This document shows positions 1 to 64,000 of a DNA stretch of 64,000 bases, piece after piece. A model generated the notes under the pieces. It was not told the DNA's origin and searched no databases. It saw only the letters and a program-made list of their open reading frames with translations. Every line of letters starts with the position of its first letter. Position 1 is the first letter of the stretch. Origin of the DNA: Holophagales bacterium. GTDB taxonomy: Bacteria > Acidobacteriota > Holophagae > Holophagales > Holophagaceae. Both the position numbers and the translations under genes were made by a program. The stretch covers positions 14,437-78,436 of the forward strand of contig JBBQEL010000008.1 of assembly GCA_038320645.1 (NCBI GenBank), read 5' to 3'.

Positions 1-749
1 ATTTCTCGGGACCTCATGGCTGGCAGTTTGCCGCTGTCAACCTGGGGCGACTCGAGGTGGGTCGCGAAGAAGGCCAGGACGGGGTGACCTGGGGAATGCA
101 CAAAGTCCTCCCGCTGGTCGAAGTTCGGGTGCCTTTCACCCTGGGGATCTGGGAACTGGATGATGTGGTGCGCGGCGCCAAGAATCCCGACCTGGATGCC
201 GTGAAGGAGGCCGCACGCAAGGTGGCGATGTTCGAGGAGACAGCCATCTATCACGGGTTCGGCGCCGGAGGCATTCAGGGAATGCTGGAACTCTCCAGCC
301 ATCCACCGGTGGCTTTGAGTCCCGACCGAAGCAGGCTCACCGAGTCCTTGGAACTGGCGCTGCTCGCCATTCAGGGCGCCGAGATCGGCGGGCCCTATGC
401 GCTGGTTCTCGGTACGGAACCCTACAAATGGTTGATGGCTGGCGACCCCAGTGCCTACCCGCTTCGGAAGCGGATCGGGGCCATGTTCTCAGGCGGCATC
501 CATTGGAGCCCGGTCCTGGAGGGGGGCGCTGTCCTGTCGCTCCGGGGCGGCGATTTCGAGCTGACGGTCGGCCAGGATCTGGCCATTGGCTACAAGATTC
601 ATGATTCCCGTAATGTCGAACTGTATTTCACGGAGTCCTTCACCTTCCGGGTGCTGGAACCCGCTGCCGCGATCGAGTTGAGAAGGCAGAATGCCCTGGG
701 CCAGGCCGACGCCTCTGCCGAATCAACCCATCCACGACCTGATGCGTGA
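1..749 (+). CDS. Family 1 encapsulin shell protein (Linocin M18 / HK97 fold), 5'-partial
   Basis: Frame is open from nt 3 (FSGPHGWQFAAVNLGRLE). It contains VEVRVPFTL, AARKVAMFEETAIYHG, GGPYALVLG and LRGGDFELTVGQDLAIGY...VELYFTESFTFRVLEPAAAIEL, all typical of family 1 encapsulins. Confidence 0.93.
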   Translation, partial: FSGPHGWQFAAVNLGRLEVGREEGQDGVTWGMHKVLPLVEVRVPFTLGIWELDDVVRGAKNPDLDAVKEAARKVAMFEETAIYHGFGAGGIQGMLELSSHPPVALSPDRSRLTESLELALLAIQGAEIGGPYALVLGTEPYKWLMAGDPSAYPLRKRIGAMFSGGIHWSPVLEGGAVLSLRGGDFELTVGQDLAIGYKIHDSRNVELYFTESFTFRVLEPAAAIELRRQNALGQADASAESTHPRPDA

Positions 750-2170
750 GGCCTGTGATGAAACAGGGAATTTCTGCTGATCAAGGATGGTCAAACGGAG
801 TCGGCCTGAGGTCTGCCCGGTATCGTTCCACGCTGACTTCCGTTCTTATCGGGCTGGCCCTTTGGTGGGGTGCGTCGCCATCGGCGGTCGCGCAAGAGGA
901 CTTCGGAAGTCTGGTCAAGCGCCTGCAGCAGGAGAAGCCGGGCTTTGCCAAACGCCACCAGGCTTTGCTCGCGCAGCGGTACGACCTTGGCGATCGTCCA
1001 GCCAAGGGCGTCACGATGTCTCGAGGCAAACCCGTGCAGGAGGGAGTGCGGGTGAAGCTCCCCAAGGGCCTGACGTGGATGAAGCTCGCCGACCTGTCTC
1101 CGGAGACCATCAAGGCCCAGGACCTTTGGCCCGCCGGGTTCCTGCCGCTGCCGCATCCGCACCATGAAACGGGCGGCATGATCTTTCCCCAAACGCTGAT
1201 CGATGAGACAAAACGACAAACGGATCGCGATCTCACCCGGTTCGATCTCGATTTCGATCTGCCGCAACACCTGCTGCCCGAGTTCCCCGCCCCGATCTAT
1301 CTCACGACCAGGCCGGACCTCGGCGATGTCTCGCAGGGGCAGGTGGTGACGCTGAGCAATGCCTATGGCTTGTTCAAGGACATCTTGAACCCCAAGCAAC
1401 TGGAGGGTCTGCGGCTGCTTGTGACCCCGTTTCCCCAGCAGCAGTTCAATGCCACGGAGGAACGGCGCAGCCTCAAGGCCCATGCAGGCGTGGCCTGCTT
1501 GGACTGCCATTCGAATGGCCATACCAACGCGGCCACCCACACCGTCGGCGACATCCGTCCAAACCAATACCGGCATCGAATCGGCACGCCCACGCTGCGG
1601 GGGCTCAACATCCAGCGGCTCTACGGTTCGCAGCGTGCCATGAAGACCGTGGAGGACTTCACCGAGTTTGAACAGCGTGGGGCCTACTTCGATGGCGACC
1701 CTGCTCAGGCCCAGCAGAAGGGGGTGAACATCCTCGAACGCGGAAGTCAGGTCCACGCCATGGCCGAGTTCCAGGAATTGCTGGATTTCCCGCCCGCACC
1801 GAAACTCAATGTCCTGGGGCGGCTTGCACCCACCAAGGCAACGGCCGCTGAGCTGCGCGGCCAGGCGGTCTTCCATGGCAAGGGGCAGTGCGCCGCGTGT
1901 CATGCACCGCCCTATTACACCGATAACCTCATGCACAACCTGCGTGCGGAGCGGTTCTTCAACGAGCGGACGATCAACGGTCTGCGGGCCTCTTCCGACG
2001 GTCCCATCAAGACCTTTCCCTTGAGAGGCATCAAGGATTCACCTCCCTATCTGCACGACGATCGGCTCCTGACGCTGGAAGACACGGTGGAGTTCTTCAA
2101 CCTCGTGCTGGAACTGAAACTGAATGATCAGGAGAAGAATGACCTGGTGGCGTTTCTGCGAGCACTCTAG
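746..2170 (+). CDS. Exported di-heme cytochrome c, CcP/MauG superfamily-like
   Basis: Hydrophobic signal-like N-terminus ending AVA-QE. Two CxxCH motifs (CLDCH ~1496-1510, CAACH ~1889-1903), plus TPTLRG and [18 protein letters not shown] start overlaps the encapsulin TGA; alternative ATG at 758. Confidence 0.8.
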
Positions 2171-2240
2171 GCCGCACACCTGGGACCGCTCCGCAAATCC
2201 TGGAATGGGTACTTCGAACAATGCAAAGGCGAGGGTCAAA

Positions 2241-3062
2241 ATGCCGAGAATCGCAACCAAGGATGGTACTGAAATCTATTTCAAGGACTGGGGCGCGGGT
2301 ACACCGGTGGTGTTCTGTCACGGTTGGCCCCTGAACGCGGATGCCTGGGAATCCCAGATGGTCTTCCTGGGCGCCCATGGCTATCGCTGCATTGCCCATG
2401 ACCGTCGGGGGCACGGCCGGTCCGGCCAGCCCTGGAAGGGCAACGACATGGACACCTATGCCGACGACCTGGCCGAATTGGTAGAAGCCCTGGATCTCAA
2501 AGGCGCAACCTTGATTGGCCACTCCACCGGCGGCGGGGAGGTCGCCCGGTACCTTGGCCGCCACGGAACCTCCCGCGCAGCCAAAGTGGTCCTGATGGGT
2601 TCGGTGACCCCCTTGATGCTGCAGACCGAGGCCAATCCTGGTGGACTCCCGCTCCAGGTATTCGACGGCATTCGCGCCGGCGTTACCGCTGATCGCTCGC
2701 AGTTTTTCAAGGATCTGACCACCGCCTTCTTCGGCGCCAACCGCGCCGGTTCCAAGGTGACCCAGGGCATGCGGGACGCCTTCTGGTTCCAGGGCATGCA
2801 GGGCAGCCTGAAAAGCGAGCTCGATTGCATCAAGGCCTTTTCCGAAACCGATTTCACCGAGGACCTGAAGCGGATTGACCTGCCGACGCTGATCATCCAC
2901 GGCGACGACGACCAGATCGTGCCCATCGGAGCCTCGGCCATGCTTTCGTCCAAGCTGATCAGGAAGGCCACGCTCAAGCTCTACCCGGGTGGACCTCATG
3001 GCTTGGCCGATACGCATAAGGACAGGCTCAACGAGGACTTGCTGGCTTTTCTGAAGACCTGA
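2241..3062 (+). CDS. cpo: Non-heme chloroperoxidase/arylesterase-type alpha/beta hydrolase
   Basis: [42 protein letters not shown] nucleophile elbow, [14 protein letters not shown]. Start set at ATG 2241 rather than the ORF-track start. Confidence 0.88.
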
Positions 3063-3326
3063 ATGAACCCACCTGACAGGAGCCGACCCTTCCTCCACCA
3101 CATCGTCCGCCCGACCCTTGTCCTGTGTGGACGTGAAGATGCCATCACACCTGTAGCGGTGCATGAAGAACTCGCCGCCGGCATCCATGGCTCAAAACTC
3201 GAGATCATCGAAGCCTGCGGTCACCTTTCGACACTGGGTCAGCCGCATCAGGTCTCCAGGGTGCTGGGCCGATGGCTCGAGGGCATCAGGGTTAGAATGA
3301 TGGCCCAGTACGAAATCCAGGCATGA
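3063..3326 (+). pseudogene. C-terminal remnant of a second alpha/beta hydrolase
   Basis: PTLVLCGREDAITP...LEIIEACGHLSTL covers only the acid and His part of the fold; no GxSxG. Begins in frame immediately after the cpo stop. Confidence 0.7.
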
Positions 3327-3344
3327 TCGAAGCGATGGGTGAAC

Positions 3345-4085
3345 ATGGTCCCTTCTGAACTCCGCCTGGAGCGGAAGAAGCGGCAGTTCCACGAGGCCAT
3401 GGACCGCTATGAAACGTGTCCGATCTACAAGCGCATCGACCGGGTGTGCTAGGTCCTCAATGTCGGCTTCCAGGTCGCGCTCCTGTGGAGGCTTTCCTCC
3501 ACAGGACTCTCCTTCTGGTGGATCCTTCTGGCCCTCGGGTTGGCCTACGTCCTGGCCGATTTCGTCAACGGCTTGACGCATCTGCTCATGGATCATGCGG
3601 ATCAGTACACCAGCTTCGTCGGCCCGTTCATGGCCAAGTTCCACCTTCATCACAAACTGCTCGTCTACCCTGAGCACACCCTGCCCATGGTCTACTTCCT
3701 GGAATCAGGCGCCAAGATCTGGCTGGTGTTCTTCCAGGCGGGGGTTCTGGCCCTGGCCCCGTGGCTGCCGCCTTTCGTCTTGCATACCCTCACCTACCTG
3801 GCCATCTGGTCTTCGGTGGCGGAGGTATCGCGTTACCTGTGCCACAACTCAAAATCCAGAACTGCGCTGCTGCTGGCCAAGGCAGGGTTGCTGCTGCGCA
3901 AGCAGCATCACGCCACGCACCATCAAAAGGACAACACCTGCTACTGCTTTTTGAATGGGATGGCGGATCCACTTGTGAACAGGATCGCCACGACCTGGTT
4001 CCCTGGTTACAAATCCAATACGGATTTGGATTTTGATGGGTACCAGGGTGCTCCGGCCAAGGGTCCGTCCACAACCATCCGCTGA
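3345..4085 (+). pseudogene. CarF/TMEM189-like lipid desaturase with in-frame TAG at 3450-3452
   Basis: Manual translation from ATG 3345: MVPSELRLERKKRQFHEAMDRYETCPIYKRIDRVC*VLNVGFQVALLW...LADFVNGLTHLLMDH...FHLHH...SRYLCH...KQHHATHH...NGMADPLVN. His clusters fit the family. Confidence 0.75.
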
Positions 4086-4177
4086 ATGCCTGCGTCACAT
4101 CCTGTCTCAGGAAGTGGGCAGGATGGCCCACCCTACCCACCACTTTGCCCTGGCGTCCTGGCACCAGCCTTCCCTGC

Positions 4178-5392
4178 CTACTGGTTCCACTGCGTGGGAA
4201 TGCCGGCCGCGGGGAAAGCCTTCGGCCGCTGGCCGCCCTCGAGGAAGAAGGCGGGCACGCCCTTCGCGGCTCGCTCCGCTTCTATTTTCGAGGCGTAGTC
4301 CCCGAGGAAGAGCTGATAGGCGGTCTTTCCGTCCCGCAACCTGATGGGGGCGATGAACAGATCGGGTTCCCGGCCGGGGAAGGCTCCCACGGCGTTCTTC
4401 AGGGTGGCGGGAAGGTTCGCGATTTCCAGGCGGATGGTCCACCGGTTCGCCGGAATGGCCTTGATGCGTTTTCGTCCCAGGCTCACGGCCTTCGCCAGAT
4501 CCCCCAGGAGCAGCGCATCCAAGCGCTCGGTCACCGTGGAGCCGGATGGCTTGACCGCCACGGGAGCAGCAGGAACCGGTACTGGCAGGGCCTTCGGCAT
4601 CGGGGCTGCCACTGCGACCGGAGCCGGGGTTGGCACCGGGGCGGCCACTTTGGGCGAAGCCGGGATGGGCGCGGGGGCAGCCATCGGGCGAGGTGCGGGG
4701 GCGATGGGAGCGGGAGTGGGAGCGGCAACCGGCGGAAGGGGTGACGGTGGCGCCACCATGACGACGGGCGGCGGCGGCGGACGGGGGACTTCGGCCCTGG
4801 GTGGCGTGGGTTCCTCGCGCCTGCGGGTGGCCTGGGGACCACCCCAGGTGAACCCGAGGAGCACCGAACCCTGGAAGGCGCTCAGCCCCTTGTCGGTGAA
4901 GGCAACGACATAGCGGCCGTCCACGCCCCAGAGGAGGCCCCGGAGCGGTCGATGGAGGAATCCGACCGAGGCGTGGGCCGCCACGGACGTCCCCGAAGCC
5001 AGGGTCTGCGGAGCAGGAGTGACCTTGGCGACGGTGGTGCTGCCCAGACCCAGACCGAAATATGGCCACAACCCACCAGGGGAATCCCCCAGCAGGCCAG
5101 TCATGAAGGTGACGGAAACCTGGTTGTGGCTGAGGGTCTTGCCCGGGAAGCGGCTGCTCTGGGCGTGGGCGGTGAAGGCCTCCAGGCTCAGCCCGTAGGG
5201 TTTGTGGGCGAACACCAGGCCGGCTTGGCCCCCGAAGAGGGGAGCCGCCTTGAGGTACTCCTGCGGATCGAACGAACGGGTCCCTGCGCGGAAGCCCACC
5301 CACTGGAAGCCCTGGCCGCTTTCCTGCGCTGCCAAGCCCGCGGCGAACACCGTCCACACGACCATCTGTCTGATCCACATGCCGTACTCCAT
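4178..5392 (-). CDS. Outer-membrane beta-barrel + Pro/Ala linker + C-terminal SPOR-like domain
   Basis: Signal peptide (VVWTVFAAGLAAQE), amphipathic strands (LWPYFGLGLG, HASVGFL, VLLGFTWG), long PAP linker, and WTIRLE...YQLFLGDYASKIEAERAAK. Start is 5392 or 5380. Confidence 0.6.
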   Translation of the reverse strand: MEYGMWIRQMVVWTVFAAGLAAQESGQGFQWVGFRAGTRSFDPQEYLKAAPLFGGQAGLVFAHKPYGLSLEAFTAHAQSSRFPGKTLSHNQVSVTFMTGLLGDSPGGLWPYFGLGLGSTTVAKVTPAPQTLASGTSVAAHASVGFLHRPLRGLLWGVDGRYVVAFTDKGLSAFQGSVLLGFTWGGPQATRRREEPTPPRAEVPRPPPPPVVMVAPPSPLPPVAAPTPAPIAPAPRPMAAPAPIPASPKVAAPVPTPAPVAVAAPMPKALPVPVPAAPVAVKPSGSTVTERLDALLLGDLAKAVSLGRKRIKAIPANRWTIRLEIANLPATLKNAVGAFPGREPDLFIAPIRLRDGKTAYQLFLGDYASKIEAERAAKGVPAFFLEGGQRPKAFPAAGIPTQWNQ

Positions 5393-5664
5393 GGTGCCGA
5401 GGGTGGTCGAGAGTATCGCAAGACCGGTCTCCTGGTTCCAGGAAATCTGACGAAGCCATTCAGCCCCAAGGCACGCCTGGCCTGCTGTGACTGGGGTGTC
5501 GTCGTACCGCATGATCAATGGTCGTGACAACGGATAGGCCGAAAGGCGTAGCTTGAGGAAGGGCTTCGCGGTCCCACCGGAGGTGCTGAACGGCACATCA
5601 GGTTGCGTGACGCCTGGAATCGGGACCGCCTATTCTGGATCTGTCCCTTTTCTCCGGTGGTTGG

Positions 5665-6507
5665 ATGGCAACGCTCGGCCTTGTGAACAGCTTGACGATC
5701 CTGCGCCTCGGCCCGGAAGGTGCCCTGCTCGACGCTCGCCCAGAGGGGGAGGTGCTGCTGCCCCTGGCTCAGGTCCCCAAGGACAGCACAGTTGGGCAGA
5801 ACCTGGAGGTGTTCCTCTACATGGACGGCGAGGGCCGCCTCATCGCCAGCATTCAGCCGCCCGTCGCCCAGCGGGGGGACGTGGCCAATCTGAAGGTCGT
5901 GGCCGTGAACATGGCCGGTGCCTTTCTGGCCTGGGGCCTGCCCAAGGATCTGCTCCTGCCGTGGAAGGAAGTGAAACACCAACAGCGGCAGCGGATCAAA
6001 GTCGGGCAGAAGGTCATGGTGGTGCTGTTCACGGACCAGGAGGGCCGGATGGCCGCCTCCGCCCGCCTGGATGATTTTCTGCGGGATGAAGCCGAGGGTT
6101 TCCAGGAGGGGGACAAGGTCACCCTGGTGATCGGTGAGCCGACCGAGCTTGGCGTGCGCGTGATCGTGAACCACCGCTACTGGGGCATGGTGCACGACGG
6201 CGACATCTTCGGAGAAGTCGCCCGGGGCGAGGTCAGGGACGGGTACATCAAGGCTCTGCGCGAGGACCGCAAGCTGAACATCACCCTCGCGGCACCGGGC
6301 TACGCCAAGATCGACGCCATCGCGCAGGGCGTGCTCGACGAGTTGAAGCGGCGGGGGGGCTTCCTGCCCATCACGGACAAGAGCAGCCCTGAGCAGATCT
6401 CCGCGCTGTTCGGCATCAGCAAGAAGGTGTTCAAGCAGACGCTGGGCGCGCTGTACAAAAGCAGGCGGATCCTGCTCGGGACGGATGGCATCCGGTTGGC
6501 CCCGTGA
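5665..6507 (+). CDS. cvfB: CvfB/YitL-family S1 RNA-binding protein
   Basis: GEVLLP, VFLYMDGEGRLIAS, GAFLAWGLPKDLLLP, and C-terminal winged helix FLPITDKSSPEQISALFGISKKVFKQTLGALYK. Confidence 0.9.
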   Translation: MATLGLVNSLTILRLGPEGALLDARPEGEVLLPLAQVPKDSTVGQNLEVFLYMDGEGRLIASIQPPVAQRGDVANLKVVAVNMAGAFLAWGLPKDLLLPWKEVKHQQRQRIKVGQKVMVVLFTDQEGRMAASARLDDFLRDEAEGFQEGDKVTLVIGEPTELGVRVIVNHRYWGMVHDGDIFGEVARGEVRDGYIKALREDRKLNITLAAPGYAKIDAIAQGVLDELKRRGGFLPITDKSSPEQISALFGISKKVFKQTLGALYKSRRILLGTDGIRLAP

Positions 6508-7037
6508 CGCCGAAGACGCTCATGACCTACCTCGGGGGCTACAGCGCAGCTCTGCAGGACCAGGTGCTTGAGCTCATCGCCCAGGACCGCTTGGGCGAGT
6601 ACCTCCAGAACCGGTACGGGGAGGCCCACGACATTCGCAACGACAAGGCCTTGTACCAGCTGGCCGTTGACCTGAAGAACCGCTTCATGCGCAATACCCC
6701 GCCGCTCGACAAGGTGCGCTACGACGCCAAGCTGCAGGTGCTGCGCCACGCCCTGGGCACCCACACGACCGTGGCGCGGGTGCAGGGCAGCCGGCTCAAG
6801 ACCAGCCGCGAAATCCGGGTGGCGTCCGTCTTCCGTGAGGCCCCCGCCGCATTCCTGACGATGATCCTCGTGCACGAACTGGCGCACCTGAAGGAGAGCG
6901 ACCACAACAAGGCCTTCTACCAGCTGTGCACCCACATGGCGCCGGAGTACTTCCAGCTGGAACTGGATCTGCGGCTCTACCTCGTCTTCCTCGAGTGCGG
7001 GCGCGCTTCCGGCGAGAGGACTCCCCATGCGCTATGA
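6504..7037 (+). CDS. ygjP: YgjP-like (DUF45/M48-like) metal-dependent hydrolase
   Basis: TYLGGYS...LKNRFMRNTPPLDKVRYDAKL...SRVQG-like segment, and IVHELAH-type HExxH (LVHELAHLKESDHNKAFYQLC). Closely resembles short YgjP. Confidence 0.85.
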   Translation: MTPKTLMTYLGGYSAALQDQVLELIAQDRLGEYLQNRYGEAHDIRNDKALYQLAVDLKNRFMRNTPPLDKVRYDAKLQVLRHALGTHTTVARVQGSRLKTSREIRVASVFREAPAAFLTMILVHELAHLKESDHNKAFYQLCTHMAPEYFQLELDLRLYLVFLECGRASGERTPHAL

Positions 7038-7899
7038 CGAGCCCCTCTTCCGTCCCCCCAGCGAGGCCGATTCCTTCATCCTGCAGGCGACTCTGGGCTG
7101 CTCCTGGAATGCCTGCACCTACTGCGCGATGTATCGGGGCAAGCAGTACCAGGTGAGGCCCCAGGAGGCCGTTCTGGCCGATATCGCCGAGGCCGGCGCC
7201 CGGTATGCGGAGCAGGTGCGGCATGTGTTCGTGGCCGATGGCGACCCGCTGGGCATGGCGCTCGACCACTGGGAGCCCATCCTCCTCGCCCTCGCCGCCG
7301 CCTTCCCACGCCTGCGGCGCGTCAGCACCTACGCCACGGCCCGCAACCTGTTGGAGAAATCTCCCGAGGCATTGCATCGCCTGCGGGATCTGGGCCTCTC
7401 CCTGCTCTACATCGGCCCCGAATCCGGGGACGATGTGACGCTCCGGCGCATCGCGAAGGGCGCCAGCGCCGCGGATCACATCGAAGCTGCCCGCAAGGCC
7501 AGGGAGGCCGGCCTGGAGCAGTCGCTGATCTTCCTGCTCGGCGCCGGCGGGCGAGAGCGCAGCGAGGAGCACGCCCGCGCTTCGGGACGCCTGGCCACGG
7601 CCATGGATCCCAAGTTCCTCTCCACCCTGACCCTGACGATCGTGCCCGGCACGCCCATCGCCAGGCTCGAGGGACAAGGGCGCTACGCGCTGCCGGAGGT
7701 GCCGGACCTGCTCATGGAGTTGCGCTGGTTCATGGAAGAGACCCACCTCAGCGGGGGCATCTTCCGCTCCAACCACGCCTCGAACTACCTGCCCATCGGG
7801 GGGCGTCTGCCGCGGGACCGGGAGGCGATCCTCGCCGCCATCGACGAGGCCCTCGCGGGCCGGGTCCGGCTGCGGCCCGAATGGGCGCGCGGGCTCTGA
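7027..7899 (+). CDS. Radical SAM protein, function unknown
   Basis: CSWNACTYC (CxxxCxxC); FRPPSEADSFILQATLGC; YIGPESGDD; FRSNHASNYL. Confidence 0.88.
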   Translation: MRYDEPLFRPPSEADSFILQATLGCSWNACTYCAMYRGKQYQVRPQEAVLADIAEAGARYAEQVRHVFVADGDPLGMALDHWEPILLALAAAFPRLRRVSTYATARNLLEKSPEALHRLRDLGLSLLYIGPESGDDVTLRRIAKGASAADHIEAARKAREAGLEQSLIFLLGAGGRERSEEHARASGRLATAMDPKFLSTLTLTIVPGTPIARLEGQGRYALPEVPDLLMELRWFMEETHLSGGIFRSNHASNYLPIGGRLPRDREAILAAIDEALAGRVRLRPEWARGL

Positions 7900-8007
7900 A
7901 TACGAGGATTCCGGTCGCAGTCGCGGCCGTGGAAACAACATTGAATTTATTGTGAATACTAATGGTAAGGTGTTCGCATTACTGCGGTTTTCCAATTCGA
8001 GGCCCCC

Positions 8008-9159
<1,152 letters not shown>

Positions 9160-9196
9160 TTCGGGCAGGGCTGAGCCAGACATTGGGAGGCATTTC

Positions 9197-9546
9197 GTGA
9201 TGATCCTGACAAACCATTCCGAGGCGGCGGCCCAGGCCGGGGGCGGCCACGGACAGCTCGATGTGATGGGCGCCCTCTTCGTCTTCATGCTGGCCACCTT
9301 CATCGGTTTCATGGTCATCCAGCGGGTATCGCGGCTGTTGCACACGCCGCTCATGAGCCTCACCAACGCCATCTCCGCCATCGCCGTGGTGGGCGCCCTC
9401 ATCGTGTCGGCCGGCAAGGACTATCCCGGCTACATCACCGCGCTCGGCCTCGTGGCCATCTTCTGCTCCACCACCAACATCGTCAGCGGCTTCCTCATCA
9501 CCGACCGGATGCTGAAGATGTTCAAGAAGCAAGAGAAGGTGGTCCG

Positions 9547-9550
<4 letters not shown>
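9197..9550 (+). CDS. pntAB: NAD(P) transhydrogenase alpha subunit 2 (membrane)
   Basis: LHTPLMSLTNAISAI; NIVSGFLITDRMLKMF. Confidence 0.95.
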
Positions 9551-10968
<1,418 letters not shown>

Positions 10969-10971
10969 CCT

Positions 10972-11625
10972 TCAGCGCAGGCCGTGGTTCGCCTTGAAGC
11001 CAGCCCAGCCCTGTTTCGCCTTCAGGAAGGCCTCCCCATCGGGGCACAGCAGGAAGGGATTGGTGGCCTTCTCCCAGGCGAGGGTGCTGCTGGGCCGGGC
11101 ACCGTAGTCGTGGCCGGGCCAGAGGGTGGTGTGATCGGGCCACTCCCGCAGCAGGCGCTGGAGGCTCTCCCACTCGGTGCGGCCGTCGGCCTCAGTCTCG
11201 GTGCCGCCCACCTTGCCCACGAAGAGCAGGTCACCGGTGAAGGCGGCATCCTGGCCCTCCACCAGGAAGGCCAGGTGATCGTGGGAGTGGCCCGGGACGT
11301 GCCACACACGGAGTGAGTAGGCCCCGAAGGGCACTCGATCACCGTCAGCCAGTGTGAGGTCCACGGGGCCCGGATGGCCCGGCCCGCCCGCCACCCGGGC
11401 TCCGGTCAGGGCCTTGGCGACTTCATTGCCGTTGGCGTGATCCGCGTGGCCGTGGGTGTTGAGGATGTGGGTGACCTTGAGGCCCTGGGCCCGGGCCCGC
11501 TCCACCAGGGATTCCGGAGTGTAGGAGGGATCGATGAGCAGGCCCACGCCCGCCTCGCGATCGCCCAGCAGGTAGCCGAAGTTGCGGTCGCCCCCGACCC
11601 GGAGCTGTTCAAAAATGAAGCGCAT
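10972..11625 (-). CDS. MBL-fold metallo-hydrolase (glyoxalase II-like)
   Basis: THGHADH motif, PGHSHDH, FTGDLLF, PGHDY, EKATNPF. Confidence 0.88.
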   Translation of the reverse strand: MRFIFEQLRVGGDRNFGYLLGDREAGVGLLIDPSYTPESLVERARAQGLKVTHILNTHGHADHANGNEVAKALTGARVAGGPGHPGPVDLTLADGDRVPFGAYSLRVWHVPGHSHDHLAFLVEGQDAAFTGDLLFVGKVGGTETEADGRTEWESLQRLLREWPDHTTLWPGHDYGARPSSTLAWEKATNPFLLCPDGEAFLKAKQGWAGFKANHGLR

Positions 11626-11672
11626 GGGTTCCTCCGACGGGCTTCAGGATGGCAGCGTGGATCTGGCGCGCA

Positions 11673-11831
11673 TCAGTCCTTGCGAGCCACCGGGCAGCCC
11701 CCGGAGCTGCAGTGCCCACAGGAGCCTCCTGTGGGTTGGCGGGCCGGGCGCAGGTCCTGGACCATGCTCCGGATGAAATAGAGGGCTGCCAGGCAGGCGG
11801 CGGCGACCGCGAGGAGGGTCTGGAGGGTCAT
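11673..11831 (-). CDS. FeoB-associated Cys-rich membrane protein (52 aa, not in ORF track)
   Basis: Manual translation: MTLQTLLAVAAACLAALYFIRSMVQDLRPARQPTGGSCGHCSSGGCPVARKD*. One TM plus CxxC-x4-C, starting 7 nt after the feoB stop. Confidence 0.85.
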   Translation of the reverse strand: MTLQTLLAVAAACLAALYFIRSMVQDLRPARQPTGGSCGHCSSGGCPVARKD

Positions 11832-11838
11832 GGCCGGC

Positions 11839-14010
11839 TCATGCGAAACCGAGGGCGCGGCCCACGAGCACGGTCATCCAGGCCAGGCCCCAGCCGAGCA
11901 CTAGGCCGTAGCCCACGGTGAAGGCCGCCCAGCCCCAGCTGCCAGCCTCGCGCCGGATCATCGCGATGGTGCCAAGGCAGGGCGTGTAGATGAGCGTGAA
12001 AACCATGAAGGCGAGGGCCGTGAGGGGACTCAGGCCGGAGCCGTCGCGGAGGGCGACCTGCAGGGGGCTCAGCAACTCGCCAGGTTTCGGCTCCTCGCTG
12101 GCCTGATGGATGACGGCCATGGTGGACACCACAATCTCCTTGGCGACGAAGCCTGCGGTGAGGGCGATGACATCCTTCCAGGCTTCCGGGCGCTTGTGAT
12201 CGGGATCGAGGATGGGGCGCAGCAGGGGCTCCACCTTCTGCCCCAGCCGCGCGGCCAGGCTGGTGTTGACGATCCGGCTTTCGTGAGCGAGTTGCAGGGC
12301 CTTGAGCCGTTCTTCCGATTCGGCGGGCGGCAGGTTCAGCACCGATACCGCCTGGCGCTGCTGCTGGTATTCCAGGGTCCACTCGCGGTTGGCGATGCCC
12401 GGGTAGCGGGACAGGAACCAGATCAGGGTCGCCCCCGCGAAGATGGTCGTGCCCGCACGGGTGAGGAAGATGGAGCCCTTCTCCCACATATGGATCATCG
12501 TGGCCTTCAGCACCGGGAGGCGGTAGGGGGGCAGTTCCATCACGAAGGGCGAGCTGGGCCCCGAGAACAGGGCGCTACGCAGCAGGCGGCCCATGAGCAC
12601 GGCGAGCCCCAGGCCCAGGAAGTGCATGCCGACGATGGCCAGGGCGGCCTTGAAGGGGGTGAAGAAGGTGCCGGCGATGACGATGTAGATCTGCAGCCGT
12701 GCTGAGCAGCTCACCAGGGGCGTCACCAGGATGGTGATGAGGCGGTCCTGGCGGCTTTCGATGGTGCGGGCGGCCTGGATGGCCGGCACGTTGCACCCGC
12801 TGCCCATGATAAGGGGGATGAAGCTCTTCCCGTGGAGCCCCATGACGTGCATGAAGCGGTCCATGATGAAGGCCGCCCGGGCCATGTAGCCCGTATCCTC
12901 CAGGAAGGCGATGCAGCCCATGAGGATCATGATCACGGGCATGAAGACCATCACCGCGCTCACGCCGGGAATGACGCCATCGACCAGGAGGCTCGTGAGC
13001 TCGCCGGCAGGCAGGCGGGCCCCGGCGAATTCCGACAGGGCCCTGAAGCCCGCGGCGATCCAGTCCTGGGGGATCTTCCCCAGGATGAAGGAGAGGGAAT
13101 ACATGAGGATCAATACGCCCACGAAGATGGGGATCCCGAAGATCCGGTTCGTGAGCACGGCATCCAGGCGGGCCGTGGGCGTCTTCCGATCGTCCTGCTC
13201 CGTGGCCACTTCTTTCACCAGGCCGTGGGCGAAGCCATAGCGCCGCTCGGCGACCAGCGTGGCGCCATCGGCGCCCAGGTGAGGTTCCAGGAACGCGAAG
13301 CTCTTCGCCAGCTGCTGGCTGATCGCTTCGCTGGCATGGCTTTCGGCCACGCGGCGCTTGGCCTCGGCATTGTTCTCCAGCAGCTGCAGGGCCAGCCAGC
13401 GGGGCGGCATGGCGGCTTTCAGCTGTTCATCCCGGCCGATCTCGGTCTCGAGCTTGTGCAGTTCGCCTTCGATATCGTGGCCATAATCCACGGTGATCCG
13501 CCGGCAGCGGTTGGACTCGCCCCGGGCCATGGCGGCCAACAGCGCCTTCAATTCCGTGATGCCCTGCTCGCGATTCCCCACGGTGGGGATGACCGGCCCG
13601 CCGAGCAGCAATTCCAGCGCCGGCACATCGATGCACACGCCGCGGTTCTCGGCGTCATCGACCATGTTCAGCACGAAGGCCACGGGCTTGCCGAGTTCCA
13701 GCAGCTGGGTGCTTAGATAAAGATTGCGCTCGAGGTTCGAGGCGTCGAGCACGTTCAGGACGAGATCCACCTCCGGGGAGGCCAGGAATTGCGAGGCCAC
13801 CCGCTCGTCCTCGCTGCGGGCCGATAGGGAGTAGGTCCCGGGCAGGTCCACCACTTCCAGCGAAGACCCCTCGTGCTCAAAAGTCCCGCTCCGGCGCTCG
13901 ACCGTGACGCCGGGCCAGTTGCCCACATGATGCCGGGCCCCGGTGAGGGCGTTGAACAGGGTGGTCTTGCCACAGTTGGGATTGCCGGCCAGGGCGATGG
14001 TCAAAGGCAT
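11839..14010 (-). CDS. feoB: Ferrous iron transporter B
   Basis: GNPNCGKTTLFN, NWPGVTVE, DLPGTYSL, LNMVD, MGSGCNVPA, ELPPYRLP, KEIVVSTM, YTPCLGT. Confidence 0.97.
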   Translation of the reverse strand: MPLTIALAGNPNCGKTTLFNALTGARHHVGNWPGVTVERRSGTFEHEGSSLEVVDLPGTYSLSARSEDERVASQFLASPEVDLVLNVLDASNLERNLYLSTQLLELGKPVAFVLNMVDDAENRGVCIDVPALELLLGGPVIPTVGNREQGITELKALLAAMARGESNRCRRITVDYGHDIEGELHKLETEIGRDEQLKAAMPPRWLALQLLENNAEAKRRVAESHASEAISQQLAKSFAFLEPHLGADGATLVAERRYGFAHGLVKEVATEQDDRKTPTARLDAVLTNRIFGIPIFVGVLILMYSLSFILGKIPQDWIAAGFRALSEFAGARLPAGELTSLLVDGVIPGVSAVMVFMPVIMILMGCIAFLEDTGYMARAAFIMDRFMHVMGLHGKSFIPLIMGSGCNVPAIQAARTIESRQDRLITILVTPLVSCSARLQIYIVIAGTFFTPFKAALAIVGMHFLGLGLAVLMGRLLRSALFSGPSSPFVMELPPYRLPVLKATMIHMWEKGSIFLTRAGTTIFAGATLIWFLSRYPGIANREWTLEYQQQRQAVSVLNLPPAESEERLKALQLAHESRIVNTSLAARLGQKVEPLLRPILDPDHKRPEAWKDVIALTAGFVAKEIVVSTMAVIHQASEEPKPGELLSPLQVALRDGSGLSPLTALAFMVFTLIYTPCLGTIAMIRREAGSWGWAAFTVGYGLVLGWGLAWMTVLVGRALGFA

Positions 14011-14255
14011 CAGACCACCCGATGCACGAGGATGCAGGAACTCTCATCCCGCCGAAGGGACAGGTGGTAGCCCTTGATCACGAGTTCCATGGGATCGCCC
14101 AGCGGCGCGAGCTTCTCCACCCGCAACCGAGCGCCCCGGATGAAGCCCATCTCGAGCAGCCTTTGACGCACTTGCCCCTGCGCTTGCACCAGGACGACTT
14201 CGCCCTGATCCCCAGGTTGGAGAAGACTTAAAGGTATTGGAAGATTCTGAGTCAT
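14010..14255 (-). CDS. feoA: Ferrous iron transport protein A
   Basis: RQRLLEMGFIRGARLRVEKLAPLGDPMELVIKGYHLSLRRDE. Probable ATG at 14255. Confidence 0.93.
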   Translation of the reverse strand: MTQNLPIPLSLLQPGDQGEVVLVQAQGQVRQRLLEMGFIRGARLRVEKLAPLGDPMELVIKGYHLSLRRDESSCILVHRVV

Positions 14256-14344
14256 AGTCTCAACTCCGCTTTCCAGTGTATCTAAGTCTAGGGGACCCAC
14301 AAGGGCCGGGCGGGCGGATGTGATCTCCGTCTAGACTGGTTGGA

Positions 14345-14914
14345 ATGAACAACTCCAGCCCACTTACTCTGCCCAACGCGCTGACCTTGCTGCGGATCCT
14401 GGCGATCCCCTTTTTCGCCATCGCGGTCTGGTACGGCCACCACTGGCAGGCCTTCCTCCTGTTCGCCGCCGCCGGTTTCACGGATCTGCTGGACGGCTTC
14501 ATCGCCCGAGCCTTCAATCAGCGCTCGGATCTGGGCGCCATCCTGGATCCCGCGGCCGATAAGTTGCTGATGACCACGGCCTTCATCCTGCTGGCCTGGC
14601 GCACGCAGGACATGACCGCGCCCATTCCGGTGTGGGTGGCGATCCTGGCCATCACGCGGGATCTCGTCATCTCATTCTATGCCTTCGCTTCCGTGGACCG
14701 CCTGAGCGACAGCAAGTTCCATCCGAGCCTCCTGGGGAAACTCAGCACCGCCATGCAATTGATCGCCGTAGCCCTCGGCCTGATGTTCAATGCCATCGGC
14801 TACCGGCCCTGGATGGATCCCTTCCTTCCCGAGATGTACTGGCTGGTTGCCGCCCTGGTCCTGGCCTCGGGTATCCACTACTTCATGCGCGCCACGCGGA
14901 CGCCACCGGCCTGA
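14345..14914 (+). CDS. CDP-alcohol phosphatidyltransferase (PgsA-like)
   Basis: LPNALTLLRI; TDLLDGFIARAFNQRSDLGAILDPAADK family motif. Confidence 0.9.
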   Translation: MNNSSPLTLPNALTLLRILAIPFFAIAVWYGHHWQAFLLFAAAGFTDLLDGFIARAFNQRSDLGAILDPAADKLLMTTAFILLAWRTQDMTAPIPVWVAILAITRDLVISFYAFASVDRLSDSKFHPSLLGKLSTAMQLIAVALGLMFNAIGYRPWMDPFLPEMYWLVAALVLASGIHYFMRATRTPPA

Positions 14915-14956
14915 TAGACTGGGTCTTCCGCGTCGGGAGACGCCGAAGGAGACGCC

Positions 14957-16066
14957 ATGAGAAAGTCCGCCCCGAAGGGGCCGAGAACCGCGCCCGCCCC
15001 GAAGAAAGCCACCACGGCCCGCCCGGTGGGACGCCCCGGCGCGCGCCCAACCGCGGATGCCACAGACCGTCCAGCCCGGCGCACGACCTCGCGACCCGCT
15101 GCGGACGCTGCTGGCCGGCCGACCCGGCGCCCGGCACCGCGGCCAACCGCGGAAGCCAGCGACCGTCCGGTGAGGCGTCCGGGTACGCGGTCGGCGGCTG
15201 ATCCCACCGCTCGTCCGGCGGGACGCCCAGCCCCCCGCCCCGCCGCAGGCGCAGCCGCGAAGCCGCGTTTCGGCAGGAAACCAGTCACTCCAAGGGTGAA
15301 TCCGGACACCCCCAAGCCGGTGGCCGCACCCAAGGCTGCGCCCCGGGCGAAAGGTCCCGGTCAGGAGCGTCTGCAGAAGATTCTGGCCGCCGCCGGCATC
15401 GCCAGCCGCAGGGCCTGCGAAGAAATCATCCTTGAAGGCCGGGTGCAGGTGAACGGGAAGACCATCACCGAACTGGGCACCCTCGCCAACCCCCGCCGGG
15501 ACGAGATCACGGTGAATTTCCAGCCCATCGAGCGCGAGGCACCCGTCTACATCCTCATGAACAAGCCCAAGGGCTATGTCACTACCGTGAAGGACGACCG
15601 GGGGCGGCCCACGGTGATGGCCCTCCTGAATGATGTCCCCGGGCGCCTGTACCCCGTGGGCCGCCTCGATTTCAACTCCGAGGGTCTGCTGCTGATGACC
15701 AACGATGGCGCCCTCGCGCAGGTGCTCATGGGGCCGGAACACGAGATCCCCAAGGTCTATCTGGTCAAGGTCCACCGGAATCCCAGCCCAGGACTGATCA
15801 AGGAGTTCCAGGAGGGCTTCCTGCTCAGCGGGAGGCGCCTGAAACCCTGCCACATCGAGATCGCGGAGAAGGGCGACAACCCCTGGCTGAAGGTCACCCT
15901 CACGGAGGGCAAGAACCAGCAGATCCGCCGCATGTTCGCCGCTGTGGGCCATCCCGTCAGCAAGCTGCGCCGGGTGCAGTTCGGCCCCCTGGCCGATCCC
16001 CTGCTCAAACCGGGCTCCTGGCGCTTCCTGAGCCCCCAGGAGATTGCTGCGGTCAAAAGCCTCTGA
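14957..16066 (+). CDS. rluB: RsuA/RluB-family pseudouridine synthase with long Arg/Pro/Ala N-terminal extension
   Basis: ERLQKILAAAGIASRRACEEII (S4), MNKPKGYVTT, YPVGRLDFNSEGLLLMTNDG, EGKNQQIRRMF. Confidence 0.9.
   Translation: MRKSAPKGPRTAPAPKKATTARPVGRPGARPTADATDRPARRTTSRPAADAAGRPTRRPAPRPTAEASDRPVRRPGTRSAADPTARPAGRPAPRPAAGAAAKPRFGRKPVTPRVNPDTPKPVAAPKAAPRAKGPGQERLQKILAAAGIASRRACEEIILEGRVQVNGKTITELGTLANPRRDEITVNFQPIEREAPVYILMNKPKGYVTTVKDDRGRPTVMALLNDVPGRLYPVGRLDFNSEGLLLMTNDGALAQVLMGPEHEIPKVYLVKVHRNPSPGLIKEFQEGFLLSGRRLKPCHIEIAEKGDNPWLKVTLTEGKNQQIRRMFAAVGHPVSKLRRVQFGPLADPLLKPGSWRFLSPQEIAAVKSL
15050..15241 (+). repeat. Four degenerate 16-aa (48-bp) tandem repeats in the RluB N-terminal tail
   Basis: TADATDRPARRTTSRP / AADAAGRPTRRPAPRP / TAEASDRPVRRPGTRS / AADPTARPAGRPAPRP. 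Confidence 0.75.
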
Positions 16067-16116
16067 CCGCACGCCACCCACCACCCGGGCGCCTTCGACT
16101 GCCGACGGCGTCCGGG

Positions 16117-16560
16117 TCAGGACAGGATGAGGCTCCGCACCGCCAGGAGGACCTCGCGCAGAAAGAATACCAGCGCGGCCACGAAGGCGGCCATGGCCAG
16201 GATGAAGAGCGAGGCCACGATCATCGCCACATTGGCCTTCATCACTGCGCCAAGGAAAACGGTGGCGATGCTGACACAGACCAGCAGGGCCGCCGTGGTG
16301 CCCGAAGTGATGCCAAAGTTCACCAACTCCCGGCGGCGGGCCAGGGTGCGCATTTCCTCGTGGATGACCGGCGCCCGATCCTCCGATGCCGTTTCGAGCC
16401 GGTCATGCAGTGCACGTGCCCGATCCACGATGCGGGCCAGCCGATTGGACATCACGCCGAGGATGGTGCCGATGGATGTCAGCAGGAAGACCGGCGCCAC
16501 CGACAGCTGGATGACATGGGAGATGTCGGTGATGGTCTGGTCGGAGACGGGTGCGGGCAT
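16117..16560 (-). CDS. DUF2721-like membrane protein
   Basis: IQLSVAPVFLLTSIG...NRLARIVDRAR; three hydrophobic segments; FLREVLLA. Confidence 0.8.
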   Translation of the reverse strand: MPAPVSDQTITDISHVIQLSVAPVFLLTSIGTILGVMSNRLARIVDRARALHDRLETASEDRAPVIHEEMRTLARRRELVNFGITSGTTAALLVCVSIATVFLGAVMKANVAMIVASLFILAMAAFVAALVFFLREVLLAVRSLILS

Positions 16561-16566
16561 ACCTAT

Positions 16567-16638
16567 AGCTATCAGCTCTCACCCATCGGCGGCCAGAAAA
16601 AGATGGCCCCTCGTAGCTGACAGCCGACAGCCGGCAAC
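16567..16638. repeat. Opposed heptamer arrays (GCTRTCR unit) forming a palindromic intergenic element
   Basis: Left arm gctatca-gctctca-cccatcg; right arm (reverse complement) gttgccg-gctgtcg-gctgtca-gctacg. Confidence 0.65.
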
Positions 16639-16640
16639 GC

Positions 16641-17300
16641 CTAAAGCGCTTCCTCTTCGAAATCCAGCATATGGCCGCTCTTGCGCGCCTTGGTCTTGAG
16701 GTAGCGCAGGTTGTGGGGGTTCGATGCCAGTTGGTGGCGTTCGCGTTCCACCTCGATACCCGCCAATTCCAGGGCGCCGATCTTCCGTGGATTGTTGGTG
16801 AGCAGCTTCACCTGAGTGATGCCGAAGAACTTCAGCATCTCCACCGCGCAGTCGTAAGTGCGCAAATCATCGGGGAAGCCCAGCGAGTGATTGGCCTCCA
16901 CGGTATCAAGTCCCTGCTCCTGGAGGGCATAGGCCTTGAGCTTGTTCAAAAGGCCGATGCCGCGACCCTCCTGGCGCAGGTAAAGCACCATGCCGCCACG
17001 CTCGGCCACGTGGCGCAGGCCTTCTTCCAACTGCTGGCGGCAGTCGCACTTCAGGCTGCCGAGCACATCACCGGTCCAGCATTCCGAGTGGATGCGCACC
17101 GCGATGCGCTGACGGGCATCGATCTCTCCCGAGACGATGGCGAGGTGCTCCTTGCCAGTGGCGTGTTCGAGGAAGCCGTAGACGGTGAACTTCCCGAAGA
17201 TGGAGGGGACATTCGCCTTCGCGATGAAGGGGACTTTGTCCGCCTGCAGCTTGCAGAAGAGTTCAAGTTTCGGGGCGCTGCTGGGTTCTTTGGGCGACAT
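16641..17300 (-). CDS. ribA: GTP cyclohydrolase II
   Basis: VRIHSECWTGDVLGSLKCDCRQQL, LRQEGRGIGLLNKLKAYALQ, LLTNNPRK, YLKTKARKSGH. Confidence 0.96.
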   Translation of the reverse strand: MSPKEPSSAPKLELFCKLQADKVPFIAKANVPSIFGKFTVYGFLEHATGKEHLAIVSGEIDARQRIAVRIHSECWTGDVLGSLKCDCRQQLEEGLRHVAERGGMVLYLRQEGRGIGLLNKLKAYALQEQGLDTVEANHSLGFPDDLRTYDCAVEMLKFFGITQVKLLTNNPRKIGALELAGIEVERERHQLASNPHNLRYLKTKARKSGHMLDFEEEAL

Positions 17301-17401
17301 GGAAGTCCAGGAACAAGTGAGTCAAACCATTGGATGCCACTAAGGAAGAAAAGGGAGCCCAAATTCGGGAATGGATCCAGGAATCCACGGCACCTTCATC
17401 G

Positions 17402-18400
17402 TCATTCAATAATATCGCATCTCATTTGAGCCATTACAGCCGCCTCTACTTTGGCGATGAAACCCTCGAGAGGCTCGGCCACCTTGGCTCCCGAAGCCAA
17501 CCGGTGGCCACCACCGCCGAACTGGCGGCAGACCTGGTTCACATCGACCCTCTCCCGGGATCTCAGGCTGACTTTGGCGCGGCCGTCCGGCGTCTCCGAG
17601 AAGAGCGCCGCCACCTCCACCCCCTTGAGCTTGCGGGGCTCGTCCACCAGTTCGTCCAGATCTTCGGGCGTGGCACCGCAGGCGGCCAGATCGGCCGTCG
17701 TCACTGCAACGTAGGCGAATCGCCCACCGTCCCGCAATTGCAGGCCGCTCATGGCGCGGCCGAAGAGCTTGAGCTTCGCGGGAGTGGCCGTCTGGTAGAG
17801 TGCGTTATAGGTGCGGGCGGGGTGGACGCCCTGAGCGATGAGATCGGCCGCGGCGCGATGGATTTTCGGAGTGCTGTTGGAGTGCCGGAAATTGCCGGTG
17901 TCGCTCACGAGACCGGCGTACAGGGCCTGGGCCACCAGCGGAGGCAGGTCCCCTTCGAGGCGGGAGCGCAGGAGGTCATAGACCAGTTCCGCGCTGGCAC
18001 TCGCAGTGGAATCCGTGAACTCGGCATCGAAGCCCTGGGGCGCATCCTTCAGGTGATGATCAAGACAGGCGCGATCAGCCTTCGTTGCGCGGAAAGCGGC
18101 GAACAACGGCCCCATCCGGTGCGGCTCCGAGGCATCCGTGAGCAGCCAGGCATCCGGCCAGGCGGCCAGGTCGCCATGGATCCCCTCCGGATCGTAACTC
18201 TCGATCCAGCCTTCAGGATCCAGGAAGCGCAGATTCTCGGGCAGGGAAGGCGTCACGACGATGCGCGCCTCCTTCCCCAAGGCCTTCAAGTGCGCGGCAA
18301 GGGCCAGGGAGGCACCCACGCCGTCCCCGTCCGGATTCTCATGGGTGGTGAGAAGAACCCGGGCGTGGCGATCGAGAAAGGCGGCAAAGCGATCCAGCAT
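17402..18400 (-). CDS. nrnA: DHH-family phosphoesterase (NrnA-like oligoribonuclease/pAp phosphatase)
   Basis: THENPDGDGVG, DHH, DTGNFRHSN, SLRS...GGGGHRLASG. Confidence 0.88.
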   Translation of the reverse strand: MLDRFAAFLDRHARVLLTTHENPDGDGVGASLALAAHLKALGKEARIVVTPSLPENLRFLDPEGWIESYDPEGIHGDLAAWPDAWLLTDASEPHRMGPLFAAFRATKADRACLDHHLKDAPQGFDAEFTDSTASASAELVYDLLRSRLEGDLPPLVAQALYAGLVSDTGNFRHSNSTPKIHRAAADLIAQGVHPARTYNALYQTATPAKLKLFGRAMSGLQLRDGGRFAYVAVTTADLAACGATPEDLDELVDEPRKLKGVEVAALFSETPDGRAKVSLRSRERVDVNQVCRQFGGGGHRLASGAKVAEPLEGFIAKVEAAVMAQMRCDIIE

Positions 18401-18417
18401 GAATTCTGACCTCGATA

Positions 18418-19485
18418 TCAAAGCTGTTCCTTCTTGCTCTCTAGGCTTCCGGGCTTGAAGGCCTTGAGTTCGTGCACCACTTCAGCCAGCATGGCCCGCT
18501 TCAGGGCGTAGGGCAGGAAGGCGCTCTTGAAGCCCATGATGATGACTTCCTTGATCTCTTCGAGGCTGAAGCCCAACTCTTCGTGGATGATCTGGAATTC
18601 GCGGCTGACCGTGGTGCCGGTGACCATGCGGTTGTCCGTATTGACCGTGACGCGCAGACCCAGGTCGTAGAAGAGGCGGATGGGGTGATCGGCCATCTTC
18701 TTGACGGCCTTGGTCTGCACGTTGCTCGAGGGGCAGCATTCCAGGGGGATGCGGTGATCGTTGACGTAGTTCAGCAGATCGCCATCCTCGATGAGCCGCA
18801 CGCCGTGCCCGATGCGATGGGCGCCACAGAGGTGGATGGCCTGATGGATGCTTTCGGGGCCATAGGCCTCACCGGCATGGAGGGTGCAGTTGATGTTGTT
18901 CTGGAGCACGCGCCCGAAGGCGTCCTTGTGGCGCTTGGCCGGGAAGTTCTCCTCGGCGCCCGCGAGGTCGAAGCCCACCACGCCCTTGTTCTTGAAGGCC
19001 ACGGTGAGGTCCGCCAGCCGCAGGGAAATGTCCGGCGAGATGTGGCGCATGCCACAAAGGATGACGCCGGTCTTGATGTTGTACTTCCGCTCGGCCTGGG
19101 CCAGGCCTTCCAGCACCGCCTGCACGATGGCGTGGAGCGTGAGCCCGTTCTGCTGGTGCAGGATGGGGCTGTAGCGGACCTCCAGATAGCGGACATTCTC
19201 CTGGGCGGCATCCTCGGCCAATTCGAAAGAGGTCCGGACCAGGCTGTCGTAGGTCTGCATCACGGACAGGGTCACGTCGAAAGCGCGGAGGTACTCCACC
19301 AAGGACTTGCAGTCGTCGCCCACTTCCACAAATGGGCGCAACCCCTCGATGGAGTCGGCGGGAAGCTTCACTTTCTGCTCGGCAGCCAGCTCGAGGATGG
19401 TCGGGATCCGCAGGCTGCCGTCCAGATGGACATGCAGATCGGTCTTGGGAAGGCGCTGGAGGTCCTGGATCGTGAGTTTAGCCAT
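18418..19485 (-). CDS. add: Adenosine deaminase
   Basis: PKTDLHVHLDGS, FDLAGAE, HAGE, HRIGHG, ECCPSSN, VNTDN. Confidence 0.93.
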   Translation of the reverse strand: MAKLTIQDLQRLPKTDLHVHLDGSLRIPTILELAAEQKVKLPADSIEGLRPFVEVGDDCKSLVEYLRAFDVTLSVMQTYDSLVRTSFELAEDAAQENVRYLEVRYSPILHQQNGLTLHAIVQAVLEGLAQAERKYNIKTGVILCGMRHISPDISLRLADLTVAFKNKGVVGFDLAGAEENFPAKRHKDAFGRVLQNNINCTLHAGEAYGPESIHQAIHLCGAHRIGHGVRLIEDGDLLNYVNDHRIPLECCPSSNVQTKAVKKMADHPIRLFYDLGLRVTVNTDNRMVTGTTVSREFQIIHEELGFSLEEIKEVIIMGFKSAFLPYALKRAMLAEVVHELKAFKPGSLESKKEQL

Positions 19486-19509
19486 GGCCAAGAATACCCG
19501 GTTCGCGGG

Positions 19510-19544
19510 GCTGTCAGCTGTCGGCTATCGGCTGTCGGCTGTAA
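19510..19544. repeat. Five tandem heptamers (gctgtca gctgtcg gctatcg gctgtcg gctgtaa)
   Basis: Read directly; same unit as the 16567-16638 element. Confidence 0.8.
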
Positions 19545-19588
19545 GATTCCAGCCCAAGAGTCAGGCACCCCTCCGGATAATAGACAGA

Positions 19589-19615
19589 GCAAGACCCGGC
19601 TCCGCCGGGTCTTGC
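19589..19615 (-). terminator. 12-bp perfect hairpin downstream of fur
   Basis: gcaagacccggc-tcc-gccgggtcttgc; only a weak T tract on the minus strand. Confidence 0.5.
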
Positions 19616-19622
19616 GAGGGGG

Positions 19623-19678
19623 TCCGGGGGGAGGCTTCAGGTCCGCGAGCTGGCGAGCGGGAGCAGCCTCCCCCCGGA
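19623..19678. repeat. 14-bp perfect inverted repeat with 28-nt spacer just after the fur stop
   Basis: tccggggggaggct ... agcctccccccgga. Confidence 0.65.
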
Positions 19679-19684
19679 AAATAT

Positions 19685-20185
19685 TCAGGTGTTCAACTGA
19701 CTCAGGCGATGGGCGAGGACAGAATCATCCGTGGCACGGCTCTGACAGGCTTTGCACAGGCCGAAGATCTGATGGCTGTGGTGCATCGGGCGGAAGGTGA
19801 ATTCCCGGCAGATCTGCTCCTGGAGCGCCTCCAGATCGGGCCGGAAGAATTCGATGATGGCATCGCAGTTCAGGCAGATCAGGTGGTCATGGTGCTCATC
19901 GCTGCGCACGGCCTCATAGTGCGCGTGCTGATCGCCGAAGCTGCTCTTCCGCACCAGGCCACACTGCACCAGCAGATCCAGGGTCCGGTAGACCGTAGCC
20001 CGGCTGACCGCCTTGCCCTTCTGCTTCAGGGCCATGTGCAATTGGTCGGCATCGAAATGATGGGCCTGACCGAAGACCTCCTCGACCAGCTCCAGCCGCT
20101 CGCCAGTCAGTTTCAGCTGACGGGAGCGCAGAAAGGTCTCGAAGCGCTGCTGTTCCTCAGGCCGTTCGATCTTGGGCTTGCGCAT
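19685..20185 (-). CDS. fur: Fur-family transcriptional regulator
   Basis: LKLTGERLEL, HHFDADQL, VSRATVYRTLDLL, HHDHLICLNC, GLCKAC. Confidence 0.92.
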   Translation of the reverse strand: MRKPKIERPEEQQRFETFLRSRQLKLTGERLELVEEVFGQAHHFDADQLHMALKQKGKAVSRATVYRTLDLLVQCGLVRKSSFGDQHAHYEAVRSDEHHDHLICLNCDAIIEFFRPDLEALQEQICREFTFRPMHHSHQIFGLCKACQSRATDDSVLAHRLSQLNT

Positions 20186-20289
20186 GGGACCCTCGGCGGG
20201 AAGTCTACACGATTTATCCCAAGGTTAACATTTTACAAATGTAAACACAGGTATTACCATGAGAGGTTCGTATACATAATGGAGTCCAC

Positions 20290-20844
20290 ATGGCCATCGT
20301 CATTATTGAATCCAGCAATCTCACCTCTGAGCAGAAAACCAGGATCGGGGATCGCATCATCACGACCCTTCAGCACGAAGGCATGTCCCCGGGTTCCGTG
20401 ATCGTGCTCTTCCAGCCCGAGCGGAGTGACATCTATCTCGATGGGATGCTCGTCCAGGCCCAGGTACCCGCCGTCACGCCCGCCCCCGCCGCCATCGCTC
20501 CCAAGGCACCCGTATCGGCACCCGCCCCCGAACCTGCCCCCGCCTTCAAGACCAAGGCGCGGCGGTCCAAGCCCGAACTCGAGGACCTCAAGAAGCAACT
20601 CATGCGAGCCCTGCAGGACAAGGGTTCCCTCAGCAGCTTCGAAGCCCAGGTCGCCCTGGAACTCAAGGAGTGCGACTGGGCCCCCGCGACGCTGCGGCGC
20701 TTGTTCACGGAGTTGGAGGAAGCCAAGCTGATCGTCAAGAACGGCCAGAAGCGCGGCACCCGCTACGTTTGGAAGGGCATCGTGAGCACCCCCCAGGTCG
20801 CCCCGCCGGTGAAGCTCGTGAAGGCTGAGAACGACGAAGGGTAG
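20290..20844 (+). CDS. Hypothetical: tautomerase-like N-domain, Pro/Ala linker, winged-helix C-domain
   Basis: MAIVIIESSNLTSEQKTRIGDRII...SVIVLF (4-OT-like pattern, no Pro1). ATLRRLFTELEEAKLIVKNGQKRGTRY is wHTH-like. GGAG RBS. Confidence 0.5.
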   Translation: MAIVIIESSNLTSEQKTRIGDRIITTLQHEGMSPGSVIVLFQPERSDIYLDGMLVQAQVPAVTPAPAAIAPKAPVSAPAPEPAPAFKTKARRSKPELEDLKKQLMRALQDKGSLSSFEAQVALELKECDWAPATLRRLFTELEEAKLIVKNGQKRGTRYVWKGIVSTPQVAPPVKLVKAENDEG

Positions 20845-20900
20845 TCCTTCTCCGGCCCTCTGCTTTCACTCAGGGATCGGCACTCTGCCACACTCGGCCC

Positions 20901-21617
20901 ATGGACTGGTTTGCCTGGGATTTTGATCACCCCGCCTATTTCGCCATCTACGCTGACAAGGTCGCCGATGCGGCCATCGAAGGCCCGGCCCTGGCGGCCC
21001 TGCTGAATCTTCCGCCCCGAAGCCGGGTGCTCGATCTGCCCTGCGGCTGGGGCCGGCTCCATCCCCATCTCCGCGCCCGGGGACTGGAGATCATCGGCGG
21101 AGATCTGAGCCCCCTCAACCTGGCGAGGCATCGCGCGGAGCATCCAGCACCCCTGGTCCGGCTGGATTTCCGGGCCCTGCCCTTTCCCGGGGCGAGTGCG
21201 GACGGCGTGTTCTGCGCCTACACGAGCTGGGGCTACTTCGCCACGGATGCGGAGAACCTGCGTCAGCTCCTGGAGTTCGCCCGGGTCCTACGCCCGGGTG
21301 GCGTGCTCCTGCTGGATCTCGCCGGCCGGACTTCCGTTCAGTCGGCGGCGGCGGCAGGTGGGGGAGAGTGGCAGGAATTCTCTGAAGAGGGATACCAGGA
21401 GCGAGCCCGGTGGAGCCCCGATGGACGCCGCATCCACACCGAGCGGCGCTGCCAGGGCGTGAGCTTCCGCCATGACATCTGGATCCCCACGGATGCCGAG
21501 ATCCGGGCGTTCCTCAGCACAGCCGGGTTCACGGCGACCCAGGCCTGGGGTGGGCTGGATGGCCGGCCTTGGGACGAGGCTGCCGATCGCTGGATCTACC
21601 GGGCCATCAGGAAGTGA
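20901..21617 (+). CDS. Class I SAM-dependent methyltransferase
   Basis: VLDLPCGWGR, GGDLS, LDFRALPF, RVLRPGGVLLLD. Confidence 0.88.
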   Translation: MDWFAWDFDHPAYFAIYADKVADAAIEGPALAALLNLPPRSRVLDLPCGWGRLHPHLRARGLEIIGGDLSPLNLARHRAEHPAPLVRLDFRALPFPGASADGVFCAYTSWGYFATDAENLRQLLEFARVLRPGGVLLLDLAGRTSVQSAAAAGGGEWQEFSEEGYQERARWSPDGRRIHTERRCQGVSFRHDIWIPTDAEIRAFLSTAGFTATQAWGGLDGRPWDEAADRWIYRAIRK

Positions 21618-22761
21618 ACCGCCGGGCCGCCAGCAGGTAGGCGCCGAAGCCCAGGCCACTCAGGCCCAGGGCCATGGGCAGCCCCAGCCCCTGCACCATC
21701 GCCCCGCCCACCAGCGGGCCGATCATCAAGCCCACGGAATACGCGAGGTTCAGGATGGAGAAGGCCGACGCAAAACTCTGACTGCCCAACTGCTCCACCT
21801 GGTCTGCCACCGCGGGACTGCAGGGGCTCATGATGAAGCTGGCCGTGCTGCCGAGTCCCATCATGGCGAGCACCACCATCCAGAGCTTCGGCAACAGGGC
21901 TGGCAAGGGCAGCAACAGCAGGGCCAGCACGAGGCCCATGCGCAGCACTTTCACCCGCCCAATGCGGTCGGACAGCCGCCCCATCAGCGGTGATGTGAAG
22001 GTGTGGGCCAAGGCCGAGGCCGCAAAGCATAACCCGATCCCGGATGGACCGAGGCCCAGCCGGTGATCCATGTCGAGGGGAAGGGTGGACTCGAGCAGGG
22101 CCCAGAGCCCGGAGCCCAGCGCCATGGCCCCGGCGAACAGCCGGATCACGGGATTGGCCAGCAATTGCCGGAAGGGCAGGCGCGGTCCCCGCTCCGGCTC
22201 GACCTCCGGCAACAGAAAGGCCCGGCCAGCCGCATCTAGGGTCACCAGCCCCGCCCCAAGCAGAAAGGGGGCCGAGGGCCCCAGGCTTTGATCGAGAAAA
22301 CCCGAAAGGGGTGGACCGATCAACACCCCGAGGTTCGCGGCGGCGAAGGCGGTACCCATGGCCCGCCCGCGGGATTCCGATGGGAAATGATCCGCCAGGA
22401 GCGCCATCCCCGGCAGCCAGGTGGCCGAGCCGGCGATGCCCTGGAGAAAGCGCGCCAGCACCAGCAGCCAGTACTGCTTGGAGACCGCGAACACCAGCGT
22501 GGTCGCCGCGAGGCCGGCCAGCCCCCAGAGCATGGGCGCGCGACGACCGTAGCGGTCCGTGATGATGGCCACAGGGAAAGTTGCCAACAGCAGCGCCACG
22601 GCATAGCTGCCGAAGAGGATGCTGACCTCCATCTGGTTGAGGTTCAGCTCCCGGGCGTACCGCGGCAGCAGGGGCACCAGCAGGTAGTAGAGGAGCATGT
22701 CCACATGGAAGGCGAGCGCCGTCACGAGCAAGGCGGCGGTCTGGGGAGAAGGGCGGCGCAT
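21607..22761 (-). CDS. MFS transporter
   Basis: About 12 TMs; ITDRYGRR and LSDRIGR loop motifs; ARFLQG. Confidence 0.92.
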   Translation of the reverse strand: MRRPSPQTAALLVTALAFHVDMLLYYLLVPLLPRYARELNLNQMEVSILFGSYAVALLLATFPVAIITDRYGRRAPMLWGLAGLAATTLVFAVSKQYWLLVLARFLQGIAGSATWLPGMALLADHFPSESRGRAMGTAFAAANLGVLIGPPLSGFLDQSLGPSAPFLLGAGLVTLDAAGRAFLLPEVEPERGPRLPFRQLLANPVIRLFAGAMALGSGLWALLESTLPLDMDHRLGLGPSGIGLCFAASALAHTFTSPLMGRLSDRIGRVKVLRMGLVLALLLLPLPALLPKLWMVVLAMMGLGSTASFIMSPCSPAVADQVEQLGSQSFASAFSILNLAYSVGLMIGPLVGGAMVQGLGLPMALGLSGLGFGAYLLAARRFTS

Positions 22762-22802
22762 GCTTCATGGAACCATGCGCCGCATCTTCCGACACCCGTC
22801 CT

Positions 22803-23561
22803 TCAGCCCCGGGCCAGTTCCACCTTCGGATAGGCGGCCCGGAACCCGCAGGCCTCGTAGGAGCGCTGGCTGGCAGTAGCCGGCGCCGTGGAGGCACAGG
22901 CCACATCACAACCCCGCTCCCTGGCGAAGGCGAGCCGGGCCTGGACCAATGCCTTCTGAAGGCCACGCCCCCGGAATCGGGGTGGTACACCATCACCCGA
23001 GAGTAGAGCCACGCCATCGACAATCCCCAGCATTCCGCCGCCCGCCGGCTCCCCCTCGACGAACGCCAGAAAACCCCAGGCATCCGCCATCTCCAGCGAG
23101 ACGCTGATGGGCGGATCCAGCTCGGACCAGTCATCCCGTTCCATGAAACCCGCACAGACGATCCGGTTGTACAGATCCGCATCACCGGGCCCCGCCACCC
23201 GGATTGGGTGGGCCGCAACCGCCCCATCAGCCTCCGTCAGGGACCGAAGCCACAGCTGCTGGAATTGGTGCAGGCGGTAGCCCCGTCGGGCGAGCAGGGA
23301 CCACAGGTCCGGATCGGCGCCGGGGCTCAGTTCCAACACCGTGGGCGCGCCAAGGAAGGCCTCGACAGCTTCCAACTCCGCCTCGGTGACTGGATCGATG
23401 AGACCCAGGGCCTGATTGAGTGGATGGGCCGCACCCCGGAAGTGGGCGAACCCGCCGCCCACGGGCAGGCTTCGACCTCCGGCGGCCTGGTTGAAGCGGT
23501 CGTTCTGAAGGGCCTGGGCGCGTTCGAGACGACGGGCCAGGGTCTGGATATCGCGTGACAT
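22803..23561 (-). CDS. GNAT-family N-acetyltransferase
   Basis: GVPPRFRGRGLQKALVQARL acetyl-CoA motif; SQRSYEACGF. ATG 23561 has a GGAG RBS. Confidence 0.85.
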   Translation of the reverse strand: MSRDIQTLARRLERAQALQNDRFNQAAGGRSLPVGGGFAHFRGAAHPLNQALGLIDPVTEAELEAVEAFLGAPTVLELSPGADPDLWSLLARRGYRLHQFQQLWLRSLTEADGAVAAHPIRVAGPGDADLYNRIVCAGFMERDDWSELDPPISVSLEMADAWGFLAFVEGEPAGGGMLGIVDGVALLSGDGVPPRFRGRGLQKALVQARLAFARERGCDVACASTAPATASQRSYEACGFRAAYPKVELARG

Positions 23562-23773
23562 GGTGACTCCGAATGGGGGATGGGCCTTCCACCTGGCCGA
23601 GGGCCAGGTGCCTTCAGCCGCGCATCCACCTGGACACACGACTCCCCGCGCCAAGTCCAGGCGTGCGGTGGCAACGATGGCAAGGGAAGGTCAGAGGCCT
23701 ACTCGGAGAATGGATCAAAGCCTAGCCTAGGACGGGTCCAGAGAAAAGAGCGCCTCCCCCAGGAGAACATAAG

Positions 23774-23797
23774 CACAGCCCTCTTGCGAGGGCTGTG
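23774..23797 (-). terminator. Hairpin immediately downstream of rnpB
   Basis: cacagccctc-ttgc-gagggctgtg, followed by a weak U-rich tract. Confidence 0.6.
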
Positions 23798-24155
23798 GTG
23801 GACCGGTAAGCCGGGTTCTGTCGTGGGACGTCATTCCTCTGGGATGGATGTCGCCACCCACCTCGTGCGACCTACCCGCCGGCTCGATCGGGTCAATCCT
23901 CGCCGCTTGCGCGGTGCGCCGGCTTATTTGGTCTTGCTCCCTGGGGGGTTTACCTTGCCCGTCCTGTTGCCAGCCCGGCGGTGGGCTCTTACCCCACCGT
24001 TTCACCCTTGCCTGTTCCGCTTGCGCGGTCATCGGCGGTCTCTTCTCTGTTGCACTTTCCGTCGGGTCGCCCCGCCCTGGTGTTACCAGGCCCAGTACCC
24101 TGCGGAGCCCGGACTTTCCTCTGCCCTTGCGGACAGCGACGCCCTGATCCACAGG
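23797..24155 (-). ncRNA. rnpB: RNase P RNA, bacterial type A
   Basis: Minus strand has GAGGAAAGTCCGGGCTC, GGAAAGTGCAACAGA, GGGTGAAACGGTGGGGTAAGAGCCCACC, GGTAAACCCC...GAGCAAGACCAAATA and ACAGAACCCGGCTTA. Ends are approximate. Confidence 0.97.
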
Positions 24156-24164
24156 TCCACGGTA

Positions 24165-24923
24165 TCACCTCAACGAGAACTTCAGCGTGAGACGGAAGGC
24201 TGCCGACACCGGGCGCCCGTCCAGACGGGCCGGCTCAAAGCGCCACTGGCGCGCGGCCTGCAAGGCGGCCTCATGAAAGACGGGGTGGCCTTCCAGGACC
24301 TGGACCTGGATCGGCTGGCCCCGCTCATCCACCGTCATCATCAGGACCACAGGCCCCTGGATTCGCGCGCTGCGGGCGAAGGCGGGATAGATGGGATCCA
24401 CGCGGTGGACCACGGCGAGTCCGACCATGGTGAAGTCATGGATCACTGGCCCGGCTCCGATCATCGGCGAAGCCGGCCCGGGGAGCGGGGTCCCGGAACC
24501 AGCGGGCGTGGCATACGCCCCTGGGAGGTCGCCGCTGCGATCCGCCGTCGGCAAAGTCGCCGCAGGCTGGTCCGAATCGGTGCGGGGCACCACCACGGCA
24601 TTGGCCGCCGGGTTCAGGGAACTTCCCCCGGTGTTTCCGGCCGGGGCCGAGGGACGCTCCAGGAGACGCGGCCGGATGGGCCCGTCAAATTCGAGAACCC
24701 GTTCGGGTTTCGTGGGCCGGACCGGCACCACGCCAGGTAAGGGCGCGAGGGCGGTGAACGCCAGCGCCCCGCCCACAAGCACGAAGTAGATCAGCCCGGA
24801 CCACCCGGCGTTCCGCAGGTGGTCCGGGCGCGGTGCGGAGGCCGCGATGGCGAACGGTTGAAGGGTGGGCGGCAGGTCGGCGAAGGCAGAGCCGGAGCCG
24901 CGCGGAAGCGCGAAGCTGGACAT
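24165..24923 (-). CDS. tonB: TonB-family energy transducer
   Basis: One TM, Pro-rich linker, TonB_C domain (PIYPAFARSARIQGPVVLMMTVDERG...AARQWRFEPARLDGRPV). Confidence 0.85.
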   Translation of the reverse strand: MSSFALPRGSGSAFADLPPTLQPFAIAASAPRPDHLRNAGWSGLIYFVLVGGALAFTALAPLPGVVPVRPTKPERVLEFDGPIRPRLLERPSAPAGNTGGSSLNPAANAVVVPRTDSDQPAATLPTADRSGDLPGAYATPAGSGTPLPGPASPMIGAGPVIHDFTMVGLAVVHRVDPIYPAFARSARIQGPVVLMMTVDERGQPIQVQVLEGHPVFHEAALQAARQWRFEPARLDGRPVSAAFRLTLKFSLR

Positions 24924-25126
24924 GGATTCTCCTGTGGGTGGCGCCTGTGGCCGCCTGCAAGACCGGCATCCACCCCGAGGTGGAGGCTGGCTGGTGGCGG
25001 TCCCGGGCCCTGGATCACACACCATCTGGGGGGGGTCCAAAGATCGCTTGGAACAGGTATCGGCGCGGCGACGCGTGTGTCAAGCCTGATCGAGTCAAAT
25101 AACTTCAGGGATATGTCACAGATATC

Positions 25127-27730
25127 TCATGCGGAGGGGATGGGCATCAGCCATCCCTCCCTCTGCAGATCCTCGAGGAGCGTCCAGGCCGCACGGTAGG
25201 GGTCGCCCGAGGTGCCACTCAGGACTTCCTCCCGCAGGCGGGCCTGATAGGGGACGAGGTCCGGATGGAAGCTGCCAGCCAGGCCCGCATCCTCCTGGAA
25301 CAGCCTCAAGAGCAGGGCTTCGGGGTGGGCGTGGCCCACGCCCACCGCGCAGAGAACAGCGCCGCCGAAGCCAGGGGTCGCCCCGGCCGCGAGGAGTCGT
25401 TCATGCAGCGCCTCCAACCCTGAGACATCCGCCCCCAGGCCCAGGCACCTCAGGGAGACGGGGACCGCCAGGGAGACGGGGACCGCCAGGGAGACGGGGG
25501 CCGCCAGGGACGCGCCGAGCGGATCGTCCTCCGCCAGCGGGCAGCGGGGCCGGTGGCCTTCGTAGGGAAGCCAGGGCAGGAGGCCTTCATGGTCAGGGTC
25601 ATCCCGCAGCCACTGGTGAAGCAACCGCAGGCAGGGGTTGTCCAGGCCGCCCATGGCCGGCCCCACCCAGAGGAGGCGTTGGGCCGGTGCGACCCTGGGT
25701 TCGGTCTCACGGATACCGAGTTCCCAGGCCCCCGCCTCCACGGGGAGTTCCAAGCCAAGCCCGGCCAGGAAGGCCGGGAAACATGGATAGGGAGAAGGCA
25801 ACCCGAGTTCCACACCATCGGCTGCGATGCGGAGGGACAGGCCCGGGAAGCAGGCTGGCAACGGGCTCCCCTTCAGGGTCTCCAGGAGCGCGAGCCGATG
25901 ACCTTCATTGCGCAGTCGTTCCTTGAGGGAAAGCTGCCAGACCCGCCCCGTGGCCTCGCAGGACCAGGACTCCAAGGCCGATGGTTCCGCCCGACCCAGC
26001 GCATCCTGGCCCATGAGCGACAACCACACCTCACCATTCGAATCCGTCCGTCCCGAGGGCAGCCTCACCGCTTCGCCATCGGACAACCGGACGCGTCTCT
26101 GGGCCCGGGCCCAGGCAACGTGTTGCCAGATGGACGCGGCCTCCTCACCGGGGGCAAACAGGCGACCAAGGCCTTCCGAGGTGATGTGGCGGTAGGCCTC
26201 GCTGCGCCGGATTTCCCGGTATCTGCAGAGAATGTCCCAGATTCCGTCGAGGTTCACCTGGCTGGTTCGCGCCAGGACATCCCCCACTTCCGACAACCGG
26301 CCGCCCGCCAGGAGAAGCCGCTGCCGCTCAGGAGCGATCTTGGTTTCCACGCCCCACTGCCGGCCATGGGCGGATTCGAGGGCCCTGGCACGCTCCCCGA
26401 CTTCGTGGAGGGAGAGTTCCGCCCGCTCGGAGGCCAGGCGGACCTGCTCCACCAGAGTGAGATGGGTCTCCAGGGCGCGTTCCAGGTCATGGCTCTGCTG
26501 ATCCAGTTGGCCAGCCGTGCGTAGCAGGCCATGGGTGCCGGAAAGCAGGCGTCCGGTCACCTCCTGCAGATCCCAGAGGCCTGCAGTCTCGCGCTCCAAA
26601 CCCTGCTGATGCTGGTCGAGGGTCCGTTCGAGTTCCGAGGCGCCTCCGGCCATCTGATCCGCCAGGGAACGTAACCGGCTGCCGATGGCATCCATTCCAG
26701 CGCTCCCGCCGCCCTGCTGGGCCAGGATCGAGGCATTCACGGCAAGCAGACCTGTCTGCTGGGCCAGATGATCTAGCCCCTTCAGGCTTCCCTGAGCGCT
26801 GCCGAGGGAGCGGAGACGGTTCTGGGCCTCCACCCGGAAGCTTTCGATCCGGCGGGCCAGGGCCTCGGTCTGATCGCGCACGCCGTCCGCCGACTGGCGG
26901 AATCGCTGAAGCCACTCCTGGCGGGTCTGGGTTTCCTCCACAAGCCTGGGGGTGTGCGCCACGAGGCCTTTCACGGCCAGGGACAAGCGCGCCCCCTGCC
27001 GGAGCCCCGCATCGGCCAGCCGGCCCAGGGCGTCCTCTTCCCTGCGCAAGCGGGGGAAGGTGTCCTGGAGTTCCTCCAGGAAGTTCTCGAACTGTTCCAG
27101 CCCGGCCTGCACCTGACCAAGGGAGGATCGGAAGGTCTGCCCCTGAAGCCGGTGCTGGTCCGCCCGCAGGCGGTGGTTCAGCTCGATCTGATCCAGGCGC
27201 ACGCCCTCTTCCATGGCAACCCTCAGTTCCCGCCCCAATCCCTCCAGGCGGGCCGCAGCCTGAAGGCTGGTTTCCCGTTCTGCGGCATGGCTGCGCTCGA
27301 CTGATTCGAGCAGAGCATCCAGCTCCCGCCAATCCCCGCCCAGCGCTTGCCGTAGCCGGGCCAATTCCTCCTGCCCCTTGCGGGCATCCAGGATGACCGT
27401 GTTCAGAGCGGCCGAAACCCTGAGATCGCCGGCCTGCATCCCCGGCATGGCCCGCAGCGGCTCTCGCTCACCCTGCAGGATCCGTCGGATCCAGTCCCCC
27501 AGCATTCCATCTTCCACCAGGCCCCGCTGCCACTCCCACCACCCTCGTCCCAGTCGCAGGAGACCGGCTCCCACCGTCATCAGGATGGCCCCCTCCAGGG
27601 GCTGGATCTGTCCGGCATGACGGAACAGCAGATAGGACATGAGGCCAAGGCTCGACAGCATGGCCAGATCCAACCCAAGCCCGGCCCCTGCCACCTGCTT
27701 CCAGAATGATTCGTTCCGTTCCTCGACCAT
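25127..27730 (-). CDS. Membrane protein: 2 TM, HAMP-like, degenerate MCP coiled coil, degenerate family-5 solute-binding-like domain
   Basis: LAQQTGLLAVNASILAQQGG resembles the MCP tip IAxQTNLLALNAAIEAARAG. ALESWSCEATGRVWQLSLK and VELGLPSPYPCFPAFLA resemble SBP_bac_5 segments. Confidence 0.55.
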   Translation of the reverse strand: MVEERNESFWKQVAGAGLGLDLAMLSSLGLMSYLLFRHAGQIQPLEGAILMTVGAGLLRLGRGWWEWQRGLVEDGMLGDWIRRILQGEREPLRAMPGMQAGDLRVSAALNTVILDARKGQEELARLRQALGGDWRELDALLESVERSHAAERETSLQAAARLEGLGRELRVAMEEGVRLDQIELNHRLRADQHRLQGQTFRSSLGQVQAGLEQFENFLEELQDTFPRLRREEDALGRLADAGLRQGARLSLAVKGLVAHTPRLVEETQTRQEWLQRFRQSADGVRDQTEALARRIESFRVEAQNRLRSLGSAQGSLKGLDHLAQQTGLLAVNASILAQQGGGSAGMDAIGSRLRSLADQMAGGASELERTLDQHQQGLERETAGLWDLQEVTGRLLSGTHGLLRTAGQLDQQSHDLERALETHLTLVEQVRLASERAELSLHEVGERARALESAHGRQWGVETKIAPERQRLLLAGGRLSEVGDVLARTSQVNLDGIWDILCRYREIRRSEAYRHITSEGLGRLFAPGEEAASIWQHVAWARAQRRVRLSDGEAVRLPSGRTDSNGEVWLSLMGQDALGRAEPSALESWSCEATGRVWQLSLKERLRNEGHRLALLETLKGSPLPACFPGLSLRIAADGVELGLPSPYPCFPAFLAGLGLELPVEAGAWELGIRETEPRVAPAQRLLWVGPAMGGLDNPCLRLLHQWLRDDPDHEGLLPWLPYEGHRPRCPLAEDDPLGASLAAPVSLAVPVSLAVPVSLRCLGLGADVSGLEALHERLLAAGATPGFGGAVLCAVGVGHAHPEALLLRLFQEDAGLAGSFHPDLVPYQARLREEVLSGTSGDPYRAAWTLLEDLQREGWLMPIPSA
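25451..25510. repeat. 18-bp tandem repeat x3.3 (cagggagacggggaccgc)
   Basis: Units at 25451, 25469 and 25487. Encodes LAAPVS-LAVPVS-LAVPVS-L in frame. Confidence 0.9.
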
Positions 27731-27790
27731 GGGACCCCATCGGCCGACCCGGACCGGGAGGCAAGAAATAGAAGTCCCGAATCACCTGGT

Positions 27791-28528
27791 TCAGACGGTC
27801 CGCCAGAGCACGTCGTAGCTGCGCAGCCCTCCGCCCAGTTCCTGCAGCAGCCGGGCGCGGAGGAGGGCCGTGATGGCCCATTGCGCCAAGTCCGCCGGGT
27901 CCCCCCTCGGGGCGACCTCCGCCCCCCCCGTCCGGAGGCGCCGGAGGTATTCCCGGCTACCCGGGGGCAGCGCCTCCCTGGGATCCACCGGCGTGCAGGC
28001 CGAACAGCACCAGCCGACGTCAGGGCTGAGCAGGACGAGTGGCGCCGCTTCATGGCCACACCGGCCACAGACCCGGGGGTGGGGCAGCAATCCCATGCAG
28101 TGCAGCAACCAGTGCTCGGCGTAGGCGAGGATCCCCAGGGCATTGTCCGGATCGGCCTTCAGGGCGCGCCCGCAGGCGCTGAGCAGGCGATAGAGCCGGT
28201 CGTCCTCCACACCCTCCCGGGCCACGCGGTCGAACAGGTCCGCCAGGCAGGCCATCACCAGGCTGGATTCCAGGTGCCCCAGTGTCAGGGGACTGAAGGC
28301 TAGCTCGCAGCGGGTGACCCGCTTCAAATCCGCCTGTTCCTTCCCGAAGAAGCTCACCCGCACCATGCTCATGGGCTCAAAGGCGGCCACCCACTTCGCC
28401 GTGGGCTTCTTCACGCCCCGGGCCACGCCGGCCAGCCGCTCCCCGTGCTCAGACAGGAAGGACACCACGGCCCCGCCCTCGGCGTAGGGCACAGCTTTCA
28501 GGACGATGGCCGCAAGGGTCCGAATCAC
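27791..28528 (-). CDS. recO: DNA repair protein RecO
   Basis: AIVLKAVPYAEGGAVVSFLSEHG...VARGVKK; zinc motif CGRC...CCSAC. GTG start has a GGAG RBS. Confidence 0.9.
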   Translation of the reverse strand: MIRTLAAIVLKAVPYAEGGAVVSFLSEHGERLAGVARGVKKPTAKWVAAFEPMSMVRVSFFGKEQADLKRVTRCELAFSPLTLGHLESSLVMACLADLFDRVAREGVEDDRLYRLLSACGRALKADPDNALGILAYAEHWLLHCMGLLPHPRVCGRCGHEAAPLVLLSPDVGWCCSACTPVDPREALPPGSREYLRRLRTGGAEVAPRGDPADLAQWAITALLRARLLQELGGGLRSYDVLWRTV

Positions 28529-28615
28529 CTCCCCAGTCTGCCCGCATTCAACCCAATCCCTGGGACGGGGTCTCACTGGATGAAGCCGGAGACTCACCCG
28601 GCTGAGGAGGCACCC

Positions 28616-29065
28616 ATGCCAGCCCTGTCCCGTATTCCTCTGTTCCTGGCCCTCCTGGCACTCCCCTTGACCGCCCAGGCTGCAGCTGGCCCTGGCACCC
28701 GGACCGAACGGATCGCCCAGAGCCTCCACCTGACCGACCCGCAGAAAGCCAGCATCCAGAGCATCCGCGCCAAACACCTGCCGGACCTGGCCCTTCGACG
28801 GGAGGCCGTCCAGCGGGCCCAGACCGGGCTGCGGGCCGCCCTGCGGGACGCGGCCACGCCCGAGGCCCAGCTCCGCGCCCTGTACGACAAGGCCGCCAGC
28901 GCCCGGTTTGAGTTGATGCTGGCCCGTCGCTCCGTCCGCCAGGACATCCAGGCCATCCTCACTCCCGAGCAGCGGACCCTGGCCGCCGAGTTCCGGGGTG
29001 CGGCTCAGGAGAGGTTGCGCGAGCGCAGACGGCAGCTGCGCCCGGCCACCGACATGGCGGGCTGA
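28616..29065 (+). CDS. Spy/CpxP-family periplasmic protein
   Basis: Signal peptide; LHLTDPQK and ILTPEQR (LTxxQ) motifs; GAGGAGG RBS. Confidence 0.85.
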   Translation: MPALSRIPLFLALLALPLTAQAAAGPGTRTERIAQSLHLTDPQKASIQSIRAKHLPDLALRREAVQRAQTGLRAALRDAATPEAQLRALYDKAASARFELMLARRSVRQDIQAILTPEQRTLAAEFRGAAQERLRERRRQLRPATDMAG

Positions 29066-29112
29066 GAGGGTGTAGCCCTCTGAGGCGCAACCAGCGCCGA
29101 TAGACTGGGGGG

Positions 29113-30891
29113 ATGCGCGCATCCCCCTTTTTCATGCTGATTCTCCTCACGGGCCTGAGCCTGCTGGGGCAGGTCGGCCCAACCCAGGCTTTCCGCCAGT
29201 GGCTGGGCGGCCAGGAGGTGGGCGGCTCGACCCTGGAACTGCGCCAGCAGGGAAGTGCCAGCGCACGCCATTCCCGGGAATGGATGGTCCTGTCCCGCCT
29301 TGGCCAGGAGATCCGTCAGGACCTCAGCCAGACCGCCCGCAAGGAAGCGGACGGCACCCTGACCTTTACCTGGCGGCTGCAGCTCTCCGCCGAGCCGTTT
29401 GAGGGCCGGGCCGAGTGGTCTCCGCGTGAACCGGGGGTGCTGTCCATCCACCCCACCCATGGCCCTGCGGTTCGGAAAGCAGTGCCAGAAGGGGCGCTGC
29501 TCTGGCCCGAGGACCTGGAATCCCGTCTGAAAGAGGCGGCGCGTACCGGCCGCCCGGTCCAGGCAACCATCTTCTCCTTCCCGGTCCAGCAGTGGAGCGT
29601 CATCCGGCTGGAGCACCGGGGCGCGGCGCCCTTGCCGGGCTTTCCCGATGCGGTGCGGTTCACCGGCGAGGAGCGCGAGGGCACCGTCGCCACCTCCGTC
29701 GAGGTCTGGGTCTCACCCACCGCCGGCGAGCTTCGCCACCGGACCGAACTCATGGGGATGGAGGTGCTCATGCAGCGGGCCGAACTCCCGGCACCGCGCC
29801 CGGCCAAGGCGCCCGCCCAGGGCTTCTTCGAGCGGTCCCTCCTGAAGCTTCCGCCCCACCCCTTCCTGCCCTGGATTCCGGAAGTCACCTTGCGGGTGGA
29901 GGGCACGCTCCCCGAGTTGCCCGAGGACGCCCAGCAGAGCCGCCTTCCGCATGGGCGCTGGCGCTTCCGGCGGGCGGCGCCCCCCACTGCGGTCGAGGCC
30001 GCCCAGCCGCCGGTCACCGGCACGCCGACCTCCGAAGAAGCCCGTTACCTGGCGCCCAGTCCCCTGGTTCCCTATCAGGATCCCGCTTTTGACGGCTTGA
30101 TCCGCCGCATGGCCCTGCCCAAGGGCTTGTCGCGCTGGGAGCTGGCGCGGCGCGTGAATACCTTCGTCTTCGAATGGATCACCGACAAGGACTACTCCGT
30201 GGGCTTCGCTTCGGCCCTTGAGGTCTGCCGGAACCCCCGGGGAGACTGTACCGAGCACGGTGTCCTGGCCGTGGCCCTCCTCCGGCGGCTGGGCGTACCC
30301 GCCCGGGGCGTCACCGGCTGGGTGGGCCTGAACGATCTGCTCGGGATCCATTTCTGGGTGGAGGTCCGCCTGCAGGACCGTTGGGTGCCCATGGATCCCA
30401 CCTTCGACCAGGTCCCCGCCTCGGTCCTCCACATCAAGCTGGGGACCACGGATCTGGCGGACCTGGGCAGCATCGGCTGGGAGGGTGAGGCGACGGACCT
30501 TTCCCGCGTGCGCTGGATTCCGGAGCGGGAGGGCGCTCGCCCCTGGGGCGAAGCCCTGGCGGTCAGGGGCGACCAGGTCAGCGGGCCGGAAGGTCTCTCT
30601 CTGCGGCTCCCGGGAGGCCGCTGGGAGCTCCAGAAGGGTGTGCTGCGACTCCGCACCCCCAAGGGCGGTCCGTGGCGGATCCAGGCCGCAACCCGGCCCA
30701 GCGGGGCCCACCTCGCGGGGGCCCGGCGTCTGGCGGGAGCACGCTCCCTGCGGGTTGGCTGGTGGGGCCCTACTTCCCACCAGCTGTGGATGGACCTGGG
30801 AGAAGGCCGCTGGCTCCAGGTGGACGAGGTGTCGGAGGGCGAAGCCTTCGATCTGCTGGATCAGCTGCTGGCGACCGCCAGTTCCTCCTGA
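29113..30891 (+). CDS. Secreted transglutaminase-like (Cys-His-Asp) protein
   Basis: GDCTEHGVLAVALLRRLGVPARGV...HFWVEV...WVPMDPT; N-terminal signal peptide. Confidence 0.85.
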   Translation: MRASPFFMLILLTGLSLLGQVGPTQAFRQWLGGQEVGGSTLELRQQGSASARHSREWMVLSRLGQEIRQDLSQTARKEADGTLTFTWRLQLSAEPFEGRAEWSPREPGVLSIHPTHGPAVRKAVPEGALLWPEDLESRLKEAARTGRPVQATIFSFPVQQWSVIRLEHRGAAPLPGFPDAVRFTGEEREGTVATSVEVWVSPTAGELRHRTELMGMEVLMQRAELPAPRPAKAPAQGFFERSLLKLPPHPFLPWIPEVTLRVEGTLPELPEDAQQSRLPHGRWRFRRAAPPTAVEAAQPPVTGTPTSEEARYLAPSPLVPYQDPAFDGLIRRMALPKGLSRWELARRVNTFVFEWITDKDYSVGFASALEVCRNPRGDCTEHGVLAVALLRRLGVPARGVTGWVGLNDLLGIHFWVEVRLQDRWVPMDPTFDQVPASVLHIKLGTTDLADLGSIGWEGEATDLSRVRWIPEREGARPWGEALAVRGDQVSGPEGLSLRLPGGRWELQKGVLRLRTPKGGPWRIQAATRPSGAHLAGARRLAGARSLRVGWWGPTSHQLWMDLGEGRWLQVDEVSEGEAFDLLDQLLATASSS

Positions 30892-31364
30892 AGCCCCCCC
30901 TGCAGGGCGCAGTGGTCCCGGAGGCGCTCCAGATGGTTCGCCATGACAAGGCACTCATCCTCGTCGCAGCAGCTGGTAAGGCGCGTGGCCATCTCCTGCA
31001 CTGGCTCGTCCAGCCGCTCCATGAGGCGGCGGCCCTTGGGCGTGATCACCACGCGGCTGACGCGACGGTCCTTCGGATCGGCCACCCGCTTGAGCAGCCC
31101 CTGGATTTCCAGCCGGTCCACCAGCCGCGTGACGTTGGCGAAACGGTAGATCATGCGCCGCTCGATCTCGTAGATCGGGTGCCCCTTGACCGGCCCGCCC
31201 CGCACGATGCGGAGTACATTGTACTGCTGGATCGTCAGCCCGTGAGCCTCGAAGAGCCGCTCCTGGACACGGACCACGGCCTCGCGGGTCAGCATCAGCT
31301 GAAGCATCAACTGGACGCCGGGAGCGGGTAGCTTGGACATTTGGAGTTCTTCCTGTAGGGACAT
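30861..31364 (-). CDS. MarR-family regulator
   Basis: HGLTIQQYNVLRI, NVTRLVDRLE, DPKDRRVSRVVITPKG. Confidence 0.92.
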   Translation of the reverse strand: MSLQEELQMSKLPAPGVQLMLQLMLTREAVVRVQERLFEAHGLTIQQYNVLRIVRGGPVKGHPIYEIERRMIYRFANVTRLVDRLEIQGLLKRVADPKDRRVSRVVITPKGRRLMERLDEPVQEMATRLTSCCDEDECLVMANHLERLRDHCALQGGLQEELAVASS

Positions 31365-31436
31365 CGGCACCTCTGAAGACTTTGGGGGCAAGGATCAACC
31401 CATCCATGGGATTCTGGAAGGTCCAAGGAGCCATTC

Positions 31437-33365
31437 TTGCCATCCATCGCCCTGAGTTTGATCAATGTCACGAAACGATATGGCGCGACACCCATTCTGG
31501 ATGGACTGAGCCTCGGTCTCTTCCAAGGCGAAAAGGTGGGCCTCATCGGTGCCAACGGCGCGGGCAAGAGCACACTCTTCCGCCTGCTGTCCGGTGACGA
31601 GACGCCTGATTCCGGCGAACTGGTGGTCACTCAGGGCCAGCGCATCGCCCGGCTCAGCCAGGAACCCCACTTCACCCCCGGAGCCACGGTCCGACAGGCT
31701 CTCGAGGCTGCGCTGGCGGACCACGCCGCCTTTCTGGCCCGGCATCAGGAGATCCACGACCGCCTACACGGGGCCGAAGCCGGGGCCGAAGCCCGCTTGT
31801 TTGACGAACTGCAAACCATCGAGCATCACCTGGATCACTGGGGCTGGGATCTCATGCCCCGGCTGAAGGCGGCGGCCACCACCTGGGGCCTGGAAGATCT
31901 GGATGCCGAGGTGGAATCCCTTTCCGGCGGCTGGCGGAAGCGCGTGGCCCTGGCCCAGGCCTGGCTCAAAGAACCGGACATCCTGGTGCTTGACGAGCCG
32001 ACCAATCACCTCGATCCCGACCAGGTGGAGCGGCTGGAGGCATGGCTGCAGGCCTACGAGGGCGCCCTGCTCCTCATCACCCATGACCGCCATCTGCTGG
32101 ATGGCGTGGTGACGCGGATGCTGGAACTGGAGGAGGGAACCCTCCGGAGCTATGAGGGCGGCTACAGCGACTACCTGCTGGAGAAGTCCGACCGCGAATT
32201 CCGCGAGGCCCGGCTTACCGAGCACATGCAGAACCGGCTACGCCGGGAAATGGCCTGGCTCCGCCGCGGTGCCAAGGCCCGGACACGCAAATCCAAGCTG
32301 CGCATCCAGGAAGTGCTCGACCTCAAGGACTCGGTGGAGGACCGTACCCGCCTGGAGCTCCGCCAGGGCCTGGGTTTCGCCGCCGGCGCCAACCGGAGCG
32401 ACGCGCTGCTCCGGGCCGAGGGCGTCCACTTCGCCTACAAGGGCGGGGTCGAACTCCTGGGAGGTCTGGAGCTCAGCCTCCAGCGCGGGATGCGCATCGC
32501 CCTGCTGGGCCCGAACGGCTGCGGGAAATCCACCCTGCTGAAGCTCCTGCTGGGGGAACTGGAGCCGACCAGCGGCGAACTGACCCGCCACCCGAAACTG
32601 GCGATCACGGCCATTTCACAGGGGCGCGGAGAACTCGACGGCACCCGGACCATCCTGGACAACCTGGCGGATCGCGCTTCGATCGTGGATACCGGCAACG
32701 GTTCAGTGCTGGCCCATGTCTACCTCACGCGCTTCGGTTTTCCCGTGGACCAGCAGAACCGCTCGGCCGCCACCCTCAGCGGAGGGGAACGGAACCGCCT
32801 GCTCCTGGCCAAGGCCATGCTCAGTCCCGCGGACCTGCTGGTGCTGGACGAGCCCACCAACGATCTGGACATCCCCACCCTCCAGAACCTCGAAGAGGCC
32901 CTCATGGGCTTCGGCGGCACCCTCCTCCTGGTGAGCCACGACCGGTTCTTCCTCGACCAGGTGGCCACGCACACCCTGGCCTGGAACGGCGGCGGCGCAC
33001 CCCTCTGGGAACTCTATGAGGGACCGCCCTCCACCGTTCGCAGTCTGCGGGAGGCGCGCGCGGCAACCCAGACTCCCGCCCGGACGGAACCGCTCCGCCC
33101 GGCCGCCCGGGCCGACGCGGCCAGAACCAGGAAGCCCGGTCTCTCCCAGAAGGAACAGCGCCGCCTGGCGGAAGTCGAGCAGATCATGGTCGGGGTCCAC
33201 CGCCGGGTGGCAGACCTCGACGGGATCCTGGCCGATTCCGCCGCTTTCCTGCGCGCCGACAGTCCCGGGCACCAGGCCCTGAAAGATCGGGCGACCTCGC
33301 AGGCAGAGATGGAAGTACTGGAACTGGAATGGCTGGAGCTCGAGGAGAAGCGGGCGGAAACCTGA
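31437..33365 (+). CDS. uup: ABC-F family ATPase (Uup-like)
   Basis: Two ABC cassettes (GANGAGKS/LSGGWRKR/DEPTNHLD and GPNGCGKS/LSGGERNR/DEPTNDLD), WLRRGAKARTRK linker, C-terminal coiled coil. Confidence 0.85.
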   Translation: MPSIALSLINVTKRYGATPILDGLSLGLFQGEKVGLIGANGAGKSTLFRLLSGDETPDSGELVVTQGQRIARLSQEPHFTPGATVRQALEAALADHAAFLARHQEIHDRLHGAEAGAEARLFDELQTIEHHLDHWGWDLMPRLKAAATTWGLEDLDAEVESLSGGWRKRVALAQAWLKEPDILVLDEPTNHLDPDQVERLEAWLQAYEGALLLITHDRHLLDGVVTRMLELEEGTLRSYEGGYSDYLLEKSDREFREARLTEHMQNRLRREMAWLRRGAKARTRKSKLRIQEVLDLKDSVEDRTRLELRQGLGFAAGANRSDALLRAEGVHFAYKGGVELLGGLELSLQRGMRIALLGPNGCGKSTLLKLLLGELEPTSGELTRHPKLAITAISQGRGELDGTRTILDNLADRASIVDTGNGSVLAHVYLTRFGFPVDQQNRSAATLSGGERNRLLLAKAMLSPADLLVLDEPTNDLDIPTLQNLEEALMGFGGTLLLVSHDRFFLDQVATHTLAWNGGGAPLWELYEGPPSTVRSLREARAATQTPARTEPLRPAARADAARTRKPGLSQKEQRRLAEVEQIMVGVHRRVADLDGILADSAAFLRADSPGHQALKDRATSQAEMEVLELEWLELEEKRAET

Positions 33366-33446
33366 TCTCGTCACAACTTCGCAAGGTAGGGACACCCCGC
33401 CCCGGCCTTTTCGCTACCCTGGATCCTGGACTTTTCTGGAGTGCCC

Positions 33447-34493
33447 ATGCGCCCGCTGCCCTTCCTGCTCATTCCCACCGTCGCCCTGGTCGCCCAGGCT
33501 CCCGCCAATGTGGACCTCGTCCAACGGTTCAACACCGAACTCCCGGGCGTCAACCAGATGCTCAAGGAGCTCAAGACCCAGGAAGCCCTGACCAAGGTCC
33601 AGGGCCTGATCCCGGCAGAACGGCCGGCGTTCAACGGAGCGAACCTCCAGACCATCGTCCAAAGCCTGGATAGCACCCCCGGTCTGCTTTCCCTCTACAA
33701 GCTCTGGGCGAATGTGGCCTCAGAGGCCGGGCATTGGGAGAAGGCCGTGGAGGTCCAGGAGAAGCGTGCCCAGGTCGCCAGCGCCGTGCTGGCCGATCTG
33801 GAAAAAGCCCAGGCCCCCATCGCCGCCCAATGGAAGAAAGTGGCCCAGGACTCCAGCGAGTACATCACCAAGAACGAGCCGAGAAAGAAAGAGCTTGAGG
33901 CCAAGGTCAATGCCTTCACTGTCGAGCGGGAAGCCCTCAACGCTGACATCAAGGCAGGGAAGAAAAAGCTCACTAAGAAGGACGTGGAGGAGTTCAACGC
34001 CAGGGCCGCCCAGGTCCAGCAGGACCAGCAGGACCTTGAGCAGATTCTGGCCACCCTGCCCGTTCACAAGCAGAATCTGACCAATGCCCCCAAGGTCGCC
34101 AAGATTCTCGCGGACAATCGCAAGGAGGCTGACGGGATGGTCAAAGCCGCCGACGAGGCCGTGGCCAAGGCGAAGATGGTCGTGTCTGTCCAGAATGATG
34201 AGATCACGGCCTTCAACACCAAGCAGGTGATGCAGAAGGTCAAGATCGTCGGGAAGAAGAACTGGGTGGATGCCGTCCTGCGCAATCACGACAACGTGAC
34301 CAAACGGACCCTCAATAACGAAACCAAGCCCGCCACGCCCCAGGAGCAGGTCGCTTTCCTGAATCGCTTGCTGGTGCTGGATCCCGGCAATGCCGGCACC
34401 CAGAAGGCCCTCGACAACCTGAAGGCCGGCAAGGACGCCTTCGTGAAGGAGCCGGGTCCGGCCAAGAAGGCCAGTCCGAAGAAGAAAAAGTAG
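33447..34493 (+). CDS. Secreted helical/coiled-coil hypothetical protein (paralog A)
   Basis: Signal peptide, all-helical, GHWEKA and RLLVLDPGN, Lys-rich tail. Confidence 0.75.
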   Translation: MRPLPFLLIPTVALVAQAPANVDLVQRFNTELPGVNQMLKELKTQEALTKVQGLIPAERPAFNGANLQTIVQSLDSTPGLLSLYKLWANVASEAGHWEKAVEVQEKRAQVASAVLADLEKAQAPIAAQWKKVAQDSSEYITKNEPRKKELEAKVNAFTVEREALNADIKAGKKKLTKKDVEEFNARAAQVQQDQQDLEQILATLPVHKQNLTNAPKVAKILADNRKEADGMVKAADEAVAKAKMVVSVQNDEITAFNTKQVMQKVKIVGKKNWVDAVLRNHDNVTKRTLNNETKPATPQEQVAFLNRLLVLDPGNAGTQKALDNLKAGKDAFVKEPGPAKKASPKKKK

Positions 34494-34537
34494 TCCCGAC
34501 TCTGTCCCATTCTGGCTAGACGCTGAGAGGAGCGACC

Positions 34538-35395
34538 ATGACCCGCTTCGGATTCCTGCTTGCCTGCGCCATGGCCGCGAGCCTGGGTGCCCAGAACCTC
34601 ACCGACCGCTTCAAGGAGGTCCGGGGCCCCTGGGAGCTCCAACTGGAGCGGGGCGAGGCGCCCATGGTCCGCAAGGGCGTGGAAGCCCTGCTCGGACGGG
34701 ATGGCCTCACAGTGAATCCTTCGGACTACAACGATATGCACGCCCTGGTGGCCCTGCGCGGTTTGGCGGCCAGGGCCTGCGTCTCGGAGGGCAGTTGGGA
34801 AGATGCGCTGACCCATTTCCAGAAAGCCCAGTCGGCCGCCGAGGAAAACCTTGCCACGGCCGAGCCGCTCCTCGCCAAGACCCGCATGGAGCACGAACTG
34901 AAGCTCAAGGAGTTCAGGGATGCCCTGGTCCGGCAGTCGCCCCGCCTCAGGGAACTGAATGAGGCCCCCGGACTCAGCCAGGAGCAGTTGAAACTCCGCC
35001 AGCAGTTGAAGATCTTCATGGACGAACAGCAGGCGGCGATCGCCCACAGCGAAAGGGCACTGAAGGACATCGAAGGCATCCTCGCCCGGCTGCGCCAAGC
35101 CAAAGAGACCACGACCAAGGCCGCGGCAGACTGGCAGGCCTTTCTCGCGGCGGAAAAGGCCGAAGTGGCCGAGGCCACAGGCATGACACGCTTCGTGGCC
35201 GAGAAGCTTGATCAGGTGAAGGCCGACGATGCGCGGCCCCGGCAAGAGCGGCTGGCCTACGCCCGTCGGCTCCAGAAACTGGATCCCTCCAACAAGGATG
35301 TCCCCAGACTGGTGAACGGGCTTCTGGGCAAGGAGGAAGACACGGAACCCGTGAAACCCAAGAAAAAGAAGAAATCGGTCCCGAAGAAAAGTTAG
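34538..35395 (+). CDS. Secreted helical/coiled-coil hypothetical protein (paralog B)
   Basis: Signal peptide, GSWEDA and RLQKLDPSN, Lys-rich tail; GAGGAG RBS. Confidence 0.75.
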   Translation: MTRFGFLLACAMAASLGAQNLTDRFKEVRGPWELQLERGEAPMVRKGVEALLGRDGLTVNPSDYNDMHALVALRGLAARACVSEGSWEDALTHFQKAQSAAEENLATAEPLLAKTRMEHELKLKEFRDALVRQSPRLRELNEAPGLSQEQLKLRQQLKIFMDEQQAAIAHSERALKDIEGILARLRQAKETTTKAAADWQAFLAAEKAEVAEATGMTRFVAEKLDQVKADDARPRQERLAYARRLQKLDPSNKDVPRLVNGLLGKEEDTEPVKPKKKKKSVPKKS

Positions 35396-35406
35396 TTCCC
35401 TTCATG

Positions 35407-35446
35407 CTCCAAAATCATGGCCCCGTTCGGGGCCATGATTTTGGAG
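35407..35446. terminator. Bidirectional intrinsic terminator
   Basis: ctccaaaatcatggcccc-gttc-ggggccatgattttggag, an 18-bp stem between convergent genes. Confidence 0.85.
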
Positions 35447-35458
35447 GTCATGTGTTGG

Positions 35459-36124
35459 CTAGAAGACGAAGCCGAAGCCGAGCTTCAGGTAGTCGGTGCT
35501 GGGCGGCTCTCCGGCGCTGATATCGTTCCCGGTGAGCGTCTTGTGGAAGGTGGCCTCCAGGGTGAAGCGCATACCGGCGTCGTACCCGAAGCTGTGTCCG
35601 ATGCCCCCGGTGGCACCCAGCCGGCTCTTGCGGGTGGTGTCGACGTCGTAGTTGTTGTAGTAGGAGGTGGAGAGATCACCGTAACTGCGGTCGAACTGCT
35701 CGAAATCCGCTGAGAGACCCGCCACGAAGTAGAGGCCACGGTGCCGGAAGGCCGTGCCCTGGGGGAAGATCTGCAGCTCCCCGCCGAGGTTGAACTGGGA
35801 GTGCCGCAGGTTCTGCGTGGTATAGCCCGGGGCCCGGCTCGCGCCGTTCTCGGCGGACCCGCTGAGGTTGAGCCGGAGGGCGAGCATCCGGTCCATGGGG
35901 AAGCTGACCGTGAAGCTGCCGCCGATACCCACGTCATAGGTCTCTTTTTCGTTCAGGACGAGGCTGCCCGAAGTTGTGTAGTACGGCGGATAGGACTTGC
36001 TGGCGAAATCCCCTGTGGGGAACAACAGGTTGAGGCTGAAGCCGATGTGCGGGCTCTGGGCCTTCAGGGCAGATCCTGAGGCCAGGATGAGGGGAAGGAC
36101 GAGCAGGGTTGCGGCGTGGCGCAT
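35459..36124 (-). CDS. Outer-membrane beta-barrel protein
   Basis: Signal peptide, alternating amphipathic strands, C-terminal YLKLGFGFVF. Confidence 0.8.
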   Translation of the reverse strand: MRHAATLLVLPLILASGSALKAQSPHIGFSLNLLFPTGDFASKSYPPYYTTSGSLVLNEKETYDVGIGGSFTVSFPMDRMLALRLNLSGSAENGASRAPGYTTQNLRHSQFNLGGELQIFPQGTAFRHRGLYFVAGLSADFEQFDRSYGDLSTSYYNNYDVDTTRKSRLGATGGIGHSFGYDAGMRFTLEATFHKTLTGNDISAGEPPSTDYLKLGFGFVF

Positions 36125-36154
36125 GGAACCTCCAGGTTGGACGATAGGACTACG

Positions 36155-36170
36155 AGCGAAGGGTGTGCCA
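36155..36170 (-). promoter_or_regulatory. Putative sigma-54 (-24/-12) promoter of the beta-barrel gene
   Basis: Minus strand TGGCACA-CCCT-TCGCT versus consensus TGGCACG-N4-TTGCW, with correct spacing, 30 nt upstream of the GGAGG/ATG. Confidence 0.5.
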
Positions 36171-36330
36171 GGTTACGCGAAAGGCCGTCAACCCTTGGAT
36201 GCGGATGGAAACGCGGTGGTTGAACCTCGGCCTCCATCGCTGCGTTTTGCCTCGGGTCGTTGCGGGATTGCAACGGCGGGCTTTGGGCAGAGACGATCAT
36301 GGCCTACTCTGATCGGGATGAGGATGGTTC

Positions 36331-37086
36331 ATGGCGTGGAAGCAGGATCTGGCGAAACTCAAGCAGCAACTTGGTCCGGAGCCGCCTGGCCCGAAGCCTC
36401 CTCCGCCCAAGGCTGCCCCCAAACCTGAGGGTCCAACCAGCCTCGTGGACGAGGACGCGGTCTTCCTGTCCGCCATGGGACTGAAACCGGCCGCTCCCCG
36501 CCCACCGAAGGCCCCCTTGCTGACGGAACCGCCCGGGGAGCAGCCCACGCTGAAGCCGCCGCCTGCCGAATCGTTCGAGGAGGCGATCAAGGAGCTGAAG
36601 GGCCTCAAGCCACTGGCGAAGGGTCTTTCGGACCCGCCGCCATCACCTCCGCCACATGCCCCGCCTGCAGGAGCAGCCAAGATCGCAAGGGAAGGCTCCG
36701 AACCGCCGTTGGCTCCCGCCCAGGTAGAACCTTCACCAGCAGAGGAGCCTGTGCGCCTCGCCCCCCCCCCGCAGCGCGTCATGCCCTTGCGGTTCCAACT
36801 GGCTGCGGGCATGGCCCTCGAAGTGGACGGCACTCTGGACCTCCGCGGTCATTCCCTCGCCGATGCCATCGAGCGCCTCAAGGACCGGTTGGGGGATGGC
36901 AGCGTCCTGGGTTGGCGCAGCCTGCAGGTGACCCTCGGTCCAAACCCGATCCTGCATGAAGGGCTGCTGGAACTCCTCGCCTCCGGGGAGGTGCCTATGG
37001 TCGCCCGGTTCGCCCAGGCGCCGATCCCCATGGGCGGTAATCAGGCCTGGCTACTCTATTTCGGGCCCCCCCCAACCCTATCCTGA
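36331..37086 (+). CDS. Pro-rich protein with degenerate C-terminal Smr domain
   Basis: DEDAVFLSAMG (Smr-associated N-motif), LDLRGHSLADAIERL, APIPMGGNQAWLLYF. Confidence 0.75.
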   Translation: MAWKQDLAKLKQQLGPEPPGPKPPPPKAAPKPEGPTSLVDEDAVFLSAMGLKPAAPRPPKAPLLTEPPGEQPTLKPPPAESFEEAIKELKGLKPLAKGLSDPPPSPPPHAPPAGAAKIAREGSEPPLAPAQVEPSPAEEPVRLAPPPQRVMPLRFQLAAGMALEVDGTLDLRGHSLADAIERLKDRLGDGSVLGWRSLQVTLGPNPILHEGLLELLASGEVPMVARFAQAPIPMGGNQAWLLYFGPPPTLS

Positions 37087-37108
37087 CCCCTCGCATGGAG
37101 CCTTGATC

Positions 37109-38020
37109 ATGAGTCTTTTGGTAGTCGGAAGCGTGGCCTTCGACGATCTGGAAACGCCCTTCGGGAGCCGCGAGCACGCCCTCGGTGGCTCGGCCACCTA
37201 CTTCTCCCTGAGCGCGAGCCGATTCCATCCGGTCCGGATCGTGGCGGTGGTAGGTGAGGATTTCGGCACCGACCAGATGCGCGTTTTCGAGGGGCGCCCC
37301 ATCGATCTGGCGGGCCTTTCCAGGGTCAAGGGCCTGAGCTTCCACTGGAAGGGGTCCTACGGGTATGACCTGAACGAGGCCAAGACACTGGCCACCGACC
37401 TGAATGTATTCGCGGATTTCCGCCCGGACCTCCCGGCGAGCTACCGTGAATCCCAGTTCCTCTTCCTGGGGAACATCGATCCCGTGCTCCAGCTCGACGT
37501 GGTGCGCCAGATGGCCGTGCGCCCCAGGTGGATCGCGCTGGACACCATGAACTACTGGATCCGGGGCGCCCGGCCCGCCCTGGAGGCCGTGCTCAAGGAA
37601 GTGGACATCCTCCTGGTGAATGACGCGGAAGTCCGTGAGTTGACGCAGGAGCACAGCCTCATCAAGGCCTACCGGAAGATCCAGGCCCTCGGCCCGCGCA
37701 TCCTGGTGGTCAAGCGGGGTGAGTACGGCGTCGCCCTCTTCACGCCGGATGGCATCTTCGCCGCACCAGCCTACCCCCTCGAAAACGTCTTCGATCCCAC
37801 GGGCGCCGGCGATACCTTCGCGGGTGGTTTCCTTGGTTATCTGGCCTGGATCGAACGCATCGATGTGACGGCCCTCAAGCATGCCGTCCTCGTCGGTTCC
37901 GTCATGGCCAGCTTCACGGTGGAACAGTTCTCCACCGAACGGCTGGAGCAGATATCTCAGGACGAAGTTCGCAACCGGTTGTCATTATTTTCAGATATGA
38001 TCCGCGTCGAAGACCTATAA
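37109..38020 (+). CDS. PfkB-family sugar/nucleoside kinase
   Basis: MSLLVVGSVAFD, LGGSATY, VKRGEYG, DPTGAGDTFAGGF. Confidence 0.92.
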   Translation: MSLLVVGSVAFDDLETPFGSREHALGGSATYFSLSASRFHPVRIVAVVGEDFGTDQMRVFEGRPIDLAGLSRVKGLSFHWKGSYGYDLNEAKTLATDLNVFADFRPDLPASYRESQFLFLGNIDPVLQLDVVRQMAVRPRWIALDTMNYWIRGARPALEAVLKEVDILLVNDAEVRELTQEHSLIKAYRKIQALGPRILVVKRGEYGVALFTPDGIFAAPAYPLENVFDPTGAGDTFAGGFLGYLAWIERIDVTALKHAVLVGSVMASFTVEQFSTERLEQISQDEVRNRLSLFSDMIRVEDL

Positions 38021-38054
38021 TCAGCGCTATCCAATCCTGACCCGGGGGTTCCAG

Positions 38055-39224
38055 ATGCATCAGCCCACTCGCCTGCCTATCGGTCGGATCCGCGCCCTTG
38101 CGGTTGCGCCCGGTCTTTTCGCAGCCCTGGCCCTTGCGGTTCCGGGCCTGATCGCCCAGGAGAGCGCCCCCACCGCTGTCCAGGTCGAGGCCCATGCCTC
38201 GAAATGGGACTACCCCAGAGAACTGAAGGTACCGGAAGGCTCCAAGACCCACCTGGTCCAGAAAGGGGACACCCTTTGGGATCTCGCCGGCAAGTATCTC
38301 GGGAATCCCTATGCCTGGCCCCAGATCTGGGAACTCAACCAGTGGATCAAGGACCCCCATTGGATCTACCCTGGCGATCCCCTGATCATCGATCTGGCGC
38401 GGGGCGTGGCCACGGCCGGATCCCTCCCGGACGCCGTCGCCAACCTGCAGCCTGACCAGCGGCGGGCCGACCCCGGCGCGGTCCGAAAGCCGGAGCTTGG
38501 GTTCACCTTCCAGGATTTCATCCAGCTTCCGTTCCTGGCGCCCGAGGGTGCCGAGGCTCATTACAAGGGGCAGGGTGCCTTCACCATCACCGCGAACAAG
38601 CGTGAGGATCGCCAGTTCCTCGGCGAGGGCGAAACCATCTACATGAACGGCGGAACCGAGCAGGGCGTCAAGGCCGGGGATCGCTTCCTTGTCCTGAAAA
38701 CCGCCAAACAGAAGCTTCCGCACCCGATTATCGCCAAGAAGTTCCTTGGGGATGTCGTGCAGCAGATCGGGGTGGTGCGGGTGATCTCGGCCCAGTCCAA
38801 GGGTTCCGTGGCCATCATCGAACGCTGCCTCGACACCGTGCAGGTGGGCCACCACCTTGTGCGGTTCACTGAGCCCGCCAACATACCGCTGCAACTTCGC
38901 ACAGACACCGACGAACCCATCCGGCTCGCCGCCAATGCCGGCGTTGTGGTCTACACCCGGGATTCCAAGTTGCATGCCGGCAGCGGCGACCTGATCGTGA
39001 TCGACAAGGGCGCCAACGACGGACTCAAGGTCGGCGATGTGCTTCTGTCCTCCCGGGTCAGGACCTACCCGGTGGGATCAGTGGGCGAGAAGGTCCCCGC
39101 CACAGAGTCCTTCGCCCATTACCTCGGGCAGGTGCTGGTGGTTCGCACCGATCCCCAGTCAGCCACCTGCCGCGTGCTCCGCACCACCGAGGAGTTGCGG
39201 GGCGGGGATACCATCACACGCTGA
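38055..39224 (+). CDS. Exported LysM-domain protein
   Basis: HLVQKGDTLWDLAGKYLGNPYAWPQIWELNQWIKDPHWIYPGDPL. Confidence 0.9.
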   Translation: MHQPTRLPIGRIRALAVAPGLFAALALAVPGLIAQESAPTAVQVEAHASKWDYPRELKVPEGSKTHLVQKGDTLWDLAGKYLGNPYAWPQIWELNQWIKDPHWIYPGDPLIIDLARGVATAGSLPDAVANLQPDQRRADPGAVRKPELGFTFQDFIQLPFLAPEGAEAHYKGQGAFTITANKREDRQFLGEGETIYMNGGTEQGVKAGDRFLVLKTAKQKLPHPIIAKKFLGDVVQQIGVVRVISAQSKGSVAIIERCLDTVQVGHHLVRFTEPANIPLQLRTDTDEPIRLAANAGVVVYTRDSKLHAGSGDLIVIDKGANDGLKVGDVLLSSRVRTYPVGSVGEKVPATESFAHYLGQVLVVRTDPQSATCRVLRTTEELRGGDTITR

Positions 39225-39238
39225 TCCTGATCATCACC

Positions 39239-39277
39239 TAATGAGCGAGGGCCCCGATCCGGGGCCCTCGCTCATTA
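39239..39277. terminator. Bidirectional terminator hairpin
   Basis: taatgagcgagggccccg-atc-cggggccctcgctcatta, an 18-bp stem between convergent genes. Confidence 0.85.
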
Positions 39278-39856
39278 AGTCCGGTGAAGTTCCACCACCA
39301 CCCGCTGCCCGCGGGTCGGCAGGGTATAGGGATGAGGGGTGGCGACCCAGCCTTCGGGAAGGCGCTCCTCCTTCCAGTCAGGCCCCTTGAGGGCCAGGAA
39401 GGGTGCGCCTGGGCGTCCATGGCGCTCCCACCAACGCACCAGGTGCTCCAGGGAGCCCAGCGCCTTGGCCGTTCCCCAATCGGCATTCAATGGCGGCAGA
39501 TCCTCCAGGCGCCCGTGAATCGCCTTCAGATTGGGAACGGGCAATTCCATCGCCACCTGCTTCAGGAAAGCCAGTTTCTTGGCCGAAGCATCCACCCCGA
39601 GCACTTCGAGGTCGGGCCTCGCCAGGGCCAGCAACACCGCCGGTGAACCCATGCCGGTGCCCAGGTCCACCACCCGGGCCCCGGCGGGAAGGTGGGCCAG
39701 GAAAGGAAGCAGGGAGGCAGCATCCAGCAGCAGCTCCTCACGGCGCTCCCCGGGAGGCAGGGCCGTCAGCGCATGAGTGCGGTTCCAACGGTCGAGAAGC
39801 ACCAGGAAGCGCCCAATTGGAGCAGCCAGATCTGGGGGGAGGCGAGGATCCATCAC
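39275..39856 (-). CDS. rsmG: 16S rRNA m7G527 methyltransferase
   Basis: RWNRTHALTA, VDLGTGMGSPAVLLA, DASAKKLAFL, LALKG. Confidence 0.88.
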   Translation of the reverse strand: MMDPRLPPDLAAPIGRFLVLLDRWNRTHALTALPPGERREELLLDAASLLPFLAHLPAGARVVDLGTGMGSPAVLLALARPDLEVLGVDASAKKLAFLKQVAMELPVPNLKAIHGRLEDLPPLNADWGTAKALGSLEHLVRWWERHGRPGAPFLALKGPDWKEERLPEGWVATPHPYTLPTRGQRVVVELHRT

Positions 39857-40021
39857 CCCAGGATGCCAGGGAATCCAGAGTCGTGTTGTATTTAGTCGAT
39901 CGTTCTTGTTTCTTTATTGATTTCAACATTTTCATTTTTTTTGTATCAATTTTCCTGCACAAGGAACCTAATATCACCACAGGAAAACATTGAACTAATT
40001 CCTGCACCTAGAATTAAGTGA

Positions 40022-40050
40022 TTGACGAATGGTTCAATAGAACCGATGAT
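40022..40050 (+). promoter_or_regulatory. Possible sigma-70 promoter for ybeY
   Basis: TTGACG-17 nt-GATGAT; AGGAG RBS at 40076-40080. Confidence 0.35.
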
Positions 40051-40086
40051 AATTCCCCTTTGCTTGATCCCATTTAGGAGAGGGCT

Positions 40087-40818
40087 ATGACTCAGCCGCG
40101 AATGCCCTTCACGATCGATTGGTCCAGCCGCAGCAAAATGCGCGGCCCTGGTGAACAGTCGCTGGGCAAACTCCTGCATGGCCTTCGGGATCGGCTCTCG
40201 CCCGAGGCTCAAGGTATATCCATGACTTATGTCGATGATCGGGGCATGAAAAAGCTCAACCGGGAACATCGCGGAAAAAATTTAACGACCGATGTTCTCA
40301 GTTTCCCTTCGAGCACCGAAAAGGGGGCCTTCCCGCACCTTGGCGACATCGTCATCAGCCTGCCCACGGCCGATAAAATGGCCAAGAAATTCGGCGTGAG
40401 TCGAAGGCGGGAAGTGGAGACGCTGGTCATCCACGCCTTCCTGCATCTCTGTGGACACGACCATGAGACGGATCGTGGCGAGATGATAGCTCTCCAGGTC
40501 CAACTGGAGCGGGAACTCCTCGACGAGGAACCGCTGGCCATGAGTCTTAAACGCGGTCGCAAGCCCGGCAGCAAGGTCAAGAAGCTGAAAGATGGCTCGC
40601 GCGTGGTGGTGACGGGTCGCGCCGCCGCCGCCCTGGTCCGGCGGGAACGCGTCAAGAAGGACAAGAAGGTCAAGGTCAGGAAGGCTGCCACCAAGCCCAA
40701 GGAACCCGCCCTCAAGCGTGGCCCCGGACGGCCGCGGAAGGAGGCCGCTCCGGCACCCGCCAAGCGGGCCATCCGCCGCCGCCGGCCAAGCCCCTCCCGC
40801 AGCGGCGTCATCTCTTAA
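40087..40818 (+). CDS. ybeY: rRNA maturation RNase YbeY with basic C-terminal extension
   Basis: MKKLNREHRGKNLTTDVLSFP, LGDIVIS, HAFLHLCGHDH; ~95-aa Lys/Arg tail. Confidence 0.92.
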   Translation: MTQPRMPFTIDWSSRSKMRGPGEQSLGKLLHGLRDRLSPEAQGISMTYVDDRGMKKLNREHRGKNLTTDVLSFPSSTEKGAFPHLGDIVISLPTADKMAKKFGVSRRREVETLVIHAFLHLCGHDHETDRGEMIALQVQLERELLDEEPLAMSLKRGRKPGSKVKKLKDGSRVVVTGRAAAALVRRERVKKDKKVKVRKAATKPKEPALKRGPGRPRKEAAPAPAKRAIRRRRPSPSRSGVIS

Positions 40819-40897
40819 CGCCGCCATGGTAAAAGGGCGCAAGGGCCGATAAAATGACCCTTTGGCCCGGCTTCGGGCCGCGCCATCCGGAGTTTTC

Positions 40898-41617
40898 GTG
40901 ATCAATCTCCTGCTCGGCCTGGGCGCCGCCCTCGCCGTGATCCTGCTCTCCTGGCTGTTGCACATCAGCCTCTGGATCAGCGTCCCCATCGGCATCCTCG
41001 CGGGCGCCGCGCTCTTCATCTGGCAGGGGCGCAAGATCCAGCAGGAGCTTGAGAAGATCTTCACCCGGGCGGGCGATCTCCTGAAGAAGCAGCAGTTTGA
41101 TAAGGCCATCGAGGCCATGAAGGAGGGCTACCGCTTTTCTTCCAAGCAGTTCCTGGTGAAAGGCAGCATCGACGGCCAGATCGGCGTGGTGCAGTACCTT
41201 CGCAAGAAGAACGAGGAGGCCGAGCCCCTGCTGGCGGCCGCCTCCATGCAGCACTACATCGCCAAGGCCATGCTGGGCATCCTCCAGTGGAAGCGGGGCG
41301 AGAAGAAGAAGGCCAAGGAGACCTTCAGCCTGGCCCTCAAGACCGGGAAGAAGGAGAGCCTGCTCTACGCCGTCTACGCCTATGTGCTGGTGGAAATGGG
41401 CGAACGGGACAAGGCCATCGAAATCATCAACAAGGGGCTCGATGTCTGCAAGGGCGATGAGCGCCTCATCACCAACCGCAACCTGCTGCAGAACGGCAAG
41501 GCCCTCAAGATGAAGGTCTACGGCGAGCAGTGGTACCAGTTCCTCCTCGAGCGCCCGATGATCCGCCAGGAGGCTCCGCCCTTCGCCCGGGTCTCCCGCC
41601 GTGCCTTGCGCGGATAA
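40898..41617 (+). CDS. Membrane-anchored TPR-like protein
   Basis: Two N-terminal TMs, then TPR-like helical pairs. GTG start follows GGAG. Confidence 0.7.
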
Positions 41618-41624
41618 CGCTGTC

Positions 41625-41657
41625 CTGCGGAATCGTCGAAGCTCGCCGATTCCGCAG
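41625..41657. terminator. Hairpin downstream of the TPR gene
   Basis: ctgcggaatcg-11 nt-cgattccgcag. Confidence 0.5.
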
Positions 41658-41742
41658 CATTGAAATGACTCTTCTAAACTGTTCAGCACATGCGAAGCGG
41701 TTGCTGAACAGGATGAAACGAACGATTGAAGGAGTGCACCCC

Positions 41743-42474
41743 ATGTCCGGCCACAGCAAATGGTCCACCATCAAGCACAAGAAGGGCGCCGCTGACGCCA
41801 AGCGCGGCAAGGTCTTCACGAGGATCCTCAAGGAGATCACCGTGGCCGCCCGCCTCGGCGGCGGTGATGTGGCCGCCAATCCCCGCCTGCGCCTCGCCGT
41901 GGATCAGGCGAAGGGCAGCAACATGCCCAAGGACAACTGGGAGCGCGCCATCAAGAAGGGCACCGGCGAGCTCGAGGGCGTGACCTACGAGGAAGTCACC
42001 TACGAAGGTTACGGTCCCGGCGGCGCAGCCATTCTCATCGAGGCCGTCACCGACAACAAGAACCGCACGACCCCCGAGATCCGCAGCTACTTCACCAAGT
42101 TCGGCAGCGAACTGGGCGCCCAGGGTTCGGTGGCCTACATGTTCAACAAGCAGGGCCAGATCGTGGTGGAACCCGAGGTCTCCGAAGACAAGGTCATGGA
42201 AGTGGCTCTGGACGCCGGCGCCGATGATGTGGCGAACGAAGGCGGTGCCTGGGTCATCAAGACCAGCCCCGAGTCCTACCAGGCCGTGAAGGATGCCGTG
42301 GACGCCGCCAAGCTGCCGGTCATCGAAGCCAAGATCATCATGGCCCCCAGCACCAGCAGCGCCCTCGATGGCCACAAACTCACCAGTTTCCTGAAGCTGG
42401 TGGATTTGCTCGAGGACAACGACGACGTGCAGAATGTGTGGCACAACGGGGACTACGAGGAGACCGAGGACTAG
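41743..42474 (+). CDS. yebC: YebC/PmpR-family protein
   Basis: [42 protein letters not shown]. Confidence 0.96.
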
Positions 42475-42498
42475 GTTCCAATCCTAGCTCTCGTCAGG

Positions 42499-42523
42499 CT
42501 CGGGGCGCTTTTGGCGCCCCGAG
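42499..42523. terminator. Hairpin between convergent genes
   Basis: ctcggggcgc-ttttg-gcgccccgag. Confidence 0.7.
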
Positions 42524-44173
42524 TTATTCCTGCGCCTTGGGCGCAGGCAGGTGGGTCGCTGTGATGGGCTCAGAATCAGGTTTGCCCACCGCCAGGATGG
42601 GGAACCTCGGCGGCTCGCCCCACATACCATCGCCCCGGATGAGGGCGCTGTGGAAGGCGCCCCAGTAGACGAGGCTGTCACTGCTGCGCGGATCCAGGAG
42701 GTAGAAGGCCAGACGGCCCAGGGGTTGCTCGAGGGGGATGTAGAGGGCCCGATCCAGATCGGCGGGAGTCCAGGCCAGCTGCATGTTTTTCAGCGTAGGT
42801 TCGGCCTTCCAGGTTCCCTGCATCTCCAGCGTGAACACACCCTGATAGGCCGAGGGCGACACTTTCCGGCCCATCTCCTGGAAGTGCAACACGGACAGGC
42901 CCCGCGGGCGGGTGCTGCCTTTCAGCACCTTCAGGCCATGGGCCTGAAGCAGGGGGAGCACCGTGGAGGAGAAGGCGGGATCCACGAGGTAGCCCACCGG
43001 AGCTGTCACGAAATCCTGTCCCTCGAAACCCACGAAGCTGGGCAGCTCCAGGCGCGTGCGGCCGTTCTCGCCCGTGACCCGCCCCTGCTTGTCGCGGATG
43101 GGGTCCACCCAATCGAAGGTATAGCGTTCGACCTGCTTCAATTTCGCGGACAAGGGCAGAGCCACCGGGCCGCGGCTCCACGCACCGGCCCACCGGGCTT
43201 GAGCCTCTTGGAGCTGGGCGCGGATCTCGCCCCGATGCTCCGCCATCCAGCCGAGACAGGCCAGCACGAAGCGGCGGGTATCGGAGATGCGGTCCGGCCA
43301 ACTGCGATAGACATAGCTTTCCGACAGCACCGCCAGACGGTTGCGCAAAGCCGGATAGTTCGTGAGCAACCGGGGATGGGCATCGTAGGTTTCCCAGGCC
43401 GTGGGCGGCTTCTCCGCCGTGGGCCGGTAGGGCACGAAGTTGCCGTAGTCGTAGGTGGGCATGCCCTCGGCCTTGAGGCGTTCCCGCACCTCCACCAGCA
43501 GCTTCCGGTTGTAGGCCAGCAGGCCCTCGTCCGCGCCCAGGGTGCAGGCGGGGCCGTGGGTGAGATGGAAGCCATGGGTGCTGCCGTTGGTGGTGTGCAG
43601 ATCCAGCACGGCAGCGGGATCGAAATCACCCAGCATGGCCAGCAGCCAACGGGTATTGGGCGCGGCGGCCTTCATGAGGTCGCGGTTCAGATCCAGCCCC
43701 AGGGCGCTCTCCCGGCGGCCGACACCGCTTTCGGTGGGATTGGGTTGCCAGGGCCGGATGGCCGGATCCAGGGCGTCCGTGCCGTCCGCGTTGTAGGCAG
43801 GCATCACCACCAGATCCAAATTCCGGCGCAACTCCGGATGCTTCCCCTGCAGCAGTTCCCGAACGACCTGCTGGATGGCCTCCTTGCCTTCCACTTCTCC
43901 CGCGTGGATGTTGGCGTTCACATAGATGCGAAGCGGGTCCTTGCCAGTGCCCTTCAGACGCCAGGCCAACAGGGGCTTGCCCGTTTCCGTGACCCGGGGG
44001 GCGCCCTTGGGGTGGTAGGGCTGCAGGGCTGGGTTCTGGCGGCGCAATTCGGCCATGAACGCCCGGACCTCCAGGACCGTGGCGGTCCGGCGGAGGTCCG
44101 TGCGCTCGGGTACCGTCTGCGGCCAGCCGGCCACCAGGCCCGTTCCCGCCAGGGCCAGCAGCAGGCGCCGCAT
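42524..44173 (-). CDS. Secreted M14 zinc carboxypeptidase
   Basis: NIHAGEVEGKE (HxxE), YNADG, DLNRD, DLHTTNG. Confidence 0.88.
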   Translation of the reverse strand: MRRLLLALAGTGLVAGWPQTVPERTDLRRTATVLEVRAFMAELRRQNPALQPYHPKGAPRVTETGKPLLAWRLKGTGKDPLRIYVNANIHAGEVEGKEAIQQVVRELLQGKHPELRRNLDLVVMPAYNADGTDALDPAIRPWQPNPTESGVGRRESALGLDLNRDLMKAAAPNTRWLLAMLGDFDPAAVLDLHTTNGSTHGFHLTHGPACTLGADEGLLAYNRKLLVEVRERLKAEGMPTYDYGNFVPYRPTAEKPPTAWETYDAHPRLLTNYPALRNRLAVLSESYVYRSWPDRISDTRRFVLACLGWMAEHRGEIRAQLQEAQARWAGAWSRGPVALPLSAKLKQVERYTFDWVDPIRDKQGRVTGENGRTRLELPSFVGFEGQDFVTAPVGYLVDPAFSSTVLPLLQAHGLKVLKGSTRPRGLSVLHFQEMGRKVSPSAYQGVFTLEMQGTWKAEPTLKNMQLAWTPADLDRALYIPLEQPLGRLAFYLLDPRSSDSLVYWGAFHSALIRGDGMWGEPPRFPILAVGKPDSEPITATHLPAPKAQE

Positions 44174-44176
44174 GGC

Positions 44177-44650
44177 TCAGCGGGCCGTGGAGGTGGTCGC
44201 GGCCGTCACGGGCATCTCGGGGCCGGTCTTGAGGGCCTCCTTGCGGAACAACCCCTTGTTGAACACGGTGAAGGCCACCGCCAGAAAAAGCACCAGGGTC
44301 AGCAGGGCCGAGCCCCGCTTGCCGGCGGCCAGGGCCTTGGGCGTCATTTCGGAGAGCCCCACGAGCACGAAGACCAGGGTCAGCTTGATGTGAAAGTAGA
44401 TCCCGGCCTTGAAGGGGTTCTGACCGCCCTGCATCATGAGGACCAGCAGCACGATGCCCACGACGAGGGCCAGGCGGAAGGCCCAGGCCACCACCTTGGA
44501 CCAGACAGTCGCCGCCAGGCCCTGGAGATCCTCGCGGCCCTCTTCGAAGCCTGAGAGCAGGAGCACCACCACCGCGGCACCACCACCCACGGCAAGGGCC
44601 ACGAAGTGCAGCCAGCGGACCAAGTTTATGGCTTCGAGTTTGAGATTCAT
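44177..44650 (-). CDS. Four-TM membrane protein
   Basis: RWLHFVALAVGGG, four hydrophobic helices, HIKLTLV. Confidence 0.7.
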   Translation of the reverse strand: MNLKLEAINLVRWLHFVALAVGGGAAVVVLLLSGFEEGREDLQGLAATVWSKVVAWAFRLALVVGIVLLVLMMQGGQNPFKAGIYFHIKLTLVFVLVGLSEMTPKALAAGKRGSALLTLVLFLAVAFTVFNKGLFRKEALKTGPEMPVTAATTSTAR

Positions 44651-44717
44651 GGTGACCTCGTGAGTTAGGACTCCTAGCCTAGCAGCCCTGATAGGCTGGG
44701 TCGGTCAGGAGGAAGTC

Positions 44718-45683
44718 ATGTCCAAGCTTCGCGTTGCCGTGGTGGGTGTGGGCCATCTGGGACAGCATCATGCCCGAATCGCAGCTTCTGCGGCTGATGC
44801 CGTCCTGGCGGCCGTGGTCGATCCAGATCCCGTCCGCGGCCCCGAGATCGCCGCCAAATTCAATGCCCCCTGGGCCGCCTCGCTGGAGCAGGTGCTCGAG
44901 GACGTGGATGCCGTGCAGATCGCCGCCCCCACGGGCTTCCACCATGCCCTCGGGATCCAGGCCCTCAAGGCAGGTAAGCACGTATTGATGGAGAAGCCCC
45001 TGGCCGCCAACCTCGACGAGGGCGTGGCCCTGCTGAAGGCCCTGGCCGAGGCCCGGGCAGCGAAGCCTGGCCTCGTGGCCCAGGTGGGCCACCTCGAACG
45101 CTTCAACCCGGCGGTCACGGCGCTGCGCGAACGGGGCTTCAAGCCGCGCTTCCTCGAGGCCGTGCGCGTCTCGCCCTTCCCCGCCCGCAGCCTGGAGGTG
45201 GATGTGGTGATGGACGTGATGATCCACGACCTGGACCTGCTGCGCGCCCTGGTGGGGCGCCCGGTCATCGAGGTCGAGGCCGTGGGCGTGCCGGTACTGA
45301 CGCCCTACGCCGACCTGGTGAACGCGCGGCTGAAGTTTGAAGGCGGCGCCTTCGCCACTGTCACCGCCAGCCGCGTGGCCCGCAAGAAGGAGCGCACCCT
45401 GCGCGCCTTCGGCGACAAGGAATACGCCAGCCTGGACTTCGCGACCCAGAAGCTGGAATTGCTGCGGCTGGTCATGGGCCCCGATGGCCCGCAAGTGCAG
45501 CCGGAAACCGCCGATATCGTGGAGGGCGAACCCCTCCGCCTGGAGATCGAGGCCTTCCACGCAGCCTGCCTGGGCCGCAGCGCGGAGGGTGTCACCTGGG
45601 AGGAAGGCCAGGAGGCCATGCGCGTGGCCGACCAGGTGCAGAAAGCTGTCGCGAAAAGCCTGGCGGAGATCAACCGGGCGTGA
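44718..45683 (+). CDS. Gfo/Idh/MocA oxidoreductase (GnnA-like)
   Basis: VAVVGVGHLGQHHAR, EKP, GHLERFNPA, DVMIHDLD, TASRV. Confidence 0.88.
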   Translation: MSKLRVAVVGVGHLGQHHARIAASAADAVLAAVVDPDPVRGPEIAAKFNAPWAASLEQVLEDVDAVQIAAPTGFHHALGIQALKAGKHVLMEKPLAANLDEGVALLKALAEARAAKPGLVAQVGHLERFNPAVTALRERGFKPRFLEAVRVSPFPARSLEVDVVMDVMIHDLDLLRALVGRPVIEVEAVGVPVLTPYADLVNARLKFEGGAFATVTASRVARKKERTLRAFGDKEYASLDFATQKLELLRLVMGPDGPQVQPETADIVEGEPLRLEIEAFHAACLGRSAEGVTWEEGQEAMRVADQVQKAVAKSLAEINRA

Positions 45684-46636
45684 ACCGCCTCTACGACCTC
45701 GCCTCCCTCACCAAGCCCCTGGTGACGGCGCCGCTGGCGCTGGCCTTCCTGGACCTGGATGCGGATCGGCGCTGGGCCCTGGGCTTTCCTGAGCGCGAAA
45801 CCCCGCTCACGGTGCGGCAGTTGCTGTCGCACAGCTCTGGGCTGCCGCCCTGGCGGCCCTTCACGGGGGAAGCCCTGGCTGAACAGCTTCGCCGCCCCGT
45901 GCCCGAGCACCCCCTGCTCCGCCCCGCCACGACAGGTCTGGCGACCTACTCGGATCTGAATTACCGCCTGCTGGCCGAGCTGCTGGAAACCGAGACCGGC
46001 GTGTCCTTCGTACGGCTCGGCGCCGCCTCTGGCCTGAGCCCCGCGCCCTGGGGCGACTACCCAATGCCGGTGCCGGATGGCCCCGATGCCGTGGCCTGGG
46101 GTCTGGCTACGGACCTGCCCCTGCCGCAGCGGGAACCCGGGCTCCCCCACGATGCCAACGCCCGGGCGGGCATGGCCGGCCACGCTGGCTTTGGCACCAC
46201 TGCCCCGCAGTTGCAGGCAGCACTGGGCCGTTGGGTGGCCGCGGGCTGGCCCGAACGCATGGCCGTGGACACGGCCGAGGGGGAGACCGGCGCCCGCTGG
46301 GGTCTGGGTCTCCAGGTGGCCCCTGCCGGCGTGGGCCGCTTCGGACAGCTGCTGTCCAATCTTTCCGTCAGGCCCGGAATCCACCTCGTGGCGGATCCCA
46401 CCGAAGCGGTAGCCCCCGCCGCACCGCCTGTTGAGGCTGAGCCAGGGCCCCCCTCCGGCTGGTGGTTCCATCTGGGCTACACCGGCCCGGCCCTGTTCTA
46501 CCGGCCTTCGCAGCGCTGCTGCATCGCCCTGCTCCTGCATCGCCGGGGCCCGGACGGCGGGCTGCTCGATGCCGAGGCCCTGCGGGCCCGGCGCTGGCAG
46601 GCCCTGGCGCGATTCGTGGGACAATCCGGCGGATGA
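45680..46636 (+). CDS. Beta-lactamase/serine hydrolase family protein, N-terminally short
   Basis: LASLTK (SxxK), LLSHSSG, YSDLNY, HLGYTG. Confidence 0.8.
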   Translation: MNRLYDLASLTKPLVTAPLALAFLDLDADRRWALGFPERETPLTVRQLLSHSSGLPPWRPFTGEALAEQLRRPVPEHPLLRPATTGLATYSDLNYRLLAELLETETGVSFVRLGAASGLSPAPWGDYPMPVPDGPDAVAWGLATDLPLPQREPGLPHDANARAGMAGHAGFGTTAPQLQAALGRWVAAGWPERMAVDTAEGETGARWGLGLQVAPAGVGRFGQLLSNLSVRPGIHLVADPTEAVAPAAPPVEAEPGPPSGWWFHLGYTGPALFYRPSQRCCIALLLHRRGPDGGLLDAEALRARRWQALARFVGQSGG

Positions 46637-48738
46637 AGCCGCTCCTTGTCCCCGCCCTGATCCTGTCACTCGCCCCCGCTCAGGCTGCCCAGCCGCCCCT
46701 GAAGATCGGCCTCGACACCCAGGCGACAGAATGGGTCGTGGCGCTGGAAGCGGGTGGCCAGATCTGCGATCGCAGCGGAAGGCCGCTCATGAAGCTGGCA
46801 CCCGATGAGAAGGTGCGCATCTGGTGGGACAGCCGGGGCGTGACAGACCCCACCACCGAGTACCGCATCCAGGTCGGCAGGCCCCATACTTCGACCGAGG
46901 CGGCCGCCCTGATTAAACGGCTGAAGGAACTGGGCGAGGCCCCGGAGCGGATCAAGGTGCCCGATGCCGACACCTGGCGCGTACTAACCGGCCACTTCCG
47001 CGGAGCTGGCGAGGCCGAGCCCGTGCTGCAGAAACTCCAGGATCTGGGCTACGAGGAACTCTGGGTGGCCTCCGAGACCCGTCCCAGCCAGCCCCGGAAG
47101 GGCCGTGCGCTCTACGCCGTCACGGACCGCTACGAGCGCCTGGCCCTGCCCCTCGCCGGCGTCTGGCTCAAGCCCTCGGGGGAGCTGACCTCGCTGCAGG
47201 GCAAGGGCCGCTATCGCGGCAAAGTCGAGATCTTCCCCAATGCCCAGGGCCGCCTCACGGTGATGAACACCCTGGACCTGGAGACCTACCTGCGGGGCGT
47301 GGTGCCCAAGGAAATGGGCGCCTGGGAGTTCCCTTCCCTGGAGGCCCTCAAGGCCCAGGCCGTGGCGGCCCGCACCTATGCCGTGGCCAACCGGGGCAAG
47401 CGTGCGGCGGATGGCTTCGACATGGGCGATACCGTTGCAGACCAGGTCTACGGCGGCCGCGATGGCGAACAGCTGCTCACGGATCGCGCCATCCAGGAGA
47501 CCGAGGGCCTGTTTGCCACCTACGGCGGCAAACCCATCCTGGCCCTGTTCATGGCCAACTGCGGTGGGCACACCACCGATGTGGCCAATGTCTTCGGGGG
47601 CGAGGCACCCTATCTCCGGGCCGTCACCTGCTACCCCGAAAAACCGCTGGCCCTGCCCTTCACCTCCGGCGTGGCGGTCACGGCCGAGACCCACCAGCCC
47701 TGGCTCAGCTGGGAACTGCTCCGGCTCGCGGCCATCGTCATCCCGCCAGAGTGGCTCGCGGGCGAACGGCTGGCCAAACCCGCGACCCGGGACGACCTGG
47801 CCCAACCCGTGCGGATCCTCCAGCAGCGGCTGGCCATGGAGGTCCGCCCACTGGGACGGGACCGCCATCTCTACCTGTCGCTGGCCCGGGCCTTCGGCTT
47901 CCACCGGCTCGTGGAAGGCCAGGAACGGCCCCAGGATGCAGCCTACTTCCTACCTGTCGCCCTGCTTGAAGACCGGCTGCTGGCGGCCTTCCTCACGCGA
48001 CGCGGCGTGGTTCCGGCCTCGGCCTGGGCCGCCTCCGAGCCCATCATTCTCCGCCAGGCCCTGCAGGTTCTGGGTCGGCTGTGGCAGGAACTCGAGCCAT
48101 TCGCGCCAGGCGAAGGCTCCCTGCTCCTGGATCGCCAGGTGCGCCGCAAGCGGGGTGGCCCCGAACCGCTGCCCCTGGCCCCCAGCCTGCTGCTGGCGGA
48201 AGAGGCTCCCGATTTCAGCCTGCGCCTGGTGACCAAGGCCGACATCCAGGTGGGCGACCGGCTGAAGTGGATCCCCGGCGAGGATGGCCCGGCCCAGGTG
48301 CTGGTACGCCGCCTGGATCCTGATGGTGCCGCCTGGGACCGCTACAATCCCACGGCCCACTGGCGCGCGGAATTCACCGAAGCCGAGTTGCTCGCCTCGG
48401 TCCGCAAACGGATCAAGGTAGCCGGCATCCGCGAGCTGAAGGCTGTGTACAACGAGCAGGGCCGCGTGCTCGACCTGACCCTGATGGACTCCGACGGCGC
48501 CTCACACCGGGTGCGCGGCATGCACATTCGCGGCCTCCTGGGCCTCAAAGACAATGTTTTCAGGTGGCTCACCGTGGGCCAGGGCGCCAAGCGCCGGTGG
48601 ATCTTCTACGGCCGCGGCTGGGGGCATGGCCTGGGCATGTGCCAGACCGGCGCCTATGGCATGGCTCTGGAAGGCGCCACTTTCCAACAGGTCCTTCAGC
48701 ACTACTACCCAGGGACGAGCCTCCAGAGGGTAGATTGA
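46633..48738 (+). CDS. SpoIID/LytB-family peptidoglycan hydrolase with SPOR-like domain
   Basis: LETYLRGVVPKEM, EALKAQAVAARTYA, DQVYGG, GWGHGLGMCQTGA, LQHYYPG. ATG at 46633. Confidence 0.9.
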   Translation: MKPLLVPALILSLAPAQAAQPPLKIGLDTQATEWVVALEAGGQICDRSGRPLMKLAPDEKVRIWWDSRGVTDPTTEYRIQVGRPHTSTEAAALIKRLKELGEAPERIKVPDADTWRVLTGHFRGAGEAEPVLQKLQDLGYEELWVASETRPSQPRKGRALYAVTDRYERLALPLAGVWLKPSGELTSLQGKGRYRGKVEIFPNAQGRLTVMNTLDLETYLRGVVPKEMGAWEFPSLEALKAQAVAARTYAVANRGKRAADGFDMGDTVADQVYGGRDGEQLLTDRAIQETEGLFATYGGKPILALFMANCGGHTTDVANVFGGEAPYLRAVTCYPEKPLALPFTSGVAVTAETHQPWLSWELLRLAAIVIPPEWLAGERLAKPATRDDLAQPVRILQQRLAMEVRPLGRDRHLYLSLARAFGFHRLVEGQERPQDAAYFLPVALLEDRLLAAFLTRRGVVPASAWAASEPIILRQALQVLGRLWQELEPFAPGEGSLLLDRQVRRKRGGPEPLPLAPSLLLAEEAPDFSLRLVTKADIQVGDRLKWIPGEDGPAQVLVRRLDPDGAAWDRYNPTAHWRAEFTEAELLASVRKRIKVAGIRELKAVYNEQGRVLDLTLMDSDGASHRVRGMHIRGLLGLKDNVFRWLTVGQGAKRRWIFYGRGWGHGLGMCQTGAYGMALEGATFQQVLQHYYPGTSLQRVD

Positions 48739-48818
48739 TTTTTTATCGAATTTTTCCAGCCAGGCATTGACGGCCGGCCGGATGCGACCCAGGTTTCCCT
48801 TCCACAGGGAGACCGGGT

Positions 48819-49769
48819 ATGGCTTTGGATGCGTGGATCCTCGGCGCGCCGCTGAAAGTGCTGCGGCAGGAGGACCATCCGTACCATGAGACCACCCTGG
48901 CCACCCTCGGCCGCCACGAGCTTGGTCTCAGCCGCCGGGAGACCTGTCAGGGACCGAGTTGCGAAATCTTCCTCGACGGCCGGTCCGTCTTCCTGCCGGG
49001 TTCGGCGGCACCAGAGCGGGCCTGGTTCGACCTGTGCCGCGAACTCGGCTACGAGCCCGCCCGGCACTGGGACTGGGACCCGGCCCTCATCCTCTTCCAG
49101 CAGGTGCTCCCGGCACTCGCTGCGGATTGGCATGAGCCGCCTCTGATCCTGACTGCCCTGGGCGTGCCCGAGGGTGTGCTCAGCCTCGCGGACCTTCGGC
49201 AGACCTTCGCCGAGGCGGTTTCCGGCCTCCGCCGGGAGCATCTGGGCCCGGTGGACGCCAAAGTGGCCGAGACCTTCGAGTGGCTGCCCCTCCGCGCCGT
49301 GGTCTTCCACGATGATGCCCAGTTGCCCCTCGACTTCGAAGGTACCGGCCCCTGCGGCCGGGTTTCGCTCTGGCTGGGCATCCACCGGGATCGTCCCGTG
49401 GTGCTTCAGGGCCAGTCGCCCACCGGCTCAGGGTCCCGCCGCTGGGTCATCGAGGATCTCGGGGATCAGCCTCCTTCCGAAGCCCTGCTCCTGGCCGCGG
49501 GGCTGGATCCCGAGCCCCCGAAAGGCTTCGACGCCGCGCTCCAGTCGGCGCTTGGCTGGCTCTGCCACTGGCTGGAGGACCCGCTGGACGCCTACCGCCG
49601 AACCTATCCCGTGGGCATCCCATGGCATCACGGCCATCGCGAGCGCCTGGTGGGCCGGACCATCGTCGATGTGCGTGCCGGCGATCCCGGCAGGTTGATC
49701 CTGGACGATGGCACCGAGGTGGCCGTCGAACTGGATCCCATTCCCTTCTGGGAACGGGGCGGAATCTGA
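48819..49769 (+). CDS. Hypothetical cytoplasmic protein
   Basis: 316-aa ORF with GGGAG RBS and coding-like codon bias; no family recognised. Confidence 0.7.
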   Translation: MALDAWILGAPLKVLRQEDHPYHETTLATLGRHELGLSRRETCQGPSCEIFLDGRSVFLPGSAAPERAWFDLCRELGYEPARHWDWDPALILFQQVLPALAADWHEPPLILTALGVPEGVLSLADLRQTFAEAVSGLRREHLGPVDAKVAETFEWLPLRAVVFHDDAQLPLDFEGTGPCGRVSLWLGIHRDRPVVLQGQSPTGSGSRRWVIEDLGDQPPSEALLLAAGLDPEPPKGFDAALQSALGWLCHWLEDPLDAYRRTYPVGIPWHHGHRERLVGRTIVDVRAGDPGRLILDDGTEVAVELDPIPFWERGGI

Positions 49770-49801
49770 CCACACGGCCCGTCACCGGTAGGTGTAACGG
49801 C

Positions 49802-50233
49802 CTAGGAACCGCTGAGCTGTTCCCATCGCACGTTGAAGTGATCGAGGATGGCCTGCCGCTCGGCGCGCTCCTGCTCGGCGATGCTGGTGTAGGGATGGCG
49901 GAACACCACCCGCCGCACCCCACGCCTGACCAAGGCACGGCAGCATGTGAGGCAGGGTTCGTGAGTCACATAGGCCGTGGCCACGGAGCCATCACAGAAG
50001 CCCAGGGCGTTCTCCTCGGCATGGCTGGTGTGCAGGCAGCGCTGACCCGGCTGACAGGTCGCGGGCGTGCAGTGCGCCATGCCCGGCAGCGCGCCGTTGA
50101 AGCCGGCCGCCGCGATGCCACCGTCTGCGCGCAGCAGCACGGCGCCCACCTTGAGCCGGCAGCAGGTGCCAAGCCGGCTCAGTTCCAGCGCCATGTTCAT
50201 GAAGACTTCATCTTTGAGTTGCGATCGGGACAT
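49802..50233 (-). CDS. Deoxycytidylate deaminase (ComEB-like)
   Basis: TCCRLKVGAVL, GFNGALPG, HAEENA, PCLTC. Probable start MSRSQLKDEVFM. Confidence 0.88.
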   Translation of the reverse strand: MSRSQLKDEVFMNMALELSRLGTCCRLKVGAVLLRADGGIAAAGFNGALPGMAHCTPATCQPGQRCLHTSHAEENALGFCDGSVATAYVTHEPCLTCCRALVRRGVRRVVFRHPYTSIAEQERAERQAILDHFNVRWEQLSGS

Positions 50234-50390
50234 GGGCGCCTCGTGGTGGATCTCCATCATCGCAAGAACCCACGCCACCGGGAAACTCAATGGATGCGAG
50301 GGTCCGTGGTCCAGGTCGTGCTTTCGATCACAGGCCAAGGGATTCAACCAAAGTCTCCGATGCGCATAATAAAATATAGGCAGGTGATAA

Positions 50391-51464
50391 ATGAATCCTC
50401 GATTCCTGATCCCCCTCGTGATACTTGGCCTGACCCTCGCCACGCCACTTCGCGCCCAGGGCTGGGACGCCGGCCGGCTGGCATCCGGTTGGGCCTTTCA
50501 GGAGGTGGATGGCTCCCTCGTGTTCTTCGATCCCTCGGCGCAATCCCTGCGCACCTGGATGAAGGAGGGCGGGCTGGTATCCACACTGCCGCTGGCGCTT
50601 CCCGAGACGCGGAAACAGGTTGGCGAAGCGAAACCTGCCGCCACCCCGCCCCGAATCACCTCCGACTATGACGCCGCCGGCGCCCTGCTCTACGGCATCC
50701 CCCAGCGCCAGCGCAGCCAGTCCGCGCCCGTGAAACCAACGGCCCCCGCCGCAGCACAGGCTCCGGCTGCCCGCGCCGTGCCCGAGCGTTGGGTGATCGA
50801 TTCGTACAGCCGGACCTGGATGGTCTGCGACGGACGCCTGGTCGTCCTCGGCAAGGAGGGGCTGGTCGAAACGGCACTGGCCCTGCCGGCGCCGGTGGAG
50901 GATATGGCCGTGGCTCGGGAAGGCGTCCTCATCCTCTACCGGACCACCAAGCCCTTCCTTGAAAAGCGGGACATCAGGACCGGTCTGGTGCAGTGGACCT
51001 ACGGCGACCGCTCCCAGTTGAAGGAGGCCTCGGAACAGCCCCTGCTGGTCCCGCTGAACCGCATGGCTCTGGGTATGGATGGCACGGTGTACCTCGCCGA
51101 GGGCGCCAGCATGGCCTTCACGGTTCTGGATCCCATCCGGGGCCCGAAGGAACCTGGCCAGACCTTCTTCACCTGCCAGGATGCCATCCTCGCCCGAGCC
51201 ACGCTGGGACGCGTGGGGCGCGGCTCGATGCTGTCCTGGGCAGGCAAGGATGTGATCTTCGGCGTCTTCAGCCCAAGCCAGGTCAAGTCCTGCGGCGCGC
51301 CCGAATCCAAGGGCCTGCTGCTCGCCCGCTTCGACCTCGCCAAGGGTGTTCTGGACTGGCTGCCGACGCCCCTGGCCGAAGGCCACCGGTTGGTGGGCCT
51401 GCTCGATACCGAGGCCGTCTTCCTCGCCCCCGATGGCGGCCTGGCCTACACGCCGATCCGGTGA
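50391..51464 (+). CDS. Secreted beta-propeller-like hypothetical protein
   Basis: Signal peptide ending LRA-QG; repeated short beta strands (WVIDS, MAVAREG, MALGMDGTVYLA). Confidence 0.6.
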   Translation: MNPRFLIPLVILGLTLATPLRAQGWDAGRLASGWAFQEVDGSLVFFDPSAQSLRTWMKEGGLVSTLPLALPETRKQVGEAKPAATPPRITSDYDAAGALLYGIPQRQRSQSAPVKPTAPAAAQAPAARAVPERWVIDSYSRTWMVCDGRLVVLGKEGLVETALALPAPVEDMAVAREGVLILYRTTKPFLEKRDIRTGLVQWTYGDRSQLKEASEQPLLVPLNRMALGMDGTVYLAEGASMAFTVLDPIRGPKEPGQTFFTCQDAILARATLGRVGRGSMLSWAGKDVIFGVFSPSQVKSCGAPESKGLLLARFDLAKGVLDWLPTPLAEGHRLVGLLDTEAVFLAPDGGLAYTPIR

Positions 51465-51552
51465 GCCAGCGGAGGCGCGACTCCCGCTCTGAAACGGCGG
51501 AGTTGCTCCAGCCGGGCTGAAGACGGTCCTGGATTATGCGAACATGGAGTTG

Positions 51553-51629
51553 GGTCCCGTAGCTCAGCTGGATAGAGCAGCTCCCTCCTAAGGAGCAGGT
51601 CGGACGTTCGAATCGTCTCGGGGCCACCA
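51553..51629 (+). tRNA. tRNA-Arg (anticodon CCT)
   Basis: Acceptor GGTCCCG/CGGGGCC, D arm AGCTCAGCTGGATAGAGC, anticodon arm GCTCC-CTCCTAA-GGAGC, T loop TTCGAAT, encoded CCA. Confidence 0.97.
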
Positions 51630-51657
51630 CCCCTATCGCTCCGCTGGAGCCGCGAAA

Positions 51658-52353
51658 ATGCTCCTGTTCGATGCCCACAGTCATCTCCAAGGCACGATCA
51701 GCCCCCAGCCGAGAACCCATCAGGTCGTCTGCGGGACCTGCGAGTCGGACTGGGAAGCGGTGCTCGCCCATGTCTCGGGTGATGGCCGGATGACGCCCAT
51801 GCTGGGGTTGCACCCATGGTTTGTGGCGGAGGCCTCGCCGGAATGGCCAGTCCGTCTGGAGACGCTGCTGCGAGCACATCGCGCAGGCGTGGGGGAGTGT
51901 GGGCTGGACTTCAGCCGGAGCGAATCGGATCGGGTGCTCCAGGAGACGGCCTTTCGTACGCAGCTCCGCCTGGCCCATGCCCTGCGCCGCCCGGTGGCGA
52001 TGCACGCAGTGCGGAGCTGGGGTCGTCTGCTGGCGCTCCTGCACGAGGAGGGCATCCCCACGGCGGGGGCCATGATCCACGCCTACTCAGGCAGCCCCGA
52101 AGTGGCCTGGACCCTGCAATCCATGGGGGTCTTCCTGTCTTTCTCCAGCGATCTGCTGAAGCCCGCTCGGCCGAAGCTGCGGGAATCGCTGGTGGCCGTG
52201 GCGGCGAGCCATCTGCTGCTGGAAAGCGACGCCGCCGTGGACCTGCTCCGCGTCATCGAAGCGGCCGCCAGCCTTCGCGGTGTGGTTGCGGAAACCCTCG
52301 CCGCGCAGACCTGGGAGAATGGCCAGCGATGCTTCAAGGAGTTGCTGGCATGA
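51658..52353 (+). CDS. TatD-family hydrolase
   Basis: FDAHSHL, GLHPW, VGECGLD, MHAVRS, HAYSGS, LLESD. Confidence 0.88.
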   Translation: MLLFDAHSHLQGTISPQPRTHQVVCGTCESDWEAVLAHVSGDGRMTPMLGLHPWFVAEASPEWPVRLETLLRAHRAGVGECGLDFSRSESDRVLQETAFRTQLRLAHALRRPVAMHAVRSWGRLLALLHEEGIPTAGAMIHAYSGSPEVAWTLQSMGVFLSFSSDLLKPARPKLRESLVAVAASHLLLESDAAVDLLRVIEAAASLRGVVAETLAAQTWENGQRCFKELLA

Positions 52354-53087
52354 GGTGGTATTCCCGCAGTGAGCTGCTGCTCGGCGAGGCGGCGCTGGAG
52401 CGGCTGCGCGCCTCCCGCGTGACGGTCTTCGGCCTGGGCGGCGTCGGCTCCTTCGCGGTGGAGGCCTTGGCCCGCGCCGGCGTGGGTCATCTGCGCCTGG
52501 TGGATCACGACACCGTCGGCCCCAGCAACCTCAACCGCCAGCTCTTCGCTTTGCGCTCAACCCTCGGCCTGCCCAAGGCGGAAGTCGCTGCGGCGCGGGT
52601 CCGCGACATCAACCCGGATTGCGACGTGGATCCCCGCGTCACCTTCATCCATACCGACACCTTGCCGGATCTGCTGGAACCCCGGCCCGACGCCATGATC
52701 GACGCGATCGATTCCATGACCTGCAAGGTCGCCCTCATGCGCACCGCCCATGAGCAGGGCATTCCCATCCTCACGGCCATGGGCGCCGGAGGGCGCACCG
52801 ACAGCAGCCAGCTCTTCGTGGGCGACCTTAGTGAGACTCGCCTCTGCCCCCTGGCCGCGCGGGTCCGCAAGGAACTGCGCAAGGTGGGCATCACCCAGGG
52901 CATCCGCTGCGTCTACTCTCTTGAACCCGCCGACAACAAGCGGGCCGCGAACCCCCTGGACATCGAACCGCACCGCGGCCCTGGCCGCCAGCGGCGGCCG
53001 GTGGGGACAATCTCCTACATGCCTGGCATCGTGGGGCTGAAGGTGGCTGAGGAAGTGCTGCGGATGCTCCTGGAGCCTGCCCCCTAG
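52350..53087 (+). CDS. tcdA: tRNA threonylcarbamoyladenosine dehydratase (ThiF family)
   Basis: VFGLGGVGSFAVEALARAG, SNLNRQ, DAIDSMTCK, CPLAARVRKELRK. ATG overlaps the TatD stop. Confidence 0.9.
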   Translation: MRWYSRSELLLGEAALERLRASRVTVFGLGGVGSFAVEALARAGVGHLRLVDHDTVGPSNLNRQLFALRSTLGLPKAEVAAARVRDINPDCDVDPRVTFIHTDTLPDLLEPRPDAMIDAIDSMTCKVALMRTAHEQGIPILTAMGAGGRTDSSQLFVGDLSETRLCPLAARVRKELRKVGITQGIRCVYSLEPADNKRAANPLDIEPHRGPGRQRRPVGTISYMPGIVGLKVAEEVLRMLLEPAP

Positions 53088-54730
53088 CGCCCTTCCATCG
53101 CCTGCTTCAGCACCGCCATGAACTGGGAGCCTAGGTACGGCTTCGGCAGGAAGCCCGCCAGGCCACTGCCCAGGAATTTCGCGAGCACATCCTGCTCGCT
53201 GTAACCGCTGGTCAGCACCACCGGCACCTTGGGATTGACGCGGTGCATGCGGAGGAAGGCCTGCCCTCCATCCAGATGCGGCATGGTCAGGTCCATGAGA
53301 ACCATGGCGATCTCCGCATGGCGCAATTCAAACAGCGAGACGGCCTCCTGGCCGTCCGCAGCCTCGAGCACGTGGAAGCCCAGATCCTCGGCCATCTTCC
53401 GGGCCACAGCTCGGGCGCTGGGTTCGTCATCGACCAGCAGGAGCAGACCGTGGCCCTGCCACTCCGGAACCTTGACGGAAGCGACGGGCTCAGCCTGGTC
53501 CCGGACAAGGGCGGGAAGGAACAGCCTGAACACGGAACCACGTCCCTGTTCGCTGTAGACCTTGAGGCTGCCCTGGTGACTCCGGAGGATGCCCAGCATG
53601 GCGGACAGCCCCAACCCACGCCCCGTGAACTTGGTGGTGTAGAACGGATCGAAGATCCGTTCCAGCACCTCGGGTGGCATGCCGCAGCCGGTGTCGCTCA
53701 CTTCCAGCGTCACGAAGGTGCCCGCCGCAAGGGGCAGCGCAGGGAGCAGACCATTGGTGTAGGTCGCGTCGATCTTCTGGACCCCGGTCCGGATCGTGAT
53801 GAGGCCGCTGGTCTCGTTCCCAATGGCTTCGGAGGCATTGGTGACCAGGTTCATGACCAGCTGCTGCATCTGAGAGGGGTCCGCCGAGATGGAAGGCAGG
53901 TCCGGAGCGAGGTCATAGCGCACCACGGCGTTCTTCGAAATGGACACCGTGAGCAGCTGGGTCATCTCCGTCACCAGGCGGTTCAGATTCACCTCGATCA
54001 CCTGCAGGTGGCCCTTGCCCGCGTAGGCCAGCAGCTGGCGCGTCAGGTCCGAAGCCCTGAGCGTGGCGTTCTCGATCTGCTTCAGGTAGGGCTGGGCGGG
54101 ACTTTCCGGCGACAGCTGCGAGGCGCCCAGGTTCGCGTTGCCGAGGATGATGGTGAGCAGGTTGTTGAAATCGTGGGCGATGCCGCTGGACAGGATCCCC
54201 AGGCTCTCCAGCTTCTGGGACTGGCGCAGGACCTCTTCCGCCTCCTTCCGCTGGGTGATGTCCGCCCGGATGGCCACGAACTGGGAGGGCGACCCGTCTT
54301 CTCCGGCGAAGGGGACGATGGTGGTGTCCACCCAGTAGAAGGTGCCATCCTTCGCACGGTTCTGGATCTCGCCCTTCCAGACTTGCCCGGCCAGGATCGT
54401 CGTCCAGAGCTGGCTCATGAACGACTTGGGGTGGTGGCCCGAGTTGATGAGCCGGTGGTCCTGGCCCAGCAGTTCCTCTTTGGAATACTTCGAAATGGCG
54501 CAGAACTTCTCGTTCACGTAGGTGATCCGGCCCAGGGCGTCTGTGACGGCCACGATGGCGTGCTCGTCCAGAGCGCGCTTGAAATCTTCCAACTCCCGCA
54601 GGACCTTGCCGATCCTCGAGGTCTTCCGGGCGCTGTTGCCTCCTGCACCGGTATTGTCCCCGCATCCCAACGAATGATAAGTCCATCTACCAGAGCGAAA
54701 TACCACGGGAGGCTCCTTCGGACAGCACAA
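53084..54730 (-). CDS. PAS hybrid sensor histidine kinase/receiver (start uncertain, possibly near 54600)
   Basis: PAS (AIVAVTD...WKGEIQNRAKDG), H-box IAHDFNNLL, NLVTNA, DTGCGM, GRGLGL, receiver LVDDE/DLTMP/KP. Confidence 0.9.
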   Translation of the reverse strand: MCCPKEPPVVFRSGRWTYHSLGCGDNTGAGGNSARKTSRIGKVLRELEDFKRALDEHAIVAVTDALGRITYVNEKFCAISKYSKEELLGQDHRLINSGHHPKSFMSQLWTTILAGQVWKGEIQNRAKDGTFYWVDTTIVPFAGEDGSPSQFVAIRADITQRKEAEEVLRQSQKLESLGILSSGIAHDFNNLLTIILGNANLGASQLSPESPAQPYLKQIENATLRASDLTRQLLAYAGKGHLQVIEVNLNRLVTEMTQLLTVSISKNAVVRYDLAPDLPSISADPSQMQQLVMNLVTNASEAIGNETSGLITIRTGVQKIDATYTNGLLPALPLAAGTFVTLEVSDTGCGMPPEVLERIFDPFYTTKFTGRGLGLSAMLGILRSHQGSLKVYSEQGRGSVFRLFLPALVRDQAEPVASVKVPEWQGHGLLLLVDDEPSARAVARKMAEDLGFHVLEAADGQEAVSLFELRHAEIAMVLMDLTMPHLDGGQAFLRMHRVNPKVPVVLTSGYSEQDVLAKFLGSGLAGFLPKPYLGSQFMAVLKQAMEGR

Positions 54731-54865
54731 ATCGAGGATAAGACTCGATCTCGATATATACCCCTTTCGTGGGGAGGCTGCAAGGCCGGTTGCCGGTTTC
54801 TCAACCTGCGGCCAGACCCTGCATCTTCCTGCTCCCAGGTCACCTGCGCCCTCAGCGCAGTCGGA

Positions 54866-56479
54866 TTACCGTCCCGTCGGCGCGTTGTATTCCGCGTAGG
54901 TGCCCTGGAAATCCTCGATGCCGTGGTCGGTGAGGTGCCAGATGCGGGTGGCCACTTCGTCGACGATGTCCTCGTCATGGGTCACGAAGAGAATGGTGCC
55001 CTCGTAACGCTGCAGGGCATCGTTGAGGGCGATGACGGCTTCCAGGTCCAGGTGGTTGGTGGGTTCGTCGAGCACCAGGATGTTGGGCTTCTGCAACATG
55101 AGCTTGCAGAAGAGCAGGCGGCAGGACTCGCCGCCGCTCAGCACGTCGGTCATCTTGTTGCCCTCCTCGCCGCGGAAGAGCATCTGCCCCATGACGCCGC
55201 GGATCTGCTCCTTGGTGGCCTCGGGATCGAACTGATGCAGCCAGGTCACCAGCTCGTAGCCCTTGGGAATGCTTTCCGCGAAATCCTGGGAGAAGTAGCC
55301 CACGCTGGCGTCGTGGCCCCACTTGACCTCGCCGCCATCCAGCTTCAGCCCAAGCTCAGTCACCTGCGGCGCGTTGGCCAGCAGCGCGTTCAACAGCGTG
55401 GTCTTGCCGATGCCGTTGCGGCCCATGAGGGCCACCTTCTCGCCGCGTTGCAGCATGGCTGAGAAGCCCTTGATGATCTCAAGGCGGCCCTTGTCCGTGT
55501 CGTAGCCCTTCTTCAGGCCCTCGAATTCCAGGGCATAGCGGCCACCGGGTTTGCTCTGATTGAATTTGATGAAGGGGCGCTGGATGTTGCTGCGGGCCAG
55601 ATCGCTGGGCTGGAGCCGTTCCACTTCCTTGCGGCGGCTGTTCACCTGGCTGCTGCGGGTGCCCGCGGCGAAACGCTGGATGAACTCGTTCAGCTGGTCG
55701 ATCTTCTTCTCGCGCTGGGCGTTGTCCGACTCGATGCGCGACCGCACAGCGATCTTGGCCATCACCATGTCGTCGTAGCCACCGGTGTACTGGATGATCG
55801 TCTGGTAGTCGATGTCGGCGATGTGCGTGCAGACATTGTTGAGGAAGTGGCGATCGTGGGAGATCACGATCACGGTGCCCTTGTAGCGGTTGAGGAACTC
55901 CTCCAGCCAGTGGATGGAATCCAGATCCAGGTGGTTGGTGGGTTCGTCCAGCAGCAGCGCCTGGGGGTCGCCAAACAGGGCCTGGGACAGCAGCACGCGC
56001 ACCTTCTGGCCGCCCTGCAACTCACCCATCTTGCGGCCATGGAGGTGTTCCGGAATGCCCAGGCCATCCAGCAGCACAGCCGCATCGCTCTCCGCGGTGT
56101 AGCCATCCTCATCGGCCACCACCCCTTCGAGTTCCGCCACGCGCATGCCGTCTTCGTCCGTCATTTCGGCCTTCTCGTAGATGGCGTCGCGCTCCTGCAG
56201 CGCCTTCCAGAGGCCCGTGTTGCCCATGATCACCGTGTCGATGACGCGGAATTCGTCAAAGGCGAACTGGTCCTGGCGGAGGATGCCCATCTTGCGGGGC
56301 CGGATCACGTTCCCCATCTGCTGTTCGAGTTCCCCCGCCATGACCTTCATGAACGTGGACTTCCCCGACCCGTTCGGCCCCGTCAAGCCATAGCGGCGAC
56401 CCGGGTTGAAGGTCGTGGTGACGTCCTCGAAGAGGATCTTCGCGCCGTAGCGCATGGTGACGTTTTGCACTGCAAGCAT
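54866..56479 (-). CDS. ABC-F family ATPase (YbiT-like)
   Basis: GPNGSGKST, DEPTNHLD twice, GRNGIGKT, LSGGE; no TMs. Confidence 0.9.
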   Translation of the reverse strand: MLAVQNVTMRYGAKILFEDVTTTFNPGRRYGLTGPNGSGKSTFMKVMAGELEQQMGNVIRPRKMGILRQDQFAFDEFRVIDTVIMGNTGLWKALQERDAIYEKAEMTDEDGMRVAELEGVVADEDGYTAESDAAVLLDGLGIPEHLHGRKMGELQGGQKVRVLLSQALFGDPQALLLDEPTNHLDLDSIHWLEEFLNRYKGTVIVISHDRHFLNNVCTHIADIDYQTIIQYTGGYDDMVMAKIAVRSRIESDNAQREKKIDQLNEFIQRFAAGTRSSQVNSRRKEVERLQPSDLARSNIQRPFIKFNQSKPGGRYALEFEGLKKGYDTDKGRLEIIKGFSAMLQRGEKVALMGRNGIGKTTLLNALLANAPQVTELGLKLDGGEVKWGHDASVGYFSQDFAESIPKGYELVTWLHQFDPEATKEQIRGVMGQMLFRGEEGNKMTDVLSGGESCRLLFCKLMLQKPNILVLDEPTNHLDLEAVIALNDALQRYEGTILFVTHDEDIVDEVATRIWHLTDHGIEDFQGTYAEYNAPTGR

Positions 56480-56607
56480 GGAGACTCCCGAACCGGTCAT
56501 TGTACCGCACAGGCGTGAATTCTCAGAGGGGTGATCTCGGCTGGTCAGGGCTCCAAACGTTCCGTTTGGAGTCAGGCGGCTGCGCCGCCTGAAAAATCAG
56601 TCCCTAT

Positions 56608-56644
56608 CTGCAAAACGGCGCCCTCTTCGGGCGCCGTTTTGCAG
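56608..56644 (-). terminator. Terminator hairpin downstream of ssb
   Basis: ctgcaaaacggcgccc-tcttc-gggcgccgttttgcag. Confidence 0.8.
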
Positions 56645-56671
56645 TGGTGCCGGACCCTCCGGCGGAACCGA

Positions 56672-57127
56672 TCAGAACGGAATGTCGTCGTCGGGGAAGC
56701 TATCGCCGCTACCGGCTGGGCTGGGGGCGCCGTGGTCCTCGAGTTCCTGGGTACCGCCGCGGCTGAAGCCGCCCTCGCGGTTGCCGCCCTCCTCCATGCG
56801 CCCGAGCATCACGAAGTTGTCGCAGCGGATGTCGCAGAAGGTCTTCTTCACACCAGCCTGATCGGTGTAGTCGCGGTACTGGATGCGCCCTTCGACCATG
56901 ATCTGCTTGCCCTTGCGCAGGTACTTCTCGGCGATCTCGGCCTGCTTGCCCCAGACCACAATGTTGTGCCACTCGGTCTTGCTCTGCTTCGTGCCGTCCT
57001 GGCCCTTCCAGGTTTCGGTGGTGGCGATGCTGAAGCGGGCCACATTCTGGCCCGAAGGCGTGGCCTTCAACTCGGGATCCTTCCCCAGGTTGCCGATCAG
57101 CAAAACTTTATTCAATGAACCGGACAT
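56672..57127 (-). CDS. ssb: Single-stranded DNA-binding protein
   Basis: SLNKVLLIGNLGKDPE, TEWHNIVVWG, C-terminal DDDIPF. Confidence 0.98.
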   Translation of the reverse strand: MSGSLNKVLLIGNLGKDPELKATPSGQNVARFSIATTETWKGQDGTKQSKTEWHNIVVWGKQAEIAEKYLRKGKQIMVEGRIQYRDYTDQAGVKKTFCDIRCDNFVMLGRMEEGGNREGGFSRGGTQELEDHGAPSPAGSGDSFPDDDIPF

Positions 57128-57224
57128 GATGTCCTCCTTGGAACGGCGGAGCTCTCCGCCTCACCGACGACTCAGACCATCTGAGGGGGTGGTAGGGTGA
57201 TGAGGTTTGCGCTGAGGGAAAGCC

Positions 57225-57971
57225 ATGTCAAGTGCCAACTCAAACCTCCTGGTGAGCTGCAAAAACAAGTCCGGCGCTGAGAAGCATTACCTTCCAGCCC
57301 TGAGGGCCGCAGGCTGGACCGGGACCATCCACTTGCTGGCGCCAGGCGACCCGCTGCCGGATCTGGCAGCCGCCTCAGGCCTGCTGCTGACCGGCGGCTA
57401 TGACATCCACCCGCGGCACTGGGATGCGACCGAAGCGGTGCATCCCGCCGCCGAAGTGGACGAGGCCCGCGACGCCTTCGAGATCCCGCTGATCCGCGCG
57501 GCCTGGGACCGGAACCTGCCCATCTTCGGCATCTGCCGGGGCGAGCAGATCCTCAACGTGGCCTTGGGCGGCAGCATGATCCAGGATGTGCCCGATCATT
57601 TCGCCTGCGAAGGCTCGCGGCACCAGCACGGCACGCCCGACGCACCCGATATGCACCACCGCGTGCAGCTGGCGCCAGGCTCCCGCCTGCGGGCGCTGCT
57701 GGGCGAGGATGTCTTTCTGGTGAACAGCCGCCATCACCAGGCCGTGCAGCGGGTCGCTCCGCCCCTTGTGGCCGTGGGCTGGCACCTCGATACGACCCAT
57801 CCGGGCACCGGCCCGATCATCGAGGCTCTCGAGGCCACCGATCCCGCCCGCTGGGTCTTCGGTGTCCAATGGCACCCCGAGAACCTCGTCACCCTCAAAG
57901 GCCCCGCCGGAGACGCCGCCAGAGACCTATTTTCGGCGTTCGTGCAGGTCGCACAGCGGGGACAGGATTAA
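57225..57971 (+). CDS. Peptidase C26 / class I glutamine amidotransferase (PuuD-like)
   Basis: LLLTGGYDI, FGICRGEQILNVALGG, VNSRHHQAV, GVQWHPE. Confidence 0.9.
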   Translation: MSSANSNLLVSCKNKSGAEKHYLPALRAAGWTGTIHLLAPGDPLPDLAAASGLLLTGGYDIHPRHWDATEAVHPAAEVDEARDAFEIPLIRAAWDRNLPIFGICRGEQILNVALGGSMIQDVPDHFACEGSRHQHGTPDAPDMHHRVQLAPGSRLRALLGEDVFLVNSRHHQAVQRVAPPLVAVGWHLDTTHPGTGPIIEALEATDPARWVFGVQWHPENLVTLKGPAGDAARDLFSAFVQVAQRGQD

Positions 57972-58056
57972 CAGGATTTCAAAACCAACCGTGCCCTTGT
58001 CTCTTTCAGTCGCTTGAATCCTGTTAATCCAGCTTTTCATCCTGTTAATCCTGTCC
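57960..58056. repeat. Palindromic 9-mer-based element with 18-bp terminal inverted repeats
   Basis: ggacaggattaacaggat (57960-57977) and atcctgttaatcctgtcc (58039-58056); a third partial copy, aatcctgttaatcc, at 58017-58030. Confidence 0.8.
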
Positions 58057-58094
58057 TGGCTTTTCCTTTGCAAAGCTGGCGGGCACCTTCACGG

Positions 58095-60893
58095 TCACCG
58101 GGCCAGGAAGGCGGCCCTGATCCCATCCAGCTCCGCGCGGAGCTCGGGGGCCTGGCGGCGCGGGTCCGCCATGGCCTGGGCCAATTCGGTCATGGCAAGC
58201 TCCCGCTGGCCGGCATGGAAGGCCGCCCAGGCTTTGGCCCGATGCACATAGGGTGAATCCAACTCCCCGGGAGGGAGGGCCGCCAGCTGTCTCTGTGCCA
58301 GTTCCGCTTCGGGCCTTGGTTTGCGGAGCAGACATTCCGCGAGCGCGGCCTGGGCGTTCGCCCGGATCCCGGGCGTCACCCCCTCAGGCAGCAGGTCCAG
58401 GACGCTCTGATAGCCCTGCCGGGCCTGCGGGAAGCGCTGCTGCAGGCGGTCCAGTTCCGCCCTGTAGAACTGGCACTCGGCTTCGACGGTACGCAGACCC
58501 AGCTCCTTCGCCAGGGCCAGGGCCTGACCGTGGAACGCCGCCGCCTCCGGCACCAGCCCTTTCATCAGGGCCAGGATGCCCAGATTGCGCAGGCAGGTCG
58601 CCTGGCCGCCCCGATCACCCACGGAAACGCGCGTGGCGAGCGCCCGGGTCAGCCAGGCCTCCGCGGCCGGAAGGTCCCGCATCATCAGGGCGACCACACC
58701 CAGGTTGTTGCAGGCGAGGGCCTCACCCCAGCGGTTGCCAAGGCCCTGTTGCAGCTTCAGGTTGGTCTGGTACAGGGCCCCGGCCGTGCCGAGGTCGCCC
58801 TGCTTGAGAGCAAGATTCGCCAGGTTGTTCTGCGCCAGGGACAGGTAGAACTGATCCCCGGTCTGCTGGCTGAGATTCAGGGACCGCTGGTAGAAACCGG
58901 CGGCCTCCTGGTTCCGGCCCCGCTCGGCCGCGATGAGGCCCAGGTGGTTGTAGACCACGGTTTCACCATCCCGGTCCCCAATGGTCTGGGCGAGGGACAG
59001 CGAGCTCTCCCTGAGCCGCTGGGCTTCATCCAGCTGGCCCTGGTCCTTGGCCAGGTAGGCCTTCAGGCCCAGCGCCCGCACTTCCGCCCACCGGTCTCCC
59101 GTGGCCTTGGCCGACATCAGCGCCCAATTGGCCACAGCGGCGGCCTGGTCCCGTCCCAGCCGGCGCAAGCAGGCGGCATAGCCCGATACCGCGCCGGAGA
59201 AGGCTGGCGCTTGCAGAGCGGCTTCGCGCAGGTAGGGCTCGCTGTTCTTGAAATCCCCCTTCAGGAACAGCGCCTTCCCCTTGGCGTAGGTCGCGAACAC
59301 CGCGGGGGGAACCGGCAGGCTCCGCGTCTGGCTGGCGCGCAGGGGATCCACCTTCCGCAGCAGATCGTGGGCCGCCGGATCCACTAGCGCGTAGGGTGCG
59401 AACGAATCCAGCTGGGCCGCCCGGGCCGAACCCGAGGCGCGAATCCGCCCCGAGCCATCCAGCAATTCGTAGAAAAACACGGGCAGCCGCGTGGCCGGTT
59501 CGTAGCTCAGTGCCCCCCGCAGGAACAGCTTGGCCCCCAAGGCGCTGGCGATCCTGGGCTGGCTGGCCGGCTCCATGGCCTCGGCCGGGGTCAGGCGTAA
59601 ACCGGCAATCACGCGGGTGACGGACTCGGCTTCCACGACGGCCAGGCTGGGGGAACCCTGGAGGGCCGAGGCCAGCAGTTCCGTCATTCCCACCCCCACC
59701 AGGGCGTCGAGATTCGGATCTCCGCTATCGTTGCGGATCGGCATCACGGCCATCCGCGGCGACTGTTCCTTCACCAGATCCGCGATGATGCTGCGGCCGA
59801 AGAGGTAGTACCCGAGTCCAAGCACCAGGACAAGCGAGGCCAGGGTGACACCGGCCCACCAGAAGGGTGGATTCCGCGTCAGCTGGTGGGCGAGGAACTC
59901 GGCCACCTGCTGGCTCGAGGGCCGCTGCTCGGCGTCCTTGTGGAGCATCGCCCGGAGCAGCGTGCCCAGGCGCCGGGGCAGCCTGGGACTCCGGAGCGGT
60001 TTGAGGGCCCCGTCGAGGGTGGCTTGCATCCTGTCCCGTCCTTCGCCGGGGAAGGGGTGCTCACCGAGCAGCAACTCCCAGGCGACGATCCCCAGGGAGA
60101 AGACGTCGCTGGACGGTCCGGCCCGCTTGCCCCGCATCTGCTCGGGCGAGGCATAGACAGGGCTGCCCACGAAGCGGCCGACTTCTGTCATGTCATCCCA
60201 GGTGAAAGGACCGGACGGAGAGGGCAGCGAGTCCTGCTGAGCCCTCGCGTCCGCATGGCTGGGCGAGGCTTCGACCAGCGTGAGTGCGTCGTCCTCCCGC
60301 CCCGCCAGAAGGGTCAGGTTCGGCGTGTTGCCAGTGATGGCATTGCCCTTGGTCGAGGCCGAGTCCGCCAGCCGGGCGAGGCCGAAGTCGAGCACCTTGA
60401 CCTGCCCGGAAGCATCCACCATCACGTTGCTGGGTTTCAGGTCGCGGTGGACGATGCCTTTCGCATGGGCCGCCTCAAGGGCCGCGGCGATGGCTTGCAG
60501 CACCTGCAGTTTCTGGCGCAGATCCAGGCCCTCCGCCACCTTCAAAAGGGTCCCGCCCTCGATGAACTCCATGGCGATGAAGGCGTTCCCGCCCGCCTCC
60601 ACCCAGTCGTGGACCTGGCAGACATGGCGATGGTTGAGCTGGGCCAGAGCCATGGCCTCCCGCCGGAAGCGCGCGGTGGCAGCCTCCTTCCCATCCGCAC
60701 CCAGCCGGATGGATTTGAGCGCCACCTTTCGTTCCAGCACCGGATCCCAGGCCAGGTAGACCGCCCCCATGCCGCCCTGCCCAAGCAGGCTCTGCACCTG
60801 GAAGCGGCCAATCCGGGTCCCCGGTGCCAACGGCCCCGGACCCGGGGGGCCTGGTGTCACCCCATCTGGGGAAGCTGGCGTCACGGGCTGCAT
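58095..60893 (-). CDS. Membrane Hanks-type Ser/Thr kinase with TolB_N-like domain and TPRs
   Basis: LGQGGMGAVY, VALK, HRDLKPSN, DFG, YASPEQ, SDVFSLG, one TM, AVMPIRN, many TPRs (NNLANL, NNLGVV, RNLGIL). Confidence 0.93.
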   Translation of the reverse strand: MQPVTPASPDGVTPGPPGPGPLAPGTRIGRFQVQSLLGQGGMGAVYLAWDPVLERKVALKSIRLGADGKEAATARFRREAMALAQLNHRHVCQVHDWVEAGGNAFIAMEFIEGGTLLKVAEGLDLRQKLQVLQAIAAALEAAHAKGIVHRDLKPSNVMVDASGQVKVLDFGLARLADSASTKGNAITGNTPNLTLLAGREDDALTLVEASPSHADARAQQDSLPSPSGPFTWDDMTEVGRFVGSPVYASPEQMRGKRAGPSSDVFSLGIVAWELLLGEHPFPGEGRDRMQATLDGALKPLRSPRLPRRLGTLLRAMLHKDAEQRPSSQQVAEFLAHQLTRNPPFWWAGVTLASLVLVLGLGYYLFGRSIIADLVKEQSPRMAVMPIRNDSGDPNLDALVGVGMTELLASALQGSPSLAVVEAESVTRVIAGLRLTPAEAMEPASQPRIASALGAKLFLRGALSYEPATRLPVFFYELLDGSGRIRASGSARAAQLDSFAPYALVDPAAHDLLRKVDPLRASQTRSLPVPPAVFATYAKGKALFLKGDFKNSEPYLREAALQAPAFSGAVSGYAACLRRLGRDQAAAVANWALMSAKATGDRWAEVRALGLKAYLAKDQGQLDEAQRLRESSLSLAQTIGDRDGETVVYNHLGLIAAERGRNQEAAGFYQRSLNLSQQTGDQFYLSLAQNNLANLALKQGDLGTAGALYQTNLKLQQGLGNRWGEALACNNLGVVALMMRDLPAAEAWLTRALATRVSVGDRGGQATCLRNLGILALMKGLVPEAAAFHGQALALAKELGLRTVEAECQFYRAELDRLQQRFPQARQGYQSVLDLLPEGVTPGIRANAQAALAECLLRKPRPEAELAQRQLAALPPGELDSPYVHRAKAWAAFHAGQRELAMTELAQAMADPRRQAPELRAELDGIRAAFLAR

Positions 60894-60990
60894 GGTCAAG
60901 CCTGAGGAAAGGCGTTCACGAAACGGGGAACACGCGAAACATTCGGCCGGGGCTTCGATGCCTGGGCGCCAGATCCGCCCGGGTCAATCC

Positions 60991-61293
60991 CTACCGTATC
61001 CCGCGGCTCTGGGCCGCTTCGATGAGTTCCTTGATGCGGCGGGCATCGGCCTTGGTGTGGCCATGGCTGGTGAGCGGATCGCTGCCGCCCGTGCTTTCGA
61101 TGGTGATGTCGGACCAGAGCACCCCCGTGTCGATGCGGACACTGGCCACCTTGGAGAGGTGGATGCTGATCTCATTCACCGAGAACCAGGAACGCTTGCG
61201 ACGCACCACCGCTGAATCCGAGACTTCGATGACCGTGGTGAACAGGTGGTTGCCCTTGGTCCAGCGGCTGGCCTTGAAGGTTTCCACAGCCAT
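60991..61293 (-). CDS. Bacterial PH-domain-like small protein
   Basis: MAVETFKASRWTKGN...RKRSWFSVNEISIHLSKVASVRIDTGVLWSDITIESTGG. ATG overlaps the upstream TGA. Confidence 0.75.
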   Translation of the reverse strand: MAVETFKASRWTKGNHLFTTVIEVSDSAVVRRKRSWFSVNEISIHLSKVASVRIDTGVLWSDITIESTGGSDPLTSHGHTKADARRIKELIEAAQSRGIR

Positions 61294-62261
61294 CAGAGGG
61301 CCTCCTTCGCGGCCACGACCACGGCCTGGGGTGTGACACCATAGGCCTCCAGCAGCTTCTCCGGCTTGCCGCTCTGACCGAACAGGTCTTTCACGCCCAC
61401 GCGGCGGACCGGCATGGGATGCGCCTCGGACAGGATCTCCGCCACGATGCCGCCCAGGCCGCCATGGACCTGGTGCTCCTCGCAGGTGACCACGGCCCGG
61501 TGCTGCTTCGCCAGGGCCACGAGGGTGTCCCGGTCGAAGGGCTTGACGGTGGGGCAGTGCAGCACGGTGGCCGAGATGCCCTCGGCGGCCAGCAGCTCTG
61601 CCGCATTCAGACAGATGCTGGTGCCCAGGCCGCAACCCACCAGCAACACATCCTTGCCCTCGCGCATGACCACGGCCTTGCCCAGCTTGAACGTGTAATC
61701 ATCGGCATGGATACGGGGGAACTTGTCCCGGGTGAGGCGGATGTAGACCGGGCCCTGGTGGGCATAGGCGAAGCGTACGGCCTGCTTGGTCTCCAGCGCG
61801 TCGGCCGGCGAGATCACCGTCATGCCGGGGATCATGCACATCAGCGCGAGATCCTCCAGGCACTGGTGGGTGCCGCCATCCTCGCCCACGGTGAGGCCCG
61901 CATGGGTGGCGACGATCTTCACGTTCTGGTGGCCCACGCCCACGGCCTGACGCACGATTTCATAGGCACGGCCCGTGGCGAACATGGCGAAGGTGCTGAC
62001 GAAGGGCACCACGCCCGTGGTGGCAGCCCCGGCGGCGGCGGCCACCATGCCCTGCTCAGCGGCGCCCATGTTGAAGAAGCGCTCGGGAAAAGCCTTGGCG
62101 AACTTGCTGGTGCGGGTGGAGCCGGCCAGATCGGCGTCGAAGACGATGAGGTTAGCGCCCTCATTCCCCAGTTCCACCAAGGTGTCCCCGTAGGCGTCCC
62201 GCAGGCTGTCCATTACCCCACCCACCTTGCCGCCCACACCTGCCGTTTCCATGCCTGCCAT
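61293..62261 (-). CDS. Transketolase C-terminal (pyrimidine-binding + C) subunit
   Basis: DADLAGST, RFFNMGAAEQGM, THAGLTVGEDGGTHQ, GPVYIRL, EEH, GLG. ATG 62261 has a GAGGAG RBS. Confidence 0.92.
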   Translation of the reverse strand: MAGMETAGVGGKVGGVMDSLRDAYGDTLVELGNEGANLIVFDADLAGSTRTSKFAKAFPERFFNMGAAEQGMVAAAAGAATTGVVPFVSTFAMFATGRAYEIVRQAVGVGHQNVKIVATHAGLTVGEDGGTHQCLEDLALMCMIPGMTVISPADALETKQAVRFAYAHQGPVYIRLTRDKFPRIHADDYTFKLGKAVVMREGKDVLLVGCGLGTSICLNAAELLAAEGISATVLHCPTVKPFDRDTLVALAKQHRAVVTCEEHQVHGGLGGIVAEILSEAHPMPVRRVGVKDLFGQSGKPEKLLEAYGVTPQAVVVAAKEAL

Positions 62262-62344
62262 GACCCATCTCCTCGAAGGTTCCAGTCTACGCGAAGTGCA
62301 GGCCGGCACCGCTGCGCGGCGCCAGTAGCCGGTAGGCTGGAGAC

Positions 62345-63346
62345 GTGGCTAGATTCCTCCGACCCTCGTCCCTCATCTGGGGCACCTTCCTCGCCCTGAG
62401 CGTGGCCGCTCTGGCCCTGCGGCTGTGGAGCCCTGGCCATCCTGCCCTCCCCTGGCTGACGGCGGCCCTGCTGAGCCTGCTGGCGCTGCGGGTCGGCACC
62501 CTGCTCCTGGATTGGCAGCAGGGCCGCATCCCCGGCACGCGGCTCCTCTTGCCGGCGGTCCTGCTGACCGAGGGGCTGAGCCTGGCCATGGCCGGAGCCT
62601 CCCGGGTGGCTATTACAGTCCGCTTCGCCACGGCGGTGGCCCTGGAGCTGCTCCTCCTCGCCTTGGCCCTTCGCGCCCTGCGCCAAGCCCGGACCCTCCA
62701 GGCAGAATGGCCAGAGGAGCGGATTGCGGCCGCCTTCGCGGCCTTCGTGCCGCCCCGGGTCGCGCGGCTCATGGCGCTGGAACTGGTGCTGCTCGGCAGC
62801 GCCTTCCGATTCCTCGCTGGCGGCTTCCGGCAACCGGCGCCACCGGGCTTCAGCCTCCACCAGGAGAGTTTCCTCCGGGCCTTCCTCCCGGTGCTTCCCC
62901 TGCTCATCCCCACCGACCTGTTCCTGATCCATACCCTGTTCCCGCACATGGCCCCCTGGCTGCGCTGGTGCATGCACCTCTCCACCCTCTACGCCGTGTT
63001 CTGGATGACGGGGCTCTACGCGACCTTGAAGCTGCGACCCCACCGGGTCGACGGGACCACCGTGGATCTACACATGGGCCTCCTGGGCGCCATGCGTTTG
63101 CAGAAGGCGCAGGTGCTGTCGGCGTCAACACTGCCGGAGTTCGACGACGACTGGGCCAAGCGCGAGTACATGAAGGGGATGCACAGGCTCCTGCGGACCG
63201 GGGTACCCGCGGTGGAGCTGCGACTCAGGGAGGCACTGCCCATGACCGGGCTGCTCGGGCCCTCCCAGCAGCTCCGTGACCGCGTGGCCGTGTCCGTGGA
63301 TGATCCTGCCGCCTTTCTCGCCGCCCTGGGCCGCCCATGCGCCTGA
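62345..63346 (+). CDS. Multi-TM membrane protein with soluble C-terminal beta domain
   Basis: About 6 TMs, then RPHRVDG...[12 protein letters not shown]. Confidence 0.65.
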
Positions 63347-64000
63347 GCCTCCCCATCGATTCCCTGCTGCCGGAGATCACCGCGAGCCTGGGCGGAACTC
63401 CGAACCTGGTGCTGCAGGCGGATCCCGGCGCGGGCAAGACCACCCGTGTGCCTCCGGCCTTGCTGGAGGCGGGCCTGCTGAGGGACGGCGAATGCTGGAT
63501 CCTCGAACCCCGCCGCCTGGCCGCGCGCCTGGCTGCCACCCGCGTGGCCGAGGAGTTGGGCGAACCCTTGGGCCAACGGGCGGGTTATGCGGTTCGCTTC
63601 GAGCAGAAGGTGTCGAAGGCCACGCGCCTGCGCTTCGTCACCGAGGGCCTGTTGCTGCGCCGCCTGCACGGCGACCCGTTGCTGAAGGGCATCACGGCCG
63701 TGGTGCTGGACGAATTCCACGAACGGCACCTGCACACGGACCTGGGCATCACCCTGTTGCGCCGCCTCCAGCGCACCTCGCGGCCCGAGCTGAAGCTGCT
63801 GGTGATGTCGGCCACCCTGGATCCGGGCCCGGTGGCCGCCTACCTCGACGCGCCCGTGCTGAAGAGCGAGGGCCGGGTCTTCCCCGTGGAGACGGCCTTC
63901 CAGCCCCGGCCCGACGACCGGCCCATCGAGCTGCAGGTGGCCGACGCCCTGGATCGCCTCTACGCCGAAGGCCTGCGGAACCACACGCTGGTATTTCTCC
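63337..64000 (+). CDS. hrpB: ATP-dependent helicase HrpB, 3'-partial (not in ORF track)
   Basis: Manual translation from ATG 63337: [10 protein letters not shown]...[12 protein letters not shown]...[11 protein letters not shown]...[10 protein letters not shown]...VLDEFHERH...MSATL. Confidence 0.93.

Follow-up and report, generated by a model that had tools for sequence, protein, structure and literature searches.

On homology and gene order, the encapsulin gene at the left edge of the window (the whole 64,000-nucleotide stretch of DNA analysed here) is part of a classical family 1 EncFtn-encapsulin operon (Flp/EncFtn cargo type), probably from a member of the Holophagae (Acidobacteriota), that the window edge has cut. 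The two genes that follow, for an exported di-heme cytochrome and a cpo-type hydrolase, probably belong to a flexible peroxide/iron-stress neighbourhood around this otherwise ordinary operon, and share its regulation without any physical or cargo link to the shell. A sequence-only reading had reported an encapsulin, a two-CxxCH gene and a cpo-type hydrolase in this order on the plus strand, and all three were confirmed. The features are as follows.

1 to 749, plus strand: 3' part of a family 1 encapsulin shell gene, 248 codons plus stop (PF04454, NF041155).
758 to 2170, plus strand: gene for an exported di-heme c-type cytochrome of 470 aa with two CxxCH motifs (alternative GTG start at 746).
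758 to 895, plus strand: predicted Sec-type signal peptide, residues 1-46 of the di-heme protein (sequence inspection).
1496 to 1510, plus strand: first heme c motif, CLDCH (residue 247), followed by an invariant NGHT.
1889 to 1903, plus strand: second heme c motif, CAACH (residue 378).
2241 to 3062, plus strand: cytoplasmic alpha/beta hydrolase of 273 aa, of the cofactor-free 'non-heme haloperoxidase'/perhydrolase/arylesterase type (PF00561, 1a8s).
3063 to 3326, plus strand: remnant of a second alpha/beta hydrolase, 87 codons (Abhydrolase_1 positions 191-240 of 245, E-value 3.9e-5).

The segment 1-749 matches Pfam Linocin_M18 (PF04454) with an E-value of 2e-63 and NCBIfam encap_f1 (NF041155) with 1.4e-68, the latter with a score of 231 bits (cutoff 100) and over profile positions 37-261 of 261. 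The gene runs beyond the left edge of the window. Its complete form is present on a public contig (Logan; L001) that shares 99.96% identity with window positions 1-2403 (2403 nt); there it occupies positions 1130-1993 and encodes 287 aa. By these matches the shell is a member of the Linocin_M18/encap_f1 family, with the HK97 fold. Among solved structures the nearest homologue comes from Haliangium ochraceum, a T=1 encapsulin (PDB 7odw, 1.5e-71), and the alignment pairs residue 3 of the shell N-terminus (MKDLLRRDMAPIV...) with residue 2 of 7odw. At the C-terminal end, a tail of about 20 aa that ends in PDA extends past the family profile. It is shared by a few relatives and distinguishes this shell from those of other Flp/EncFtn systems.

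Where is the cargo? The sequence-only reading had predicted a cargo gene upstream of the window, and L001 carries one: an EncFtn gene at 762-1100 lies directly before the shell gene. EncFtn is found upstream of the shell wherever upstream DNA exists among 45 related loci. The L001 product carries PF22277 in precomputed annotation and matches TIGR04535 at 7e-35, with a score (119.4) just below the cutoff of 125 and an alignment that reaches the last residue. It is homologous to the solved EncFtns of Rhodospirillum rubrum (5da5, 5e-25) and Haliangium ochraceum (7oe2), with E-values in the range 1e-25 to 1e-23, and to 3k6c (3e-28). The ferroxidase ExxH motif of these proteins is kept as EMEH (Glu/Glu/His ferroxidase centre). 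The protein ends in ...GVAPAPAEGTGLGLGNLK, with the putative targeting peptide ...GTGLGLGNLK. The published targeting-peptide consensus is SDGSLGIGSLKRS, situated at the C-terminus after a flexible linker (PMC8346489), and the TGLGLGNLK tail resembles it. In the position of the cargo gene directly upstream of the shell and in the consensus-like C-terminal peptide, the system is like other Flp/EncFtn systems. It differs from them in that the operon extends into two non-cargo genes and in that SOD precedes EncFtn in sister lineages; in the main text of PMC8346489, accessory genes such as SOD go unmentioned for Flp operons. A secondary cargo elsewhere in the window was considered and rejected, as a regular-expression scan of the ORFs of the 64-kb window found a targeting-peptide-like motif in none.

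The DNA upstream of EncFtn on L001 includes a fragment of a sigma-54-type activator (2-337), which prompted a search for a sigma-54 promoter; this candidate was rejected, with 19 pattern matches against 16.8 expected in shuffles. An AT-rich imperfect palindrome is present at 576-611 of L001 and is not conserved in the related loci L137 or L138.

The anammox fusion is the sole described case in which a di-heme c-type cytochrome and a family 1 encapsulin are associated; there an N-terminal di-heme cytochrome c is fused to the shell and NIR-HAO adjoins (PMC8346489). The present arrangement is of another kind. Nothing is fused to the shell, whose N-terminus is normal; the cytochrome is encoded as its own protein of 470 aa, exported and CCP-like; the cargo is an ordinary EncFtn; and a NIR-HAO gene is absent from both L001 and the window. 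An anammox-type cytochrome-fused encapsulin is ruled out by the unfused 287-aa shell and the absence of a NIR-HAO neighbour.

How closely are the three genes joined? The encapsulin TGA (747-749) had been read as overlapping the GTG start (746-748) of the di-heme gene. The overlap is present, but the likelier start is the ATG at 758, which is preceded by GAGG (748-751) at a spacing of 6 nt and is also the start called for the identical 470-aa product on the public contig. With a Shine-Dalgarno sequence and the same public-contig start, the two genes are probably 8 nt apart and not overlapping. With either start the spacing is tight, and in the related locus L082 the homologous shell and di-heme genes overlap by 4 nt. 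The hydrolase ATG at 2241 follows the di-heme stop by 70 nt on the same strand, the distance first reported, with GAGGG 5 nt upstream of it. There is no terminator-like site before 4010. The encapsulin/di-heme junction is spanned, with 100% protein identity, by three independently assembled contigs (L001 from Logan, L133 from ENA, and L088, which is the same as L134, from JGI), and hence is not an assembly artefact. RNA runs were searched for the region and none containing the sequence was found. A promoter or terminator would not fit into these gaps, and the encapsulin operon, the di-heme gene and cpo probably share one transcript.

The N-terminus of the di-heme protein shows, by inspection, Arg residues, a hydrophobic core (mean Kyte-Doolittle 2.1) and an AxA-like site (...SAVA/QE); the N-termini of homologues are shorter but equivalent. 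The two CxxCH motifs are about 130 residues apart. Heme c is attached in the periplasm. The C-terminus, ...DLVAFLRAL, is without a targeting-peptide motif. With a signal peptide, periplasmic heme attachment and no targeting peptide, the di-heme protein is not an encapsulin cargo.

No Pfam family reaches threshold with the di-heme protein. PF03150 gives no match at E<=10, and is weakly matched by 27 of 46 members of the family (best 0.0026). The best NCBIfam matches are the MauG and MauG-like families (TIGR03791 MauG, 4.4e-9), with the MauG and MbnH models at 24-36 bits against cutoffs above 340. The C-terminal 140 aa align with the bacterial cytochrome c peroxidases (bCCPs) 3o5c (3.7e-9) and 1iqc (6e-7; family profile), and PPYLHDD falls opposite YPYFHDG, the P-Y-F-H-(D/N)-G motif of bCCPs. 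Like the characterised bCCP/MauG proteins (Shewanella CcpA 3o5c, Nitrosomonas 1iqc, MauG 3sxt, MbnH 6e1c), the protein is exported, has two CxxCH motifs and has an alignable C-terminal heme domain that includes P-Y-(F/L)-H-D. It differs from them in remaining below the Pfam and NCBIfam thresholds, in a family-specific segment of about 150-200 additional residues before the first heme, and in the invariant motifs CxxCHxNGHT and TDNxMHNL, which are found only in the di-heme family. It also differs at a ligand position. In bCCPs the electron-transfer heme has a Met as its axial ligand, the one in ...AVNTM of 3o5c. The di-heme protein has Phe447 at the aligned position, as do 40 homologues without exception; neither the canonical Met of bCCP nor the Tyr of MauG is present there.

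The homologues number more than 8000, are 66-84% identical and are spread across a dozen phyla under the misleading database name 'cytochrome B6'. The searches made found no characterised member. An AlphaFold2 model built with 40 close homologues was poor (pLDDT 42) and was still poor after six distant relatives were added (pLDDT 59, pTM 0.52). In a Foldseek search of this low-confidence model against the PDB the best E-value, 0.38, is not significant; the top nine matches are all bCCP/MauG. The CCP/MauG-like assignment of the sequence-only reading thus stands, at a distance: from its alignments the di-heme protein belongs to a divergent, uncharacterised, strongly conserved and very large branch of the bCCP/MauG superfamily.

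What might such a protein do? With an invariant Phe at the bCCP Met position, a peroxidase activity is deduced from distant homology and from gene neighbours, and the most likely role would be the reduction of a peroxide, H2O2 or another, on the outer side of the cytoplasmic membrane. A different role, as a MauG-, RoxA- or FadCcp-like enzyme that uses an oxidant to modify a protein or lipid, is compatible with the other explanations of the gene cluster but appears rather unlikely. It would fit the MauG and MauG-like best matches, the Phe at the canonical Met position, the family-specific segment before the first heme, and a match of two family members to a RoxA-like cytochrome domain (2e-4). 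The di-heme PYLHDD also resembles the MauG signature PYFHNG (PMC4496055), and chemistry on lipids or oxylipins would agree with the adjacent cpo-type esterase and the lipid desaturase encoded further downstream. Against this, no conserved substrate-protein gene lies beside the di-heme gene in 80 loci, and the recurrent neighbours are peroxide/iron-stress genes, not genes for lipid or quinone-cofactor functions. The desaturase gene, moreover, is interrupted by an in-frame TAG at 3450, and it is not conserved in L082 or L138.

The third gene offers no surprise in itself. Its product matches PF00561 (6.6e-35) and, over residues 5-272 against 4-272, chloroperoxidase F (PDB 1a8s, 1.8e-130), as expected of the cpo-type hydrolase originally proposed. 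The catalytic triad is present, with Ser in GHS95TG, Asp in HGDDD and His253 in GGPH253G. Full-length alignments with CPO-F (1a8s), CPO-L (1a88), BPO-A1 (1a8q) and the Pseudomonas fluorescens esterase/arylesterase 1va4 range from 1e-97 to 1e-130, with the same length, the same Ser-Asp-His triad and no structural difference. The hydrolase lacks both a signal peptide and a targeting peptide. Its alignment with cofactor-free haloperoxidases runs from one end to the other, and no extension is left that could make it a cargo. Neither downstream protein is a cargo, then, as the sequence-only reading had held. The one unusual feature is where the gene lies, behind an encapsulin or di-heme gene.

The right edge of the cluster is less orderly. 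The remnant of a second hydrolase begins at the base right after the cpo stop. Only the C-terminal third of the enzyme is left, which includes the Asp and His regions and lacks the nucleophile, and the remnant is probably a scar of rearrangement. An origin from the 'type B' hydrolase found behind the shell in L113, L128 and L135, which would have proved insertion, was considered and is unsupported, as the identity is only 34-38%. GC content over 1-4100 is 0.58-0.62, against 0.657 for the whole window.

Is the encapsulin/di-heme pairing found elsewhere? Neighbours were counted from tblastn and HMM searches with defined queries, together with public-contig gene calls. Longest-ORF calling in this GC-rich DNA picks long antisense ORFs; such calls are unreliable and were not the basis of the counts. 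An encapsulin is present in only one of 86 di-heme loci, L082, a member of the window's own clade, and is absent from the other 85 (80 genome loci among them). Viewed from the other side, downstream DNA could be read for about 27 close encapsulin relatives, and the di-heme gene occurs there in a single three-species clade, the window included. In these three species (the window, L082 and L138) the order EncFtn-encapsulin-di-heme-cpo is shared at 77-86% DNA identity, with spacing from a 4-nt overlap to 47 nt. Thus the synteny of encapsulin, di-heme gene and cpo does recur in L082 and L138, but not outside one clade. The di-heme gene is absent behind the most similar shells, which are 84-86% identical (L090, L091 and L128). 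In L137, of the same clade, cpo follows the shell by 10 nt and the di-heme gene is absent.

Other genes recur about the shell. In 13 encapsulin loci, SOD immediately precedes EncFtn. Directly downstream of the shell are cpo (5 loci), a second hydrolase type (5), DJ-1 (2), MsrAB (1) and hemerythrin (1). Around the di-heme gene, a cpo orthologue (68-79% identical) adjoins on either side in 8 of 80 loci, so that cpo turns up repeatedly beside the encapsulin as well as beside the di-heme gene. Fur-family regulators (best match PerR), rubrerythrin, Dps/Bfr-like ferritin and divergent LysR genes are each present in 3-5 of the 80, and stress-type neighbours altogether in only about a quarter. The LysR neighbours were considered as OxyR and this was rejected, as OxyR is just one of several sub-threshold matches. 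In the unrelated phylum represented by L033, an EncFtn-like gene is situated between cpo and the di-heme gene, 4-40 nt upstream of the latter; its product lacks a targeting peptide, and the surroundings contain no shell gene.

These counts bear on how the pairing arose. As most loci on both sides are without it, selection for the encapsulin/di-heme linkage is weak at best. A dedicated module of nanocompartment and periplasmic enzyme, one of the two alternatives offered by the sequence-only reading, fares poorly. The di-heme protein would here remove periplasmic peroxide or oxidise incoming Fe(II), EncFtn would store the iron, and the pairing itself would be selected. The tight spacing, probably with translational coupling, the order conserved in three species, the L033 EncFtn-like gene next to the di-heme gene, and the Dps/Bfr-like and rubrerythrin genes that recur beside the latter are consistent with such a module. 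It is nevertheless improbable: the pairing is rare in both directions, the L033 protein has neither targeting peptide nor shell, and the cluster encodes no shared cofactor, transporter or partner cytochrome.

The other alternative was an unrelated cassette. In its neutral form, the ancestor of a small Holophagae clade would have gained the di-heme gene behind its encapsulin in one insertion, with or without cpo. The gene would be transcribed by accidental read-through from the encapsulin promoter and would have no functional tie to the nanocompartment. This has some plausibility but is on the whole unlikely. The three sharing species form one clade, and a single vertically inherited neutral insertion would look alike. 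The single di-heme locus with an encapsulin, the missing di-heme gene behind the closest shells and in L137, the scars at the right edge (the remnant at 3063-3326 and the TAG at 3450) and the lower GC content all fit it, as does the 66-84% identity of di-heme proteins across phyla, which is compatible with frequent horizontal transfer. On the other hand, the arrangement has been kept in three species that have diverged to 77-86% DNA identity, and there is an independent echo of cpo, EncFtn-like and di-heme genes in a betaproteobacterium. In other phyla the di-heme gene adjoins Dps, rubrerythrin and PerR-like genes, and cpo is beside both partners far oftener than random placement would give. 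Thus 'wholly unrelated' is too strong, given the three-species conservation, the recurrent cpo and the stress neighbours, although the pairing is indeed confined to one clade.

In a broader but doubtful reading, the di-heme family would be a core periplasmic peroxide/iron-stress enzyme tied to EncFtn, Dps, rubrerythrin and shell-less EncFtn-like proteins, and would form with cpo a one-promoter, two-compartment defence unit.

The account considered probable, an ordinary EncFtn-encapsulin operon in a flexible stress neighbourhood, can be outlined as follows. Through its peptide GTGLGLGNLK, EncFtn would dock to the shell from the inside. As in characterised EncFtn systems, it would oxidise Fe(II), and iron mineral would be deposited inside the shell of about 24 nm; iron stored there would be kept from cytoplasmic peroxide. 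The di-heme protein would act in the periplasm and the cpo product as a cytoplasmic serine hydrolase (perhydrolase/esterase), and what links both to the nanocompartment would be shared stress regulation. In sister lineages the EncFtn-encapsulin core is flanked by SOD, DJ-1/PfpI, MsrAB, hemerythrin, cpo or another hydrolase, and one small clade alone has acquired or kept the di-heme gene between shell and cpo.

For encapsulin biology the outcome is mostly a tidy negative: a supposed cargo-less encapsulin with a cytochrome is an EncFtn system cut by a window edge. Still, the Holophagae EncFtn-encapsulin core is situated in a variable oxidative-stress cluster that has SOD upstream and, on the downstream side, cpo, DJ-1, MsrAB or the di-heme gene. 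A role of these nanocompartments in stress defence alongside iron storage gains support from this setting, and the co-regulation it implies is testable. The di-heme branch of the bCCP/MauG superfamily is very large, very conserved and apparently unstudied. As its neighbours point to peroxide and iron stress, characterisation of one member would annotate thousands of genes.

The encapsulin gene at the left end of the window is incomplete: its matches to the Pfam Linocin_M18 and NCBIfam encap_f1 profiles cover positions 37-261, and with the open 5' frame this indicates that the gene continues beyond the edge. A 3.6-kb public contig, L001, retrieved by look-up of the exact di-heme protein, matches window 1-2403 at 99.96% identity and reaches 1.2 kb further left. 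The features of the region are as follows (window positions unless a contig is named; L138 is an added contig close to the window).

L001 762-1100: EncFtn (encapsulated ferritin) gene, 112 aa, directly upstream of the shell
L001 1130-1993: shell gene, 287 aa
1-749, + strand: encapsulin shell, last 248 residues; stop-free translation, Linocin_M18 2e-63, encap_f1 1.4e-68
758-2170, + strand: di-heme protein, 470 aa; CLDCH at residue 247, CAACH at residue 378
2241-3062, + strand: cpo hydrolase; ATG 2241, with GAGGG 5 nt upstream, 70 nt past the di-heme stop
3063-3326: remnant of another alpha/beta hydrolase, 87 codons, beginning immediately behind the cpo stop codon
3345 (ATG) to 4085: CarF/TMEM189-type lipid desaturase gene (PF10520), in-frame TAG at 3450-3452
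4178-5596, - strand: 472-aa open reading frame right of the cluster; Pro/Ala-rich over a long central stretch, without a Pfam match
23789-24154, - strand: bacterial class A RNase P RNA, 263 bits
51553-51626, + strand: tRNA gene
L138 3818-5605: example of a superoxide dismutase (SOD)-EncFtn-encapsulin order

Translation and family matches confirm the shell, di-heme and cpo genes where the sequence-only reading had placed them. That reading had also put the true cargo upstream of the window, and this is borne out by the EncFtn with a targeting peptide directly before the shell on L001. The Pfam EncFtn-like assignment of this product is already on record. It matches TIGR04535, 'encapsulin-associated ferritin-like protein', at 7e-35 in an alignment that includes the last residue (119.4 bits, slightly below the family cutoff of 125) and the solved EncFtns 5da5 and 7oe2 at about 1e-24, and it retains the EMEH ferroxidase motif. 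[quoted passage not shown] Among solved shells the nearest is 7odw (1.5e-71), a T=1 encapsulin from Haliangium ochraceum that loads EncFtn. The encapsulin part agrees with a family 1 Flp/EncFtn system in all sequence-level tests, and at that level the system is a textbook operon of this type. Named relatives of the shell are found in Geothrix and Holophaga (76-79% identity), and the sequence occurs in sediment and freshwater metagenomes. Judged from this one gene, the source is probably an acidobacterium of the Holophagae.

The shell has a tail of about 20 residues (window 684-746) that extends past the family profile. Most relatives are 263-274 aa long; a few with 287-aa shells have non-homologous tails, also ending (Q/P)DA. 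On its 5' side, EncFtn is separated on L001 by 420 nt of spacer from the 3' end of a sigma-54-type activator gene (AAA lid and HTH_8). About 150 nt before the EncFtn start, GC-rich surroundings give way to an AT-rich imperfect palindrome of 36 nt (L001 576-611), GCAATAAATGAACATA-aaaa-TAGGATCAGTTATTGC. This candidate for an operator or promoter region is not conserved in L138 or in L137, the other added contig close to the window.

How closely is the di-heme gene joined to the shell? The shell stop (TGA 747-749) does overlap a GTG (746-748), as the sequence-only reading had it, but the likelier start is ATG 758, which sits 6 nt past a GAGG (748-751). A public gene call with an identical product starts at this ATG, and no GTG-start version is on record among public gene calls. 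The two genes are thus probably 8 nt apart, a gap too short for a promoter or terminator. The junction is spanned by three independently assembled public contigs and is therefore not a chimera.

The N-terminus of the di-heme protein resembles a signal peptide (Arg residues, a hydrophobic core and ...SAVA/QE), and no targeting peptide is present. Because c-type cytochromes with signal peptides mature in the periplasm, the protein cannot be a lumenal cargo, as had been argued from the window. What kind of protein is it? A Pfam search gives no family at threshold, and the top NCBIfam matches, to MauG and MauG-like families, are well under their cutoffs. Over its C-terminal 140 residues the protein shares homology with bacterial di-heme peroxidases, namely with their C-terminal heme domain (3o5c; 8e-5 for the single sequence, 3.7e-9 for the family profile), and PPYLHDD aligns to YPYFHDG of 3o5c. 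PF03150 is matched weakly by 27 of 46 family members. The Met of ...AVNTM in 3o5c, the ligand of the electron-transfer heme, aligns with Phe447, invariant across the family. The roughly 150-200 residues N-terminal to the first heme are family-specific. Two AlphaFold2 models were poor (pLDDT 42 and 59), and a fold search gave no significant match, the top nine all being bCCP/MauG, the di-heme peroxidase superfamily. Judged by curated models and by the Met ligand, the protein does not qualify as a member of that superfamily; the most apt description is a divergent, uncharacterised branch of it, for which we infer a putative peroxidase-like function.

Conservation in the family is striking: it has more than 8000 homologues, the best 120 of which are 76-84% identical. 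The 80 genome matches kept (66-80% identical) include Pseudomonadota, Planctomycetota, Verrucomicrobiota, Acidobacteriota, Myxococcota, Omnitrophota, Nitrospinota and Legionella; identities of 66-84% extend over about a dozen phyla (window 758-2170 and L002-L087, the di-heme loci). CxxCHxNGHT, TDNxMHNL and PPYLHDDR occur as invariant motifs, and the family is without a Pfam model. Databases name it 'cytochrome c peroxidase' (JGI) or 'cytochrome B6' (NCBI); the latter is misleading. The product of the third gene, cpo, matches chloroperoxidase F (1a8s) end to end at 1.8e-130 with its Ser95/Asp/His253 triad intact; within the cofactor-free haloperoxidase/perhydrolase family it is unremarkable.

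Neighbours of the encapsulin were compared in 45 metagenome loci, with shells 66-90% identical to the window's and one outlier at 44%, and in four further contigs. EncFtn is upstream of the shell in every locus with upstream DNA. An Fe/Mn SOD gene lies directly 5' of EncFtn, on the same strand and with gaps of 4-40 nt, in 13 loci (L090, L091, L094, L104, L107, L119, L120, L123, L131, L132, L135, L136 and L138). It is absent upstream of EncFtn in the window's lineage, as represented by L001, where the DNA at about 490-545 is homologous to that upstream of SOD in L138; this suggests that SOD was lost. Directly after the shell comes cpo in L100, L101, L105 and L137, the last with a hemerythrin upstream; L098 has the shell, a DJ-1/PfpI gene and then cpo, and L095 has DJ-1 after the shell. 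A different 258-aa alpha/beta hydrolase follows the shell in L093, L113, L128, L135 and L136, with MsrAB next in L135 and L136, and about 15 loci have unrelated genes downstream. The 2021 survey (PMC8346489) names neither SOD nor hydrolases in its main text.

Only three sequences have the di-heme gene behind the shell: that of the window itself, L138 and L082 (a di-heme locus with shell). The 13.8-kb contig L138 reads SOD-EncFtn-encapsulin-di-heme-cpo-porin, all on one strand. A neighbour-joining shell tree, without support values, unites the window, L137 and L138 in one clade, within which L137 has the shell and then cpo without a di-heme gene. L082 holds only a 70-residue shell fragment and is outside the tree, but is assigned to the clade on the strength of 86.5% DNA identity to L138 over its whole length; the window shares about 77% identity with each of the two, and these values point to three species.

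On the di-heme side, tblastn and purpose-built HMMs were run over 80 genome loci (flanks of up to 10 kb on either side) and six further contigs. No neighbour is conserved at all loci examined. An encapsulin occurs near the gene in L082 only, itself of the window's clade, and an EncFtn-like gene in L033 only. The commonest neighbour is an orthologue of the window's cpo (68-79% identical), which adjoins the di-heme gene on either side in eight loci (Rokubacteria, Betaproteobacteria, Omnitrophota, Nitrospinota, Thiobacillus and Gallionella), is 4.5 kb away in one more and is present as fragments in another. Fur-family regulators (best matches PerR), rubrerythrin, a Dps/Bfr-like ferritin and a divergently transcribed LysR regulator each recur in 3-5 loci; L048, for example, has the order PerR-like/di-heme/rubrerythrin. 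Mainly because the gene sits among peroxide and iron-stress genes in about a quarter of the loci, a peroxide-related role is predicted for its product. In the betaproteobacterial MAG locus L033 (8741-11329), cpo, an EncFtn-like gene and the di-heme gene stand in a row on one strand, repeating three of the four genes of the window cluster in another phylum. The EncFtn-like protein (90 aa, PF22277 2.7e-39) is similar to the solved NE0167 (3k6c) and has no targeting peptide, and there is no shell gene within 10 kb of the set.

The right-hand side of the cluster differs from that of L082 and L138, which have a porin after cpo. The hydrolase remnant represents the C-terminal third, with the Asp and His regions and without the nucleophile, and is a probable leftover of a deletion or insertion event. 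The interrupted desaturase gene is a pseudogene unless the TAG reflects a sequencing or strain variant; the plasmalogens made by CarF-type enzymes are linked to singlet-oxygen signalling in Myxococcus. The whole cluster (1-4100), encapsulin included, is compositionally atypical, with a GC content of 0.58-0.62 (GC3 0.66-0.78) against 0.657 for the whole window; GC3 is 0.88-0.89 in genes further right. The products of those genes, a CvfB-like S1 protein, a YgjP-like metallopeptidase and a radical SAM enzyme, are of housekeeping kinds and unrelated to the cluster. Remnant, interrupted gene, low GC, unrelated rightward genes and the porin elsewhere all fit a rearranged boundary, perhaps horizontally acquired.

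What, then, links these genes? The core would be an ordinary EncFtn nanocompartment, with the di-heme and cpo genes as accessory, non-cargo members. They are probably co-transcribed with the core, as the gaps are 8 and 70 nt and no terminator-like sites were found in the cluster before 4010. Among the findings that the sequence-only reading would have counted against itself were close relatives carrying the encapsulin without these neighbours and the absence of the arrangement elsewhere. The former is largely the case, the shells closest to the window's (84-86%; L090, L091 and L128) being without a di-heme gene. The order does recur, in L082 and L138, though across the loci compared the linkage is restricted to one small clade and is not general for either family. 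A shared stress regulon is favoured over pure accident, only moderately, because short spacing between the genes is kept in three species, cpo recurs next to both the shell and the di-heme gene, stress and iron genes recur near both families, and L033 repeats the gene set.

A full-text literature search found no paper linking an encapsulin with a cytochrome c peroxidase. The one encapsulin/di-heme-cytochrome association so far described is that of anammox bacteria, where the cytochrome is fused to the shell and NIR-HAO lies alongside (PMC8346489). That system is different in every respect: the window's shell has a normal N-terminus and EncFtn as its cargo, and the cytochrome is a CCP-like protein of its own that is exported. 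The window thus presents a known kind of encapsulin system whose accessory-gene make-up is seen in a few species, and the di-heme family is the most interesting by-product of the analysis.
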